A DNA stretch of 64,000 nt from NCBI GenBank assembly GCA_963704935.1, contig CAVPIF010000003.1:12256-76255 (forward strand). Reading direction: 5' to 3'. Below, in pieces: positions 1-64,000 of this stretch (its first letter is position 1; each line of letters begins with the position of its first letter). A program made the position numbers and the translations under genes. Source of the DNA: an uncultured Chloroflexia bacterium. GTDB lineage: Bacteria > Chloroflexota > Limnocylindria > Limnocylindrales > CSP1-4. Below the pieces are notes generated by a model. It worked only from the letters and a program-made list of their open reading frames with translations, made no database searches and was not told the DNA's origin.

Positions 1-179
1 AGTATTTTCACCACGGTGGCGAGCTTCTCCCGCTCGGGCGGCGGCAATTGCGCGGCGCCGGGGGCGAAGGCGATGGTATCCAGATCCTGACCTTTGACCC
101 CGAGCGCTCCGGCCAGCAGGCGGAACGGGGCGGTGACCGCCTTGGTGATCAGATTCCCCAGGGCCTTCCAGACGATCTG
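1..179 (-). pseudogene. C-terminal fragment resembling DUF748/AsmA-like proteins; runs off the left edge
   Basis: My minus-strand translation gives ...IVWKALGNLITKAVTAPFRLLAGALGVKGQDLDTIAFAPGAAQLPPPEREKLATVVKIL. From memory this resembles the conserved C-terminal block of DUF748 proteins. It is a fragment only. G+C is visibly lower than in the bulk of the window. Confidence 0.3.
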
Positions 180-225
180 CCAGCAATACGTTGCCCTTGC
201 GGGCACCGATACGACGTATTGCTGG
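180..225. repeat. Hairpin-forming inverted repeat at the joint between two unrelated gene fragments
   Basis: CAGCAATACG (181-190) is the exact reverse complement of CGTATTGCTG (215-224). Pairing extends by the flanking c180/g225 and t191/a214. The two protein-like fragments stop on either side of it. Confidence 0.6.
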
Positions 226-1180
226 AGACTGTTGGTGAATCCGCCCAGCACATTGGAGAGGCCGTAGACCGCCTGCACATCGGCCGGAGCGGGCGCGATG
301 ACGAGATAGCTTTGCCCGGCGATGCTGGTTCCCTGCGGAAACGTGAAGGAGACATTGCCCGCGAGCTGCCAGCCGCCGAGATTCTCCGGCCACGGATTCG
401 AGTTGTAGAGTTCGATGAACTCGAGGTTGCGGCCATCGGTGCGGTCGCGCGGATGATACATGATTTCCGAAAAGGCCAGTCCGCTGCGCCGGCGCGGCGG
501 GCCGATGGGTTCATAAGCAGGTTGCGCGGGCGGCGTGAAAACTGCGGTGAGCATCGCGTTGGAGCTTTGGGCCGACCCGGCGGAATTCGAAACGATCACG
601 TTGTAGATGCCCGTGTCGGAGGTGGAGACGGAGTCAATCGAAAGCGTGGCATTGGTCGCGCCGGAAATTGGGCTGTTGTTGAGCCGCCACTGGTAGGAGA
701 AAGGCTTGCTGCCCGTGGCCTTGACGGTGAAGGCGGCGGGATCCTGCAGGCTGACGGTCACGGATTGCGGGTGCGCGGTGATGGTGGGCGGCGTGCCGGG
801 CGGGAGCGGTGGGTCCGCCGTGCCGGGCTAAGTTCAGCGCGAAAGCCAGTGGGATTGACCGTGGTGCCGGCGTTGTTGATCACGAAGTCGAGCGTGTTGG
901 TGCCATCGATGAATCCGCTGCTGATGGTCCAGTTGCCCGAGAACGTGCCAAAGTTCCCGTCGTAGTTGATGCCGGTGCGGGTGCCGTTGATCAGGATGTC
1001 GGTCGCGCCGTTGTCCGAGGTCCACCTTCCGGTGATGACCGCGGTGTCCGGGTCAGATCGGTCAGGCTGAACGTGAGGCGATAGACGTAATTGCCGGGCA
1101 GATTGCCGCTGGCCTGGCTGGCCTGGGGCGAAATCCATTTCGAGGTCGGGCCGTTGGCGAGCCACGGCCCGGCGCGGGCC
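226..1180 (-). pseudogene. 5'-truncated, frameshifted remnant of a large secreted repeat protein with a jelly-roll module, an Ig-like module and a lamin-tail domain
   Basis: The minus-strand translation contains WLANGPTSKWISPQ...GNYVYRLTFSLTDL, then TAVITGRWTSDNGATDILINGTRTG...GTNTLDFVINNAGTTVNPTGFRAEL. It continues with TITAHPQSVTVSLQDPAAFTVKATGSKPFSYQWRLNN...GIYNVIVSNSAGS (Ig-like) and LAFSEIMYHPRDRTDGRNLEFIELYNSN...LVIAPAPADVQAVYG (lamin-tail domain). These modules are typical of Verrucomicrobia/Planctomycetes-type proteins. At least two frame changes are needed (~835 and ~1060). An in-frame TAG at ~1181 cuts off the N-terminus, and the lamin-tail domain breaks off at ~226. Confidence 0.5.
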
Positions 1181-1195
1181 TAGCACGGTCACCGC

Positions 1196-1642
1196 GTGTC
1201 CGATCGACGAACTCGGTGCGATCACGAGCGGACTCATCTCTCTGAGCTTGACGAGCGCGGCTTGACGATAGTCGATCGCGGTCGACTGCTAGCCATCTTC
1301 TCCCCACTGATAGAAGCATCCCGTGAGCGCCTGGCCGAAGAGCTCGAGACCAACCGAATTCTCATCGGACAGACATACGGCAATGAGGGACTCGAGTCCT
1401 TCCGGACCTTGACCGACTTCGAGGCGCCAGTCGCGGTCGGCAGCTATTTCCGGCAGAAGGCAGACGAGCTCTCCAGCGCCAGCTCGATGCTGAGCGCGCG
1501 TCGCGTGAGGCACTTGCTGAGCGCAAACGGCTGGGATGACTCACAACGCGAGGAGTTGGCGCGCCTTCGAGCCGCCGAGAAGCAACGCAAAGCCAAGATT
1601 GCCGCCAAGCAGCGGTCCGTTAGGAATAGGCGTCGCCGATAG
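1196..1642 (+). CDS. Hypothetical protein (148 aa, basic C-terminal tail); possibly N-terminally truncated
   Basis: ORF track 1196..1642. Codon usage and G+C are lower than in the neighbouring genes. I recognise no motif. It starts right at the apparent sequence junction (~1180-1200). Confidence 0.3.
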   Translation: MSDRRTRCDHERTHLSELDERGLTIVDRGRLLAIFSPLIEASRERLAEELETNRILIGQTYGNEGLESFRTLTDFEAPVAVGSYFRQKADELSSASSMLSARRVRHLLSANGWDDSQREELARLRAAEKQRKAKIAAKQRSVRNRRRR

Positions 1643-1776
1643 ACGTAGACATAACTCACCTTATCGGCAGTGAGTAACGGACCTTGCGGACGGCGGTGGC
1701 GACGGTTTGTCGTTCGTTCCAGATCCCGGGGTCGACGATGACCAGGCCACCCGCAGGCGTCTCCGCCCCGACGCTC

Positions 1777-2181
1777 CTACGTCCAGTTCCGCGGATCGAG
1801 CATCTGGACCAGGTGGGCGGCGCCGCGCACCAGGCGTACATCGGTCGTCAGGATCGAGCACGACAACCGTTGCGCCAGGACGACGTACTCGGCGTCGTAG
1901 GTCTTCGCCCAGCCGAGCGAGCGCGCCAATGCCAGCGCTGCGCGCCGGTGCCCGTCGTCGGTCTCGAGGATCTGCACGGTCATGGCCTCGAGCCGATCGA
2001 AGGCGTCGAGTACGGCGCCCTGCGGGATCGCGCCACGAAATGCGGCGGAGGCGAGCGATGACGTTCGCTCCGACAGGAACAGCGGCGGTGCGACCAGCTC
2101 GAAGCGCTCCAACTCGGCCGTCGGGCCATCAGACAGGGCGACATGGAGGGCGGCACTCGCGTCGACCACGAGCGCCGGCAT
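1777..2181 (-). CDS. vapC: PIN-domain ribonuclease toxin (VapC family)
   Basis: 134-aa ORF. The N-terminal VVDASAAL motif and the C-terminal ILTTDVRL motif supply acidic PIN residues. A 4-nt ATGA overlap links it to the upstream small HTH gene. Confidence 0.8.
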   Translation of the reverse strand: MPALVVDASAALHVALSDGPTAELERFELVAPPLFLSERTSSLASAAFRGAIPQGAVLDAFDRLEAMTVQILETDDGHRRAALALARSLGWAKTYDAEYVVLAQRLSCSILTTDVRLVRGAAHLVQMLDPRNWT

Positions 2182-2432
2182 CAGTGTTCCGACCGCTGTT
2201 CACGGACGATGGCAGCCCAATCGGGCATCGGCCCACCCCAGAATCCTCGCTTCCAGTGTGCTGGCAGAGGCATCGTGTCGGATGATCCTCGCAACACTTC
2301 GGCGAGGTCCTCCTCTTCGAGGACGTGCTGGGTGCCCACCTTGCGAGCACGGAGTTTTCCCTCGCGGATCCAGCGGCGGATGGTCTCCGGATTGCGCCCA
2401 GCGCGCTTCGCGGCTTCAGGGACGGTCAACAT
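2181..2432 (-). CDS. Antitoxin with an excisionase/MerR-type helix-turn-helix
   Basis: 83-aa ORF. LTVPEAAKRAGRNPETIRRWIREGKLRARKVG is an excisionase-family HTH. It is translationally coupled to vapC. Confidence 0.75.
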   Translation of the reverse strand: MLTVPEAAKRAGRNPETIRRWIREGKLRARKVGTQHVLEEEDLAEVLRGSSDTMPLPAHWKRGFWGGPMPDWAAIVREQRSEH

Positions 2433-2433
2433 C

Positions 2434-2458
2434 GTTGTTGCATACTACAACATGTTGT
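2434..2458. promoter_or_regulatory. Putative operator of the toxin-antitoxin operon
   Basis: Half-sites GTTGT (2434-2438), ACAAC (2447-2451) and GTTGT (2454-2458) lie directly upstream of the antitoxin start. They include the perfect 12-bp palindrome ACAACATGTTGT (2447-2458), inside a locally AT-richer patch. Confidence 0.45.
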
Positions 2459-2565
2459 CGTGGGGTCGACCACCTGTCACACCATACGTCCGGGCAGCCC
2501 GTCGAGGCGCTACATTTCGCGCAGGTCCGACGCTGTGACGGACGCATCGACCGACGGGGGCGCCG

Positions 2566-3831
2566 ATGGACCTCGAGCGGAACGTGACTAGCGTGGCCTG
2601 TCCGGCTTGTGGGCACGAGATCCTCGTTGATCGGCGGTTCGTCCCTTGGTGCGATGCGTGCGAGTGGAACGTCGACGTGGGGGTCCCTCCCCCGTCCACC
2701 CATCGCCTGGATCGGCTGGTTTCGGGAGTGTCCGGCACCCTGGCCTCCCGCCTCGCCGCCCGCGAGGACCTCGCCTCGGCCTCGGGCCGGCGCTTCGGTC
2801 GGGCGATCGTCGTGGCCGTCTCGATCGTCGTCGTCGGGCTCTGGGTCTGCCTCGGCATCGGCGGGATCTGGATCGTGTTCAACACGCCGGGCTTCCTGCC
2901 GCTGGTGGGCGGCGTCCTCGTGCTGGCCGCGTTCGCGAGTCGCCCGAGGTTCTACGCGGCCCCGCAGGTGCGCCTGGACCCCGCGACGACGCCGGCCCTG
3001 CATCGGTTCGTTGCGGACATCGCCGACCGGATGGGGTCACGGGTTCCGGACGCGATCGCCTTCGACGAGCAGTGGAACGCCGTCACGTATCGATTCGGCG
3101 TCCGGCAGCGGACGGCGATGGTGATCGGGATGCCCGTCTGGCGAGCCCTGGGACCGGCGGCCCGTGCGGCGCTCGTCGGGCATGAACTCGGCCACCGCGT
3201 CAACGGCGATCTGCGGCGCGGGATGCTGGTCGGTACGGCGATCGAGACGCTGGTGACCTGGGCCGCCTTCCTGACCCCGGAGGACATCACCGGCGGCGAT
3301 CGGGGCCTCACCGGGATCGTGATGATCCCGCTCAACATCGTGCTGTACGCGATCGCCCACGGAATCCGCCTCATCGTGCTCGGCATCCTCGTCCTCACGT
3401 TCCATGACGGTCGCCGAGCCGAGTTCCTGGCCGATCGCAAGGCGGCGTCGGCGGCGGGCATCGATGGGACCAGGACGGCCCTGCGGACCATCCGCGATCA
3501 GGGCGCCTTCGAACGCGCCGTCGCGACGGTCGTCAGGCGCTCGCTGCCGCCCGGCGATCTGTATGCGGCGCTCGTGGCCGAGCTGGACGCGACGCCGCCC
3601 TCCGCGACGGAGCGCTTGGACCGGCTCCAGCGGCGGGCGGGGCCGCAGCTGGGCGAAACGCACCCACCGATGTATCAGCGCCTCGAGCGACTGGCCGTGC
3701 TGGAGGGGCTCCCGGACGCGATGGTCGTGGACCCCGAGCTCATGGCTGCGATCGACCGAGAGCTCGCACCGTTCGAGGAGGCCCCGGCGAGGGCGGCGGC
3801 CGACGCCTATCGCCTCGAGATCCTCGGCTAG
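2566..3831 (+). CDS. Membrane M48-family zinc metallopeptidase with an N-terminal zinc-ribbon
   Basis: 421-aa ORF. It has an N-terminal CPACG...CDAC motif, hydrophobic segments (AIVVAVSIVVVGLWVCLGIGGIWIVF, LPLVGGVLVLAAF) and the HExxH motif VGHELGHRVNGD. Confidence 0.75.
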   Translation: MDLERNVTSVACPACGHEILVDRRFVPWCDACEWNVDVGVPPPSTHRLDRLVSGVSGTLASRLAAREDLASASGRRFGRAIVVAVSIVVVGLWVCLGIGGIWIVFNTPGFLPLVGGVLVLAAFASRPRFYAAPQVRLDPATTPALHRFVADIADRMGSRVPDAIAFDEQWNAVTYRFGVRQRTAMVIGMPVWRALGPAARAALVGHELGHRVNGDLRRGMLVGTAIETLVTWAAFLTPEDITGGDRGLTGIVMIPLNIVLYAIAHGIRLIVLGILVLTFHDGRRAEFLADRKAASAAGIDGTRTALRTIRDQGAFERAVATVVRRSLPPGDLYAALVAELDATPPSATERLDRLQRRAGPQLGETHPPMYQRLERLAVLEGLPDAMVVDPELMAAIDRELAPFEEAPARAAADAYRLEILG

Positions 3832-4262
3832 TCCAGGGCATCAGCCGCGGGTCGATACTCGCTGATCTCGAACAGATGGCCGTCCGGGTCCCGGAAGAAG
3901 CAACGCGTCTCGGCGCCGTTGGTCACCGGCGGCGTCAGGAAGACGGCGCCGCGGCCTCGGAGCTCCTCGCAGACGGCGTGGCAGTCGTCGACGCGCATCG
4001 TGAACAGGTGGTCCAGGGTGGTCGGATCGGCCGGCGGGACGAGGGTGACGTCCGGCTTGTCGTCGGTCGGTCCCCCACCGGTCACCAACAGGAGCCAGGC
4101 GGTGCCCAGCTGGAGCACGACGGACGTGCCGCCGTACTCGCCGTAGAGCTTCGCGCCGAGCACGTCGAGGTACCACGCACGTGACCGCGCCAGATCGGAG
4201 ACGACGAGGATGGTCGTGACGGCAAGGTCAGGGTTCGGGAACGGCATACGCCATCCTGCCAC
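3828..4262 (-). CDS. VOC/glyoxalase-family protein
   Basis: 144-aa ORF. The size and the pattern ...TILVVSDLARSRAWYLDVLG...FFRDPDGHLFEI are typical of the glyoxalase/bleomycin-resistance fold. Confidence 0.7.
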   Translation of the reverse strand: MAGWRMPFPNPDLAVTTILVVSDLARSRAWYLDVLGAKLYGEYGGTSVVLQLGTAWLLLVTGGGPTDDKPDVTLVPPADPTTLDHLFTMRVDDCHAVCEELRGRGAVFLTPPVTNGAETRCFFRDPDGHLFEISEYRPAADALD

Positions 4263-4339
4263 GAGCGCGACACGACCCGCTCACCGCCACCGGATCATCC
4301 GGAGCAGGTTGTGCGTCCGGTCGAGTCGACGGAGGAGGC

Positions 4340-6253
4340 TCAGAGGTCCTGGAGACCGATCCCGGTGCCGGTGTCCGCCTCGGCGCGCCCCCGCTCGACC
4401 CGTTCCCATGCCCCATCGATCCCGTCGAGGATCTCCGTTACGCCGTGCGCGTCGGGGTCGACCTCGGCCGCGAACTGGAGCCGGTAAAGCCGCGCATACA
4501 GCCCCTCGCGCGCCAACAGGGCCCCGTGCGTCCCGAGCTCCACCAACCAGCCGTCGTCGAGTACGGCGATCCGGTCCGCCTCGCGGATGGTCGACAGCCG
4601 GTGGGCGATGATGATCGTCGTCCGCCCGCGCTTGAGCCGCTCCAGCGCCTCCTGGACAAGCCGCTCCGACTCGTTGTCGAGCGAACTCGTGGCCTCGTCG
4701 AGCAGCAGGATCGGCGGGTCCTTGAGGATCGCCCGGGCGATCGCGACGCGCTGGCGCTGGCCGCCGGACAGCCGCATGCCGCGGTCGCCGACGGTCGTGG
4801 AGTAGCCGTCCGGCAGGGCGGCGATGAAGTCGTGGGCGTTGGCCGCCCGGGCCGCCTCCACCAGTTCGTCATCCGACGCGTCCAGGCGGCCGTACAGGAT
4901 GTTCTCGCGGATCGAGCCGCCGAACAGGGTCGCTTCCTGGGGCACCAGGCCGACCTGGGCGCGCAGGCTCTCCACCGTGACCTCGCGAACGTCCTGGCCG
5001 TCGATCCGGATCGCGCCGTCGGTGACGTCCCACAGCCGCGGGATGAGGCCGGCCAGCGTCGTCTTGCCCGCACCGGACGGCCCGACCAGGGCGAGGACCT
5101 CCCCTGCCGGGATGTCCAGGCTGATGTCGCGCAGCACCGACCGCTCCGCGGTATAGCCGAACGACACGTGGTCGAGCTCGATCCGCCCACGCACCCGGGC
5201 GAGCGGCCGGGCGCCTGGGGCGTCGACCACGGTCGGGCGCAGGTCGATCAGCTCGAACACCCGCTGGACGGCGCCGGTCCCCTCCCGGAACTGGCCGTAC
5301 AGACCGGCGATCGAGCCCAGGCTGGCGCCGATGGCGACGCCGTAGAGCAGGAACCCGGTCAGCGTCCCGATCCCGAGCGTGCCGTCGATGACCTGGCGCC
5401 CGGTGTACCACAGCAGCGCCGCGATGGCCCCGAACCCCAGGAACCCCATCAGGGCCCCGAAGCCGGCCCTCCACAGGGCCAGCCGCGAACCGGCCGCTAC
5501 CACGCCACGCAGGGCCTCGTCGTAGCGATGGAGCTCCCAGTCCTCGCGCACGTAGCTCTTGACGACCCGGATCCCGGAGAGGGCCTCCTCCGCGGTCGTC
5601 GTGCTCGCGGCGATCATGTCCTGGACCTGCGTGCTGACCCGCTGGAGCGGCCGTCCGAACACGATCGCCACCGCGATCAGGGCCGGGGCCAGCAGGAGCA
5701 CGACGAACAGGAGGGTCGGGCTGAGGGTGAACAGGATGATGATCGAGCCGATCAGCCCGATGACCGACGACAGCAGGCTGGTCGTCGTCTGGGTGAGCAT
5801 CGTCCGGATCAGGGTCACGTCGCTCGACAGGCGCGACACGAGCTCGCCGACCCGGCGCTCCCCGTGGAAGTCGAGCGACAGGGTGATCAGCCGGCCGTAC
5901 AGCTCGCCGCGCATCTGGGCCACGACCCGCTCCCCCACCACCCCGAGGAGCCAGGTCTGGATGAAGCCGCCGACGGCCTGGAGGACGAACAGGGCGACGA
6001 GCAGGAAGATCAGCCGGTCCAGGCCGGCGAGATCCCCGCCGGCGACCACCTGGGTCGTGATGCCGGCGATGATCAGCGGGAAGGCGAGCCCGATGGCGGA
6101 GCCGAGCAGCAGCCCGACCAGGGCGACGGAGAACGGGCGCAGGTGTGGGCGGAGGTAGCCGAGTAGTCGCGCCCACGGCACCCCGCCGAGGCCGCGGACC
6201 TCGCGGACGACCTCGCCGGCATCGGTCGGCATCCGCGCGAACTGGCGGGTCAT
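4340..6253 (-). CDS. ABC exporter with fused permease and ATPase (MsbA/MdlB-like)
   Basis: Within ORF 4340..6433. It has six hydrophobic segments followed by Walker A GPSGAGKTT, signature LSGGQRQR and Walker B ILLLDEATS. I chose the start at MTRQFARM (6253); the longer ORF start at 6433 is less likely. Confidence 0.85.
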   Translation of the reverse strand: MTRQFARMPTDAGEVVREVRGLGGVPWARLLGYLRPHLRPFSVALVGLLLGSAIGLAFPLIIAGITTQVVAGGDLAGLDRLIFLLVALFVLQAVGGFIQTWLLGVVGERVVAQMRGELYGRLITLSLDFHGERRVGELVSRLSSDVTLIRTMLTQTTTSLLSSVIGLIGSIIILFTLSPTLLFVVLLLAPALIAVAIVFGRPLQRVSTQVQDMIAASTTTAEEALSGIRVVKSYVREDWELHRYDEALRGVVAAGSRLALWRAGFGALMGFLGFGAIAALLWYTGRQVIDGTLGIGTLTGFLLYGVAIGASLGSIAGLYGQFREGTGAVQRVFELIDLRPTVVDAPGARPLARVRGRIELDHVSFGYTAERSVLRDISLDIPAGEVLALVGPSGAGKTTLAGLIPRLWDVTDGAIRIDGQDVREVTVESLRAQVGLVPQEATLFGGSIRENILYGRLDASDDELVEAARAANAHDFIAALPDGYSTTVGDRGMRLSGGQRQRVAIARAILKDPPILLLDEATSSLDNESERLVQEALERLKRGRTTIIIAHRLSTIREADRIAVLDDGWLVELGTHGALLAREGLYARLYRLQFAAEVDPDAHGVTEILDGIDGAWERVERGRAEADTGTGIGLQDL

Positions 6254-6497
6254 CGCAACCCCATGTGCGCGACGGCCAGGGCGAGCGGGACGCCCGGACA
6301 CACGAAAACGCCCGAAGGAACTACCGGTCCGTAGTCGACACCGCCGATGTAAACACCTGCGACACCGCTTTCGGTCTGGAGCCCCTTCGAGCAACAAGAA
6401 TGTACCCCGGGGGCGCATCCCCGCGAAAGCCACTTATCCACGAGATTCGAAGTTGCCTGCCGGTTTCGGGATGGGTTGTCCACACCGCGTCCACATT

Positions 6498-7067
6498 TCA
6501 GTCCTCGAGCGGCCACGCCCGGGCGTCGCGCAGCACCGTGGAGCCGGTCGGATCGAGTTGGATGTCGAGGACTTCCGGGGAGTCCACGGACCGAAGCTCC
6601 CAGGTCCCGTGCGGTCGCCGCTGCACACGCCAGCGCTCGGGTCGCGGTTCGAGGGCGTCATCGACGCGGAGGGCGGCGAACCCATCCTGCCCGCCCGCAC
6701 CGGCAGCGGGACCCGCCTGCTCGACGGCGAGCTCCGCGAGGATGGGTGACTCCGGGAGCACGATCACGTGATCCGGGCTCCAGTCGAAGGTCAGGTGGCG
6801 GATCCCGCCCGGCGTGACGACGTTCCCGTGCAGGGAGCTCCCATCCGGTCCCGGGTGGAGCGTGAGGAGCCCGGCAGCGGTGCTCAGTTCCAGCCGCGTG
6901 ACCGTGCGCGTCGGGGAGATCTCCAGCAGCAGCGAGCGCCGCAGCTCGCCGTCGGCCGTGCTGATCGCCTCACGACATCGCGTGCCGCGAACGCCTTCGG
7001 CGGTGCTCCAGACCAGTCGCTCGCCGGAGACCAGTGTCGCCCGGCCGCCGCGCCGCAGCCAGGGCAT
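6498..7067 (-). CDS. Hypothetical protein (189 aa)
   Basis: ORF track. Its ATG overlaps the corrected hflX stop (TGATG), which suggests co-translation. I recognise no family with confidence. Confidence 0.5.
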   Translation of the reverse strand: MPWLRRGGRATLVSGERLVWSTAEGVRGTRCREAISTADGELRRSLLLEISPTRTVTRLELSTAAGLLTLHPGPDGSSLHGNVVTPGGIRHLTFDWSPDHVIVLPESPILAELAVEQAGPAAGAGGQDGFAALRVDDALEPRPERWRVQRRPHGTWELRSVDSPEVLDIQLDPTGSTVLRDARAWPLED

Positions 7068-8404
7068 CAGGCGATCGGGGTGGTTGCGATCCCGGCCGGC
7101 TCCGGGGCGCCTCCGCGGCCTCCGCCCAGCGGACGGCGGCGGAGTCCAGTTCGCCGGCGAGGGCCGGTGCCACCCGTCCCAGGATCCGGACGTCGCGCTC
7201 CCCGTATTCGATCTCGATCGTCCCGCGCTCGCGGACCCGGGCCAGCAGTTCCCCTTCCGCGTATGGGAGCCGGACGTCCACGTCCACCCACAGCGAGGCG
7301 AGGACCGCGGCGACTTCGGCGCGCAGCGTATCGAGACCGAACCCGGTCAGGGCGGAGACCAGGACCGCGCCCGCGATCGCCGGGGCGACCGCCCCGCCGT
7401 CGAGGGCCGCGCGCTCCACGAGATCCGCCTTGTTGAGGGCCACGACCCGCGGCTTGTCGCCCGCCCCGAGCTCGTCGAGGACGGTCTGGACGGTGGTCCG
7501 GTGTTCGGCCCGATGCGGATCCGCGGCGTCCACGACCTCGATGAGCACGTCGGCGCGGTTGACCTCTTCGAGGGTGGCCCGGAACGCGTCGACCAGCTGG
7601 TGCGGGAGCTTGTGGATGAACCCGACCGTGTCGGTCACGATGGCCGTCTGGCCGTCACCGAGCTTCACCTGGCGGCTGGTCGGGTCGAGCGTGGCGAACA
7701 GCTTGTCTTCCGCCTTGGCGACCGTCGTCCGACCAGCGAATTGAGCAGGGTCGACTTCCCGGCGTTGGTGTAGCCGACGATGCCGACCGTGGGCCAGTAG
7801 ACGCCGGTCGCGGCCGCGGGCGGCAGTCGAGCGCTGTTGGCGGACCTGCTCCACCCGCTCCTTCATCTTCGTGATCCGGGTGCGGATGATCCGGCGGTCC
7901 GTCTCGAGCTGGCTCTCGCCCGGGCCCCGCGAGCCGATGCCGCCCTGCGTCCGCGACAGGTGCGTCCACAGGCGGGTCAGTCGCGGCAGCAGGTACTCCA
8001 GCTGGGCGAGCTCCACCTGGAGCCGACCTTCATGGGTCTGGGCGTGGAGCGCGAAGATGTCCAGGATCAGGCGACTCCGGTCGATGACCTTGACGTTGAG
8101 CAGCTCCTCCAGGGAGCGCTGCTGCGATGGCGACAGCTCGTCATCCGCCACGAGCGTGCCGAACCCGGTCTCGCGCTTCGCCGCGAGCAGGTCCTCCGCC
8201 TTGCCCTTGCCGATGTACCAGTTCGGGTCGATATGGCGCCGGTTCTGCCATTCCGCCCCCGACGACCTCCGCTCCGGCGGTCACGGCCAGGCTGGCCAGC
8301 TCGGAGAGCGATTCCTGGGCGCTCCAGCCGTCCGCAGCGCCCGTGTCGACGGCCACGAGGAAGACCTTCTCGGCGGGCGGCTCGAGGTCGATGAGCTCGG
8401 TCAT
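7067..8404 (-). CDS. hflX: GTPase HflX; the reading frame is broken about 4 times
   Basis: The N-domain (MTELIDLEPPAEKVFLVAVD...AEVVG) and the continuation (WQNRRHIDPNWYIGKGKAEDL...DELSPSQQRSLEELLN) lie in different frames, changing at the C-run 8256-8260. The P-loop PTVGIVGYTNAGKSTLLNSLVG is readable only in a shifted frame (~7740-7810). The C-terminal stop is reached only after a shift at ~7095. GAGGA lies 8 nt before the ATG at 8404. Confidence 0.8.
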
Positions 8405-8429
8405 GCGGGGCATCCTCGAAGGATAGTCC

Positions 8430-9362
8430 CTAGCGCGCGACGAGACCGCTGATGCGCCGGGCCGCGTCGCGGTCCAGGTCGGGAGCCGCGGCGTCCAGCC
8501 ATGCGATCCCGGGTTCTGCGCGGAACCACGTCGCCTGGCGCTTCGCGAAGGTGACGTTGCGCTGCGCGTCGAGGTCGATCGCCGCCTGGCGGCTGAAGAG
8601 CGCCGTCGAGTACGGACCACGCCTCGCGATAGCCGATGGCGCTGAAGGCGGGGAGCGCCGGGTCGTAGCGCTCGCGCAGGCCGCGCGCTTCCTCGATGAG
8701 CCCGGCGTCGAACTGCGCGCGGGCGCGGGCCGCGATGCGGCGCTGATGCTCGGCGGGGTCCAGCCGCAGCCCGAGCCAGGTGGACGGCCCGTCGTAGCCA
8801 CGTGGCTCCGGCAGCGGCCGATCCCCCACGAGCTCGGCGATCTCCAGGGCGCGGACGACCCGCCGCGGGTTGCGCAGGTCCAGCTGTTGCGCGCGCGACG
8901 GGGCGAGCACGGCCAGACGTTCGACGAGGCCGGCCAGCCCGTCGGAGGCGAGCTCCGCCTCCAGCCGGGCGCGGACGGTGGCGTCGCTCGGCAGCGCATC
9001 GGTGTCGATCCCGCGCCCGATCGCGCGGAGGTAAACCCGGTGCCGCCCACGAGCAGGGCGACGCCGTCGCGGGCGGCCAGGTCGGCCAGCGCGGCGCGGG
9101 CGTGGGCCGCGAAGTCGGCCACGCTGAAGGGCTCGTCCGGATCGACGAGGTCGAGGCCGTGGTGCGGGACCCGTGCCCGGTCCGCGGCGTTCACCTTGGC
9201 CGTGCCGATGTCCATCCCGCGGAAGACCTGGCGCGAATCGGCCGAGATGATCTCGGCCGGTCTGCCGCCGGCGACGATCGACTCCGCCAGCCGGATGCCG
9301 AAGTCGGTCTTGCCGGTGGCCGTCGCCCCGGCCACGATGATGAGCGGTGGCGCGGCGGTCAC
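8430..9362 (-). CDS. miaA: tRNA dimethylallyltransferase MiaA; two frame changes
   Basis: The P-loop IIVAGATATGKT and ...LLVGGTGF are in one frame. YLRAIGRGIDTDALPSD...NPRRVVRALEI...FSAIGYREAW is in a second frame. The C-terminus returns to the first frame (changes at ~9040 and ~8600). The GTG start overlaps the miaB stop (GTGA). Confidence 0.8.
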   Translation of the reverse strand: MTAAPPLIIVAGATATGKTDFGIRLAESIVAGGRPAEIISADSRQVFRGMDIGTAKVNAADRARVPHHGLDLVDPDEPFSVADFAAHARAALADLAARDGVALLVGGTGFTSARSGAGSTPMRCRATPPSAPGWRRSSPPTGWPASSNVWPCSPRRARNSWTCATRGGSSAPWRSPSSWGIGRCRSHVATTGRPPGSGCGWTPPSISAASRPAPARSSTPGSSRKRAACASATTRRSPPSAPSAIARRGPYSTALFSRQAAIDLDAQRNVTFAKRQATWFRAEPGIAWLDAAAPDLDRDAARRISGLVAR

Positions 9363-10950
9363 GCTCCGTCCGGGCCCGGAGGTCCCGCCGTGACCTGGTC
9401 CTCGATCGGCCGGCCGCGGAGCGCGTAGGGACCGGCGTGTTCGATGCGGACGCGAAGACGACCTCACGACCGATCAGCCGCTCGTCGCCCGGGAGGTGGA
9501 CGAGCTTGTTACCACGCGTCCGACCCGACACCTGCGCCGTGGTCCTGCCGGCGGGCGCCGCCGCGGAGCCGCCATCGTCGCCGGCCGCGCCGTGTTCGTG
9601 GGCGCGCGGCGGCGTGACGCTGTCGACGAGGACCGCGACATCCGCGACCGACCCAGGCGGCGTTCCGTTCGCGCCCGATCGTCTCCTGGAGGGCCAGCAG
9701 CTCGTTGAGGCGACGCCGCTTGACGTCCGGCGGGACGTCGTCGGCGAGGCGCGTCGCCGGCGTTCCGGGCCTGGGCGAGTAGGCGGCCGCGAAGACCTGG
9801 TCGTAGCGGACGGTCTCCAGCAAGGCGGAGCGTCGACTCGGAACTGGGCGTCCGTCTCGCCGCAGAACCCGACGATGACGTCGGTCGAGACGGTGATGCC
9901 GGGGCACGGCCTCGCGGATCCGTGGCCAGCCGCTCCTGGTAGTGGTCGCTCGGTGTATTGGCGGCCCATCCGCCGAAGCACGGCGTCGTCGCCCGACTGG
10001 ACCGGCAGATGGAGGTGCTCGCACACGCTGTGGCAGTCGGCCAGCGCGGCGATCAACCGGTCCGAAAGGTCCCAGGGGTGTGAGGTGACGAACCGCAGCC
10101 GCGCGATCGCGCGGTTCCCGTCGGACGTGCGCAGCGAATCGATGGCGCGGATCAGTTCGGCGAGGTCCGGTCGCCCGTGCAGGTCGAGTCGGCGCCCGGC
10201 CCAACGTTCGGCATCGACGTGCGCGAACTCGCGCTTCGGGGGCCAGGTCGTGCCCGTAGGAGTTGACGTTCTGGCCGAGCAGGGTGACCTCGCGGTAGCC
10301 GGCCGCTGCGAGGGCTCGGGCCTCGTCCACGACCTCGTCGAACGGGCGGCTACGCTCCGGGCCGCGGCTGATCGGGACGATGCAGTAGGTGCACGTCTTG
10401 TCGCAGCCATAGATGATCGGCAGCCAGGCGCTGACGGCCGAGCCCCGGGCGACGGTCCCCTCCCCCACGGCCCGGGCCCGGCTGGCCGACAACCCATCGG
10501 CGACGCCGACCTCGGTCCGTCCGACGACCGTGGTCGCGCCCGACCAGGGGCCGTCGTCCGAGCGCCGATCGCGGCCTGGGCGGACGCCAGGCCGAGCCGA
10601 TCGACCAGTTCCGGCTCCTCGTCGGGTCGCAGGAACAGGTCGACGGCCGGGTAGCGGCGCCGGAGGCCGGCGCGGTCCGGTTCGCGGACCGAGCAGCCGG
10701 TCAGCACGACCCGCAGCGCCGGGTTGCTCGCCTTGAGCGCGCGCCAGCTGGCCCTGTCGGCCGATGACCTTCTGCTCCGCGCCTTCGCGGATCGCACAGG
10801 TGTTGATGACGATGAGGTCGGCGACGTCCATCGATCGCTGCCTCGTCGCAGTCCGGCCGCCAGGAGCCGACCGGCGATCTCCTCCGAGTCGCTCTGGTTC
10901 ATCTGGCAGCCGAGCGTCCAGACGTGGAACCGCGGCAGGGTCCGCAGGTC
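9359..10950 (-). CDS. miaB: tRNA methylthiotransferase MiaB (radical SAM); roughly nine frame changes; 5' end unresolved
   Basis: These segments are spread over all three minus frames: [74 protein letters not shown] (CxxxCxxC), [60 protein letters not shown] and [17 protein letters not shown]. No canonical start is in frame with the N-terminal block. A GTG at 11045 in another frame is a possible true start. Confidence 0.75.
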
Positions 10951-11135
10951 AGGGACGTATTCGGCGAGCCGGTCGTCGGCGGGCGTGGCCGGGTGACGCG
11001 GGGCGACGGCGGCGCGGGCGTGACGGCGTCGAGGACGTCGAGCACGGGCAGGGCGCGGGAGGCGTGCGGGGGTCGGTCACGGCGGCGCCATGGTACCGAC
11101 GGTTCCTCGCCAAGGACGCGGTATCCTGCGTCGCC

Positions 11136-11909
11136 ATGGAACTGTTGACCAACCCCGAGACGTGGATCGCACTGTTGACGCTGACGGTGCTCGAGATCGT
11201 GCTCGGGATCGACAACATCATCTTCATCTCCATCCTCGTCCAGCGGCTGCCCGAGCGGACCGCGACCAGGCGCGCCTGATCGGCCTTGGCCTGGCGATGG
11301 GGATGCGGATCCTGCTGCTCCTGACGATCTCGTGGATCGTCGGGCTGACCGCACCGGTCTTCACCTTCGCCGACAACGCGTTCTCGTGGCGCGACCTGAT
11401 CCTGATCGTCGGCGGGTTCTTCCTGCTCTGGAAGGCCACGACGGAGATCGGCGAATTGCTGGAGGGAGAGGCGGCCATGAGGCGGACCCAGCCCGCGGGG
11501 ACCGCGCGCTTCGGGGCCGTGCTCGTCCAGATCATGCTGCTCGACATCGTCTTCTCGCTCGATTCGGTACTCACCGCGGTGGGCATGGCGAACGAGATCG
11601 TGGTGATGGTCGCCGCCGTCGTGATCGCGGTCGGGGTCATGCTCGTCGCGTCCGGACCGCTGGCCACGTTCGTGCGCCACCACCCGACGGTCAAGATGCT
11701 GGCCCTTGCGTTCCTGCTGCTCATCGGCGTGACGCTGGTGGCCGACGGCTTCGGCTTCCACATCGACAAGGCCTACATCTACGTGGCGATGGGATTTAGC
11801 GTCTTCGTCGAGGGCCTGAACCTGCGCGCCCGCCTCCCGACGACGCCAGGAGCCGGTCCACCTCCGCCCGACGTTCGTGAAGGAAGAACCCGAGCCCGAC
11901 GCGATCTAG
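11136..11909 (+). CDS. TerC-family integral membrane protein; two frame changes
   Basis: MELLTNPETWIALLTLTVLEIVLGIDNIIFISIL is followed, in another frame, by RLIGLGLAMGMRILLL...LLDIVFSLDSVLTAVGM...AMGFSVFVEGLNLRA. A plausible tail, RRRQEPVHLRPTFVKEEPEPDAI-stop (TAG 11907-11909), appears only after a further shift at ~11840. The uncorrected ORF runs on into the repeat array to 12301. Confidence 0.7.
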
Positions 11910-12006
11910 GCACCGCCGGGACGGGTAGGGCGCGGGGGTCGCGTGCGCGGCGGCGGGAAGGGCGCGGGCGCGCGGGCCGGGTCCGCGCGCGGGCGCGTCA
12001 CCGGGT

Positions 12007-12131
12007 GACCGAACGGACCAACGAGCGATCCGGCCGCACCCGTCATCGGTCGGGCGGGTCACCCCATGCCCCGCTCGGCGATCCGGCGGGGCTATTGGGG
12101 CCCCACGGGCCGTTCGTTCGTCGGTTCGGTC
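12007..12131. repeat. 125-bp palindromic (MITE-like) element, copy A
   Basis: It is bounded by GACCGAACGGACCAACGAGCG (12007-12027) and CGTTCGTTCGTCGGTTCGGTC (12111-12131). Of the 21 positions, 19 pair, including one G-T. It is almost identical to copy B. Confidence 0.7.
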
Positions 12132-12133
12132 AT

Positions 12134-12495
12134 GGGATGACCGGGGCGCGACCGATGGGATGGCCGGGGCGCGACCGATGGGATGGCCGGGGCGCGACCG
12201 ATGGGATGGCCGGGGCGCGACCGATGGGATGGCCGGGGCGCGACCGATGGGATGGCCGGGGCGCGACCGATGGGATGGCCGGGGCGCGACCGATGGGATG
12301 ACCGGGGCGCGACCGATGGGATGACCGGGGCGCGACCGATGGGATGACCGGGGCGCGACCGATGGGATGACCGGGGCGCGACCGATGGGATGGCCGGGGC
12401 GCGACCGATGGGATGGCCGGGGCGCGACCGATGGGATGACCGGGGCGCGACCGATGGGATGACCGGGGCGCGACCGATGGGATGACCGGGGCGCG
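12134..12495. repeat. Tandem array of 15.7 copies of the 23-bp unit GGGATGRCCGGGGCGCGACCGAT
   Basis: I read this directly from the sequence. The period is 23 bp (12134, 12157, 12180 ...), with no spacers. The only variable position is R, in the order A, Gx6, Ax4, Gx2, Ax3. Confidence 0.9.
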
Positions 12496-12528
12496 GGGGT
12501 CGCGTCAACGGCTCGCGCGTCACCGGGT

Positions 12529-12653
12529 GACCCAACGGACCAACGAGCGATCCGGCCGCACCCGTCATCGGCCAGCTGGGTCACCCCATGCTCCGCTCGG
12601 CGATCCGGCGGGGCGATCGGGGCCCCACGGGCCGTTCGTTCGTCGGTTCGGTC
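12529..12653. repeat. 125-bp palindromic (MITE-like) element, copy B
   Basis: It has the same architecture as copy A, with terminal repeats at 12529-12549 and 12633-12653. It differs by only a few substitutions, and both copies are preceded by GCGCGGGGGTCGCGT. Confidence 0.7.
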
Positions 12654-12655
12654 AT

Positions 12656-12780
12656 GGGATGACCGGGGCGCGACCGATCGGATGACCGAGGCGCGACCGA
12701 TGGGGCGCGACCGATGGGGCGCGACCGATCGGATGACCGAGGCGCGACCGAGGGGCGCGACCGATGGGGCGCGACCGATG
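12656..12780. repeat. Degenerate tandem array of mixed 23-bp and 14-bp units sharing the core GGGGCGCGACCGAT
   Basis: Read directly as GGGATGACCGGGGCGCGACCGATC / GGATGACCGAGGCGCGACCGAT / GGGGCGCGACCGAT x2 / ... It ends 17 nt before the PHP gene stop. Confidence 0.8.
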
Positions 12781-12796
12781 GGCACGAGTCCCGTGT

Positions 12797-13712
12797 CTAC
12801 CCCGCGGCGACCCGCGCCAGCATCCGCTCCCCGACCTCGGGCGGTACCCACAGGGTTGCGTGTGACTCGGCATACGAACCCAGGTCGCCGTGGTAGTCGG
12901 TGCCGCCGGTCGTCAGCAACCCGAGGCTGGCCGCGACCTCCCCGACCGCGGCCGTCGTCGCCGCGTCGAAGCTCCGGTAGTGGACCTCCAGGCCCGCCAA
13001 TCCGACTTCGATGAGTTCCGCGGAGGAGGTCGATCCGGGCCGGCGCCTCGCGGAAATGGGCGAGCACCGGGATCCCCCCCGCCGCCACGACCGCGCGGAT
13101 GGCCTCTTCCGGGCCCAGGCCGTCACGCCGGACGTAGCCGGGCGCCCCGTGCCCGATGATCCGCGTGAAGGCGTCCTCCACGCTCGATGCGAACCCGGCG
13201 CCCATCAGCGCCCGCGCGATCGTGGGGCGGCCCAGCGCGTCGTCATCGCCGGACGACAGGTCGGCGACCTGCGCGTCGATCGGCAGGTCGAGCTCCCGCA
13301 GTCGATCGATCGTCCGCGCGAACCGCAGTCGTCGCTGCTCCCGCTGGAGGCGGAGCGCGGCCTCGAACGCGTCGTCGGCCGGGTCCATCCCGAACCCGAG
13401 GATGTGCAGCTCTCCCTCCCACAGGCCGAGGTCGCGGGTCACCAGGGCGTTGATCTCGACACCCGGGATGAGCGCAAGACCCGGCGGCACGGCGTCGGCC
13501 GCGACGACCTCCCGGTACCCGGCGAGCGTGTCGTGATCGGTCAGGGCGAACGTCCGGACCCCGGCGTCGTGAGCCGCCGCGACCAGCACGGCCGGTTCCA
13601 GGACGCCGTCGGAGCGGACCGTGTGGGCGTGCAGGTCCACGGTGGACGGACTCGACGGGACGACGGCGCCATCCGGCGGCACGGGGGCGTGGCGGCGTCC
13701 GGTCCGGGGCAC
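12797..13712 (-). CDS. PHP-domain phosphoesterase (TrpH/YciV-like); one frame change
   Basis: VDLHAHTVRSDG...FALTDHDTLAGY...GIPVLAHF is in the frame of ORF 11796..13712. The C-terminus ELIEVGLAGLEVHYRS...GGTDYHG...stop is in the frame of ORF 12797..13126. The change is at ~13020, and the span length leaves remainder 1 on division by 3. Confidence 0.75.
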
Positions 13713-13720
13713 CGGGAGCG

Positions 13721-14512
13721 TCAGACCTCCAGCAGGCGCTGGATGCGCTCGATCTGGAGCGCGCGACCCGTGGCCGGGTCGATGTCGATCTGCGCAGCGT
13801 TGAACACCACCGGGCCGCTGCCCACCTCGAACCGCGTCGGCAGCGCGTTGATGAAGCGCGGCAGGACCGTCCGTGGGTCGAAGCCGATGACGCTCCAGAG
13901 CGGCCCGGTCATGCCCAGGTCCGACTGATAGGCCGTCCCACCCGGCAGGATCCGTTCGTCGCCGGTCACGACGTGCGTGTGCGTGCCCACGACGGCGCTG
14001 ACCCGGCCATCCAGGTAAAGGCCCATCGCGTTCTTCTCGCTGGTCAGCTCGCAGTGGAAGTCGACCAGCCGGGTCGGTGGCAGCGGTTCCGGCGACGAGG
14101 CCTCGTCGAGCAGGGCGTCCGCGTCGGTGAACGGGTTCTCGATCTGCGCCATCGTGGATCGGCCCTGGAGGTTGATGACCGCGAGGTGGGTGCCGTCCAG
14201 CGCGTCGTAGACGCCCCAGCCCCGGCCGGGGACGTCGCGCGTCCCGTAGTTGAGCGGCCGCAGCACCCGGTCCGTCGTCTCGAGGTACGGGTAGATCTCG
14301 CGCTTGTCCCAGATGTGGTTGCCGCTGGTGATCACGTCCACGCCCGCGGCCAGCAGGGAGTCCGCGGTGGCCGGGGTCAGGCCCATGCCTCCGGCCACGT
14401 TCTCGCCGTTGGCGGTCACGAAGTCGATGCCGCGTTCCTCGCGGAGCGCCGCCAGGGATTCCTCCACGGCGATCCGCCCAGGCTTGCCGATCATGTCGCC
14501 GATCATCAGCAC
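13721..14512 (-). CDS. ymdB: YmdB-family metallophosphoesterase (TIGR00282-type)
   Basis: 263-aa ORF. It carries LMIGDMIGKPGR, ANGENVAGGMG and SGNHIWDK, and sits immediately downstream of rny as in Bacillus. Confidence 0.85.
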   Translation of the reverse strand: MLMIGDMIGKPGRIAVEESLAALREERGIDFVTANGENVAGGMGLTPATADSLLAAGVDVITSGNHIWDKREIYPYLETTDRVLRPLNYGTRDVPGRGWGVYDALDGTHLAVINLQGRSTMAQIENPFTDADALLDEASSPEPLPPTRLVDFHCELTSEKNAMGLYLDGRVSAVVGTHTHVVTGDERILPGGTAYQSDLGMTGPLWSVIGFDPRTVLPRFINALPTRFEVGSGPVVFNAAQIDIDPATGRALQIERIQRLLEV

Positions 14513-14613
14513 GCGGCAGGCACCCGGCGGCCGGGGGGCGCCGCCGTTGGCCGGGTTGCCGAGCCGCGTCCGCCCGATCGCGCCGGCGGCCTCCGACCCC
14601 GGGTCGTGCGCCC

Positions 14614-16143
14614 CTACTTTGCGTACTCCACGGCCCGCGTCTCGCGGATGACCGTCACCTTGATCTGGCCCGGGTAGGTCAGCTGTTCCTCGATCTTCTT
14701 GACGATGTCGCGAGCCAGGCGCGTCGCCGTCAGGTCGTCGATCTCCTCGGGACGGACGAGGATCCGGACCTCGCGGCCGGCCTGCACGGCGAACGATCGC
14801 TCGACGCCGTTGAAGCTCTCGGCGATGGCCTGGAGGTCCTCCAGCCGCTTGACGTAGGCGTCCATCGACTCGCCGCGGGCGCCCGGCCGCGAGGCGCTGA
14901 TGGCATCCGCGATCTGGACGATCGGGGCCTCCAGGCAGGCGTACTCGACCTCCTGATGGTGGGCGGCGATCCCGTTGATCACCTTGAACGGCAGGTTGTG
15001 ACGCTGGGCGATCTGGGCACCGATGGCCGCGTGCGGGCCCTCGACCTCGTGGTCGACGGCCTTGCCGATGTCGTGCAGCAGGCCGCCCATCTTGGCGATC
15101 TGGACGTCTCCCCCGATCTCGGCGGCGATGACCGCCGCCAGGTGGCTCGTCTCGACCACGTGGTTGAGGACGTTCTGGCCGTAGCTGGTGCGGTACTTCA
15201 GCCGACCCAGCAGCTGGATGATCTCGGCCGGGAGGCCCGGGACGCCGGCATCGTAGGCGGCCTGCTCGCCCGCCTGGCGCATGACGAGATCGACCTCGGC
15301 GCGGGCCTTGGCGACGACCTCCTCGATCCGTCCCGGGTGGATCCGGCCGTCGGCGATGAGCTTCGTGAGGGCCAGCCGGGCGACCTCGCGGCGAACCGGG
15401 TCGAAACCGGACAGCACGACCGATTCCGGGGTGTCGTCGATGATCAGGTCGACGCCCGTCGCCTGCTCCAGCGCCCGGATATTGCGGCCTTCGCGCCCGA
15501 TGATCCGGCCCTTCATCTCGTCGCTGGGGAGGTGGACCACGCTGACCGTGTGCTCGGCGGTGTGGTCGGCGGCGACGCGCTGGATGGCGGTCACGACGAT
15601 GTCGCGGGCCCGCTCCTGGGCGCCCTCGCGGGCGGCGCGCTCGATGGCGCGGGAGAGCCCGACGGCGTCGTGTTCCGCTTCCGCGCGCACGGCCTCCAGG
15701 AGGACTCCCTTGGCGTCGTCGGCGCTCATCCCGGAGACGCGCTCCAGCGCGACCACCTGCTCCTGGGTCGCCTTGGCGAGATCATCCTTGGTCCGATCCA
15801 GGTCGCGCTCGCGCTCCAGCAGATTGCGGTCGCGTTGCTCCAGCATCTCCGTGCGCTGATCCAGCTGCTCGTCACGCTGGACCAGGCGTCGCTCCTGGGC
15901 GGCCAGCTCGCCGCGGCGCGCTCGCGCCTCTTCCTCCGCTTCCCGGGTCAATCGAAGCTTCTCGTCCTTGGCCTCGAGGATCAGTTCCTTCTGGCGGGTG
16001 CGGGCCTCCGCCTCGATGCCACGGGCTTCCGACTGGGCGGACTTGATCGTCTGGGATGACCAGATGCCTCGGACCAGGAACCCGAGTAGGGCTCCGCCGG
16101 CGGCGGCCACGAGGGCCACCACCACCACGACCGGTGTCTCCAT
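14614..16143 (-). CDS. rny: Ribonuclease Y
   Basis: 509-aa ORF. It has an N-terminal TM segment, a coiled-coil, a KH domain ([15 protein letters not shown]) and an HD domain ([12 protein letters not shown]). GGAGGA lies upstream of the ATG. Confidence 0.95.
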
Positions 16144-16454
16144 GTCCGTAGTCCTCCCATCCGGACCGGGTTATGCGGCCGGACGCGTCACGTGTGCGGT
16201 GGCACGATCGCGTCGAGGACGGTGGGTCCGACCCCCCAGGAGTCGATCCCGGCCCCGTGTCACTCCGTGTGACGGCGGGGCCCTCGGTGGGCCGCGATCG
16301 GCCGGTTCCAGGCTGGGAAGCGCCGTTGTCAGAGGCGCCAGTTCATCTGTCGCGTAGCCTACGGCCGACCGTCCGGGGGTCAACCGAGGGTTGCGTTGAC
16401 GCAACCTCGGTCGGCGGGCGTTGACGAGCGGGCTAGGCTCGCAGGGATGAACGA

Positions 16455-16769
16455 ATGCAGGGCGATCGCGTGACACGACTCGCCGACCGGTTGCGGGGTC
16501 TGGTCGGGCGGCGTCCGCCCGCCTGCCGGCATCTCGACCAGGTGCGTGACGTGGCGCCCCGGACCGACGGCTGTGAAGCCTGCCTCGCGATCGGGGCGAA
16601 GTGGGTCGAGCTCCGGCTCTGCCTCACCTGCGGACATGTCGGCTGCTGCGACCTGTCGCCGAACCGCCACGCGCGGGCACACTTCGTCGAGACGAGCCAC
16701 CCGATCATGCGGGCCAGCGTGCCGGGTCACACGTGGAGCTGGTGCTGGATCGACGAGATCAAGGTCTGA
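16455..16769 (+). CDS. UBP-type zinc-finger protein
   Basis: 104-aa ORF. CRHL...CEACL...WVELRLCLTCGHVGCCDLSPNRHARAHF..TSHP...WSWCWID matches the zf-UBP pattern. Confidence 0.75.
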   Translation: MQGDRVTRLADRLRGLVGRRPPACRHLDQVRDVAPRTDGCEACLAIGAKWVELRLCLTCGHVGCCDLSPNRHARAHFVETSHPIMRASVPGHTWSWCWIDEIKV

Positions 16770-16782
16770 TCGGCGCGATCCC

Positions 16783-17331
16783 CTACCCGTCTTCGGCCGC
16801 CGCGTCCAGCGTGGCCGCCACCTCACGGCAGGTCTCCGGGTCGAAGCCATGGCGCGCGAGGAGGGCGTAGGCCCGCTGGCGCCGCTGCCGCGGGTCCGCG
16901 ACGCGGGCGAGCGCCCGGGCGTGCCGGGCCAGGAGCCGTTCCGCCGCGGCCCGGTCCGGGCCGACCGCGACCCCGGCCGCACGGCGTTCATCGAGTACCT
17001 CGTCGACCACCGCTCGCTCGATCCCCTTGAGGCGCAGTTCCTCGCGGATCGCCCGTTCGCCACGCGGCCGTGCGCGGTCACGCGACTCCACCCATACGCG
17101 AGCGAAGGCCGCGTCGTCGAGCATCCCGAGCTCAGCCAGGCGCCCGATCGCGCCATGGACGAGGTCCGCCTGGTAGCCCGCGCCGGTGAGGCGACGACGC
17201 ACTTCCGCGACGGATCGCGGGCGCGCCTCGAGGAACCGGGCGGCGGCCTCCAGAACGACGGCCGGGTCGTCGACGGCCGCCCGGCGTTCGCGCCGTTCGG
17301 CGAATGACTCCCGCGGTCGACGGCCCTGCAC
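16783..17331 (-). CDS. recX: Recombination regulator RecX
   Basis: 182-aa ORF directly downstream of recA. It shows the repeated three-helix pattern (...GYQADLVHGAIGRLAELGMLDDAAFARVWVESR...). Confidence 0.85.
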   Translation of the reverse strand: MQGRRPRESFAERRERRAAVDDPAVVLEAAARFLEARPRSVAEVRRRLTGAGYQADLVHGAIGRLAELGMLDDAAFARVWVESRDRARPRGERAIREELRLKGIERAVVDEVLDERRAAGVAVGPDRAAAERLLARHARALARVADPRQRRQRAYALLARHGFDPETCREVAATLDAAAEDG

Positions 17332-17334
17332 GGG

Positions 17335-18402
17335 CTATTCCGCCTCTTCGATGCCCTCGACCGGGATCACGACCTCGTTGATCTTGCCGCGGATCTTGCG
17401 ATCGATGTCCGCGGCGATCTCCGGGCTGGTCTTGAGGAACTCCTTGGACGCCTCGCGGCCCTGGCCAAGCCGGGTCTCACCGAAGTTGAACCAGGCACCG
17501 GTCTTGGACACCACGTCCATCGCCACGCCGACGTCCAGGAGCCCGCCTTCCTTGGAGATGCCCTCGCCGTACATGATGTCGAACTCGGCGACGCGGAACG
17601 GTGACGCGACCTTGTTCTTGACCACCTTGACGCGACAGCGGTTGCCGACCGATTCGGTGCCCGTCTTGATGGTCTCCACGCGACGGATGTCGAGGCGGAC
17701 CGAGGCATAGAACTTCAGGGCGCGTCCTCCCGGCGTCGTCTCCGGGTTGCCGAACATGACCCCGATCTTCTCGCGCAGCTGGTTGGTGAAGACGAGCGCG
17801 GTGTTGGAGCGCGACACGGCGCCGGTCAGCTTGCGCAGGGCCTGGCTCATCAGCCGGGCCTGGATGCCGACGAACGAGTCGCCCATCTCGCCCTCGATCT
17901 CGGCGCGCGGCACGAGGGCCGCGACGGAGTCGACGACGACGCAGTCGATCCCGCCCGAGCGGATCAGGGTCTCCGTGATCTCCAGGGCCTGCTCGCCGGT
18001 GTCCGGCTGGCTGACCAGCAGCTCGTCGACGTTGACGCCGCAGGCGCGCGCGTAGGCGGGGTCGAGCGCGTGCTCGACGTCGATGAACGCGACCACGCCA
18101 CCGCGTGCCTGCGCCTGCGCCAGGACGTGCTGGCAGACGGTCGTCTTGCCCGACGACTCCGGTCCGAAGATCTCCGTGATCCGCCCGCGCGGGATGCCGC
18201 CGACGCCCAGCGCGAGGTCCAGGGCGATGGACCCGGTCGGGATGAAATCGACCGCCTGCCGCTCCGTGGAGCCGAGCTTCATGATCGCGCCGCGACCGAA
18301 CTGCTTCTCGATCGTCAGCAGGGCGGCCTCCACGGCCTTGCCGCGTTCCGCCGTGGCACGCTCCGCCGCCCGGTCCGTTGCCCGCTCGTCCGTCATCGCC
18401 AT
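17335..18402 (-). CDS. recA: Recombinase RecA
   Basis: 355-aa ORF. It carries [26 protein letters not shown], and [24 protein letters not shown]. Confidence 0.98.
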
Positions 18403-18472
18403 CCGCTCGTCACGCTCCTATCGACCGCTATCGTGCCGTCGACGGACCGGATCGCGGTGCGATCGGCGCCGA

Positions 18473-18637
18473 TCAGGCTTCGTCCGTTTCCTCTTCGACC
18501 ACCGTCCGCGGCTTGCGCACCTTCCGGATCAATTCCACGTTCTGCGGTGGCTCCGAAAGCGGCGACAGGCTCGGCTGGCCGGTCTTCGACTTGGGCTTCT
18601 TCTTGGCCTCTTTGCTGGGTCGATCTCGCGAGCCCAT
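18473..18637 (-). CDS. Small charged hypothetical protein (54 aa) between tgt and recA
   Basis: Not in the ORF track because it is under 60 aa. My translation is MGSRDRPSKEAKKKPKSKTGQPSLSPLSEPPQNVELIRKVRKPRTVVEEETDEA-stop. GGAGG lies 7 nt upstream of the ATG. I recognise no family. Confidence 0.4.
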   Translation of the reverse strand: MGSRDRPSKEAKKKPKSKTGQPSLSPLSEPPQNVELIRKVRKPRTVVEEETDEA

Positions 18638-18679
18638 CGCATCGCCTCCGACTTGTGCTGCAGCGTACCGGCCGATCCT

Positions 18680-19855
18680 TCACGCCGACTGCTCGGCGAC
18701 TTCACCACCGCTCATCCGGCCCGCGCGGGTGCGCAGATCGGACATGTCAGCGGGGAACGTCCCGGCCTGGATCGAGGCTCGGATCCTGGCCATGAAGTCT
18801 AGGGTGAAGGTCAGGTTGTGACAAGTCGCGAGTCGGTATGCCAGCAGCTCCTTGGCCCGGAAGAGATGGGCCAGATAGGCGCGCGAGAACCGCCGGCACA
18901 GGAGGCACGGGCAGTCCGCCTGGACGGGGTCCGGGTCGTCCAGGAATCGCCGGTTGCGCAGGTTCAGCCGCCCGCCCGGTACCCACAGCTGGCCGTTGCG
19001 GGCGACCCGCGCCGGAAGGACACTGTCGAACAGGTCCACGCCCCGGTGGACGGCCTCCAGCAGGTCAGCCGGCGACCCGAGGCCCATCAGGTAGCGTGGC
19101 CGTGGATCGTCGGCCAGCGGCGTCACCGCGATCTCCAACGCCGCGTCGCGCTGCTCCGGCGTCTCGTCGCCCGCCAGGCCGCCGATGCACAGCCCGTCGA
19201 ACGGCAACGTCGCGATGAACCGGGTGGACGCCTCGCGCAGCTCCGGGTCCAGGCCACCCTGGATGATCCCGAACATCGCCTGGTCCGGCCGGGTGTGGGA
19301 TGCGAGCGAGCGCTCTGCCCAGCGATGGGTCCGCGACGTCGCGTCCTCCACCACCTCGCGCGGCGAACTCGGGAAGACCGGCTGGTCGAACGCGACCGCG
19401 ATGTCCGACCCGAGCGCTTCCTGGACCGCCGTGGCGTGTTCGGGCGTGAAGCGGTGGATCGACCCGTCGATGTGCGAGCGGAACGTCACGCCGTCCTCGT
19501 CGACGACACGCAGGTCGCCGAGCGACACGACCTGGAACCCGCCGGAGTCCGTGAGGATCGGCCGGTCCCAGCCCATGAACCGGTGCAGGCCGCCGAGATT
19601 CGCGATCCGCTCGTGCCCGGGGCGCAGGTAGAGGTGGTAGGTGTTGGCCAGGATGATGCTGGCGCCGGTGTCGCGGACGTCGTCCGGTGACAGGGCCTTG
19701 ATCGTGGCGTTCGTCCCGACCGGCATGAACTGCGGCGTCTCCACGACCCCGTGGGCCAGCGTCAGGCGCCCGGTCCGTGCCCGGGTGGACCCGTCCGCCG
19801 GTGCCGCGACCGTGACGTCGTAGCGGGCCGCCGCCGAGATGTACGGGGCGATCAC
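18680..19855 (-). CDS. tgt: tRNA-guanine transglycosylase (queuine tRNA-ribosyltransferase)
   Basis: Within ORF 18680..19882. It carries [17 protein letters not shown] and LTDSGGFQ, plus the zinc site [18 protein letters not shown] prefer the GTG at 19855, which overlaps the ruvB stop (GTGA). Confidence 0.9.
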
Positions 19856-20949
19856 GCGTCCGGTGCCGCCGGCTCGTCCCACAGCGACGGCATGCCCGCG
19901 TCGGCGCGACGCGGCGGCGGGATCTCGTAGCCCAACCCGGACAGATGCGCGCGGCCCAGGTCCGTCGCGATCCGTCCCTGTGGCGTCCGGTCGATGAACC
20001 CGAGGCGCAGCAGGAATGGCTCGTGGACGTCCTCGATCGTGTCCGTCTCCTCGGACAGGACGGCGGCCAGCGCCGCCACCCCGACGGGCCCGGACGCGAA
20101 CTTCTGGATGATCGCCGCGAGGAGCTTGCGGTCCGCGGAATCGAGGCCCTCGTCGTCGATCTCCATCTGGCGCATCGCGGCGGTCGCCGTCGCCTCGTGG
20201 ACGCGGCCGTCGCCGTGGACCTGGGCGTGGTCGCGGACGCGCTTGAGCAGTCGATTGACGATGCGCGGCGTGCCCCGCCCGCGCCGGGCGATCGCCCGGA
20301 TGGCCGCGGTGTCGATCGGCACGTCCAGGATCTCCGCCGAGCGCTCGACGATCTGGGCCAGTTCGTCATCGGAGTAGAAGTCGAGCCGGTAGGTCGCGCC
20401 GAACCGGTCCCGCAGCGGGGAGCTGATCCGGCCCGCCCGGGTGGTGGCGCCCACGACCGTGAACGGCTTCAGGCTAAGGCGCAGCGACCGTGCCGAGGGG
20501 CCCTTGCCGATCATCACGTCCAGCGCGTAGTCCTCCATCGCCGGATAGAGGATCTCCTCCACCGCGTGGTTCAGGCGGTGGACCTCGTCGATGAACAGGA
20601 CGTCGCGTTCCTCCAGCGAGGTGAGGATCGCCGCGAGGTCGCCCGCCCGCTCGACCGCCGGTCCGCTCGTGTAGCGGACGTTGACCCCGAGCTCGCGCGC
20701 CACGATCGTCGCGAGGGTCGTCTTGCCGAGCCCCGGGGGCCCGTACAGGAGGATGTGGTCCGCCGCCTCTCCCCGACCCACGGCCGCCTGGAGCAGCACG
20801 GACAGGTTGGCCTTGACCTCCCGCTGGCCGATGTACTCAGCGAGCGAGCGGGGGCGCAGGCTGCCCTCGATGACGGGGTCCACCTCATCGTCGAGATCGC
20901 CGGACAAGATGCGCGAAACGTCGTCGACCATCGCGCGGGATCGTAGCAC
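19852..20949 (-). CDS. ruvB: Holliday junction helicase RuvB
   Basis: 365-aa ORF. It carries [23 protein letters not shown] and GATTRAG. Confidence 0.97.
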
Positions 20950-21156
20950 ATCCGGTGCCCATATCGCACGGATGTTCTAGTGTTGCACGAGTCCCGTCCC
21001 GCGACCCGGGCGTGCGGACTACCATGCCCGCAGCGGCCAGGTCTCTCGAGCAGACCACGACCACGCTGAGGCACGGCGGGATCGTTCGGACGACCCTCGC
21101 CGCCCACGTTGGCTACGCGCCGGCGGGCCGGCGCCCTGGAGTGCTGGGAACCACAG

Positions 21157-22752
21157 ATGCCTACATTCAGGCGCTTCGTACGAGATGGGTTCGCATCTTT
21201 CGTCGGTCTTGGGCGGGGGATCTGGCTCCTCCCGCTCGACGTGATGTTCCGGACGGTCGGTCTGCGGTATGGCTGGTTGATGCGACTCTTCACCTGGTCG
21301 CCGCCCGGCGTGCTGCGCGGGATCAGCCGACTCCGCGCGGAGCGCGCCGCGTGGAGGGCGACGCGTACTGTTCCGGCCTACGGCCACTACCTGGCGGAGT
21401 CCGGGGTCGACGTCGCCGGCCTGTTTCCGCTCGGGATCCTCGCGCATCTACCAGAGACGGACAAGCTGACGTACATCGATCCCTACGGGTTGCTGGAGCG
21501 CTGCATCGGCGGCAGGGTGCCCTATCCAGGAACGTCGATCGACGAGTCGAGCGGGTCGACCGGGATGCCGTACAACTGGATCCGTGGCCGTCGCGAACGC
21601 GAGGTCGCCCATCGCAATATCGGATTCTTCGCCAGGTACGCGTTCGGTGACGGACCGCTGGTGACCATCAACGCCTTCTCCATGGGGGCGTGGGCCGCCG
21701 GTTTCAACATGAGCCTCGGGATGCTGCGTCATGGCATCGTCAAGTCAGTCGGGCCTGATCTCGACAAGATCCTGTCCACCCTCCGCGTCCTGGGCCCGGA
21801 CTACCGATTCCTGATCTCCGGCTACCCGCCCTTCCTCAAGCACCTGCTCGATGAGGGCGTGCGACGGGGCTTCGAATGGTCCGACTACCAGATCCACGCC
21901 CTGGTCGGTGGCGAGGGCATGACGGAGGAGCTTCGGGACATCCTGCTGCAGCGTTTCGTCTCGGTCTATTCAGGGTACGGGGCGACCGATATCGAGATCG
22001 GGATGGCGGGTGAGTCGCCGGTGAGCATCGCGGTCCGCCGGCTGGCCCGGGCTCGACCCGACATCGGGCGCGCCTTGTTCGGGACCGACTCGCGCCTCCC
22101 GATGGTCTTCCAGTACAACCCGCTGATCCACTACATGGAGGTCAACGACCACGGGGAGGTCATCTGTACGGTGTCGCGCCTTGATCTCCTGGCGCCGCGG
22201 ATCCGCTACAACGTTCACGATTCCGGGGGGATCGTGCCGTTCGAGCGGGTGCGCGAGGTCCTGCGGGGATTCGGCTTCGACCTCGACCACCTGGATCGAT
22301 CGCCCGAGGTCCACGGCCCGCGTGGCCCGTTGCCGTGGGCTCGCCCGATTCCGCTGCCGTTCCTGTGGATCCACGGCCGGCGCGATGCAACCGTCAGTGT
22401 CATGGGGTCGAACATCTACCCGGAGGACGTGGAGTCGATCCTGTACGGCGACGCGATCATCGCTCCACGGCTGCACTCATTCATGCTCTCCGTCGTGGAC
22501 GACGAGCGCGGCACGCCGCGACCTGCGGTCGCCCTGGAGATGGCCGACCTCGCAGGCCTCGACCACGCGTGGCGCATGGCCGCCGCGGAGCGGCTTCGGG
22601 ATGGTCTGAGCGTCCTGAATCTCGACTATCGATCGTCGCTCGGGGAGTTCCCGGGCGCGATGCTGCCCGTGATATCCACGTACGGTCTGGGTGGCGGCCC
22701 ATTCGCCGGTGACGCGACCCGGATCAAGCAGCGCCGCATCGCCACCAGCTGA
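21157..22752 (+). CDS. Adenylate-forming enzyme of the PaaK / coenzyme F390 synthetase-like family
   Basis: Within ORF 21109..22752, whose own start is a TTG. An ATG lies at 21157. Motifs are IDESSGSTGMPYNW (an SSGTTG-like P-loop), SGYGATDIEIG and HGRRDATVSVMGSNIYPEDVE (compare PaaK GRSDDML..G.NVFP..IE). G+C is visibly lower than in the flanking genes. It lies on the opposite strand to, and between, ruvB and ruvA. Confidence 0.7.
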   Translation: MPTFRRFVRDGFASFVGLGRGIWLLPLDVMFRTVGLRYGWLMRLFTWSPPGVLRGISRLRAERAAWRATRTVPAYGHYLAESGVDVAGLFPLGILAHLPETDKLTYIDPYGLLERCIGGRVPYPGTSIDESSGSTGMPYNWIRGRREREVAHRNIGFFARYAFGDGPLVTINAFSMGAWAAGFNMSLGMLRHGIVKSVGPDLDKILSTLRVLGPDYRFLISGYPPFLKHLLDEGVRRGFEWSDYQIHALVGGEGMTEELRDILLQRFVSVYSGYGATDIEIGMAGESPVSIAVRRLARARPDIGRALFGTDSRLPMVFQYNPLIHYMEVNDHGEVICTVSRLDLLAPRIRYNVHDSGGIVPFERVREVLRGFGFDLDHLDRSPEVHGPRGPLPWARPIPLPFLWIHGRRDATVSVMGSNIYPEDVESILYGDAIIAPRLHSFMLSVVDDERGTPRPAVALEMADLAGLDHAWRMAAAERLRDGLSVLNLDYRSSLGEFPGAMLPVISTYGLGGGPFAGDATRIKQRRIATS

Positions 22753-22757
22753 TGGTC

Positions 22758-23354
22758 CTAGTCCCGCAGGAGCGTCCGCAGGGCCGCCTTGACCCGATCC
22801 TCCAGGGTGCTGCCGACGGCCATGTCGGAGAGGGCCGCCCGGGACGCGTCGCGCGCCTCGCCCAGGGAGTAGCCGAGCGCCTGGAGGGCCGCCACGACCT
22901 CGCCCTCCGATGCCGCGGACCCGGCCGCCGCGGACCCGCTGACGGCGACCCCGGCCGCCGCGACCTTCTCCTTCAGTTCGAAGATCACCCGCTCGGCCAG
23001 CTTGCGGCCGATCCCCGGGATGGCCACGAGGACGGCCTGGTCGCCGGTCATGATCGCGAGCTGGAGGTCCGCCGTGGGCCGTGAGCCGACGATCGCCAGG
23101 GCGACCTTGGGCCCCACGCCGGTGACCGTCAGCAGCAGGTTGAAGAAGCCGAGCTCCTCCGGCGAGCGGAAGCCGTACAGCGCCTGCTGGTCCTCGCGGA
23201 CGAGGTGGTAGGTGTGGAGCTTGAGTCGCCCTCCGGGTGGCGCCGTGGCGAGGATGGCCGGCGCGGCGAAGACCCGGTAGCCGATGCCGCCGACCTCGAT
23301 GACGAGTGAATCGGCGGAGATCGCCCCGACCACACCCTCGACCGAGGCGATCAC
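22758..23354 (-). CDS. ruvA: Holliday junction DNA-binding protein RuvA
   Basis: 198-aa ORF. It carries MIASVEGVV...GIGYRV, the HhH motifs LLTVTGVGPKVALAI and IPGIGRKLAERV, and a C-terminal domain III. Confidence 0.93.
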   Translation of the reverse strand: MIASVEGVVGAISADSLVIEVGGIGYRVFAAPAILATAPPGGRLKLHTYHLVREDQQALYGFRSPEELGFFNLLLTVTGVGPKVALAIVGSRPTADLQLAIMTGDQAVLVAIPGIGRKLAERVIFELKEKVAAAGVAVSGSAAAGSAASEGEVVAALQALGYSLGEARDASRAALSDMAVGSTLEDRVKAALRTLLRD

Positions 23355-23375
23355 GGTGTCAGTCCGTCCCCGCGG

Positions 23376-24006
23376 CTAGGAGGCGTTGCGCTTGGCGGCG
23401 CGCTTCGCGTCGCGTTCGGCGGCCTTCTCGCGCACGAGGGCCTCGCGGACGGCCCGCTCGTACGAGCTGCCGCCGCGTTCGATCGGGGCGATGGCGGCCC
23501 GGTCCATGACCCCGGCCAGACCCGCAGCCGCCGCCGAGCCGTGGGTGTTCGCCGCCCAGACCGCGATGGCCAGCGCGTCCGCCGCGTCGTCCGGTCGCGG
23601 GCGCTCCTCCATGCCCGAGCACCATCTGGACCATGCGCTGGACCTGCTCCTTGTCCGCCGCCCCGTAGCCCGCGATCGCGCTCTTGACTTCGTTGGGGGT
23701 CGCCTCGCGGACGGGCACGCCGTGCTGGGCCGCGGCGAGCAGGACGACGCCGCGCGCCTGACCCACCCCGAACGCGGTCTGCACGTTGCGCGAGAAGAAC
23801 AGGCGCTCGACCGCGACGACCGTCGGCTGGTGCAAAGCGATCAGCTCGTCGACCAGCGCGTGGATGGCCATCAGCCGCTCCGGCAGCGAAACGTCCGGCG
23901 ACGTCTCCAGGACGCCGTGGTCCACCTCGCGGACCCGGCCACGCGTCGAATCGACGATGCCGTACCCCAGCGCGGCGGTCCCGGGGTCGATCCCCAGGAT
24001 GATCAC
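23376..24006 (-). CDS. ruvC: Holliday junction resolvase RuvC; one frame change
   Basis: IILGIDPG...VAVERLFF...[13 protein letters not shown] is followed, in the frame of ORF 23376..23612, by [23 protein letters not shown]. The change is at the C-run 23624-23626. The span length leaves remainder 1 on division by 3. The GTG start overlaps the yebC stop (GTGA). Confidence 0.85.
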
Positions 24007-24755
24007 CCGGCGACCTCGGCGAAGACTTCCTCGGGGATGTCGAAGTTGGCGGTCACCCGCGAGACGTCGTCGAGGTCCTCGAGCAGCTCCACGAGACGCA
24101 GGGCCTGGCGGGCCTTGGACGCGTCGAGCTCGACGGTCTGCCTGGCGACCATCGTGGATTCCGCGGTGTCGACCGGCACGCCGGCGCCTTCGAGCGCCTT
24201 GCGGACCGCCTCGAGGTCACCGGGCGAGGTGTACACGCCGATGCTCTCCGGATCGTCCGTGTCGACGTCCTCCGCGCCGGCATCGATCGCGGCAAGGGCG
24301 ACCTGGTCCGGGTCCACGCCGTCGCGCGGGATGGAGATCCAGCCACGCGGCTCGAACTGCCAGGCGACGGCGCCGCTGCCCGCCAGCTGGCCGCCGGACT
24401 TGGTGAACATCGAGCGGACTTCCGCCGCGGTCCGATTGCGGTTGTCCGTCTGGGCCTCGACGAGGATGGCCACGCCACCTGGGCCGTAGCCCTCGTAGAC
24501 GATCTCCTCGAACTGCTCCGCCTCACCGCCGCCGGTCGCCTTGTCGATCGTGCGCTTGATGTTGTCCGACGGCATGTTCACGGAGCGCGCCTTCTCCACT
24601 GCCAGGCGCAGTCGGTAGTTGGCGTCCGGGTCGCCGCCGCCCTGCCGGGCCGCCACGCTGATCTCGCGGGCGACCTTCGTGAACAGGGCGCCGCGCTTGG
24701 CGTCCGTGACGCCCTTCTGGCGCTTGATCGTGGACCACTTGGAATGACCGGACAT
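24003..24755 (-). CDS. yebC: YebC/PmpR-family transcriptional regulator
   Basis: 250-aa ORF starting [15 protein letters not shown], with the typical length and motifs. Confidence 0.95.
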
Positions 24756-24832
24756 CGCGGGCCGGAGTATAGCCGACTATGATGGCCGTACCCCCACAGC
24801 GCGCGCCTTCCCACGGAGGACCGTCCACGCCG

Positions 24833-26918
24833 ATGACGATGAAGAGCGTCGATCTGCCCCACCTTCGCAGCGTCGTCTTGGCCGGCCATGCCGGCGCCGG
24901 CAAGACGACGCTCGCCGAGCAGCTCCTGTTCAAGGCGGGTGCCATCCCGCGGATGGGCAGGGTGGACGACGGGACCGCGCATCTCGACTTCGAACCCGAG
25001 GAGCAGAAGCGCAAGGAGTCGCTGAGCCTCGCGGTCGGGACGTTCGAGTACGACGGGACCCGGATCTCGCTGCTGGATACGCCGGGCTACCCGGACTTCG
25101 TGGCCGACGTCATCGAGGGCGTCGCCGCGGCCGACGGCGCCATCCTGGTGATGGATGCGTCCGCCGGTGTGGAGGCGGGACTGGAACAGGCGGTGGCCCT
25201 GGCGCGGGCGACCAACACGGCGACCTGCTTCTTCCTCAACAAGTGCGACCGCGAGAATGCCAACCCGACGGCCGCGCTCGACGCCCTGCGCGCCACGTTC
25301 GGCCACAAGATCGCGGCGATCCAGCTGGCGATCGGTTCGGCCGATGCGTTCAGCGGCTACGTCGACCTCGTCCACCGCAAGGCATACCGCTGGGACGGCC
25401 ACGACGAGGTCGAGATCCCGATCCCGGACGACCTCGCCGATGAGGTCGCCCGCCGGCGGGACGAGCTGCTGGAGGCTGCGTCGGAGGCCGACGACGACGT
25501 GATGGTCAAGTACCTCGAGGGCGAGGATATCTCCGATCACGAGCTGGAGATCTGCCTGCGCAAGGGCGTCAAGGACAGCGTGCTGGCGCCCGGTCCTCGT
25601 GGGCTCCGCCGCGAAGGGGATCGAGCTGCGCGGGTTGCTCGATGCGATCGTCCGGTACCTCCCCTCCCCGGCGGACGAGCCGCCGGCCCGAGCGCTGGAC
25701 AAGGCCGGAGCTGCGGTCGAAGTGGCCGCCGACGAGGCCGGGCCGCTCCTCGTCCGCGTGTTCAAGACGACGGCCGACCCGTTCGTGGGCCGGCTGACCT
25801 ACCTGCGCGTCCTGTCCGGCACGCTGCGCTCCCAGGCCCACGTCTGGAACACCACGCGCGACGAGGACGAGCGGATCGGGCAACTGCTGCTGCTGCACGG
25901 CAAGGAACAGGAGGCCATCGGGGAGCTGAAGGCGGGCGAGATCGGGGCGGTCGCCAAGCTGGCCGTGACCGAGACCGGCGACACGCTGGCGACCCGGGAG
26001 AAGTGGCTCAGCCTGCCGCCGCTGGAGTTCCCGGCGCCGTCCCTCGTCGTGGCGATCGAACCCGTCTCCAAGCAGGACCTGGACAAGATGGGCCCGGCCC
26101 TCCAGCGCATGCTGGAGGAGGAGCCGACCGTCCACCTGGAGCGTACGGCGCTGGGCGAGCAGGTGCTCGTGACGATGGGCGAGGCGCACACGGCCGTGAT
26201 CATGGAGCGCCTCAAGCGCAAGTTCGGGGCGGCGGTGGCGACCCACACGCCCAGGGTCCCCTACAAGGAGACGATCCGCGGGACGACCAAGGTCCACGGA
26301 CGCTACAAGAAGCAGACCGGCGGGCACGGGATGTTCGGCGATGTGTGGCTGGAGCTCGAGCCCAACCCGGACGGTGGTGTCGAGTTCGCCGAGAAGGTCG
26401 TCGGAGGTTCGGTGCCGAGGGGCTTCTTCGCGGGCGTGGAAAAGGGCATCCGCGAGGCCGCCGCCGAGGGTGTGCTGGCCGGCTACCCGCTGTCCGATTT
26501 CCGGGCGACCCTGTACGACGGGTCGTTCCACGCGGTCGATTCCAACGAGCTGTCGTTCAAGATCGCGGCGTCCATGGCGCTCAAGGACGGCGTCCACCAG
26601 GCGAAGCCGGCGCTCATGGAGCCGATCATGGCGGTGGAGATCCGGATCCCGGAGGCCTACATGGGCGAGGTCAACCGCGACCTCAACGGCCGACGCGGTC
26701 GCGTGTTGGGCATGGACAGCGCCAACGGCATGCAGGTGATCACCGCCCACGTGCCGCAAGCCGAGTTGTTCTCGTACGCCACGGAGTTGCGGTCACTGGC
26801 CCAGGGACGCGGGTCCTTCAAGGCCGTGCTGGATCACTACGAGGACGTGCCCGGTCACCTGGCCGAGAAGGTCATCGAGACGCATCGCAAGGAACTCGAG
26901 GGGGCCGGCGGCCACTGA
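24833..26918 (+). CDS. Elongation factor G-family GTPase (an EF-G paralogue, not canonical fusA); one frame change
   Basis: The G-domain carries AGHAGAGKTT, DTPGYPDF and NKCD in ORF 24779..26980. Domains II-V lie in ORF 25599..26918 (...RVFKTTADPFVGRLTYLRV...HGRYKKQTGGHGMFGDVWLE...). The change is at ~25592. GGAGGA precedes the ATG at 24833. The span length leaves remainder 1 on division by 3. Confidence 0.85.
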
Positions 26919-27052
26919 GGGCCTGGCCGGGATCCTGCGCCCGGCCGGGGAACCTGCGCCGGGCGACCACCCGGCGTTGATGCCACTCGACCGCATCATC
27001 GGTGGCGCATCAGCGGCGACGGCGCGTCTCCCGGCGGAGCCGCGGACGGCGT

Positions 27053-27791
27053 TCAGATGTCGAGCGCGGCCTCGAGCGACATCCCGCCGTCGTAGAGCGC
27101 GCGGCCGACGATGGCGCCAGCGCACCCGATCGAGCGGAGCGCGCGCAGGTCATCGATCGAGGCGATCCCGGCGGAGGCGATGACCTCGCCTCGCTCGCAG
27201 CGCGACGAGCTCGCGGTAGAGGTCGAGGTCCGGGCCCTCCAGCAGCCCGTCGCGGGCGATGGCGGTCACCTCGAATGTCGTGACGCCCTCGTCGGCGAGC
27301 GCGATGAGGGCCTCCGTCACCGGGACGCCTTGCTGGCCGGCCTGCCAGCCGTGCCCGACGGCACGGCCGTCGCGGACATCCAGGGCCACGGCGATCCGCT
27401 TCCCGCCGTGTGCCGCGACGAGTCGTCCGGCGAACCGCGGATCCCCGATCGCCGCGGTCCCGACGACGGCGCGTTGGGCTCCGGCATCGAGGACGGACGC
27501 CACCGCCGCCGCCGTCCGCAGGCCGCCCGCGACCTCGACCCGGGCGCGGTCCCCCACTGCCACCACGATCGCGTCGATGACCTGGCCGTTGACCGGTTCG
27601 CCGGCAACGGCGCCGTCGAGGTCGACGACGTGCAGCCACGACGCGCCGGCGTCGGTGAAGGCCCGGGCAACGGCGACCGGATCGTCCGAGAACGCTGTCT
27701 CCCGCGCGAAGTCACCCTGCTCGAGCCGGACGACCCGGCCACCGCGCAAGTCGATCGCCGGCAGGATATCGAAGCCGCTTGTCAACGTCAT
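27053..27791 (-). CDS. hisA: HisA (ProFAR isomerase); one frame change near the 3' end
   Basis: [15 protein letters not shown]...VVDLDGA...VEVAGGLR is in ORF 27150..27791. The C-terminus [47 protein letters not shown]-stop is in another frame (change at ~27205). It is divergent from the rest of the his genes. Confidence 0.8.
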
Positions 27792-27852
27792 GTCACCGTG
27801 TTAGCGTGTTAGCACGGTAATACGATAGCACGGTAGTGAGGTGAGGCTGACG
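27792..27852. promoter_or_regulatory. AT-richer divergent promoter/operator region between hisA and yerC-hisG
   Basis: There is a tandem GTGTTAGC x2 (27798-27813). A direct repeat TAGCACGGTA occurs twice (27810-27819 and 27826-27835). ACCGTG (27795-27800) is inverted relative to CACGGT (27814-27819 and 27830-27835). A TACGAT -10-like hexamer lies at 27821-27826. Confidence 0.45.
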
Positions 27853-28185
27853 ATGGCCGACGATTGGCGGACGCCGGATGTCGAGGCGCTACTCGGCGCG
27901 ATCCGGCGCCTGGACACGACGGAGGAGGCCGAGCGGTTCTTTCGCGACCTGTGCACGCTCAACGAGCTGCACGACATGAGCCAGCGTTGGGCGGTCGTCC
28001 GGTTGCTGGACGCCGGCCTGCACTATGCCGAGATCTCGCGGGAGACCGGCGCCAGCACGGCGACGATCACCCGGATCGCGTCGTGGCTCAACCACGGCGA
28101 AGGCGGCTATCGGGCGATGCTGGACAAGCTGGCCGCCGCCGGATCGTCCGGCACGGACCCCTACCCCACCGCCACGGAACGCTGA
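27853..28185 (+). CDS. YerC/YecD-family TrpR-like DNA-binding protein; candidate histidine-operon regulator
   Basis: ORF 27841..28185; the ATG at 27853 has a better-spaced GAGGTGA. The sequence is ...FFRDLCTLNELHDMSQRWAVVRLLDAGLHYAEISRETGASTATITRIASWL. Its stop lies 13 nt before hisG. Confidence 0.8.
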   Translation: MADDWRTPDVEALLGAIRRLDTTEEAERFFRDLCTLNELHDMSQRWAVVRLLDAGLHYAEISRETGASTATITRIASWLNHGEGGYRAMLDKLAAAGSSGTDPYPTATER

Positions 28186-28198
28186 GGCCGATCACGCC

Positions 28199-29071
28199 AT
28201 GACCGACCCGAACACGGGCCGCCTCCGCCTCGCCATCCCGAACAAGGGCCGGATGGTGGAACCCACCCTGCGGCTGCTCCACGATGCGGGGCTCGTGTTC
28301 GAGGAGCACGACCGCAGCCTCGTGTCGAGGGTCCAGAACTTCGAGCTCGACATCCTGTTCGTGCGCACCAACGACATCATCGAGTTCGTCGGGGACGGCG
28401 TCGCCGACCTCGGCATCACGGGGATCGACCTGTTGTCGGAGACGGGCGCGGACCTGCCGCTCGTCCGCGAGCTCGGGTACGGGCGCTGCCGCCTGGCGAC
28501 GGCCGTGCCGAACGACGCACCGTATCGGTCGGTGGAGGAACTGGCCGGTCTGCGCGTCGCCACGGCGCACCCGAACACGGCCCGCCGCTACTTCGCCGGC
28601 CGCGACATCCCGGTCGACATCATCCCGATCTCGGGCGCGGTCGAAGTGGCTCCGCGACTCGGCCTGGCGGAGGCCATCGTGGACCTGGTCTCCACCGGAT
28701 CCACGCTCGTGATGAACGGCCTGCGGCAGGTCGGGGACGTGCTGGAGAGCCAGGCCATCCTCGTCGCCAACCCGACCTCGGCCCGCGAGCGCGCCGACGA
28801 CCTGGCGGCGATCGACACGATGCTGTCCGCGGTCATCGCGGCGCGTGGGCGCAAGTACCTGATGATGAATGCGCCCGCGAACCATCTCGGGGAGCTCGAG
28901 GCCCTGCTCCCGGCTCTCGAATCGCCGACGGTCATCCCGCTCGCGCATGACGGCATGATCGCCATCCACTCGGTCGTCGGGGCGGACGACGTGTGGGGCC
29001 TCCTGCCGCGCCTCAAGGCCGCCGGAGCGACCGGGATCCTCGTCCTGCCGATCGAGAAGATCGTCCCGTGA
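28199..29071 (+). CDS. hisG: ATP phosphoribosyltransferase, long form
   Basis: In ORF 28025..29071, starting from MTDPNTGRLRLAIPNKGRM. It is 290 aa. Confidence 0.93.
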   Translation: MTDPNTGRLRLAIPNKGRMVEPTLRLLHDAGLVFEEHDRSLVSRVQNFELDILFVRTNDIIEFVGDGVADLGITGIDLLSETGADLPLVRELGYGRCRLATAVPNDAPYRSVEELAGLRVATAHPNTARRYFAGRDIPVDIIPISGAVEVAPRLGLAEAIVDLVSTGSTLVMNGLRQVGDVLESQAILVANPTSARERADDLAAIDTMLSAVIAARGRKYLMMNAPANHLGELEALLPALESPTVIPLAHDGMIAIHSVVGADDVWGLLPRLKAAGATGILVLPIEKIVP

Positions 29072-30420
29072 CCGCTCCCGCGAACGCGGCTCTGCGCTTC
29101 CGCCGCCTGGACCTGGCCGCCGTCGCCGCCGGGGATCCGGAGGCGATCGCCCATCGGCGCAGCCTGGTGCGGCGCGGGGCCGTGCCGGATCCCGCGGTGC
29201 GCGAGGCCGCGCGCACGACGCTGGCCGACGTCCGCGCCCGCGGCGATGCAGCGGTACGCGACGCCAATGCGCGGGTCGGTGGGGGGCGTCCGGACGGCCG
29301 TATCGTGCTGGAACTCGCGGAGCTGGCCGCCGCCCGCGACGCGCTGCCCCGCGGCATCCGGCGAGCACTGGACCAGGCGATCGCCAACGTCACCCGCTTC
29401 GCCGAGGACCAGCGGCCATCGAGCCACAGGACGGTGATCGCGCCGGGCATCGACATCGAGCGCCGCTGGGCGCCGCTGGCGAGTGTCGGGGCCTACGTCC
29501 CGGGAGGGTCCGCCCCCTACCCGAGCTCGCTCGTGATGACCGTCGTCCCGGCCAGGGTCGCCGGCGTCGAGCGCGTGATCGTCGCCTCCCCGGCCGACCG
29601 TGACGGCGTGAACCATCCCGTCCTGCTCGGTGCCGCCGGCCTGCTGGAGGTCGATGCCCTGGTCGTCGCCGGCGGAGCGCAGGCGATCGGCGCGCTCGCC
29701 TACGGCCTCCCGGACGCCGGCATCGAACCCGCGGACCGGATCGTGGGGCCGGGGAATGCCTGGGTCACGGCCGCCAAGATCGAGGTCTGCGGCGAGGTCG
29801 GCATCGACCTGCCGGCCGGCCCGTCGGAGGGCCTCGTCCTCGCCGCGCCACCCGCCGATCCCCGGCGCGTCGCGCTTGACCTCGTCACGCAGGCGGAGCA
29901 CGGGCCCGACTCGCCGGCCATCCTCGTGACCACGGATCCGGCCTTCGCCGATGCGGTGGAGGACGCGGTGCGCGACCTGCTGGCGACCGCACTTCGTCGC
30001 GAGATCCTGGCACGCTCGCTCGGGGAGCACGGTCGCATCGTCCTCGCGCCGGACCTGGACGCGGCCATCGACTTCGCGAATGACTACGGGCCGGAACACC
30101 TGTCGGTCGATGTCGAGCCGCTGGAGCCCACCGTGGAACGCCTTCGCAACGCCGGCTCGCTGTTCGTCGGCCCGTGGGCCCCGGAGTCGGCCGGCGACTA
30201 CGCGACGGGCGCCAACCACGTCCTGCCGACCGGCGGCCTGGCGCGGTCGTCCGGTGGCCTCTCCGTGGAGGCGTACGGCAAGTACACCCAGGTCCAGCGC
30301 ATCACCCGCGAGGGGCTGCTCGGGATCCGCGACACGGTCACGACGCTGGCCGAGGCCGAAGGCCTGCACGCCCACCGCGATGCCGTCGCTCGACGCTTCG
30401 ACGCGGACGCCGACGCATGA
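29068..30420 (+). CDS. hisD: Histidinol dehydrogenase
   Basis: In ORF 28993..30420. The GTG start overlaps the hisG stop. It carries AGPSE, TQAEHGPDS, GDYATGANHVLPT. Confidence 0.95.
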   Translation: MTAPANAALRFRRLDLAAVAAGDPEAIAHRRSLVRRGAVPDPAVREAARTTLADVRARGDAAVRDANARVGGGRPDGRIVLELAELAAARDALPRGIRRALDQAIANVTRFAEDQRPSSHRTVIAPGIDIERRWAPLASVGAYVPGGSAPYPSSLVMTVVPARVAGVERVIVASPADRDGVNHPVLLGAAGLLEVDALVVAGGAQAIGALAYGLPDAGIEPADRIVGPGNAWVTAAKIEVCGEVGIDLPAGPSEGLVLAAPPADPRRVALDLVTQAEHGPDSPAILVTTDPAFADAVEDAVRDLLATALRREILARSLGEHGRIVLAPDLDAAIDFANDYGPEHLSVDVEPLEPTVERLRNAGSLFVGPWAPESAGDYATGANHVLPTGGLARSSGGLSVEAYGKYTQVQRITREGLLGIRDTVTTLAEAEGLHAHRDAVARRFDADADA

Positions 30421-31604
30421 GCCCGACCCCGGTCAGCTTCAGCCTGCCCACGGAACCTGCCGGCTACAGCTGGGAAGCCACGGACGAGGGCGTCGCCGCG
30501 CGCTACGGCCTGCCGATCGAGGAGATCGTCCGGTTCGACGTCAACACGTCGCCGACCCCACCGGATCTCGTCGCTCGACTGCTCGCGGCGGGCCGCTTCG
30601 AGACCGCCCTGTCCGAGTACCCGCCGTCCGACTACCGCCGGCTGGTCGACGCCGCCGCGACCCGCTACGGCGTCGGGCGCGACGAGGTGCTGGTGGGAGC
30701 CGGGGCGGACGAGATCCTGGACCTCGTCGCGAAGGCCTTCATCGCCCCGGGGTCCGCCGCGATCGTCCCCGCCCCGACGTACGCCATGTACCGGATCGAC
30801 ACGGAGCAGCGGCCGGCCCGCGCCATCGTCGTCGACCGGCTCGCTGCGGCGGAGGGCTACGCCCTGGACCTGCCAGCGATCCTGAGCGCGGCACGTGACG
30901 AGGCCGCGGCCGTCGTCTGGCTGTGCGACCCGAACAACCCGACCGCGCAGGCCGAGCCCGAGGGGGCCATCGCCAGCCTGCTGGCCGGCCTCACCGCCGA
31001 TGCCTCACTGCGCGGCGCTGAACCACCCATCGTGGTCATCGACGAGGCGTACTCGGAGTTCGTGGGTCGGTCGCATGTCGGACTTCGCGCTTCGTACCCG
31101 CGCCTGGTCGTCATCCGCACCGCGAGCAAGGCCTATGCCCTGGCCGGTCTGCGGGTCGGGTTCGCGCTCGCGCGTCCGGAGCTGATCGCCCGGATGAACC
31201 CGTACCGCCCGCCGGGCTCGGTGTCCACGGTGTCGGTCACGGTCGTCACCGAGGCCCTCCTGGATCCGGGTGTCCTGCGCGACAACCTGGCCCGCGTGGA
31301 GCGCGAGCGGGACCGCCTTTGCGACACACTCCGCGGCATCGGTTGGGACGTGGGACCGTCGGTGACGAACTTCCTGCTCGTGGCGTTCGGGTCGCCCGCC
31401 CGGGCCGGCGCCGCAGCGGAGGGCCTGCTGCGGCGCGGGCTCGTGCCGCGCACCTTCGGTCCGTCCCATCCGCTGGCCGACCACCTGCGCCTGACGGTCC
31501 GCGCGCCGGACGAGAACGATCGACTGATCGACGCCGCTCGGGCGATCGGATCCGCCACCGACCCCGACCCGGCCACCGACCCCGTCCAGGAGACACCCGC
31601 ATGA
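30417..31604 (+). CDS. hisC: Histidinol-phosphate aminotransferase
   Basis: In ORF 30174..31604 with an ATGA overlap. It carries DPNNPTA and the RTASKAYALAGLRVG PLP lysine motif. Confidence 0.93.
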   Translation: MSPTPVSFSLPTEPAGYSWEATDEGVAARYGLPIEEIVRFDVNTSPTPPDLVARLLAAGRFETALSEYPPSDYRRLVDAAATRYGVGRDEVLVGAGADEILDLVAKAFIAPGSAAIVPAPTYAMYRIDTEQRPARAIVVDRLAAAEGYALDLPAILSAARDEAAAVVWLCDPNNPTAQAEPEGAIASLLAGLTADASLRGAEPPIVVIDEAYSEFVGRSHVGLRASYPRLVVIRTASKAYALAGLRVGFALARPELIARMNPYRPPGSVSTVSVTVVTEALLDPGVLRDNLARVERERDRLCDTLRGIGWDVGPSVTNFLLVAFGSPARAGAAAEGLLRRGLVPRTFGPSHPLADHLRLTVRAPDENDRLIDAARAIGSATDPDPATDPVQETPA

Positions 31605-32227
31605 CGACGCCGCTCGGCAACCTCGAGGTCCGCGAGCGGACCGGCCGGCGGGTGACCGTCGCCCGCCAGACGCGCGAGACCGACATCGCGATCACGCTGG
31701 ACCTCGACGGAACGGGGGGCGCCTCGGTCACCACGGGGATCGGCTTCTACGACCACCTCCTGACGTCGTTCGCCCACCACGGCCTGTTCGACCTCTTCGT
31801 GGACGCGCACGGAGACCTCGAGGTCGACGAACACCACACCGTGGAGGACGTGGCTCTGGTCCTCGGCGCCGCCTTCGCGGAGGCGCTCGGCGACCGCGCC
31901 GGGATCCGTCGGTTCGGCGACGCTGCGGTCCCGATGGACGAATCGGTCGCGACCGCGGTCCTGGACGTCGGCGGCCGGCCGTATGCCGTCATCGACCTGC
32001 CGTTCCGCGGCGAGCGGGCCGGCGGTCTGCCGCTGCAGCTCGTGGAGCACGCCCTGGAGTCGTTCGCCCGGACGTCCGGCACGACGCTGCACCTTCGTGG
32101 CACCGGGCGCAACGACCATCACCTCGCCGAGGCGGCGTTCAAGGCCCTCGCTCGCGCGCTGCGGGCAGCCTGCGAACCCGACCCGCGGAGGACCGGCGTG
32201 GCGTCGACCAAGGGGTCGCTCGGATGA
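31601..32227 (+). CDS. hisB: Imidazoleglycerol-phosphate dehydratase
   Basis: In ORF 31319..32227 with an ATGA overlap. It carries RETDIAITLDLDG, DEHHTVEDVALVLG and GRNDHHLAEAAFKA. Confidence 0.95.
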   Translation: MTTPLGNLEVRERTGRRVTVARQTRETDIAITLDLDGTGGASVTTGIGFYDHLLTSFAHHGLFDLFVDAHGDLEVDEHHTVEDVALVLGAAFAEALGDRAGIRRFGDAAVPMDESVATAVLDVGGRPYAVIDLPFRGERAGGLPLQLVEHALESFARTSGTTLHLRGTGRNDHHLAEAAFKALARALRAACEPDPRRTGVASTKGSLG

Positions 32228-32895
32228 CGTCGACGGTCCGCCGACCGCGCATCGCCGTCGTCGACTATGGCGCCGGGAACCTGGTCAGTATCGAGCAGGC
32301 GCTCACGCAGGTCGGGGCGGCCGTGTCCATCGCCACGGACGGCGATGGGCTGCGAGCGGTCGATGCCGTCGTCGTCCCGGGTGTCGGGGCCGCGGCGCCG
32401 GCCATGGCTCGACTGGACCGGCGCGGCCTGACGGACCCGATCCGGTCATGGATCGCCGACGACCGGCCGTTCCTGGGCATCTGTCTCGGGCTCCAGCTGC
32501 TGTTCGACGGGAGCGACGAGGACGGGGCCGTGACGCTGGGCGCGCTGGCCGGTCGGACGGTGCGCCTCGATGGGGCTCCCACGCTGCCGCACATCGGCTG
32601 GAACCAGGTCGTGCGGCGGATCGTGCATCCGCTGTTCGACGGCATCGACGACGGCGCCGACTTCTACTTCGTGCACTCGTACGCAGGCCTCCCCGCGGCC
32701 GGGCTGACCGACGAGGCCGTCGTCGCCACGACCGACCACGGCGCACCGTTCGTGTCGGCGGTCGCCCGGGGCTCGCTGCTCGGGGTGCAGTTCCACCCGG
32801 AGCGAAGTGGCGACGACGGCCTCCGCCTGCTCGCCAACTTCGTCGAGGTCGTCGGCGCACCGGCCGGGTCCCGCCGTGACGCGGTGCCGGCCTGA
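32224..32895 (+). CDS. hisH: Imidazole glycerol phosphate synthase, glutaminase subunit
   Basis: 223-aa ORF. It carries [18 protein letters not shown] and QFHPERSG. Confidence 0.95.
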
Positions 32896-33689
32896 TGCTG
32901 CGCCGGCGGGTGATCCCGTGCCTGGACGTGGCCGATGGACGGGTCGTCAAGGGCACCCGCTTCGTCGATCTCGTCGATGCCGGCGACCCGCCCGAGCTGG
33001 CGGCGCGCTACGCGCGCGAAGGCGCGGACGAACTCGTGTTCCTCGACATCACGGCCGCCCCGGAGCGCCGGGGCACCCTGCTCGACATCGTGGAGCGGAC
33101 GGCCCGACGGGCGTTCATCCCACTGACCGTCGGCGGCGGCGTCCGGACCGTGTCCGAGATGCGCGACGTGCTGCGGGCCGGGGCGGACAAGGTCTCGCTC
33201 AACACGGCCGCCGTGGCGGACCCGGACCTGATCTCCCGCTGCGCCGGCCGATTCGGGCGGCAGGCCGTCGTCGTCGCGATCGATGCTCGGCGGCGGCCGA
33301 CCGGCGGGGCCGACGGCGAGCCGACCTGGGAGGTCGTGGTGAAGGGTGGCCGGGAGGGTACGGGCCTCGACGCCATCGCCTGGGCGTTCCGGGCGTGCGA
33401 TCTCGGCGCGGGCGAGCTCCTCGTCACGTCCATCGATCGCGACGGGACGGGCCAGGGCTTCGACACCGACCTGCTCCGGGCGATCGTGGATCGGGTCGGC
33501 GTGCCGGTCATCGCGTCCGGAGGCGCGGCCGGACCGGCCGACTTCGTGACGGCCGTGCGCGACGGCCACGCGGATGCGGTACTGGCGGCATCGATCTTCC
33601 ATCGGCGGATCCACTCGATCGCGGCCGTCAAGGCCGCCATGGCCGGGGCCGGCCTGCCGGTCCGGCTCGTGCCGGAGGCTGTCGCATGA
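32895..33689 (+). CDS. hisF: Imidazole glycerol phosphate synthase, cyclase subunit
   Basis: 264-aa ORF. It carries [28 protein letters not shown] and ASGGAG. Confidence 0.95.
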
Positions 33690-34342
33690 CCGCGCTCACG
33701 GCCGGGATCCGGTACGACGGCGCCGGGCTGGTCCCGGCGGTCATCCAGGACGTCGCCGACGGACGGGTCCTGATGGTGGCCTACATGGATGCCGAGGCCC
33801 TCGCGGCCACCCTGGCGACGGGCGAGGTCCATTTCCACTCGCGCTCGCGCGACCGGCTGTGGCGCAAGGGCGAGACGTCCGGCAACGTGCTCCGCCTCGT
33901 GTCGCTGGCCGCCGACTGCGACGGCGACGCCCTGCTGGTCACGGCCGCACCCAGCGGCCCGACGTGCCATCGCGACACCCGTTCCTGCTTCGACGACGAC
34001 GGCGGCGGCGAGGCGGCGGCCACCGCGACCTCCCAGGGGTTCGGCTGGCTGGAGTCGCTGTGGGCGACCATCGCGTCGCGTGCTGCGAAGCGCCCCGAAG
34101 GGTCCTACACGACCTCGCTGCTCGAGGGTGGCGTCGACGCGGTCGGCCGCAAGGTGACCGAGGAGGCCACCGAGCTGCTCCTCGCCGCCAAGGACGATGC
34201 GACCGACTCCACGCCGGGCACCCGCGACGCGCTGGCGGGCGAGGCCGCGGACCTGCTGTTCCACGCGCTGGTCCTCCTCGCGGAACGAGGACTTGCTCCG
34301 GCCGCGGTCATCGACGTCCTGCGGACACGCCACACCGGCTGA
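33686..34342 (+). CDS. hisI: Bifunctional phosphoribosyl-AMP cyclohydrolase / phosphoribosyl-ATP pyrophosphatase
   Basis: In ORF 32807..34342 with an ATGA overlap. It carries LVPAVIQD...MVAYMD...[16 protein letters not shown]...C..DALL, then [10 protein letters not shown]...[16 protein letters not shown]. Confidence 0.9.
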
Positions 34343-34444
34343 TCGCGCCCCCGCCTCGGTGGCGGACCTGCCATCCACCATCGGCCTGATGCGGCCGAAT
34401 GGCATCAACGCAGGCACCCTGCCCGCGGCCCGGCCGCCACGACC

Positions 34445-35737
34445 TCACCCGGACCGTCGGCCGACCTCCCGCCGCCGCTTCCCGATGCGGACGTCCAGCC
34501 ACTCCCCGGCGATGGGTTCCGGGACGAACGCCGGGTCCGCGACCCGTTGCCCATTGATCGTCACACCGCCGCCGGCGATCATCCGACGCGCCTCGCCCCG
34601 AGAGGCCAAGACCCCGGCCTCGGCCAGCAGCACGGCGGCTCCGGCGGCGAGGGTGGCGTCGTTGAACAGGAATCCACCGGTCGACGCGTGCACGGACGCG
34701 AGCGTCGCCGGATCCGCGATCGGCGATCCGGAGAACATCGCCGCCCCGTCGCGGATGGCGGCTTCGGCCGCCTCGACGCCGTGGGTGCTGGTCGTGATGT
34801 CGCGGGCCAGCGCCCGCTGCGCGGCGCGCGCCTCCGGCCGGGCTTCGGTCTCCGCGTCGAGCGCCTCGATCTCGTCCCGTGGCCGCTCCGTGAACCAGCG
34901 CAGGTACGTCCCGACGTCGCGATCATCCGTGTTCAGCCAGTACTGGTGGAACGCGAACGGCGTGGTGCGGGTCGCGTCAAGCCAGACGGAGTCGCCGGAC
35001 TCGGACTTGCCGAACTTCGTCCCCGACGGTGACAGCAGGAGCTTGTACGCAAGGCCGTGGGCCGCCACCCCCTCGCCCGGCCCGGTTTCGTCGCCCTCCC
35101 CTGCCCCGCCGCTCCGGCGGATCAACTCCAGGCCGGCGGTGATGTTCCCCCACTGGTCCGCGCCGCCCATCTGGAGTTCCACACCCATCGTCCGATGCAG
35201 ATGCCAGAAGTCGTAGGCCTGCAGGAGCATGTACGAGAACTCCGTGAACGACAGGCCGCGGTCCAGGCGTGTCTGGACGGAATCCTTGGCCAGCATGTAC
35301 GGGACCGTGAAGTGCTTGCCCGTGTCGCGCAGGAAGTCGATCAGCGACAGGCCGGCCAGCCAGTCCAGGTTGTTCACCAGGACCGCACCGCCGGCGCCGG
35401 GCGCGAAGTCGAGGAATCGTTCCAGTTGGGCACGCAGCGCGGCGACGTTCGACTCCAGCGTGTCGCGGTCCAGCAGGTTGCGCTCCGCCGACCGCCCGGA
35501 CGGGTCGCCGATCATCCCCGTGCCGCCCCCGACCACCGCGATCGGACGGCCGCCGTGACGCTGGAAGCGGAGGAGGCCGAAGATCGGGATCAGGTGGCCG
35601 ACGTGGAGCGAATCCGCCGACGGGTCGAAGCCGTTGTAGCCGGAGATGGGCCGCCCCGTCGCGAGTCGTTCCGCGAGGCCCGGCGTGGTCGCGTGCAGGA
35701 TGCCGCGCCAGGTCAGCTCGTCGAGCAGGCCCGTCAC
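34445..35737 (-). CDS. tyrS: Tyrosine-tRNA ligase
   Basis: 430-aa ORF. It has the HIGH-type motif SLHVGHLIP, the KMSKS-type motif GTKFGKSESG and a C-terminal S4-like domain. Confidence 0.96.
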   Translation of the reverse strand: MTGLLDELTWRGILHATTPGLAERLATGRPISGYNGFDPSADSLHVGHLIPIFGLLRFQRHGGRPIAVVGGGTGMIGDPSGRSAERNLLDRDTLESNVAALRAQLERFLDFAPGAGGAVLVNNLDWLAGLSLIDFLRDTGKHFTVPYMLAKDSVQTRLDRGLSFTEFSYMLLQAYDFWHLHRTMGVELQMGGADQWGNITAGLELIRRSGGAGEGDETGPGEGVAAHGLAYKLLLSPSGTKFGKSESGDSVWLDATRTTPFAFHQYWLNTDDRDVGTYLRWFTERPRDEIEALDAETEARPEARAAQRALARDITTSTHGVEAAEAAIRDGAAMFSGSPIADPATLASVHASTGGFLFNDATLAAGAAVLLAEAGVLASRGEARRMIAGGGVTINGQRVADPAFVPEPIAGEWLDVRIGKRRREVGRRSG

Positions 35738-35808
35738 AGGGCGGCCGACGAGGTCGTCTCGAACCGGGAGCTTGGCGACGAACGTTCGTTCACGACCCCT
35801 ATGCTATC

Positions 35809-38638
35809 TTGCGGGCTCAGATGCAGACGACTCTCGCGCGGCGGCAGCGTCACAGACGCGCCAACCGTCGCCGTTCCGAGAGGGGCGGCGGAGGTTGGGC
35901 TCGCCGCATCCTCATCGCCGTCCCCGTCATCCTGCTGCTCCTCAGCCTGCTCACGGCAGGAGCTGGAGCCCTGTTCTCGGTCGCCGCGTACAACTACTAC
36001 GCGCAGGGGCTCCCGGACCCCAAGGCCGCCCTCACGAACATCGACTTCGAGCAGCAGACGATCGTCTACGACCGGACCGGCAAGGTGGAGCTGGCTCGCC
36101 TCGGATCGCTCCGCCGCGAGGTCGTCACGTTCGACCAGCTCCCGGACGAGATGCTCGATGCGACGACGGCGATCGAGGACAAGGACTTCTGGGTCAACCC
36201 GGGATTCGACCCGGTCGGCATCATCAGCGCCGGCCTCGACACCATTTCCGGCCGACCGCGCGGGGCGTCCACCATCACCCAGCAGCTGGTCCGCAACCGG
36301 CTGCTGCCGGCCGAGACCCTCCAGCTTCCGACCTACGAGCGGAAGATCAAGGAGATCATCCAGTCGATCCGCCTGACGGAGGCGTATCCCGGCGAGGACG
36401 GCAAGCGCCAGATCATCACGGCGTACCTCAACAACAACTTCTACGGCAACAACAGCTACGGCGTGAAGGCCGCGGCCAAGGGCTACTTCGGCAAGCCGCT
36501 GGAGGAGCTGACCCTCGCCCAGTACGCCATCCTCGCCGCCATCCCCCAGTCGCCGACCAAGTTCGACCTGCTCAGGAACGCCGAGGAGTTCTGCCTCGAC
36601 GAACCCGTTCCTGGCGCCGACCCGACCGCCAGCCCGGACCCGGCGGCCACTCCCGAACCGACCTCGACCGACACCGTCGAATGCGCGAAGGTGGAGCTGC
36701 GGATCCCGACCTCGAGCGAGATCGTCGTCCGCCGCAACTACGTCCTCGATCTCATGAAGTCGCGCAGCCCGCTGTCCGGTGACCGGCACACGGCCGCCGA
36801 GTACGAGGCCGCCAAGCGCGAGCCGGCGATCGTCCAGCCGCAGGTCGCCGCGACCTGGCGGGCTGCCCACTTCGTGTGGCAGGTGCGGGAAGCCCTCGCC
36901 CAGATCCTGTGCCCCGACGCGCCGGACGACTGCCCGGAGGTCGATACCGGCGGCTACCGGGTGACGACCACGCTCGACTGGGAGATGCAGAAGGTCACGG
37001 AGAAGTACGTCTACGCGGCGGCCCGGGCGCCGCAGGCCAAGGACCCTCGGGCGGTCCTCAAGGCTCGCAAGATCCCCGAGAGCCAGTGGGGCTGGATGCT
37101 CAACCTGCGTGGACGCAACATCCACAACGCGGCGGCCGCCGTGATCGACTACCGGACCGGCGAGGTCCTCGCCTATGTCGGCAGCGCGAGCTACACCTCC
37201 AAGGGTTCCGACGAAGTTCCAGCCCCAGTTCGACGTCCTCGCCGACGGCTGGCGCCAGCCCGGTTCGTCGATCAAGCCGATCGACTACCTGATCGGGATC
37301 GACGACAAGACCCTCACCGCCAGCACGATGCTGATGGACGTCGTCACCGACTTCGGCAAGGGGTTCACGCCGACCCAGGCGGACAAGCTCGAGCGCGGTC
37401 CGGTCCGGCTCCGCAGCGCCCTCCAGTTCTCGCTCAACATCCCGGCCATCAAGGCCACCGTCATCAGCGGCCTGGACCGCACCTTCGAGCGGAGCAAGGA
37501 CTTCGGGCTGCGGTTCCGGAGCACGGCCATCCCGGTCGTCTCGATGGGGATCGGCACGCTGGAGACCCATCCCGATCGACATGGTCGACGGCGTACGGGA
37601 CGATCGCCAACGGCGGCGTCCGGATGCCGCGGCAGACGATCCTGACCATCGTCAACGACCAGGGGACGCGCGTCTGGCCGCTGGACGACGCCCCGGCCAA
37701 GGGGACGCAGGTCGCCAGCCCGGCAGGCCGCCTACATCATCACCGACATCCTGGCCGGCAACACGGACAAGAAGGTCAACCCGTACTGGGCCGAGTGGGC
37801 CGTCTACGAGGACGGCAAGCGGCGACCCGCCGCCTACAAGACGGGGACGACCAGCAACAACCGCGACGTCCACGCCTATGGCTACACCGCGCCGCCGAAG
37901 GACCCCGAGGCGCCGGCACTGGTCGTCGGCGTCTGGATGGGCAACAGCGACGACACTCCGAACAAGGGCAGCCTCTCGCTCGATTCCTCCGCGCCGCTGT
38001 GGTCCGCGATCATGACCGCGGTCAGTCGCGACTCGCCGATCGCCTCGTTCACGCCCCCCGATGGCCTGGAGACGGCCGAGGTCGACGCCTTCACCGGGCT
38101 CAAGCCCGGACCGTTCACCACCAAGACGGTCAAGGAGCTCTTCCTGCCCGACACCGTCCCGAGCGACCGCGAGACGATCCGCATCGCGCTCGAGATCGAC
38201 GAGGCGTCGGGCTTGCTGTGGCAGGACGGCTGCGTCGGCCCCAAGGTCACTCGCGGCTTCTTCGACCTGTCGGAGGTCGAGAGCAACTTCCCGGCGTGGC
38301 AGAAGGCCAACACCGCCTGGGCGGCACGGGCTGCCAAGGGGACGGGGGTGCGGGGCGGACCGGAGGGCACCCGGACGACCTACTTCTACAACGGTTCCTT
38401 CGCCCCGTTCGGTCGGACGTGGGGAGCTCCGTTCGCACCCAAGGAGACGTGCCCGCTCGCGCCGCCACCATGCGGTGTCCAGCCGATCGATCCGGACCCG
38501 TCCGACGACATCCCGGCCCCGACGCCGATCCCGTGCCCGACCCCGACCCCGACGCCCGTGCCGTCAGACCCGGGCGACGGCGGTGGCGGCCAACCCAACC
38601 GGCCGACGCCTCGCCCGACCAACGCCCCCGAACCCTAG
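35809..38638 (+). CDS. Class A penicillin-binding protein (glycosyltransferase plus transpeptidase); four frame changes
   Basis: The GT51 motifs are AIEDKDFW and RGASTITQQLVRN. The transpeptidase SxxK motif (PGSSIKP) is in the frame of ORF 37175..37645. AYGTIANGG is back in the first frame. YKTGTTSN and the Pro-rich tail are in the frame of ORF 37937..38638. The changes are at ~37210, ~37572, ~37590 and ~37723. The span length leaves remainder 1 on division by 3. Confidence 0.85.
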
Positions 38639-38655
38639 CCGCCCGGTCGGGCGGC
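38638..38655. terminator. GC hairpin between the convergent PBP and mutS2 genes
   Basis: GCCGCCC-GGTC-GGGCGGC is a perfect 7-bp stem directly after the PBP stop. There is no clear U-tract. Confidence 0.35.
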
Positions 38656-38672
38656 GACGCGGTCATGGCCGG

Positions 38673-41033
38673 TCAGAGCAGGATGATCGTGGCCCCATCG
38701 CCGCCCTCGCCGCGCTCGCCCGCGCGGACCGAGCGGACCAGTGGGTGTGAGGCTGCCTCGGAGCGCACCGCGTCGCGCAGGGCCCCGGTGCCGAGGCCGT
38801 GGATGACCGTCACCGAGGCCAGCCCGGCCAGGGACGCGTCGTCCAGATAGCGCCCCAGGGCGTCCAGCGCCTCTTCGACTCGGGCGCCACGCAGGTCCAG
38901 GGACGACGCGACGGTCCTCGCCCGGGCCAGTCGCAGGGACGCCGCGTTCGACGTCGCCTCGGCGGTCCCGCGTCCGTCCAGCGCCGCCGTCGGGACGTCT
39001 GCCGACACCAGGCCCGGCTCGAGGTCATCGAGGTCCACCGTCACGCGCATCCCGCCGGCCTCCAGCGTCGCTCGCCGGCCGTCACGCTCCAGCGCCGCGA
39101 TCCGCCCCTCCCACCCACCACTGCGACTGCGCGCCCGGTCACCGACGCGCCACGTCGCGGGCTCCGCCGGCGGGGCGACCGGAACGGGGTCCGGTACGGG
39201 CAAGCGGCTACTGATGGCCTCGGCGCGTTCCACGGCCGCATCGATGGACGCCGCCGTCAGCGTCTCGCGCTCCAGCGCCCGCCGCGTGGCCGCGAGTTCC
39301 GTGCGCAACTCGTCCACGATCCGATCGGCTTCCGCGCGGGCGGTCCGGACCGCTTCGTCCCGCTCGTGCCGGGCGCGTCGGCGCTCTTCCTGCGCGACGC
39401 GCAGCGCCTCCGTGGCCCGCGTCTCCGCCGCACGCGCCCGCTCCAGCGCATCGCCGGTCTCACCCTCCGTCGCCTTGATGGCGGCCAGGGTCGCCTCGAA
39501 CGAGCGCTGCGCCTCCGTCAGGCGCGAGCGGGCATCCTCCACGATGGACGCCGGCAGGCCCAGTCGCTCCGCGATGGCGAAGGCCTGGCTCCCGCCGGGC
39601 AGGCCGATCGTCAGCCGGTACGTTGGCGACAGTGTCTCCAGGTCGAACTCGACCGCGGCGTTCCGTGCCCCGGGGGTCGTGTGCGCGTACGCCTTCAACT
39701 CCGCATAGTGGGTCGTAGCCGCCACGATGGCGCCGGCGCGGATGAAGTGGTCGAGCAGCGACTGCGCGAGCGCGGAGCCCTCCGTCGGGTCCGTGCCGGC
39801 GCCCAGCTCGTCGAGCAGGACGAGGGTGCGCGGCCCGGCCCCGGCGACGATCTGGGTGATCCGCCGGAGGTGCCCGGAGAAGGTCGACAGCGACTGGGCC
39901 ACGGACTGCTCGTCACCGATGTCGGCGAAGACGTCGTCCCAGATCGGCAGCCGACTCCCGGCCTCGGCGGGCACGTGCAGCCCGGACTGGTGCATCAGGC
40001 TCAGGAGCCCGAGCGTCCGCAGGGTCACCGTCTTGCCCCCGGTGTTCGGGCCGGTGACCACGAGGGCCGTGTACCCGTCGCCCAGCCGGATGTCGATCGG
40101 CACGACGCGGCCCGCGAGCCCAGGGTGGCGGGCCGACAGCAGCACGACGTCCGGCCGATCCGCGGTCTGCGCCCGGGTCCCGTCCATCTCCGCTGCGAGC
40201 GTCGCCCTGGCCGCCCACAGGTCGAAGCGGGCGAGGGCGTCCAGGGTCTCCCGCAGGGCGGCGGCGTTGACCGCGACGAGGGCCGACAACTCGTCGAGGA
40301 TCCGGGCGACCTCCTCCTGCTCGGCGACCTGCGCCTCGCGCCAGGCGTTCCCGAGCTCGACGGCGACCAGCGGCTCCACGAACAAGGTCTGGCCGCTGCC
40401 CGAGGCATCGTGGACGATGCCCTTCACCCGGTTCCGCGCCTCTGCCTTGACCGGCACCACGTAGCGGCCGTTGCGGAGCGTGACGATGGGTTCCTGGAGC
40501 GCGCCCCCCAGTTCGGCACCGACCAGCGCATCGAGCCGACGACGCAGCCGTTCGTAGGCGATCCGCACGGCGGCGCGCAGGCCGCCGAGCCTCGGCGATG
40601 CGGTGTCCAGCAGCTCACCGACGGGGTCGAAGCTGCGGCCGAGCGTGGTCCGCAGTCCCCCGAGCGGATGGAGTTCCCGGCCCAGATCGCGCAGCAGCGT
40701 CCGTCGCTCGTCGGCCAGCGAGGTCGCCAGCCGTGCCGTGGCGTCCAGGGTCTCGGCGATCTCGAGGAAGTGCGCAGGGTCCAGGCGTCCGCCGCGGGCG
40801 GCCCGCTCCACCCACGGCCCGATGTCGTGCGCCGCCCCGATACCGACCCCTGGACGCTGCTCCAGGAGGGCCCGCGCCTGGTCGGTCTCGTCCAGTCGCC
40901 GGCTCACGATGACCGGGTCGGCGGACGGCTCGAGCTGTTCGGCCAGTCGACGCGATGGCGGGAAGGACGTCGCCTCAGCCAGGCGCGCCCGGATGAGCGG
41001 GAACTCCAGGAGGACCTGCGAGCGTGGATCCAT
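38673..41033 (-). CDS. mutS2: Endonuclease MutS2
   Basis: In ORF 38673..41888, starting from MDPRSQVLLEF. It has Walker A TGPNTGGKTV, the motif LLDELGAGTDP and a C-terminal Smr domain (LDLRGARVEEAL...IHGLGTGALR). Confidence 0.93.
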   Translation of the reverse strand: MDPRSQVLLEFPLIRARLAEATSFPPSRRLAEQLEPSADPVIVSRRLDETDQARALLEQRPGVGIGAAHDIGPWVERAARGGRLDPAHFLEIAETLDATARLATSLADERRTLLRDLGRELHPLGGLRTTLGRSFDPVGELLDTASPRLGGLRAAVRIAYERLRRRLDALVGAELGGALQEPIVTLRNGRYVVPVKAEARNRVKGIVHDASGSGQTLFVEPLVAVELGNAWREAQVAEQEEVARILDELSALVAVNAAALRETLDALARFDLWAARATLAAEMDGTRAQTADRPDVVLLSARHPGLAGRVVPIDIRLGDGYTALVVTGPNTGGKTVTLRTLGLLSLMHQSGLHVPAEAGSRLPIWDDVFADIGDEQSVAQSLSTFSGHLRRITQIVAGAGPRTLVLLDELGAGTDPTEGSALAQSLLDHFIRAGAIVAATTHYAELKAYAHTTPGARNAAVEFDLETLSPTYRLTIGLPGGSQAFAIAERLGLPASIVEDARSRLTEAQRSFEATLAAIKATEGETGDALERARAAETRATEALRVAQEERRRARHERDEAVRTARAEADRIVDELRTELAATRRALERETLTAASIDAAVERAEAISSRLPVPDPVPVAPPAEPATWRVGDRARSRSGGWEGRIAALERDGRRATLEAGGMRVTVDLDDLEPGLVSADVPTAALDGRGTAEATSNAASLRLARARTVASSLDLRGARVEEALDALGRYLDDASLAGLASVTVIHGLGTGALRDAVRSEAASHPLVRSVRAGERGEGGDGATIILL

Positions 41034-41050
41034 CGAGCGGGGCTCCCCCG

Positions 41051-41857
41051 TCAGCGGGGACGCGATACCGACGCGTGGCCGTCGAGCGCGAACCGCCACG
41101 GGACGGTGTCCCAGGGTGCGCCCGCGTAGCCGACTCCGACGCGTGGCCCGGCCACGATGCGGCCGGGCTGCGCGCCGGCGCCGACCGTGCCTCCGGCCTC
41201 CAGGTGCAGCGGCGAGTCCGGCGCGCACAGGTCCGTGCCCGTCCACGAGCGGTCGACCCCGAAGCACGCCCCCACGAGACCCGGTCCCCTGGCGAGCGCA
41301 TGGTCGGGGACCCGCATCAGGCGCTCGGCGGCGTCCATCGTGGACCCCGTCCCCCGTCGCCCGGCCCGTCGGTGTCCACCCACCGCCAACCGGCCCGCGC
41401 GCATGATCTCCATCCCGGTCAGGGGCTCCACGGCGCGGATCAGGACGGCGCCCGGTCGCCCGGTGGGGCCGGTCACCACGTTCAGGCAGTCGTACATCCC
41501 GTAGACAAGGTACACGTAGGCGATGCCCGGCGGGCCGGCCATGACCGCGTTCCGGGTCGGCGACCCGAAGCGGGCGTGCGAGGCGAGGTCCTCCGGGCCG
41601 GCGTACGCCTCCGTCTCGACGATCCGCCCCACGCGCCGACCCGTCTCGTCGTCGCGGACGAGCAGCGCGCCGAGCAGCGCCCGGGCCGCTTCCGGGCCGC
41701 CGCTGCCCAGCGATTCGCGCGGCAGGACGCTCAGACGGTACCCGGGTACAGGACCTGGATCCGGTCGGGCACGAGGAAGTCGGTGATCGAGAAGAACACC
41801 GGGATGAGGCCGTCGCGGAAGGCGTCCACGATCCGCGAGTCCGCCAGCCCGTTCCAC
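41051..41857 (-). CDS. mpg: DNA-3-methyladenine glycosylase (Mpg/AAG family); start codon unresolved
   Basis: ORF 41051..41857. The conserved region begins only near 41730 (LPRESLGSGGPEAARALLGALLV...GRIVETEAYAG..DLASHA...AYVYLVYGMY.CLNVV). The GTG at 41857 would overlap cvpA by 127 nt. No ATG, GTG or TTG lies between. A CTG (41732-41734) overlaps the cvpA stop. Confidence 0.75.
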   Translation of the reverse strand: MERAGGLADRGRLPRRPHPGVLLDHRLPRARPDPGPVPGYRLSVLPRESLGSGGPEAARALLGALLVRDDETGRRVGRIVETEAYAGPEDLASHARFGSPTRNAVMAGPPGIAYVYLVYGMYDCLNVVTGPTGRPGAVLIRAVEPLTGMEIMRAGRLAVGGHRRAGRRGTGSTMDAAERLMRVPDHALARGPGLVGACFGVDRSWTGTDLCAPDSPLHLEAGGTVGAGAQPGRIVAGPRVGVGYAGAPWDTVPWRFALDGHASVSRPR

Positions 41858-42321
41858 AGGTCGCGCAAGCCGGGAAGCTCCTGCGCATCGGGGGTGGCCC
41901 CGCGAATGAAGAACGTGCCCAGGATGACCACGACGAAACCCAGGATCAGCGCCGCCTGGAGGACGCCGAGCGCGCCACCGAGCACCTCATCGACGAAGCG
42001 GGCGTTCTGGAACAGCGGCTGGGGCTTGTAGAAGCCCTGTGCGACCAGGGCGAACGCGAGGGCCGCCGCCACGAACACCGTCAGGAACCCGATCATGAAC
42101 GAGTAGTCCTTGGGGAACTGGGTCCAGTTCGCGCCGAGGAAGTCGCCGAGCGGGATGGACAGGTTGGCCGCAAAGAAGAACGAGAACAGGATCGAGCCGA
42201 TCCCGATGACCCGGCGGATGGTGCCCTGGGCGAACCCGAGCACGAAGAAGGCCATGAAGTAGAGGACGAGCAGCAGGTCCACCGTCCGGATCCCGCCGAG
42301 GAACTCCCCGAAGTCCACCAC
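41731..42321 (-). CDS. cvpA: CvpA-family membrane protein
   Basis: In ORF 41731..42375. It has four hydrophobic segments (DLLLVLYFMAFFVLGFAQG...). The likely GTG start lies just after GGAGG, and its position is uncertain by a few codons. Confidence 0.8.
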   Translation of the reverse strand: MVDFGEFLGGIRTVDLLLVLYFMAFFVLGFAQGTIRRVIGIGSILFSFFFAANLSIPLGDFLGANWTQFPKDYSFMIGFLTVFVAAALAFALVAQGFYKPQPLFQNARFVDEVLGGALGVLQAALILGFVVVILGTFFIRGATPDAQELPGLRDLWNGLADSRIVDAFRDGLIPVFFSITDFLVPDRIQVLYPGTV

Positions 42322-42468
42322 GCCTCCAACGCTTCCGGTCTGTCCCCTGGACCCGTGTGGGCCGGGGCGGCGCAAGGGTAGCAGCGCCCGTCAGCGGGTC
42401 GCAAGGTCCGAACGGTGGATCGGGGCGGCCGGGGCCGGTCCGGAGCGGTCCGTCGTGGTCCGCTGGCG

Positions 42469-44952
42469 TCAGGTGCGGAGGCGGCCGCCGACCTCGAGCG
42501 CAAGCCCGTCCGCAACGGCCGACATGGCAGCATCGACCTCGGCCTCGGTCAGCGTCCGCTCGGGCGACTGGAAGGTCAGTCGCCAGGCCAGGCTCTTCTC
42601 CCCGTCGTCCAGTGGTCGACCCCGATAGATGTCGAATAGCCGTGTCGAGCGGAGCAGGTCGCCGCCGTGGCGGACGATGGACGTTCGCACCTCGCCCGCG
42701 GGCCGGCCGAGAGCGACGACGACCGCGAGGTCGCGCTCCACCGCCGGGTGTCGCGGCGGGGTCCGCCCGCGCGGGACGGATGGTTCGCCCCCGGACAGGC
42801 CGGCGATGGCGACTTCGGCGACGATGACCCGGTCGGCGCGGACGTCCAGGCCCGCCACGATAGCCGGGTGCAGTTCCCCCAGGCGGCCGGCCATCTCCTC
42901 ACCGGCCCGGACGACGGCGGCCCGGCCCGGGTGCAGGTTCGGGTCGTCGGCGACCGGCGACCAGGTCGGTGCCGACAGGCCCAGCGCATGGGCCACGGCG
43001 TCGAGCAGCCCCTTGGCGTCATCGATGTCGTACGGATGCCCGGGGCGATCCCAGGCCGGGGCCGCGGCGAGACCGGTCAGGGCGATGGCGAGCCGCCACC
43101 ACTCGTGCGTCGCGCCGTCGCCGGTGGCGGCATAGCCCTTGCCCACCTCGAAGACGGCGACGTCCTCGCGTCCGTGGCGCAGGTTCGTGGCGACCACGTC
43201 GAGCAGGCTCCCGACCAGCGACTGGCGCATGACCGAATGCTGCACGCTCAGGGGGTTCGTGACGGCGACCGGCCGACCGACGGCTTCGCCTTCACCCGGG
43301 ATCGTGGTGTCGCCGACCGGTCCGAAGCGATCCACCATGGCCGGCGAGACGAGGGCGTGGGTCACGGCCTCCGTGAGTCCCGCCCCCACGAGCACCGCAC
43401 GGACGCGGTCGCGAGTCCGGAGCGGGGCGTGTCGGTGGGGCGGCATCGGCGTGTGCGGCAGGATCTCCGGGACGAGGTCGTAGCCACGGACCCGGGCGAC
43501 TTCCTCGGCGACATCCGCCTCGACCAGCAGGTCGCGGCGCCATGACGGCACGGTCGCGACCAGCGTCTCGGTCGTGCCCGGATCGACGTCCAGCGGCCGG
43601 GGTTCCGTGGCGACGATGACCAACGCATCGGCCGGGGCCACGTCGGTCGCGATGCCGACACGGGCCAGCAGGGCCCGCTGTTCGTCGGCCGGGATGCGGG
43701 TACCCAGCAAGCGGTCCACGCGCTCCGGGCGAAATGCGACCTGTCCGGGCATCGGCTCGGTCGGGTCGGTATCCACCACGCCGACGGCGACGCGGCCACC
43801 GGCCCACTCGTGGATCAGGCGTGCCGTCCGGTCCGCTCCCAGGCGGGCGAGCCGATGCTCCTGGCCCTTCTCGAACCTCAGGCTCGCCTCGGAACGCAGG
43901 GCGTAGCGGAAGGCCGTCCGCCGGATGCTCACCGGATCGAACACCGCCGACTCGACGACCACGTCGGTCGTCGTGGAGGAGATCTCCGAGGTGGCGCCGC
44001 CCATCACCCCGGCGATGCCCAGCACGCCCCGCGGATCGGCGATCAGCAGGGTTTCCGGATCCAGTTCCCGGTCGACGTGGTCGAGCGTCTCGAGGCGCTC
44101 GCCGGGGCTGGCCAGGCGGACGACGATCCGACCGTCATGGACGGCTCGGGCGTCGAACGTGTGGATCGGCTTGCCGAGCTCCAGCATCACGTAGTTGCTC
44201 ACGTCGACGACGTTGCTCACGGGGCGCTGGCCGGCCGCGATGAGGCGCCGCTGGACGACATCCGGCGAGGGACCGACGGTCACGCCCTCGACGAACCGTC
44301 CCACGAACCGGGGGCAGAGGACAGGTTCAACGACGTCGACCCGGAGCCGGTCGGCGATCGGCGGGCCGGTCTCCACCGGGTCCGTGTCCGGGAACCGGAC
44401 CGGCGCGCCGGTCACGGCCGAGACCTCCCGCGCGAGCCCGACCAGGCACAGGGCGTCGCCGCGGTTGGGCTTGACGTCGACGTCCAGCACCACGTCGCCG
44501 TAGAGGTCGACGAGTCGCGTCCCGAGCGGCGTGTCGGCGGGGAGGATCAGGATGCCGTCCGCATCGGTGGTCAACCGCAGTTCGTCGCCGGAGCACAGCA
44601 TCCCGTTGCTGACGACGCCCATCTTCTCGGTCCGCTCGATGCGACGGTCGCCCGGCAACACCGCACCGACCAGGGCCACCGGGATCCGCTGGCCCGGGGC
44701 GATGTTCGTGGCCCCGCAGACGATCTCGAGCGGTTCCCCGGTCCCGAGGGTGACGGTGGTCAGCGACAGGCGGTCCGCCCGCGGGTGGCGCTCCACGGTC
44801 AGCAGCTCGCCGACGACCACGGACTGCCAGTCGGCGCCCCAGCGGTCGATGCCCTGGACCTCCATGCCCAGCAGGGTCAGCCGCTCTGCCAGCTGCTCCG
44901 GCGTGAGCTGGATGTCGACATAGTCGCGCAGCCAGGACAGCGGTACCCTCAT
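42469..44952 (-). CDS. pheT: Phenylalanine-tRNA ligase beta subunit
   Basis: 827-aa intact ORF starting MRVPLSWLRDYVD, with tRNA-binding, B3/4, B5 and FDX-ACB-like regions. Confidence 0.96.
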   Translation of the reverse strand: MRVPLSWLRDYVDIQLTPEQLAERLTLLGMEVQGIDRWGADWQSVVVGELLTVERHPRADRLSLTTVTLGTGEPLEIVCGATNIAPGQRIPVALVGAVLPGDRRIERTEKMGVVSNGMLCSGDELRLTTDADGILILPADTPLGTRLVDLYGDVVLDVDVKPNRGDALCLVGLAREVSAVTGAPVRFPDTDPVETGPPIADRLRVDVVEPVLCPRFVGRFVEGVTVGPSPDVVQRRLIAAGQRPVSNVVDVSNYVMLELGKPIHTFDARAVHDGRIVVRLASPGERLETLDHVDRELDPETLLIADPRGVLGIAGVMGGATSEISSTTTDVVVESAVFDPVSIRRTAFRYALRSEASLRFEKGQEHRLARLGADRTARLIHEWAGGRVAVGVVDTDPTEPMPGQVAFRPERVDRLLGTRIPADEQRALLARVGIATDVAPADALVIVATEPRPLDVDPGTTETLVATVPSWRRDLLVEADVAEEVARVRGYDLVPEILPHTPMPPHRHAPLRTRDRVRAVLVGAGLTEAVTHALVSPAMVDRFGPVGDTTIPGEGEAVGRPVAVTNPLSVQHSVMRQSLVGSLLDVVATNLRHGREDVAVFEVGKGYAATGDGATHEWWRLAIALTGLAAAPAWDRPGHPYDIDDAKGLLDAVAHALGLSAPTWSPVADDPNLHPGRAAVVRAGEEMAGRLGELHPAIVAGLDVRADRVIVAEVAIAGLSGGEPSVPRGRTPPRHPAVERDLAVVVALGRPAGEVRTSIVRHGGDLLRSTRLFDIYRGRPLDDGEKSLAWRLTFQSPERTLTEAEVDAAMSAVADGLALEVGGRLRT

Positions 44953-45133
44953 CGGAATGCTCCCAGGAACGTCATCAGATCCCCGGGTCGCCCAGAAGCA
45001 GCCTGATGCCGAACGCGAGAGGGCCGACAGCGAGCAAGAACGCGATGCCCAGGACGACTGCCCCGACGGCCAGCGCCTAGACCACCTTGATGGGTGTCAT
45101 CAGGCGTGACCCTCCAGATGCGGGATATTGCCC

Positions 45134-46174
45134 TCACCGGAACTGCTCCAGGAAGCGCAGGTCGTTCTCCATGTACAGGCGCAGGTCCCCGACGCTGTAG
45201 CGCAGGTTGGCGATCCGCTCCACGCCCATGCCGAACGCGAAACCCTGGTAGCGCTCCGGGTCCAGGCCGCCGTACTGGAGCACGACCGGATGGACCATGC
45301 CGGCGCCCAGGATCGTCATCCAGCCGGTGCGCGAACAGGCCGGGCACCCGGAGCCACCACAGACCACGCACTCGACGTCGAACGCGACCGACGGCTCCGT
45401 GAAGGGGTAGTACCCGGGCCGGAAGCGGGTTCGCTTGTCCGCGCCGTACATCGCCCGGGCGAATTGGACCAGCAGGCCCTTGAGGTCGCCCATGGTCGTG
45501 CCCTCGTCGACCATCAGCCCTTCGACCTGGAAGAACTCGGAGGCGTGACTGGCGTCGATCGCCTCGTAGCGGAAGCAGCGACCCGGCAGCAGGGCGCGGA
45601 TCGGCGGGGACTCCTGGTGCATGACCCGGATCTGCCCGGGCGACGTGTGGGTCCGCAGCAGGTGGCCCTCGACGTCGACGTACAGGGTGTCCCACAGGTC
45701 GCGCGCGGGGTGATCCGGCGGGATGTTGAGCATCTGGAAGTTGCGGACATCGTCCTCGATCTCCGGCCCTTCGTAGACCACGAACCCGAACTGCCCGAAG
45801 ATCTCGGCGATCTCGGCGATCGTCTCGTTGATCGGATGGAAGGTGCCGCGCCGGATCGGCCGCCCGGGCGTCGTGACATCGATCGCTTCGGTCGCCAGCC
45901 GCGAGGCCATCTCTGTCGCACCGAGGGCGGCTCCCCTCCCCCGGAGCGCGGTCTCGATGGCGGTCCGGACCGCGTTCGCCGCCGCGCCGACCTTGGGGCG
46001 GTCGTCGGCCGGCAGCGCCCCGATGCCGCGCAGGACACCCGTCAGCCGGCCCTTCCTGCCGAGGACGTCCAGCTCCAGCGCCTCGAGCGACGCGACGTCC
46101 GGAGAGGCGGCGACCGCGGCCAGTGATTCGGCCTGCAGACGTTCCAGGTCACGGATCAGGTCGGCGAGTTCCAC
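45134..46174 (-). CDS. pheS: Phenylalanine-tRNA ligase alpha subunit
   Basis: 346-aa ORF with class II motifs (...LLRTHTSPGQIR..., GRCFRYEA, FTEPS, ILGAGMVHP). Confidence 0.96.
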   Translation of the reverse strand: MELADLIRDLERLQAESLAAVAASPDVASLEALELDVLGRKGRLTGVLRGIGALPADDRPKVGAAANAVRTAIETALRGRGAALGATEMASRLATEAIDVTTPGRPIRRGTFHPINETIAEIAEIFGQFGFVVYEGPEIEDDVRNFQMLNIPPDHPARDLWDTLYVDVEGHLLRTHTSPGQIRVMHQESPPIRALLPGRCFRYEAIDASHASEFFQVEGLMVDEGTTMGDLKGLLVQFARAMYGADKRTRFRPGYYPFTEPSVAFDVECVVCGGSGCPACSRTGWMTILGAGMVHPVVLQYGGLDPERYQGFAFGMGVERIANLRYSVGDLRLYMENDLRFLEQFR

Positions 46175-46282
46175 GATCCTCCTTGGTCAGCGGCCGGGGC
46201 CCGGGCCCTCGAATCACGAACCCCCGATCGTCCCGGACGTCGAGGGTTCCGTGGTGCTCGAAGGTGTCGGATCCGGACCGGG

Positions 46283-46633
46283 TCAGGCGCTCTTGGCGAG
46301 GTCGGCGATCCGCCCGAAGGTCGCGCTGTCGCGGATCGCCAGATCGGCCAGGATCTTGCGATCGATCTGGACGTCCGCCTTCTTGAGGCCGTGGACGAAC
46401 TGGCCGTAGGTGAGCCCGTTCTGGCGAGCGGCCGCGTTGATGCGGATGACCCACAGCTGGCGCATCTGGCGCTTGCGCTGCTTGCGGTCGCGCGTCGCGT
46501 AGGCGAGGGCGTGGAGCAGGGCCTCACGGGCCGGCTTGATCAGCCGCGACTTGGCCCCCTTGCGGCCCTCCGCGTCCTGGAGAAGGCGCTTGTGACGCTT
46601 GTGGGCGGTGACGCCCCGCTTGACTCGTGCCAT
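46283..46633 (-). CDS. rplT: 50S ribosomal protein L20
   Basis: 116-aa ORF: [18 protein letters not shown]...[10 protein letters not shown]. Confidence 0.97.
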
Positions 46634-46648
46634 GGGATGCGCAGGCTC

Positions 46649-46846
46649 CTAGAGGTACGGCAGCAGGCGTCGTACCTGCTTGGCATGCACGGCGCCCATC
46701 ACGGTCTTGCCGGCGTAGCGGCGTGTCCGTCGAGAGGACTTGATCTCGAGGTGATGGCCACGCCACGCGTTGACCCGGACGATCTTGCCCGAGCCGGTCA
46801 CGCCGATGCGCTTCTGGGCCGCCTTGTGGCTCTTGATCTTGGGCAC
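46649..46846 (-). CDS. rpmI: 50S ribosomal protein L35
   Basis: Starts at a GTG: (M)PKIKSHKAAQKRIGVTGSGKIVRVNAWRGHHLE...; 65 aa. AGGAGA lies upstream. In the ORF track it is fused to the infC frame (46649..47569). Confidence 0.9.
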   Translation of the reverse strand: MPKIKSHKAAQKRIGVTGSGKIVRVNAWRGHHLEIKSSRRTRRYAGKTVMGAVHAKQVRRLLPYL

Positions 46847-46853
46847 CCTGGCC

Positions 46854-47596
46854 TCACTCTCCTGCTTGCACCGGCGCTGCGGCCGGGACGCTTGGCTTCT
46901 TGGTCGGCGCCGGGCTCGGGGCCGCCTCGGGGGCGGGAGCCGGCGCTGGTTCGATGGTCGTTTCGGGCGCCTCCGGAACATCCGTCGCGGCTTCGGCCGT
47001 TGCGGCTTCGGCCGTTGCGGCTGCGGCCGTCGGACCACCTCGGCGTCCGCCGGATGCTTGCGGTCCGGCGCGTCGTGGCCCTTGGGCTTGTGGGTCGAAG
47101 CCATCGTGATGTGCATCGACTTGCCCTCGAGCAGCGGCGTCCGTTCCGCCACCCCATGATCCTTCACCCGGTCGACGAACCGGGCGATCAGGTTGCGGCC
47201 GATCTCCGGGTGGGTCAATTCCCGACCCCGGAACCTGACGGTCACCTTGATCCGGTCGCCATCCTCCAGGAACTCCACCGCCCGATTCACCTTCGTGTCG
47301 AAGTCACCGACGCCGATCTTCGGCGACAGGCGGACCTCCTTGAAGGTCACCGAGCGCTGCTTGCGCTTGGCTTCCTTGTCCCGCTTGGTCAGTTCGTACT
47401 TGTACTGCCCGAAGTCGAGGAACTTGACGACCGGGGGCTGCGCCATCGGTGCGACCTCGACGAGGTCGTAGCCGCGGTCCTGCGCCATCTCGAGGGCACG
47501 TGGTGTGGGCATCACACCCAGCTGTGCACCCTCTTCATCGACGACCCGCACCTGTGGGATCCGGATCATCTGGTTGATTCGCAGGTCTCGGCTGAT
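46854..47596 (-). CDS. infC: Translation initiation factor IF-3 with a non-AUG (ATC) start and a long low-complexity C-terminal tail; 3' end ambiguous
   Basis: After an in-frame TGA (47600-47602) the frame reads T-I-SRDLRINQMIRIPQVRVVDEEGAQLG. No ATG, GTG or TTG lies upstream of the conserved RIN..IR block. AAGGGGTGA sits just before ATC (47594-47596). In its own frame there is no stop before rpmI. An alternative frame (Ala/Pro/Glu-rich tail) stops at TGA 46854-46856. Confidence 0.8.
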
Positions 47597-47711
47597 GGTT
47601 CACCCCTTGTTCGTCGCGGATTCATCCGTCCGGCACGCACGAAGACGCCCGTGCCGGGCCGAGGCGGAACGATAGCATACCGGTCCCAAAACCGCGACGC
47701 GACGCGTCCGA

Positions 47712-49664
47712 TCAGGGCACGGGAACGACCGTGAACGTGCCCTTCACGGTGACCTGGAAGATCCCCCCGATCGCCGCTGTCTTGGACACCGTCACCGTCC
47801 CACCGGCAGCGGGCAGTTCGAACTCCATGAGGGCCTCGCCAAACCGCTCCGCATGACCCTCAGCCGGGATGTCCGCACCGCCCGGGTTGCAGCGGACGTG
47901 GACCACGTCCCCTGGGGGCGAGACCGCGCTCACAACCATGCGGATGACGGCCTCGGGCCCGCTGCCGGCGAGCGTTCCGTGCAGGACCTTGATCTCCGCC
48001 ACCTGATCGAGCGGTCCGCTGCAAACGGACGACCTGACGGTTCCCTTGAGGCGGAGCTTGCCCGAGCCGCTCAGGGCGTTGCCCTCAGCCGTGATCCGGA
48101 GGTCGCTGATCTCTGCCGTCAACTTGTTCTCGACGATCGCGAAGACTTCCGTGTCCGTGCCTTTGAAGGTCACGTCCCAGGCAGCGGGCCGTACGGTGAA
48201 CTTGACCATCTTCTTCGCGATCCCGCGGTTCGACACCGTCTCGAAACTGATCTCGCCGACATCGCCGTCGTTGGGTCCTGCCGTGTACTTGACCGTGGCC
48301 GGGGCCGGCTGCTTCTCCCCGAGCGGGTCGATGGCGGCGACGCCGGCGAGCGTCGCGGTCACCGGCTTGTCGAGCTCGTTGCCCTCGAAATGGTGTTTGA
48401 CCTTCGCGACCACGTCGGTGACCGAATCCGGCCCGACATCGCCGCCTTCCGGATCCACGATGAGATCGAGGCACTTCCCCGAGCGCCAGGCCGTCTCCAC
48501 GGCGGTCGCCGTCGCCCACGCGGCGTTGCTCGTCAGATAGAAGAGCAGGTTGAAGGCGTCCTGGCCGTTCGCCTGGGTCGCGCTGTCGACATCGGTCACT
48601 TGCGCGCCGCGACTGGTCAAGCCGCCGCTGGTCCCCGCGATCGTGTAGGCCTCCGCGATCCCGAGGCTGTACCCATGGCGGTCGGTGGCGCCACCCGCCG
48701 TGCGCGACCCGCCCTGGACCGTCTGCTCGCCTCGCGAATCGACCTCGGTCCGATCGACCTCGGCCGCGTCGTTCGAAAACACCCGGATGGCCGCCGCGGA
48801 CGTGGAGTCAAACGATTGGCCGACACTCCCCGCCGCACCGCCGGTCAGGTACGTCTCGGTGGCCGAGAACTCGACCGTGGCCGGGGCGAGCCCGGCGCTG
48901 TCGGGACACGAATCCGCCTCGATCCGCGCCTTGCCGACGCCCTCGATCTTGAACAGCAACGTGCCGTTGGCATCGATGACCTCGCCCGACGTCTTCACGT
49001 CGATCTCGATGGTGACCTTGCTTCCCGACGGCGTGATCTTGACCGAGGTCTTCGTCCTGACCGAGCCCGTCGACGGTCCGATGGCGATCTGGTCGGTCGT
49101 CTCGGTGGCTTGCTCGTAGGGCGCCGTCGCCTCGACGGCCGACTCGACCATCAGCACGGCAGAGACCCACGGTCCGAGGAGCGACATGCCCGGCGGCGGA
49201 GGACCAGCCTCAGCCTGGTGCGAGACAGGAGGTCGACCGCCGTCCGTCGAGGCGAGCTGACCAGCAAGATCCGGCCCAGCCACCGTCGCGACGCCGGCAG
49301 CCGTCAGGAGGTCACGGAGGAGACGATCGGTCTGCGTATCAAGTGCGTCCGCGACGACCTGCGCGTCCGGACCGAGGAGCGTGATCAGGTCGGCGTCGGC
49401 ACGGAACGCGGCGCGGGCGGCGATCTCCGCTCGGGCGAGACCGAGCCCGAGATCCGCGCTCGAGTCGAACGTCCTGGTACCGAGCTCGACGGCTCCGACC
49501 ACCGCCAGTGCCGAAGGATCGGCCAGCGTGGCGGACGGGGTCGCATCGGGCTCGAGCGTCTGGGTCCCCGAGGCGGGAGCGGCAGTCGGACCGCCGCACG
49601 CGACGACGAGCGTTGCGATCAGGAGGACGATCGCCCCTCGGCGCATCGCTCGGCCAACGGTCAT
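47712..49664 (-). CDS. Orphan lipoprotein (650 aa)
   Basis: It has a signal peptide with the lipobox LIATLVVAC-G. The remainder is rich in Thr, Gly, Ala and Val and looks beta-rich. I recognise no domain. G+C looks somewhat lower than in the flanking translation genes. Confidence 0.7.
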   Translation of the reverse strand: MTVGRAMRRGAIVLLIATLVVACGGPTAAPASGTQTLEPDATPSATLADPSALAVVGAVELGTRTFDSSADLGLGLARAEIAARAAFRADADLITLLGPDAQVVADALDTQTDRLLRDLLTAAGVATVAGPDLAGQLASTDGGRPPVSHQAEAGPPPPGMSLLGPWVSAVLMVESAVEATAPYEQATETTDQIAIGPSTGSVRTKTSVKITPSGSKVTIEIDVKTSGEVIDANGTLLFKIEGVGKARIEADSCPDSAGLAPATVEFSATETYLTGGAAGSVGQSFDSTSAAAIRVFSNDAAEVDRTEVDSRGEQTVQGGSRTAGGATDRHGYSLGIAEAYTIAGTSGGLTSRGAQVTDVDSATQANGQDAFNLLFYLTSNAAWATATAVETAWRSGKCLDLIVDPEGGDVGPDSVTDVVAKVKHHFEGNELDKPVTATLAGVAAIDPLGEKQPAPATVKYTAGPNDGDVGEISFETVSNRGIAKKMVKFTVRPAAWDVTFKGTDTEVFAIVENKLTAEISDLRITAEGNALSGSGKLRLKGTVRSSVCSGPLDQVAEIKVLHGTLAGSGPEAVIRMVVSAVSPPGDVVHVRCNPGGADIPAEGHAERFGEALMEFELPAAGGTVTVSKTAAIGGIFQVTVKGTFTVVPVP

Positions 49665-49721
49665 GACGTCTCCCGGGGTCGTCCGACCAAGCGGTAGGAC
49701 GTGTCGCCGAACCCTACCGCG

Positions 49722-51566
49722 TCAGCCCGTGCCGCGAGCAGCCGACTCCGCCGCGATCCGGTCGGCGAATGACTCCCAGGCTTCCGGTTCCTGCTGCTCC
49801 CCCGCTCTCGTGCGCGGGGACGCCGTCCGCGCCTCGATCTCGCGGTCGCCGAGCACGACCATGTACGGGACCTTCTGCTCCTGCGCGGCACGGATCTTGT
49901 ATTGCATCCGGTTGGACGAGCCGTCGACCTCTACCCGCAGGCCGCGCGAGCGCAGCACCTCAGCCAGCTCGCCGGCGGCGTCGAGGTGCCGGTCCGCGAT
50001 CGGGATGACCACGGCCTGGACCGGTGCGATCCACAGCGGGAACGCCCCGGCGAAATGCTCGACGAGGATCCCGATGAACCGCTCGAGCGAGCCGTAGATC
50101 GCCCGGTGGATCGCCATCGGGCGCTGCTCCTTGCCGTCCTCATCGGTGTAGGTCAGGTCGAATCGCTCCGGCAACATCACCAGGTCGATCTGGATCGTCG
50201 CCATCTGCCATTCGCGCGCGAGGGCGTCGTCGATGTAGATGTCGATCTTCGGGGCGTAGAAGGTGCCGTCCTTCGGCTTGAGGTCGTAGCTGATGTCCGC
50301 CGCGGCGAACGCCTCGCGGATCAGCTGCTCGGCCTGCTCCCACAGCGCCGGATCGCCGATCGCCTTGTCGGGTTTCGTGGCGAACACGAAGCGCGGCTCG
50401 AGCCCGAACCAGGAGTACGCCTCGCGGACCTCACCCAGCAGTGCCTCGACCTCTCCGGTCAGCTGATCCGGCCGGACATAGAGATGGGCGTCGTCCTGGA
50501 TGAACTGCCGGACCCGCGTGAGTCCGGACAGCGACCCGGATCGCTCGTTGCGGTGCAGCCGCCCGAACTCCGACAACCGCAGCGGCAGGTCGCGATAGGA
50601 GCGCTTCTTCGAGCGGTAGATGAACGTCGATTCCGGGCAGTTCATCGGCTTGAGGCTGAAGAGCTGCTTCTCGCTTTCGACGATGAACATGTTCTCGGCG
50701 TAGTGGTCCCAGTGCCCCGACTGGCGCCAGAGCCGCTCGTTGACCAGGATCGGGGTGGAGATCTCCTGGTAGCCGCGGCGCTCCTGGAGCTCGCGCATCG
50801 CCGTTTCGAGCGTGCGCCAGATGCGCTGGCCCTTGGGGTGCCAGAAGGCCGATCCGGGCGACACGTCGTGGAACGAGAACAGGTCCAGCGCGACGCCCAG
50901 TCGGCGATGGTCGCGCTTCTTCGCCTCTGCACGGCGCCACAGATAGGCGTCGAGCTCCTCCTGGGTCGCCCAGGCCGTGCCGTAGACCCGCTGGAGCATC
51001 GGACGGGTCTCGTCGCCGCGCCAGTACGCGCCGGCGGTCCCGAGCAGCTTGAATGGCCCGATCTGCCCGGTGCTGGACACGTGCGGGCCGCGGCACAGGT
51101 CGATGAACGGGCCCTGCCGGTAGAAGGTGGTCGGCGGCATCGGCGTACCGTCGCGGGCGGCCACCGCGGCGAGGTCGTCGACGATCTCCACCTTGAACGG
51201 CTGGTCACGCTCCAGGAGGGCGGCCCGGGCCGCTTCCGGCGTCTCCTCGCTGGACTCGAACGGGTGGTCGGCCGCGATCGACGCACGCATCCGCGTCTCG
51301 ATGGCCGGCAGGTCGTCCGGGGTGAGCGCTCGGGGAAGCAGGAAGTCGTAGTAGAAGCCGTCGGCGATCACCGGCCCGATCCCGAGCCTGGTGCCCGGGA
51401 ACAGGTCCAGCACCGCTTCCGCCAGCACGTGCGCCGCGCTGTGGCGCATCGGGCCGTAGGCGTCGCCGGCCGCGCCGTGGTCCATCAGTTCGGTGGCACT
51501 GCCACGTTCGGCGACCTCGGGCAACTCGTCCTCGACGGCGATCACGTCTGCATCGGCCATGTCCAT
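49722..51566 (-). CDS. thrS: Threonine-tRNA ligase lacking the N-terminal TGS domain
   Basis: 614-aa ORF. It carries RHSAAHVLAEAV...GPVIADGFYYDF (editing/SAD region), class II motifs (RDHRRLG, FGRLHRNERSGSLSGLTRVR, QDDAHLY) and an anticodon-binding C-terminus. SD spacing favours the second ATG (51560). Confidence 0.95.
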   Translation of the reverse strand: MDMADADVIAVEDELPEVAERGSATELMDHGAAGDAYGPMRHSAAHVLAEAVLDLFPGTRLGIGPVIADGFYYDFLLPRALTPDDLPAIETRMRASIAADHPFESSEETPEAARAALLERDQPFKVEIVDDLAAVAARDGTPMPPTTFYRQGPFIDLCRGPHVSSTGQIGPFKLLGTAGAYWRGDETRPMLQRVYGTAWATQEELDAYLWRRAEAKKRDHRRLGVALDLFSFHDVSPGSAFWHPKGQRIWRTLETAMRELQERRGYQEISTPILVNERLWRQSGHWDHYAENMFIVESEKQLFSLKPMNCPESTFIYRSKKRSYRDLPLRLSEFGRLHRNERSGSLSGLTRVRQFIQDDAHLYVRPDQLTGEVEALLGEVREAYSWFGLEPRFVFATKPDKAIGDPALWEQAEQLIREAFAAADISYDLKPKDGTFYAPKIDIYIDDALAREWQMATIQIDLVMLPERFDLTYTDEDGKEQRPMAIHRAIYGSLERFIGILVEHFAGAFPLWIAPVQAVVIPIADRHLDAAGELAEVLRSRGLRVEVDGSSNRMQYKIRAAQEQKVPYMVVLGDREIEARTASPRTRAGEQQEPEAWESFADRIAAESAARGTG

Positions 51567-51790
51567 CGACTCCTTCGAGAATCACGAAACCTCTCGTCCG
51601 TCGTCAGGACGAGAGGTCTACTCCCGCGGTCCCACCTGCGTTCGTCGGCCATGGCCGACGCTCTTGTGTGTCGCGCTAACGGGCGACACCCGGATCGGTT
51701 CACCGATCGCTCGCGGGTGGTGCCGGTCCGGGGCGATCGTCGGGCTTCCAGCCTGGGCCCGACTCTCTCGTGATCGCTGGATCGGATCGG
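51567..51790 (-). ncRNA. T-box leader (riboswitch) of thrS
   Basis: On the minus strand, CAGGUGGGACCGCGGGAG (plus-strand 51621-51638) matches the T-box core GGUGGNACCGCG. It is followed by the hairpin CCUCUCGUCC-UGACGAC-GGACGAGAGG (51590-51616), then UUUCGUGAUUCUC, the SD GAAGGAG and the start. An upstream GAGAGA-containing hairpin and a run GGCACCACCCG carrying ACC (Thr) triplets (51714-51724) are present. Stem I looks short and atypical. Confidence 0.55.
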
Positions 51791-51819
51791 TGCGTCCCGC
51801 TCGACGCATTGATTCGCGA

Positions 51820-51869
51820 TGTGGTGGGCGACACTGGACTCGAACCAGTGACCTCTTGCATGTCAAGCA
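51820..51869 (-). repeat. Orphan copy of the 3' half of tRNA-Val (att-like direct repeat)
   Basis: These 50 bp are identical to 52358-52407, covering the anticodon loop through CCA plus 2 nt. Upstream sequence provides no D-arm or acceptor 5' strand, so this is not a tRNA gene. Confidence 0.85.
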
Positions 51870-51999
51870 CGCAGGTCGGTGCCGTGCTCAGATTATGTCC
51901 GGTGTCAATGGTTCGCGCTCAGCGACATCACATGCTCGCTTCAGCGACTGATGCGGTCCTGACGATACGGAGGAGCGTCGTCGTCCGTGTAGTCGATGC

Positions 52000-52143
52000 T
52001 CATTTCGGGCGCCGCACCAGCGCGACGAGCCCGACGATGACGAGTCCTGCGACGGCGAGTCCGAGGACGAGCAGGTGTTGCCCTTGCGTCAGCAGGAGCA
52101 GGCCGATGCCGACCCCGATGCACGCGGCGATGAATAGTCTCAC
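52000..52143 (-). CDS. Mini membrane ORF (47 aa) inside the tRNA-flanked islet
   Basis: My translation is (V)RLFIAACIGVGIGLLLLTQGQHLLVLGLAVAGLVIVGLVALVRRPK-stop, with two hydrophobic helices. The GTG start overlaps the stop of the upstream mini ORF (GTGA). It is too short for the ORF track. Confidence 0.3.
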   Translation of the reverse strand: MRLFIAACIGVGIGLLLLTQGQHLLVLGLAVAGLVIVGLVALVRRPK

Positions 52144-52262
52144 CGTCGCACCAGCGCGTCCACGACGAGGTACACGGCCAGTAGGCTCGCCAGTGCGACG
52201 CCAAGCCAGGCCAAGTGGGGCCCGGATGCGACACAGGCCCCGGCAAGGCCGGCAGGTCGCAT
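52140..52262 (-). CDS. Mini membrane ORF (40 aa) inside the tRNA-flanked islet
   Basis: My translation is MRPAGLAGACVASGPHLAWLGVALASLLAVYLVVDALVRR-stop. There is no convincing SD. Confidence 0.25.
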   Translation of the reverse strand: MRPAGLAGACVASGPHLAWLGVALASLLAVYLVVDALVRR

Positions 52263-52359
52263 GGAGGTCACGGGGTCAGTGTCGTCGCCGCGTCAAGGAG
52301 CCCGACGGCGCTCGGTGCGTCAAAGGTCCGACGGCCGGCATTCCGTCGGCAGGATACTG

Positions 52360-52436
52360 TGGTGGGCGACACTGGACTCGAACCAGTGACCTCTTGCATG
52401 TCAAGCAAGTGCTCTAACCAGCTGAGCTAGCCGCCC
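52360..52436 (-). tRNA. tRNA-Val (anticodon GAC), CCA encoded
   Basis: The reverse complement is GGGCGGCTAGCTCAGCTGGTTAGAGCACTTGCTTGACATGCAAGAGGTCACTGGTTCGAGTCCAGTGTCGCCCACCA. It folds as a cloverleaf with acceptor GGGCGGC/GTCGCCC, anticodon stem CTTGC/GCAAG, loop TTGACAT, and T-arm ACTGG-TTCGAGT-CCAGT. Confidence 0.93.
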
Positions 52437-52624
52437 GAGTCGCCGGTCCCTGCTTCGTCGTGACCCGTTGACCGTTGGCTCACGGGGTGTTCCACGTCCC
52501 GCGACAGTCCTCGAGCCCCAACGACATCGTCGCCGACGGCCCGGGAATGCTACCAGAGGGTGCCGGGGCGCGACAATGACCGAGGTCCTCGACCGGGGGC
52601 GACGCGTTCGGCCATGATGGGGGC

Positions 52625-53476
52625 GTGGACGACTACGAGCTGCTCGACGCCGGGGGCGGCGCCCGCCTGGAACGGTTCGGCGACCACGTCGTGGATCGCC
52701 CCCACGGCGGAGCCCTGGCGGACCGCCGGGCGCCGTCCCGCTGGAGCGACGCGGACGTGCGGTTCGATCGCGACGACGGCTGGAGCGGACCCGCGCTGGC
52801 CCACGCCCAAGCCGGCTGGACGGTGCGGCTCGCGGACGTGCTGATGGAGTTGCGCCCCACCGATGCGGGTCAGGTCGGCCTGTTCCCGGAGCATGCCCAG
52901 CGACTCGGCTGGCTCGCCGACCGGGTCGCGGCCCGCACTCACAGTGGGGACGGCGTCGAGGTTCTCAACCTGTTCGCCTATACCGGCCTCGCCACGCTTG
53001 CACTGGCCCGCGCCGGAGCGAGGCTCACCCACGTCGACTCGGCCCGACCGTCCGTGGCCTGGGCACGGCGGAACGCGACCCTGAACGGGCTGCAGGGATC
53101 CCCGATCCGCTGGATCGTCGATGACGCCCGAGCCTATGCGCGTCGCGAGGCCCGCCGGGGGCGGCGCTACACCGGGATCGTGCTCGACCCGCCGACCTAC
53201 GGGCACGGGATCGGAGGGGCCGCCCCGTGGCGTCTCGAGGCCGACCTGTCCGACCTGCTGCGAACGGCCGCGACACTCCTGACTCCGGACGGCTTCCTGC
53301 TCCTGACGGCACATGCGGAAGGATCCGGGCCGGAACGCCTGGCGGAACTCGTGGCAGCCGAGTTCCGGGTGCCGCCGGCCGTCCGGCTGGATGCGCTGGA
53401 TCTCGAGATGACCGCCGTGAGCGGAGCGATCCTGCGGCTGGGGACGTGCGTGACCCTGGATCGGCGTCCCGCATGA
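52625..53476 (+). CDS. Class I SAM-dependent methyltransferase (RlmI/COG1092-like catalytic domain)
   Basis: 283-aa ORF with a GTG start. It carries VLNLFAYTGLATLALA (SAM motif I) and IVLDPPTYG (motif IV). Confidence 0.75.
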   Translation: MDDYELLDAGGGARLERFGDHVVDRPHGGALADRRAPSRWSDADVRFDRDDGWSGPALAHAQAGWTVRLADVLMELRPTDAGQVGLFPEHAQRLGWLADRVAARTHSGDGVEVLNLFAYTGLATLALARAGARLTHVDSARPSVAWARRNATLNGLQGSPIRWIVDDARAYARREARRGRRYTGIVLDPPTYGHGIGGAAPWRLEADLSDLLRTAATLLTPDGFLLLTAHAEGSGPERLAELVAAEFRVPPAVRLDALDLEMTAVSGAILRLGTCVTLDRRPA

Positions 53477-54315
53477 CGGCCGAGCGCCCCGTCCCGGATC
53501 TCGCCAGCCCGTCGAACCCGCGGATCAAGGCGGCCGCGCGCCTGCGCGATCGACGCGAACGCGAATCGACCGGCCTCACCCTCGTCGACGGGGCGCGCGA
53601 GATCCGCCGGGCGCTCGACGCCGGGGTCGACGTGGTCGAGGCCTTCGTCTGCGACCCGATGCTCGCCGGCGCGGACGCGCGCGCGGCCCTGGACGCCATC
53701 GAGGCGCGCGCCGCGAACGGGCTGCCGGTCCACCGGACCACGGCCGCCGCCTTCGCGAAGCTCGCGTTCGGCGAGCGGGCGGAGGGCCTGGTCGCGGTCA
53801 TCCGCCGCCCGTCCTTCGACTTGGCCGACCTGGCGCCGCCGACCGAACCGCTCGTCGTCGTCATCGAGGGCGTCGAGAAGCCCGGCAACGTGGGCGCCGT
53901 CCTGCGCAGCGCCGACGGTGCCGGGGCGGACGCGGTCATCGCCGCGTCGCCGCGGACCGACCTGGCGAACCCGAACGTCATCCGGGCAAGCGCCGGCACC
54001 GTCTTCTCCGTGCCGGTCGCGGTCGCGCCGTCGGCGATCGTGATGGACTGGCTGCGTGGGCGGGGCATCCGCATCCTGGCTGCCCGGGTGGATGCCGCGG
54101 CGCCGTACACCGACGTCGACCTGCGCGGCCCCGTGGCGCTGGTGCTGGGTGCCGAGGACGCGGGGCTCGGTGACGTCTGGTCAGGCGCTGGGATCGAGCC
54201 CATCCGCGTACCGATGCGAGGCATCGCCGACAGCCTCAACGTGTCGGCGACGGCCGCGATCCTGCTGTTCGAGGCTCGGCGGCAACGTGATCGTCACGAT
54301 CGGGACGCAGACTAG
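53473..54315 (+). CDS. TrmH/SpoU-family RNA 2'-O-methyltransferase
   Basis: In ORF 53227..54315 with an ATGA overlap. It carries NPRIKAAARL, VIEGVEKPGNVGAVLRSADGAGAD, and IPMRGIADSLNVSATAAILLFE. Confidence 0.85.
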   Translation: MTAERPVPDLASPSNPRIKAAARLRDRRERESTGLTLVDGAREIRRALDAGVDVVEAFVCDPMLAGADARAALDAIEARAANGLPVHRTTAAAFAKLAFGERAEGLVAVIRRPSFDLADLAPPTEPLVVVIEGVEKPGNVGAVLRSADGAGADAVIAASPRTDLANPNVIRASAGTVFSVPVAVAPSAIVMDWLRGRGIRILAARVDAAAPYTDVDLRGPVALVLGAEDAGLGDVWSGAGIEPIRVPMRGIADSLNVSATAAILLFEARRQRDRHDRDAD

Positions 54316-54319
54316 GCCG

Positions 54320-55711
54320 ATGCCCATCTTCGATCTCATCATCATCGGTGCCGGGCCGGCCGGCGAGGCCGCCGCCCACAAGGCCCGCGAGCTCGGCGCC
54401 TCGGTCGCCGTCATCGACCGTCGATGGTTCGGCGGCAGCTGTCCGCACATCGGCTGCCTGCCGTCCAAGGCGCTCCTCCACAGCGCGGCGGCACACATCG
54501 CCGACCCGCAGGCCTATCCGTGGTCACGGGCGTCGGCCCATCGTGACTACATGGTCAACCGGGCGCCCGATGCGTCCGAACCCGACGACGCCGGCCACGT
54601 CTCGGGCCTCGAACGCGCCGGCGCGTCCGTCTACCGCGGCGAGGCGTCGATCGTCGGCCAGGGACGGGTCACGGTCCGGCACGACGACGCGACGCACGAG
54701 CTCTCGGCGGCCACGATCATCGTCGCCGTCGGCTCCGCCTCCAAGCTCCCGCCGATCCCGGGGCTCGAGGCGATCCCGGTCTGGACCAACGAGCAGGCGA
54801 CCCTGGCGCGGGCACTGCCACGGAGCCTCCTCGTGCTGGGCGGCGGACCGACCGGCTGCGAACTGGCCCAGGTCTATGCGCGGTTCGGGGTCACGACGAC
54901 CATCGTCCAGAGCGGCCCCCGACTGGCACCGACCGATCACCCGCGCAACTCCGAGGTCATCCGCAGCGCACTGGAGCGCGACGGGGTGACCGTCCGGACG
55001 GGGGTTCGCGCCATCGGGGCGCAGGCGGGGGCCGGCGATGACGGGGCCCACGTCGTGGACCTCGACGACGGCTCCACGGCCCAGGGCCACGCCCTCCTCC
55101 TGGCGGTGGGCCGGACGTTCCCGCTCGACGGCCTGGGACTGGAGCACTACGGCCTGGACGGGCCGGCCCCGGCGCCCTATCCGCGCGATGGCCGGCTGCG
55201 GGTGGCCGACGGCCTGTACATCATCGGCGACCCCGCCGGCCCCGAGCTGCACACCCACCAGGGCCATTACCAGGGAGAGCTGGCCGTCCGGATGGCCCTC
55301 GGCGAGGCCGTCAAGCCCGACTACCGGGCCCTGCCGCGGGCCACGTACACGGACCCGGAGGCGGCCTACGTCGGCCTGTCGGTCGACGACGCGCGCGAGG
55401 CCGGGCTGGACGCCTTCGAGCTCGTCGCCGACTACGCCACGAGCGCGAAGGGCTACGCGATCGAGGCACGGCTGGGGCACGTGACGATCGTGATCGACCG
55501 GGCCACCCGCGAGTTGATCGGGGCGGCCCTGGCCTGCCCTGATGCGTCCGCCGCCATCCACGAATGCGTGCTCGCCATCAAGGCCCGGGTCCCGGTCGAC
55601 GTCCTGGCCGAGACGATCCATGCCTTTCCGTCGACGTCGCGGATCCTCAACGGCCTGTTCGCCGACGCGAGACGCGAACTGGACCTCCCGGGCAGCGTCG
55701 TCCGGCCCTGA
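54320..55711 (+). CDS. FAD-dependent pyridine nucleotide-disulfide oxidoreductase (class I)
   Basis: In ORF 54056..55711. It carries DLIIIGAGPAGEAAA, the redox motif GGSCPHIGCLPSK and a second dinucleotide fold, LLVLGGGPTGCELA. The exact substrate class is not assignable. Confidence 0.8.
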   Translation: MPIFDLIIIGAGPAGEAAAHKARELGASVAVIDRRWFGGSCPHIGCLPSKALLHSAAAHIADPQAYPWSRASAHRDYMVNRAPDASEPDDAGHVSGLERAGASVYRGEASIVGQGRVTVRHDDATHELSAATIIVAVGSASKLPPIPGLEAIPVWTNEQATLARALPRSLLVLGGGPTGCELAQVYARFGVTTTIVQSGPRLAPTDHPRNSEVIRSALERDGVTVRTGVRAIGAQAGAGDDGAHVVDLDDGSTAQGHALLLAVGRTFPLDGLGLEHYGLDGPAPAPYPRDGRLRVADGLYIIGDPAGPELHTHQGHYQGELAVRMALGEAVKPDYRALPRATYTDPEAAYVGLSVDDAREAGLDAFELVADYATSAKGYAIEARLGHVTIVIDRATRELIGAALACPDASAAIHECVLAIKARVPVDVLAETIHAFPSTSRILNGLFADARRELDLPGSVVRP

Positions 55712-55725
55712 GGCGACCGCCGCCC

Positions 55726-57369
55726 TCAGGCCTCGTGCACGACCTCCCCGTCCAGCAGGACGAGGGACGGGCGTGCGGTCGCGAGTGGCCCACCCGGCTT
55801 GACCGGCTCGTCCACCGCAACGGACGGGATCACCACGATGTCCGCTCGGTGGCCGACGATGAGGCGACCGCGATCCATCTCGCGGGCGGATACCGCCGGA
55901 CCGAGACACTGGGCCCGCAGGGCTCGATCCAGCGTCAACGCCTCATCGGGTGCGTACGGCGGCGTTCCCACCGGCCAACGCGGGTCCTCGCGGCGGACCG
56001 CCAGGGCGAGGCCCGGCCACGGGTCGAACGACTCCACCGGAGCGTCCGTGCCGAAGGCGAGCACCGCGCCCGTCTCCTCGATGCTCCGCCAGGTGTAGGC
56101 CTCCGCCTCCGCGCGTCCACCCCACAGCCTGCGGGCCTGGGCGGCGTCCGTCCCCAGGTGGCTCGGCTGGACGGAGGCGGCGATCCCGGCCGCCGCGAAC
56201 CTCGGTCGATCGTCGGGGTGGAGCATCTGGACGTGCTCGATGCGCGGCATGAGCGGCTGGTCCCGGGCCCCCGTCGTCAGGACGTCCAGGGCCGCCCGGA
56301 CCGCGGCGTCACCGATCGCGTGGATCTGGGATGCGATGCCTCCGGCGGTGGCGCGGGCGACCTGTTCCGCCAGGGCCTCGCGGTCGCTCATCCAGACGCC
56401 CCGGCGCTGCGCAGGCGGCACCGGTCGGTCGGCTTCGGGTTCGATGTCCTCGAGGAGCGCCGCGGTCCGTGACCCGAGGGAGCCGTCGGCGAAGCACTTC
56501 TGCCAGCCCACCTTCGCCCGGCCCCGCGGCTCCGCTCCCAGCACCTGACCGCTCCGGAGCCCTCGCTCCACGGCCGTCGCGACCGCCTCAGCGCGCAAGC
56601 TGGCGTGCACCCGCAAGGGCAGGTCACCCGCGTCCGCGAGCCTCGCGTACACCGGGAACGAGTAGCTGAGCCCCGGGTCCGGCGCCACGCCACCCGGGTC
56701 GTGACAGGCGACCACACCGAGGCGCACGAGGGCAAGTCCGGCGTCGACGATGGCGGCCGCGAGCTCATCCGGCTGGACCGGCGGGATGTGCACCGTCACC
56801 GCCCGGCTCGCGGTCTCGTGCAGCACCCCCTCCGGCGTGCCATCCGGCCGGCGCCGGACGACCCCACCTGCCGGATCCGTCCCCGTGAACTCCGCCAAAG
56901 CGAGCGCCGCCTGGCTTGCCCACAGCGCGTGATGGTCATGGGCCCACAGCGCGACCCGCCGACCTGGCGCCACGCGCTCCAGGTCGTCTGCGGTGGGCCA
57001 GCCGCCCCAGCGATCGCTGTCCCACCCATGGCCCTCCAGCCAGGCGTCCGGATCGCGTTGGGCTCGGTGCGCATCGTGGATCAGCGCCAGTCCGTCCGCG
57101 AGCGTCGCGGCCGTCGTCAGGTCGATCTGTCGCGACGCGAGCGCGACCTGGGCAAGATGGAGGTGCGCATCGGTCAGGCCCGGGATGGCCACCTGTTCCG
57201 GGGGCAGATCGATGCGTCGCGTGAACGGATCCGCCCGGGTCTCCAGGTCCACCGCGGAGCCCGCGAAAGCGACCCGGCCATCGCGGATCCCGACGGCCTC
57301 CACCCACCCGAAGCCGCTCGACCCCGCGAGTGTGGCGATGCGACCGGTGAGGAGCGTGTCGAGCGGCAT
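55726..57369 (-). CDS. Amidohydrolase-family metallohydrolase (YtcJ-like)
   Basis: In ORF 55726..58023, starting from MPLDTLLTGRIATL. It carries GLTDAHLHL (HxH) and QIHAIGDAA, and a late FGTDAPVE. Confidence 0.8.
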   Translation of the reverse strand: MPLDTLLTGRIATLAGSSGFGWVEAVGIRDGRVAFAGSAVDLETRADPFTRRIDLPPEQVAIPGLTDAHLHLAQVALASRQIDLTTAATLADGLALIHDAHRAQRDPDAWLEGHGWDSDRWGGWPTADDLERVAPGRRVALWAHDHHALWASQAALALAEFTGTDPAGGVVRRRPDGTPEGVLHETASRAVTVHIPPVQPDELAAAIVDAGLALVRLGVVACHDPGGVAPDPGLSYSFPVYARLADAGDLPLRVHASLRAEAVATAVERGLRSGQVLGAEPRGRAKVGWQKCFADGSLGSRTAALLEDIEPEADRPVPPAQRRGVWMSDREALAEQVARATAGGIASQIHAIGDAAVRAALDVLTTGARDQPLMPRIEHVQMLHPDDRPRFAAAGIAASVQPSHLGTDAAQARRLWGGRAEAEAYTWRSIEETGAVLAFGTDAPVESFDPWPGLALAVRREDPRWPVGTPPYAPDEALTLDRALRAQCLGPAVSAREMDRGRLIVGHRADIVVIPSVAVDEPVKPGGPLATARPSLVLLDGEVVHEA

Positions 57370-57376
57370 GCGGCGG

Positions 57377-58360
57377 TCAGGGTAGCGGGTCGGCCAGCAG
57401 CGCCGCGAGGTCGTCCCGGTCGAGGTCGGCGCCCAGGCCGAACGCCAGGGCGACGCGAGCCTTGATCGCACACAGCCGGCCGGTCGGGATCGCACCGGCC
57501 CGCACCCAGGTCGCGCCACCGCCCGGGAAGGCGTAGCCCGTGCCGACCGCCCCGGCCGCGCAGCGCGAGGCGAGGACGACCGGGATGCCGGTCGCGATGG
57601 CGTCGCGCGCCGCCGCCAACAGGTCGGGAGCCGTGTTGCCGGAGCCGGTCGCCGCGACGACGATCCCGTCCGCTCCGGCGGCGACCGCGGCCCGGAACAG
57701 CGTGCCGTCCGTACCGATGCCCGCGGTGACGAGGTGGACGCGGTCGGCGGCGCGATCCGTCGCCACGTGGCGTCGTGGCCCCCTGGCCCGTTCCAGCACC
57801 ACCAGGCCGCCGGCGACCCGGCCCAGGCTCCCGGCTTCGGGGCTGCGGAACGTCGTGAACGCCGTCGTGTGGGTCTTCTGCACGTCGTCGGCCGCCTCGA
57901 TCGTGCCGGCGAGGCTGACCACCACGCCGATCCCACGCGCGGACGGCGACGACGCCACGGTGACCGCGTCTCGCAGGTTCGCCGGTCCGTCGAACCCGGG
58001 TTCATGGGGCGCCCGCATCGCACCGGTCACGACGACCGGTCGATCGCCCCCGTGCAGGAGGTCCCAGGCGAACGCGGTCTCCTCGATCGTGTCGGTGCCC
58101 TGCACGATGACCGCGCCGTCGACCGTTTCGTCATCGAGGACCCGACTGACGTCCCGCCAGATCGCGACCAGGTCGCCGAAGCCGAAGTGGCTGGCCGGCG
58201 TCAGCCCATGGTCCACCGCGACGACATCGGCGATCTCCGCGAGCCCCGGCGTTCGGGCCAGGATGGCCGCCCCGTCGAGCGCGGGCACGTTCCCGCCGGC
58301 CTCGGCGTCGAAACCCATGCTGATCGTGCCGCCGCTGAACAGGACCGCGACCCGGGGCAT
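57377..58360 (-). CDS. L-asparaginase
   Basis: In ORF 57377..58501, starting from MPRVAVLFSGGTISM. It carries VQGTDTIEETAF and VVAATGSGN. Confidence 0.85.
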   Translation of the reverse strand: MPRVAVLFSGGTISMGFDAEAGGNVPALDGAAILARTPGLAEIADVVAVDHGLTPASHFGFGDLVAIWRDVSRVLDDETVDGAVIVQGTDTIEETAFAWDLLHGGDRPVVVTGAMRAPHEPGFDGPANLRDAVTVASSPSARGIGVVVSLAGTIEAADDVQKTHTTAFTTFRSPEAGSLGRVAGGLVVLERARGPRRHVATDRAADRVHLVTAGIGTDGTLFRAAVAAGADGIVVAATGSGNTAPDLLAAARDAIATGIPVVLASRCAAGAVGTGYAFPGGGATWVRAGAIPTGRLCAIKARVALAFGLGADLDRDDLAALLADPLP

Positions 58361-58374
58361 CGTCGCGCTCGTCG

Positions 58375-59961
58375 TCAGTCGCGGTCGGCGAGATCGCCCG
58401 GACCCGGCTGATCCACGATCGCCGGACCGGATCCCGCAACCTCGTCTCCGCCGACACCGGATCCCAGCGGGCTTGACGGCGCATCCGGGTCGGCGTGCCA
58501 CAGCGGCAGGTCCACGCCGAGCGCCGCCGCGATCGGGTCCACGGCGTGCGGGTCGGCGGTGGCTCCCACGATCCCGAGGTGCGGGTCGCGCAGGAAGACG
58601 CTCGCCACGCCGGCAGCCAGCACCCCGATGGCCACGATGAACATCACCGTGGCCGTCCCGATCAGGTCCGAGATCGGGCCCACGATGATGATCGGCAGGA
58701 AGCTCGACATCGACACCAGCATGTTCAGGACGCCGAACACTCGGCCACGCACGTCCTCCGGCAGGTCCTCCTGGAGCTGCGTCTGCGAGGGGATCGCGAC
58801 GGCGCCATACGCCACACCGGCCACGAAGGCGATGAACACGACGATCGCCAGCAGCGAGGTGACCGCCGAAAGGTCCACCAGCCCGCTGGCCGCGTCGGCG
58901 CTCTGCAGGAACCGGCTGATCGGGCCGGCGACCGACAGCAGTGCCAGCATGATGCCGAGCGCGATCAGGCCGCCCTCGATCACCCGGCGGCGCGGGAGGT
59001 ACTTCCCGTAGGCGTTGAGGAGCAGGATCCCCATCACGATGCCGCCGCCGAGCGGCAGGACGATGACCGCGAAGTCCTTGGCCTGCAGGCCGAGCGCGGT
59101 CTGCGCGAAGTCCGGGCCGAGCACGCCCAGGACGCCGACCAGCGAGGCCGCGATCCCGAGGTAGAGCAGCGACCAGACGATCGACCGGTTGAGCCGGATG
59201 AAGGCGAGTCCCTCGCGCAGCTGGGCGATGGTCGACTGGACGGCCTTCTGCGTCTCACCGACCGGGTGCGGGCCGGTGTCGGTCGGCGCGTGGGCCGGCG
59301 GCGGCGAGGCCGGCAGCGTGAAACAGAAGACCGCCGCCAGGAAGTAGAGGGCGGACACGACCAGGATCACCGCCTGCGGGCCGGCGATGTTGATGACGAG
59401 CGGCCCCAGCAGGGCGAAACCGATCGCGAAGGCCGCGTTGAGTGTCAGCGTGAAGATGCCGTTGGCGGCCAGCAACTGGCGACGCGGGACGACCTCCGGG
59501 ATCATCGCGGCTTCCGCCGGGGCGAAGAACACCGTCACGGTCGAGATGGAGATGTTCAGCAGGAGCAGGAGCAGGAGATGGTCACCGACCAGGATCAGGC
59601 CGATCGTCGCGAACCCGCGCAGGACGTTCGTCGCGATGAGGACGAGCCGTCGGTCGATCCGGTCGACGTAGACCCCGGCGACCGCGGAGAACAGCACCGC
59701 CGGGACCAGGAACGACAGGATGAGCAGGCTGACCGCCGTGTTCGGCTGGCTCGCAGACACGATGACGGTCAGGCCGAACAGGACCATGTTCCCGCCGATC
59801 TGCGTCGAAGCCTGCGACAGCCAGAGGCGGAGGAACGCCGGGTTCTGGAAGACCGCCAGCGCCCCGGAGGGATCGGCCGGCGTCCCCGCTGGCCCCGAGC
59901 CCGCTGGCCCCGGGCCGGCCGCGCGGTCCGTGACCTTCGACGTGGTCCCTCCGTCGGTCAT
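58375..59961 (-). CDS. MFS transporter
   Basis: In ORF 58375..60135, starting from MTDGGTT. It has about 12 hydrophobic segments. Its ATG overlaps the stop of the DUF951 gene (ATGA). Confidence 0.8.
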   Translation of the reverse strand: MTDGGTTSKVTDRAAGPGPAGSGPAGTPADPSGALAVFQNPAFLRLWLSQASTQIGGNMVLFGLTVIVSASQPNTAVSLLILSFLVPAVLFSAVAGVYVDRIDRRLVLIATNVLRGFATIGLILVGDHLLLLLLLNISISTVTVFFAPAEAAMIPEVVPRRQLLAANGIFTLTLNAAFAIGFALLGPLVINIAGPQAVILVVSALYFLAAVFCFTLPASPPPAHAPTDTGPHPVGETQKAVQSTIAQLREGLAFIRLNRSIVWSLLYLGIAASLVGVLGVLGPDFAQTALGLQAKDFAVIVLPLGGGIVMGILLLNAYGKYLPRRRVIEGGLIALGIMLALLSVAGPISRFLQSADAASGLVDLSAVTSLLAIVVFIAFVAGVAYGAVAIPSQTQLQEDLPEDVRGRVFGVLNMLVSMSSFLPIIIVGPISDLIGTATVMFIVAIGVLAAGVASVFLRDPHLGIVGATADPHAVDPIAAALGVDLPLWHADPDAPSSPLGSGVGGDEVAGSGPAIVDQPGPGDLADRD

Positions 59962-60200
59962 GGGCGCCGCCCGCTGTCGAGGGCCGCGTTCAGCGCCGGA
60001 TCGCCGCGCTCGACGAACGCCAGGATCCGGCGCTCGAGTGACGTGCGCTCGAGCAGGACGTGGCGACCGCAGGTCCGGCAGGCGAGGCCGATGTCGGCGC
60101 CGAGGCGGTCCACCAGCCACTCGTCCCCGCCGCACGGGTGCGCGCGGCGCAACCGCACGATGTCACCGAGCAGCAAGGTCAGGACGGGTCGGGCCGGCAC
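59958..60200 (-). CDS. DUF951-like small zinc-ribbon protein
   Basis: 80-aa ORF: GDIVRLRRAHPCGGDEWLVDRLGADIGLACRTCGRHVLLERTSLERRI. Confidence 0.7.
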   Translation of the reverse strand: MPARPVLTLLLGDIVRLRRAHPCGGDEWLVDRLGADIGLACRTCGRHVLLERTSLERRILAFVERGDPALNAALDSGRRP

Positions 60201-60212
60201 GGCGGCAGGGTA

Positions 60213-60887
60213 TCAGAGGAGCGGCCGGCCATTGACCGGGACGAGGTTCCGGTCTGTCGCCGGGACGTCGACCCGCTCCACCGGCGTGACCTCGACCTCC
60301 ACGTCGGGCTGCGTCGCCGCCAACTGCGCGATGATCCCGCCGGGCCGCGTCAGCGAGCCGGTCAGCTTGTCCGGGGGACCGATCGCCACGAGCTCGAATG
60401 GATCGGCCAGCGGCGTCTCCGCAAGGCGCACTCCGCCACCCGCGCCCGTCACGACGACCCCCGGCACGAGGCGGACGCCGGACAGCGCCATCGCCTCCGC
60501 CCCGGCGTTCCGCAGCTCATTGATGAGTTCCTCGACGCCGGACCCGTCGATCGGCCCCCGCACCGTGATGACGATGCCCGGACCCGTGGCCGGATCCACG
60601 CCCGCGTACAGCCGGACCCGCCGGAGGTCGGCGCGCAGCTCCGTGATGGAGGCGTCGCCGCGGGCAGTGTTCTGGCCGAGCGTGGCCAGGTCTCGCTCCA
60701 GCGTGGCGACCTCGCGCCGCAGCTGGTCGTTGCGGTCGTTGAGGTTCGCGACGAGGACGGTCAGGTCCTGCGAGGACAGGCCGGCAAAGGCCGCGCCACT
60801 CGCCTGGGTCCGCAGCTGGACGATGACCAGGATGCCCAGCACGAACATGACCGCCGCGATCGTGACCTGGTTGCGACGCTGGCGCAT
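60213..60887 (-). CDS. DUF881 (YlxW/YlxX-like) membrane protein
   Basis: 224-aa ORF with an N-terminal TM segment, a coiled-coil, then GPGIVITV...VEELINELRNAGAEAMALSGVRL. Confidence 0.8.
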   Translation of the reverse strand: MRQRRNQVTIAAVMFVLGILVIVQLRTQASGAAFAGLSSQDLTVLVANLNDRNDQLRREVATLERDLATLGQNTARGDASITELRADLRRVRLYAGVDPATGPGIVITVRGPIDGSGVEELINELRNAGAEAMALSGVRLVPGVVVTGAGGGVRLAETPLADPFELVAIGPPDKLTGSLTRPGGIIAQLAATQPDVEVEVTPVERVDVPATDRNLVPVNGRPLL

Positions 60888-60890
60888 CCG

Positions 60891-61795
60891 CTACCCCCCG
60901 GGACGCCGGCGGTGGGTGAGGGCGCCGGGCGCGCGTAGCGGAGGGTCACGGTGCCGGCGAAGGCAGGGATGTCCACGCTCTCCGGTTCCGCGAACGAGAC
61001 ACGGATGCCGAAGGATCGGGCCCGGGCGATGATGAAGTCGACGAACCCAGGGGAGGCCGCGAGACGCGGGTAGAGGTCCGCTGCGCCCAGCGCGGTGATC
61101 TGGTACGGAGCCGACAGGTAGGCGGAGTTGACGAGCACCGACGGCCCGATGTCGATGACCGCCGTCGAGGGCGTGATCCGCTCGCCGTTGATCGCGATCG
61201 CCTCGGCGCCGGCGATCCAGAGTTCCTCGACCACGGCCCGGATGTCGCGCGCTCCGATCAGGTAGTCGGCCTCGTTCGCCTCCGGCGCCACCGGTTCCAG
61301 CGAGTCCTCCAACTGGAGGACGATGCCCGTCCCGCGGAGCGGGATCAGGCCGGCCGCGATGCGCGCCTCCCGGAGCTCATCGTTGAGCTGCCGCACCACG
61401 AGCGCGGAGCCCTGGCCGGACTGCTCAGCCTCCTGGATCCGCGCGCGCAGGTCCAGGATCGACGCCTTCAGCCCATCCTGCTGTGCCTGGAGCTGCGTCG
61501 CGGTCTCCACCAGGGGCGCCCGTTCCTGGGTCGTGTAGCGCACCCGTGGGCCCTGCGCGGCCAGTTGCGCCGCGACGAGGAAGCCGAGGCCGAGGAGCGC
61601 GGCGCCGAGCGTCAGCTGCCAGCTCGGGATGGAGCGGATCCGCTGCACCAGCATCATGCCGGCGCGATCGCCCTGGTCGACTGCCGACGCGAGCGCACGA
61701 CGACCGAGCGTCGACCGCGCCGACCGCCGAGCGCGGCGACGCCGCGGGCCGACGCAACGGTGCGGACGCCGCGATCGCCGCCCGGGCCGGGTCAT
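60891..61795 (-). CDS. DUF881 (YlxW/YlxX-like) membrane protein; the 3' end is masked by a homopolymer frame problem
   Basis: In ORF 60761..61957. It has a TM segment (WQLTLGAALLGLGFLVAAQL), then GTGIVLQLED...IRAVVEELWIAGAEAIAINGERI. The ATG at 61795 overlaps the peptidase stop (ATGA). One extra G in the run at 60894-60899 would give TAG (60891-60893), 3 nt before the next gene. As written, the frame runs on to 60761. Confidence 0.7.
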
Positions 61796-62968
61796 CCGCC
61801 GGCCGACGGCGCCATGCCCGGGCAGGGTCGCCGGCTGCGGGCCGAAGCGGACCGGCGGGTCGGCGCCCACCTCGGCCAGCCAGGCCGCGTCGAACTCGGC
61901 CAGCGCCCATCCCGATCGCAGCGCTGAATGCCTCGTCGTCCGTCCGTCCGTCCGCATACGAGCGGATCAGCGACACCAGGGCATCCTGGCCGTGCGCCCG
62001 GATGAGGAAGTCGACCGCGCTGACGCTCTCGGCGTAGGCGAGGAAGAAGGCCCGGGCGGAGGTCGGGAACTGGCCCCCGAGGCCGACCAGCGGGATCACG
62101 GTCGCGTCGTCGGCGGCGGAGTCGACCGCCGCGCGATCCGAGGCGTCGTACCCCTGGCTGAGGTAGACGGCGAGGCCCTCGTTGAGCCAGCGCGGCGGGA
62201 AGTGGTACGGGATTGGCGGCGGCGGTATCGACGACCAGGTGGACCAGCTCGTGCGGGACGACCATGGCGACCCACGGGTCGTCGATCTCGCCCGGGGTGA
62301 TCAGCGCGAACAGGGTCCGGATCGACGCCATGGCCTGGCCGCCGACGTTCTCACGTGTCCCCGGCCCGAGCGCGTCGTAGAACGCGTCCTGGTCCGCGTA
62401 GATGAAGAAGTCGACGGGCTGGTCCTCCGTGACGCCCAGGAGCGCGGCCGTCGCCGCGACGGCCTCCTCGCCGATCCGCAACGCGCGTTGTCCGAACGCC
62501 TGCCCGCCTGCGTACCAGTGGACCCGGACCACGTCGCCGGTCGCCGTGCTGCCAGTCGAATCGGCGGTCCTCGAGCACGTCCCGGACGGCTGGGCCGGTC
62601 ACTGGTAGGCCCCCGCCGGTCGGGGTGATCCGCCAGCGCGCCTCGATCGGCGTGTTGGGCAGGGTGTGCCCGTCCGCCTCGTCGACGATGTAGCGGAGCG
62701 TCGTCGGCCCGGCGGCGGCCGGCGGCGGGATGTCGATGACCAGCGGTCCGGGCGCGTCGGCGTAGCGAAGCAGCAGCTCGACACGGCTCGGGGTGGCGTC
62801 GAGCGTCACGGGCTGGGCGAGGACGATGCCCTGCCCGAACGTCGCGTCGATCGTCGGCGTCCCGAACACGGGGTCGGCCGCGCGCACAGGGGCGGCAGAG
62901 ATCCCGGCCGCGGCCAGGGCGAGCGCGGCAAGGACCCACCGTGCCGGGCGACCGGCGCGACCGCTCAC
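61792..62968 (-). CDS. Secreted HExxH zinc metallopeptidase-like protein; about four frame changes
   Basis: There is a signal peptide (ARWVLAALALAAAGISAAPVRA). VRVHWYAGGQAFGQRAL...VVPHELVHLVVD is in a second frame. NPYHFPPRWLNEGLAVYLSQGYD...AYAESVSAVDFLIR is in a third. LAEFDAAWLAEVG follows after another change (changes at ~62545, ~62207, ~61910 and ~61810). The GTG start overlaps the SBP stop (GTGA). The span length leaves remainder 1 on division by 3. Confidence 0.6.
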
Positions 62969-64000
62969 GGCGCCCAGTCCAGGCCGGCGAAGCGCAGCGA
63001 CCCGAGGCCGTTCTGGCCGGCACCCAGGAGGCCGTCGCGGGCGAGCGCCCAGCCCGTGCCGTAGCTGATCGGGACGATGGGCGCGTCACGGCGCACGATG
63101 TCCTCCGCGAGGTCATAGGCAGCGCCGGCGGCGACCGCGTCGGTCGTCGCGCCGGCCTCGGCGATCGCGGCATCGAACTCCGGCGATCGCCAGCCGCCGT
63201 AGTTGTTCGGTGATCCGGTCCCGAGCAGCACGCCCAGGAAGTCGTTGCGGCCCGGGTAGTCGGCGACCCAGGACAGATTCCACATCTGCGGCGGGTCCGT
63301 GTCGAGGCGGACGAAGTAGTCACCGAAGTCCATCGTCTCCTGGGCGAGGTCGATCCCGAGTTCGCGTCGGAGCTCCGTGACGATCGCCTCGTCGTACGAG
63401 GATCCGCCGGTCATCAGGACCACGTCCGGGAACCCGGCTCCCCCGGGATAGCCGGCCTCCGACAGCAAGACCCGGGCTGCGGCCGGGTCGTGAGCCGGCA
63501 GTACGTCGCGATCGCTCCGGCCGGGGATCCCGGGCGGGACGATCGAGGTCGCGACCGAGCCCGAGTCGGATGAGGCCAGGGTCGCGATCCGCCGCCAGTC
63601 GACGGCGGCCGCGAAGGCCTGCCGGATCCGGACGTCGTCGAACGGGGCCCTGGTCGTATCGAAGCCGTAGTAGGTCACGGCCAACGATGGGACCTCGCGG
63701 AGCTGCGGACCCAGCGTCGCGTCATACGCGATCCAGGACGCGTCGTAGTCCCCGATCGGCGCGTAGTCCAGATCGCCCGCCTCGAACGCGGCCACGCTGC
63801 TGCGACCGCCGAGATCCGTCACCACGCTGATCTGCGCCACCGGGGGCCGCCCGGCCCAGTAGCGATCATTGGCCACGAGCTCCAGGCTGTCCGCGGTCTC
63901 GCTCACGATCCGGTAGCCGCCGCAGGCCACGAACGCCGGCGCGGGCTGGAACGTGGAAGGATCGGTGTCCGCCTCTGGCGGGACGACCGCGAACGTCGGG
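62965..64000 (-). CDS. ABC transporter substrate-binding protein, family 5 (peptide/nickel type); 5' end outside the window
   Basis: ORF 62965..63930 and the open frame beyond it carry ...VANDRYWAGRP..., TYYGFDTTRAPFDDVRIRQAF, and WNLSWVADYPGRNDFL. Confidence 0.8.
   Translation of the reverse strand, partial: PTFAVVPPEADTDPSTFQPAPAFVACGGYRIVSETADSLELVANDRYWAGRPPVAQISVVTDLGGRSSVAAFEAGDLDYAPIGDYDASWIAYDATLGPQLREVPSLAVTYYGFDTTRAPFDDVRIRQAFAAAVDWRRIATLASSDSGSVATSIVPPGIPGRSDRDVLPAHDPAAARVLLSEAGYPGGAGFPDVVLMTGGSSYDEAIVTELRRELGIDLAQETMDFGDYFVRLDTDPPQMWNLSWVADYPGRNDFLGVLLGTGSPNNYGGWRSPEFDAAIAEAGATTDAVAAGAAYDLAEDIVRRDAPIVPISYGTGWALARDGLLGAGQNGLGSLRFAGLDWAP

Follow-up and report, generated by a model that had tools for sequence, protein, structure and literature searches.

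In the genome of an uncultured Chloroflexia bacterium, about 890 bp (887 bp) of repetitive DNA fills the gap between the stop codons of two convergent genes, coding for a TerC-family membrane protein and a PHP-domain phosphoesterase. The question is what this DNA is, how it may have arisen and whether it has a function. It was analyzed within a window of 64,000 nucleotides, which is the whole stretch of DNA studied. The features of the locus and its two flanking genes are listed in Table 1.

Table 1. Coordinates of the repeat locus and its flanking genes in the window
Feature	Position	Strand	Description
TerC-family membrane protein gene	11136-11909	+	Pfam TerC in two frames, tblastn
Left junction J1	11910-11992	+	GC-rich, decayed array units and J2 motif
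Element copy A	11993-12133	+	Three short palindromes
Copy A, palindrome 1	11997-12009		GTCACCGGGTGAC
Copy A, palindrome 2	12057-12069		GGTCACCCCATGC, inverted orientation
Copy A, palindrome 3	12128-12142		GGTCATGGGATGACC
Copy A, 21-nt inverted arms	12007-12027 and 12111-12131
Array A	12134-12495	+	15.7 copies of GGGATGRCCGGGGCGCGACCGAT
Junction J2	12496-12514	+	With end of last partial unit: GGGGCGCGGGGGTCGCGTCAACGGCTCGCGC
Element copy B	12515-12655	+	Duplicate of copy A (94% over 190 nt)
Copy B, palindromes	12519-12531, 12579-12591, 12650-12664
Copy B, arms	12529-12549 and 12633-12653
Array B	12656-12782	+	Mixed 23-bp and 14-bp units
PHP-domain phosphoesterase gene	12797-13712	-	Pfam PHP

The stop codons of TerC (TAG, 11907-11909) and PHP (CTA, that is TAG, 12797-12799) were located by tblastn and alignment to homologues, and the convergent gene ends proposed in the initial annotation were thereby confirmed. 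Both genes are frameshifted in this assembly, as are MiaB/MiaA. The TerC gene is broken over three frames, with a switch from frame 3 to frame 2 near 11275 (tblastn with the TerC of relative L002), and its C-terminal tail (...PTFVKEEPEPDAI, then the stop) matches the tails of homologues only when read in the third frame. In PHP, frames -3 and -1 meet at 13018/13020 (tblastn); this frameshift near 13019 is a one-base insertion relative to L002. Because of these frameshifts, the mechanically called ORFs extend into the locus. The source annotation runs TerC on into the array (P0121, 334 aa), and the three long ORFs said to cross the array as 23-aa periodic peptides were seen. The neighboring genes are HflX, MiaA, MiaB, TerC, PHP, YmdB, RNase Y, RecX and RecA. 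Domain scans of the ORFs found housekeeping genes throughout the 64-kb window and no rep, par or regulator gene, in agreement with the initial annotation as to rep and par; no functional partner gene for the locus was found in the window, and no tRNA or tmRNA lies close to it.

The nearest relatives with DNA, reached through the YmdB cluster, are 79-87% identical in nucleotide sequence. Four of them (L001, L002, L025 and L026) keep the gene order of the window, RecA-RecX-x-RNaseY-YmdB-PHP-TerC(rev)-MiaB-MiaA. In all four, the homology blocks that border the ~890 bp of the window are about 30-110 nt apart. According to the gene calls, the PHP and TerC ends overlap by 4 bp in L002 and L025 and otherwise lie <75 bp apart, indicating that the ~890 bp were inserted specifically in this lineage and are not conserved. 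The difference between filled and empty site is clear against each of the four, at a divergence too high to fix the breakpoints. Neither the unit nor the array nor its position is conserved in any of these four syntenic relatives. Such a lack of conservation had been named beforehand as an argument for a neutral local satellite; it was largely what was found, and it favors that view. On the JGI contig of P0003 (sample 3300048101), the PHP-TerC gap is 258 bp, and P0131, reached through the YmdB cluster, is a 100% identical fragment on a 1.68-Mb contig.

The 125-bp element of the initial annotation consists of three short palindromes with the core GGTCAYSGGRTGACC, spaced 58-71 nt apart. The two copies are near-identical as claimed (117 of 125 positions over the 125-bp core), but the duplicated block is longer, extending over 190 nt at 94% identity (11993-12182 versus 12515-12704). 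The 21-nt inverted repeat, for which 19 of 21 paired positions had been given, reaches that number in copy A when one G.T pair is counted; there are 18 Watson-Crick pairs in copy A and 17 of 21 pairs in copy B. The 21-nt arms are half-arms of adjacent palindromes and not clear transposon ends. No clean outer terminal inverted repeats were found at the locus borders, where the sole flanking direct repeat is TCTA (11905-11908 and 12796-12799), which alone is not significant. A small minus-strand ORF in the element (MTEPTNERP...) differs between the copies, being 13 aa long in A and 26 aa in B with diverging tails, and was judged not to be coding.

The duplication also involves the junctions. J1 contains the J2 junction motif GGGCGCGGGGGTCGCGT at 11928-11944, J2 is homologous to part of J1, and the sequences upstream of the two copies are related (11912-11951 versus 12473-12512, 75%). 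The 190-nt duplicate together with these related junctions indicates that the repeated entity is a block of ~522 bp composed of junction, element and array.

Array A was recovered by TRF (12132-12495, period 23, 15.8 copies, 98% matches, 0% indels, score 672) and by reading unit by unit, and both agree with the 15.7 copies first reported, a copy number taken from an assembly with many indel errors. It comprises 15 full units, all exactly 23 bp, and a 17-nt partial unit. The sole variable base runs in blocks as described (A, Gx6, Ax4, Gx2, Ax2, plus A in the partial unit). Array B is indeed a mixture of 23-bp and 14-bp units (TRF periods of 14, 23 and 51), but it is not simply decayed, since it also forms a 51-bp higher-order unit (23+14+14) repeated 2.3 times at 98% identity (12665-12779). 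The 14-mer core GGGGCGCGACCGAT, given before as about 23 copies, occurs 20 times exactly, 21 times with up to 1 mismatch and 22 times with up to 2 mismatches, against an expectation of 0.45 under dinucleotide shuffles. The 23-bp unit is similar to the terminal palindrome of the element and its flank, and an alignment by eye sets GGGCGCGTCACCGGGTGACCG of the unit against GGGCGCGACCGATGGGATGACCG of the left element boundary. Block variants, the 51-bp higher-order unit and the 522-bp duplication are dynamics of the satellite type.

Further copies of the element or unit were not found in the 64-kb window outside 11.9-12.8 kb by blastn-short, a palindrome pattern or an nhmmer profile; the copy census within the source genome covers this window. 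The 23-mer had no match in 185,579 species genomes, where the source genome matched neither of the DNA pattern scans, and the 14-mer dimer had none in viral contigs. Among 5.8 billion protein clusters, the translated pseudo-ORFs of array and element matched only the window's own gene call. No plasmid or phage record matched the locus. A first metagenome scan with the hairpin arm gave no match, and a second gave 11 loci, all of them chance matches; no true match came from short-read metagenomes. In many of the chance loci, TTCGTCGGTTCGGTCAT/C can be read on the opposite strand as the start of a high-GC gene, ATG/GTG ACC GAA CCG ACG (M-T-E-P-T), and three viral matches look like such gene starts too.

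An exact search with a degenerate arm pattern (22-mer) yielded six loci in the species genomes. Four were actinobacterial, extended over 22-29 nt only and were taken as chance. The other two, L007 and L009 (CAWHRB01, CAWCEC01), are from long-read MAGs of uncultured Chloroflexia and have 40-43 nt in common with the right end of the element at 90-93% identity. Each has three palindromes 58-72 nt apart like the element of the window, and each is the only locus in its 8-kb stretch. The genes around them are unrelated to TerC and PHP, and the sites are non-orthologous. The L009 locus also lies between convergent genes. After its palindromes comes a tandem array (52 bp x 2.9) whose unit holds the arm-like motifs ACGACCGACGA and CGTTGGTCGGTT and is unrelated to the window array in length and sequence; L007 shows just a short-period tract that has decayed. 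TRF gave four rows with a score of at least 200 in 133 kb of Chloroflexota DNA. Three of them adjoin palindromic elements, of which two are in the window and one is in L009; the remaining row is from L025, where a repeat with a 42-bp period (a multiple of 3) falls within a called gene. The palindromes are homologous to those at two other loci, and the adjacent tandem array recurs.

The three contigs that carry the element all come from long-read MAGs, which, with the missing short-read matches and the many frameshifts of the window (typical of an indel-prone long-read consensus), would fit an assembly artefact, in which the array or the whole insertion is an expansion, collapse or chimera produced by long-read assembly or polishing. 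This is improbable. The insertion is bordered exactly by two stop codons, both intact, and the flanks on either side are collinear; all 15 full units have the same length with the A/G variant in blocks, and the nesting of 14, 23, 51 and 522 bp is typical of real satellites. Moreover, homologous palindromes occur in independent assemblies, and long reads are the data type able to span such arrays.

As plus-strand RNA, copy A folds at -105 kcal/mol (z -3.7), whereas copy B folds just marginally better than shuffles (z -1.8) and array A folds no better than shuffles (z -0.2); the hairpin-rich part of the locus is therefore the element only. Hairpins W3, L7_1, L7_2, L9_2 and L9_3 have stems of 7-15 bp, and the palindromes of the window have stems of 5-7 bp. 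The palindromes, and perhaps the arrays, may be kept as a bidirectional terminator, insulator or 3'-end stabilizer for the TerC and PHP transcripts, a type of role that has been proposed for REP and BOX elements. The long hairpin of copy A and the position at convergent 3' ends, shared with L009, agree with this, and REPs are located mostly downstream of ORFs and between convergent ORFs (PMC3733652). However, the relatives manage without the locus, with overlapping stop codons. No T-run or terminator-like site is present, scans for promoters and intrinsic terminators returned 0 sites, and the array contributes no structure. The asymmetry of G.U versus A.C across the hairpins was mixed, and no strand-specific RNA signal was seen. 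A maintained hairpin function is therefore unlikely. The suggestion of a structured RNA fared no better: a search of Rfam 15 covering 11000-13500 found no match in the locus at E <= 10, and a search at gathering score over the window, L007 and L009 returned a single tRNA and no other family, so that no known structured RNA family was recognized by covariance model.

Two further roles had been offered for the array. It may recruit a DNA-binding protein through the 14-bp core or through GACCG, which recurs within the 23-bp unit at spacings of alternately 11 and 12 bp, in the manner of iterons, centromeres (parS-like) or operators. The dense repetition of the core on one strand and the almost perfect identity of the units speak for such binding. 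Against it, the array is conserved in no relative and was not found in the other genomes, viral contigs and protein clusters searched; degeneration and reorganization are already under way in array B; the 64-kb housekeeping region holds no rep, par or regulator gene; and the array unit of L009 is unrelated in length and sequence. A protein-binding array is very unlikely. Also very unlikely is a structural role of a G-quadruplex-prone or recombination-prone block at a convergent transcription end. The plus strand alternates GGG and GGGG tracts, the GC skew reaches its maximum of 0.32 over the array, and ten relaxed-loop motifs (1-12 nt) were counted in the locus versus 23 on the whole plus strand of the window. 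However, where a G-quadruplex is usually expected at a G4Hunter score above about 1.2-1.5 or from four tracts of at least three G with loops of <= 7 nt, the array has a mean of 0.90 and a maximum of 1.20, at or below the cutoff, with loops alternating between 6 and 10 nt. Just 2 canonical motifs (loop <= 7) lie in the locus, and the array is not conserved. Of the four roles offered, the MITE-like element with its attached satellite agrees best with the evidence because of the palindrome cluster, the non-orthologous relatives in two Chloroflexota genomes and the insertion relative to syntenic relatives; the other three are weak or unsupported.

The statement that no described element has this layout was too strong, as BOX (PMC3049150) and REP clusters/BIMEs and tagged REPs (PMC3733652) are close structural precedents. 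In pneumococcal BOX, a short module is repeated in tandem a variable number of times between terminal modules; the elements are 67 to 637 bp long, boxB is 45 bp, and more than 100 dispersed copies occur per genome (PMC3049150). Like BOX, the locus is small, non-coding, intergenic and MITE-like without a gene of its own, with partly inverse-complementary terminal modules and a short-module tandem array through which ORFs are open on both strands. A variable module number, with longer arrays varying more in length, would be a further likeness. Here, array A lies between the inverse-complement arms at 12111-12131 and 12529-12549, which is a structural analogy only: the locus matched no Rfam family, plasmid or phage record, and sequence homology to boxA, boxB or boxC is not expected at 76% GC. 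In contrast to BOX, the host is a high-GC member of the Chloroflexota, the module is 23 bp (14 bp in array B), one locus is present in 64 kb in addition to two other known loci, and the arrays lie outside the 125-bp inverted-repeat unit as initially delimited.

REPs are extragenic palindromes of 20-40 bp, often clustered in alternating orientation as BIMEs, with tens to thousands of dispersed copies per genome (PMC3733652). The locus likewise has a cluster of three short palindromes (15-nt core, up to ~45 nt with arms), the middle one inverted, which lies between convergent stops and jointly folds into a larger hairpin. REPIN doublets are a similarly close comparison. Tagged REPs carry an unpaired terminal tetranucleotide, GTAG or CGTC, adjoining an 8-9-bp stem that begins in A/T pairs, with a 4-5-nt loop and a CCA tail; in the GTAG class, a RAYT (Y1 transposase) gene is flanked by the same repeats, whereas in CGTC REPs the loop has 5 nt and the first two pairs of the 8-bp stem are A/T. 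CGTC REPs have no dedicated transposase and were not reported from Chloroflexi (PMC3733652). The L007 and L009 copies read CGTC-GG-TTCGGTCA-TGGGG-TGACCGAA, with an 8-bp stem, two A/T pairs first and a 5-nt loop, and no dedicated transposase was seen with the element; no RAYT gene was found among the window ORFs scanned. Unlike in CGTC REPs, the CGTC is separated from the stem by 2 nt (L007, L009) or 4 nt (window) and the tail is GCC/GGG, so the tag differs from that of CGTC REPs although stem and loop fit in L007 and L009. Also, REPs are not usually followed by perfect minisatellites. As to the high copy number of REPs, one locus was seen in the 64-kb window and one in each 8-kb stretch of L007 and L009. 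The 21-nt arms would correspond to the terminal inverted repeats of a MITE, though as half-arms of adjacent palindromes.

Bacterial VNTR or minisatellite loci, for example mycobacterial MIRU, are intergenic head-to-tail repeats of tens of base pairs. Their units are near-identical with block variants, made by slippage or unequal exchange, and their copy number is expected to differ between strains. Array A, with a head-to-tail unit in the 10-100-bp range, is of this kind. Unlike MIRU-type VNTRs, it is tied physically and by sequence to a palindromic element and nested in a 522-bp higher-order duplication. A CRISPR remnant was considered in view of the short GC-rich direct repeats, the CRISPR-like 58-72-nt period at which palindromes occur in L007, in L009 and in the window, and GGGATGACCG, which resembles type I-E repeat ends. 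As the initial annotation had held, the locus is not a CRISPR: the 23-bp and 14-bp units abut without spacers, conservation is poor among the repeats at the 58-72-nt period, whose orientation alternates, and no cas domains were found in the window ORFs scanned.

The locus is probably a low-copy REP/BIME/MITE-like hairpin element that seeded a minisatellite and was then duplicated as a 522-bp block. In this lineage, a palindromic non-coding element, made up of three clustered ~15-nt palindromes whose imperfect arms are extended, would have inserted exactly between the abutting TerC and PHP stop codons. Sequence at its 3' terminal palindrome (its loop, its right half-stem ATGACCG and the neighboring GGGCGCG) would then have been amplified head-to-tail into the 23-bp minisatellite, likely by replication slippage or unequal exchange. 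The junction-element-array block may next have been duplicated once, and the arrays may have evolved separately afterwards, array A being recently expanded or homogenized and array B reorganized into the 51-bp unit. The element may be mobile; the family comprises three known loci in three genomes, and no transposase, RAYT or IS was seen with it. The DNA is most probably neutral or selfish, since it is non-coding and not conserved, although the identity of 15 units at all but one site could instead reflect selection or very recent homogenization. The only likely by-product could be hairpins at the convergent 3' ends that act as terminator or 3'-end-protecting stem-loops.

An extension of this origin is unlikely. 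The triple-palindrome unit (core GGTCAYSGGRTGACC, arms CGTTCGTCGGTTC / GAACGGAC) may be a mobile hairpin element, low in copy number and not yet described, from Limnocylindria-like Chloroflexota of soil, and it may be one that actively seeds end arrays wherever it lands, as the arrays beside such units in the window (23 bp x 15.7 and 14/23/51 bp) and L009 (52 bp x 2.9) could suggest. It would imply an element-specific minisatellite-generating mechanism, in which, for instance, forks stall at the terminal hairpin or an HUH-type enzyme, either the host's or one associated with the element, nicks it, and such arrays would be visible only now, through spanning long-read MAGs.

The locus is real. 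Rather than a new functional system, it most likely represents a familiar type of neutral or selfish DNA (REP/BIME/BOX-like plus VNTR). Its scientific value is modest, and a new functional question would arise only if the array were conserved or protein-bound. In practice, the array produces long spurious ORFs, which have already extended the TerC annotation; it is probably a hypervariable marker by which strains could be tracked in metagenomes, and loci of this type are the kind lost by short-read assemblies. If confirmed, the element would represent a new palindromic intergenic repeat family in poorly studied uncultured soil Limnocylindria-like Chloroflexota. It would also be a clean case of a minisatellite growing from a terminal hairpin at a site where the stop codons of relatives overlap, which would help to explain the origin of bacterial VNTRs.

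Comparison of aligned sequences indicates that the ~890-bp locus between the convergent TerC (+) and PHP (-) genes is a lineage-specific insertion. The blocks flanking it map about 30 to 110 nt apart in all four relatives with conserved gene order (L001, L002, L025, and L026; YmdB 90 to 94% identical in amino acids, 79 to 87% nucleotide identity), and no similarity to the locus was found in these four. By gene calls, PHP and TerC share 4 bp in L002 and L025, and fewer than 75 bp separate them in L001 and L026; a fifth contig has a 258-bp PHP-TerC gap. The overlapping convergent stop codons lie at 5846-5849 in L002 and 5372-5375 in L025 (orthologous to window 11907-12799), and in L025 CTAG is common to both stops. 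At the same position the window has 887 bp, with a TCTA direct repeat on each side (11905-11908 and 12796-12799) and both stops preserved.

Direct reading of 11700-13000 bore out the layout described in the initial annotation, with refinements. Array A consists of 15 full copies of GGGATGRCCGGGGCGCGACCGAT and a 17-nt partial copy, and its variable base R runs in blocks (A, Gx6, Ax4, Gx2, Ax2, and A in the partial unit); TRF and the unit-by-unit reading agree with the ~15.7 copies and the blocks reported earlier. The 14-mer core is densely repeated on one strand, as had been noted, in 20 exact copies (21 with one mismatch; shuffle expectation, 0.45) rather than about 23. Array B does contain 23- and 14-bp units; they form a 51-bp higher-order unit (23+14+14) repeated 2.3 times at 98% (TRF) and not merely a decayed mixture. 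The two 125-bp element copies preceding these arrays are nearly identical (117/125 positions), but the duplication is more extensive than first described. The match covers 190 nt at 94% (11993-12182 versus 12515-12704) and the upstream junctions are akin (11912-11951 versus 12473-12512, 75%), indicating that a block of ~522 bp, comprising junction, element, and array, was duplicated. The reported pairing of 19 of 21 arm positions holds for copy A only when one G.T pair is counted (otherwise 18/21) and not for copy B (17/21). Decayed array-unit remnants lie directly 3' of the TerC stop (11912-11968). The GC content of the locus is 76%, versus 71% for the window, and GC skew is maximal over the array.

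A degenerate pattern covering both arms, TGACCSAACSGACSAACGARCG, was found at six genome loci. Two of these, L007 and L009, belong to long-read MAGs of "uncultured Chloroflexia" and match the element's right end over 40 to 43 nt at 90 to 93%. The four actinobacterial loci share only 22 to 29 nt and look like chance matches. Alignment and profile search revealed three palindromes each in L007 and L009, spaced 58 to 72 nt apart, with the core GGTCAYSGGRTGACC and extended arms CGTTCGTCGGTTC... and ...GAACGGAC. The window element follows the same plan; therefore, the 21-nt inverted repeat of the initial annotation corresponds to the outer half-arms of palindromes 1 and 3. Several hairpins are strong (stems of 7 to 15 bp). 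The L007 and L009 elements have neighboring genes with no relationship to TerC or PHP, and thus the family occupies nonorthologous sites; the L009 neighbors, a GntR-aminotransferase gene and an alpha/beta hydrolase gene, are mutually convergent. High-GC genes frequently begin with ATG/GTG ACC GAA CCG ACG (M-T-E-P-T), the reverse complement of which is the arm motif TTCGTCGGTTCGGTCAY, so exact-pattern scans return mostly gene starts, as in the metagenome and viral matches L011 to L024. Pattern searches for this palindrome family therefore require caution.

The 23-bp array unit of the window appears, from its sequence, to be built from the element: when rotated to GGGCGCGACCGATGGGATGACCG, it matches the left boundary of the element, GGGCGCGTCACCGGGTGACCG, and its first bases, GGG-ATGACCG, are the loop and right half-stem of palindrome 3. 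Folding, proposed in the initial annotation together with an Rfam check and a wider search for the 23-mer, gave z scores against shuffles of -3.7 for element A, -1.8 for element B, and -0.2 for the array. The unit lacks the inverted half (GACCGAT in place of GGTCAT), which explains the absence of structure in the array. The 23-mer had no match in 185,579 species genomes and the 14-mer dimer none among viral contigs; the locus had no plasmid, phage, or Rfam match. In L009, an array with 94% identity lies 31 nt 3' of the third palindrome; its 52-bp unit holds arm-like motifs and has its own inverted repeat (ACGACCGACGA ... CGTTGGTCGGTT). Of four TRF rows scoring >=200 in 133 kb of Chloroflexota DNA, three adjoin elements (two in the window, one in L009), and the remaining one (L025, 42-bp period) is within a called gene. 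In L007, a decayed short-period G/T-rich tract (GGTCCGGGTCGGGTTGGGTCAGGTTGGATCAGGCTGGGCCAGG) directly 5' of the palindrome cluster may be another degenerate microarray adjoining the element.

Coordinates of repeats, palindromes, and disrupted reading frames
Feature	Sequence	Coordinates	Detail
Array A	Window	12132-12495	period 23, 15.8 copies, 98% matches, 0 indels, score 672 (TRF)
Palindrome 1	Window	11997-12009	loop CGG
Palindrome 2	Window	12057-12069	inverted orientation, loop CCCC
Palindrome 3	Window	12128-12142	loop GGG
Array beside element	L009	3576-3726	52 bp x 2.9
G/T-rich tract	L007	3975-4030	
recX-rny gene repeats	L025	1066-1244	42 bp x 4.3
recX-rny gene repeats	L001; L002	3789-3894; 1619-1684	33 bp x 2-3
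MiaB and MiaA joined in one ORF	Window	8401-10902	
TerC across three frames	Window	10764-11909	tblastn frame switch at about 11275
PHP	Window	12797-13712 (-)	frame change near 13019
Other single-base frame-change sites	Window	25503-26918, 46649-47599	
Mechanical ORFs crossing locus	Window	11090-12301 (+), 11796-13712 (-), 12092-12568 (-)	
tRNA-Val	Window	52363-52436	sole Rfam match in window

The window covers core housekeeping genes (HflX, MiaA, MiaB, TerC, PHP, YmdB, RNase Y, RecA, RuvAB, YebC, and EF-G) and also encodes histidine biosynthesis genes, TyrRS, PheST, IF3/L35, and ThrRS; the names of YmdB homologues include Candidatus Limnocylindrales and Chloroflexota. TerC genes are often preceded by a yybP-ykoY (Mn2+) riboswitch; none was detected at the Rfam gathering score 5' of TerC (10900-11140). 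A high-GC3 ORF without a Pfam match (37646-38638) carries CCCGAC hexamer and 12/18-bp repeats at 38502-38562, which are probably a Pro/Asp-rich low-complexity protein segment. An uncharacterized protein encoded between recX and rny has in-frame tandem repeats that differ among relatives; the window ORF at this position (16380-17156) has no Pfam match, and an intact counterpart is unconfirmed there. This variable coding repeat is unrelated to the intergenic locus.

Frameshifts of TerC and PHP in this assembly let mechanical ORFs cross the locus, and the peptides of these ORFs are 23-aa periodic, in keeping with the periodic nonsense noted initially. A chimeric pseudo-ORF peptide query (both strands) matched only P0121, the window's own 334-aa TerC call extended into the array. 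Frame switches were located by tblastn with intact L002 PHP and TerC, and DNA alignment revealed single-base indels. The TerC tail (...PTFVKEEPEPDAI) is in a third frame with its TAG stop at 11907-11909, and PHP ends at 12797-12799; therefore, 11910-12796 is the true intergenic gap, as annotated. Single-base frame changes interrupt or join the reading frames of many housekeeping genes and inflate the number of spurious ORFs; the GTPase domain is missing from the EF-G frame, and a single stop-to-stop ORF contains both IF3 and L35. The pattern resembles long-read consensus indel error rather than pseudogenization. The contig is 1.39 Mb, and related contigs derive from soil MAG projects based on long Nanopore reads (PMC12313526). 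The consensus was therefore taken as prone to indels; that the array exists is credible, but its exact copy number hangs on spanning reads.

The initial annotation knew of no described element with this layout, but BOX elements are the closest in layout: these boxA-(boxB)n-boxC composites span 67 to 637 bp, carry ORFs on either strand, and vary more in length the larger their arrays are (PMC3049150). As in BOX, array A is bracketed by inverse-complementary arms. The L007 and L009 hairpins (CGTC-GG-TTCGGTCA-TGGGG-TGACCGAA) resemble CGTC-tagged REPs, which have 8- to 9-bp stems opening with A/T pairs, 4- to 5-nt loops, and no transposase (PMC3733652). Unlike in those REPs, the tag does not abut the stem and the tail is different; a single locus was seen in the 64-kb window and in each 8-kb stretch of L007 and L009, and the element was therefore not assigned to them. 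The absence of rep, par, transposase, and integrase genes, noted earlier for the vicinity, extends to the whole window, which has no cas gene either. A CRISPR array, already dismissed in the initial annotation, is excluded (units abutting without spacers, no cas gene), as is an iteron/par array (no rep or par gene, array absent in the relatives); a G-quadruplex reading was not supported.

The best-supported account is that a REP/BIME- or MITE-like hairpin cluster would have inserted at the abutting stop codons, after which its terminal palindrome region would have been amplified through slippage or unequal exchange, the 522-bp block doubled, and arrays A and B diverged independently. The block-wise variants, the 51-bp higher-order unit, and the decayed remnants fit satellite dynamics. 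That the locus is not conserved speaks against a required function. REP and BOX elements have been proposed to serve as terminators or 3' stabilizers (PMC3733652, PMC3049150), and the hairpins could still incidentally do so for the two convergent mRNAs. A more novel but less probable reading is that the hairpin family systematically seeds minisatellites. The locus is real, neatly structured, and ordinary in kind: a new low-copy palindromic intergenic repeat with an attached VNTR.
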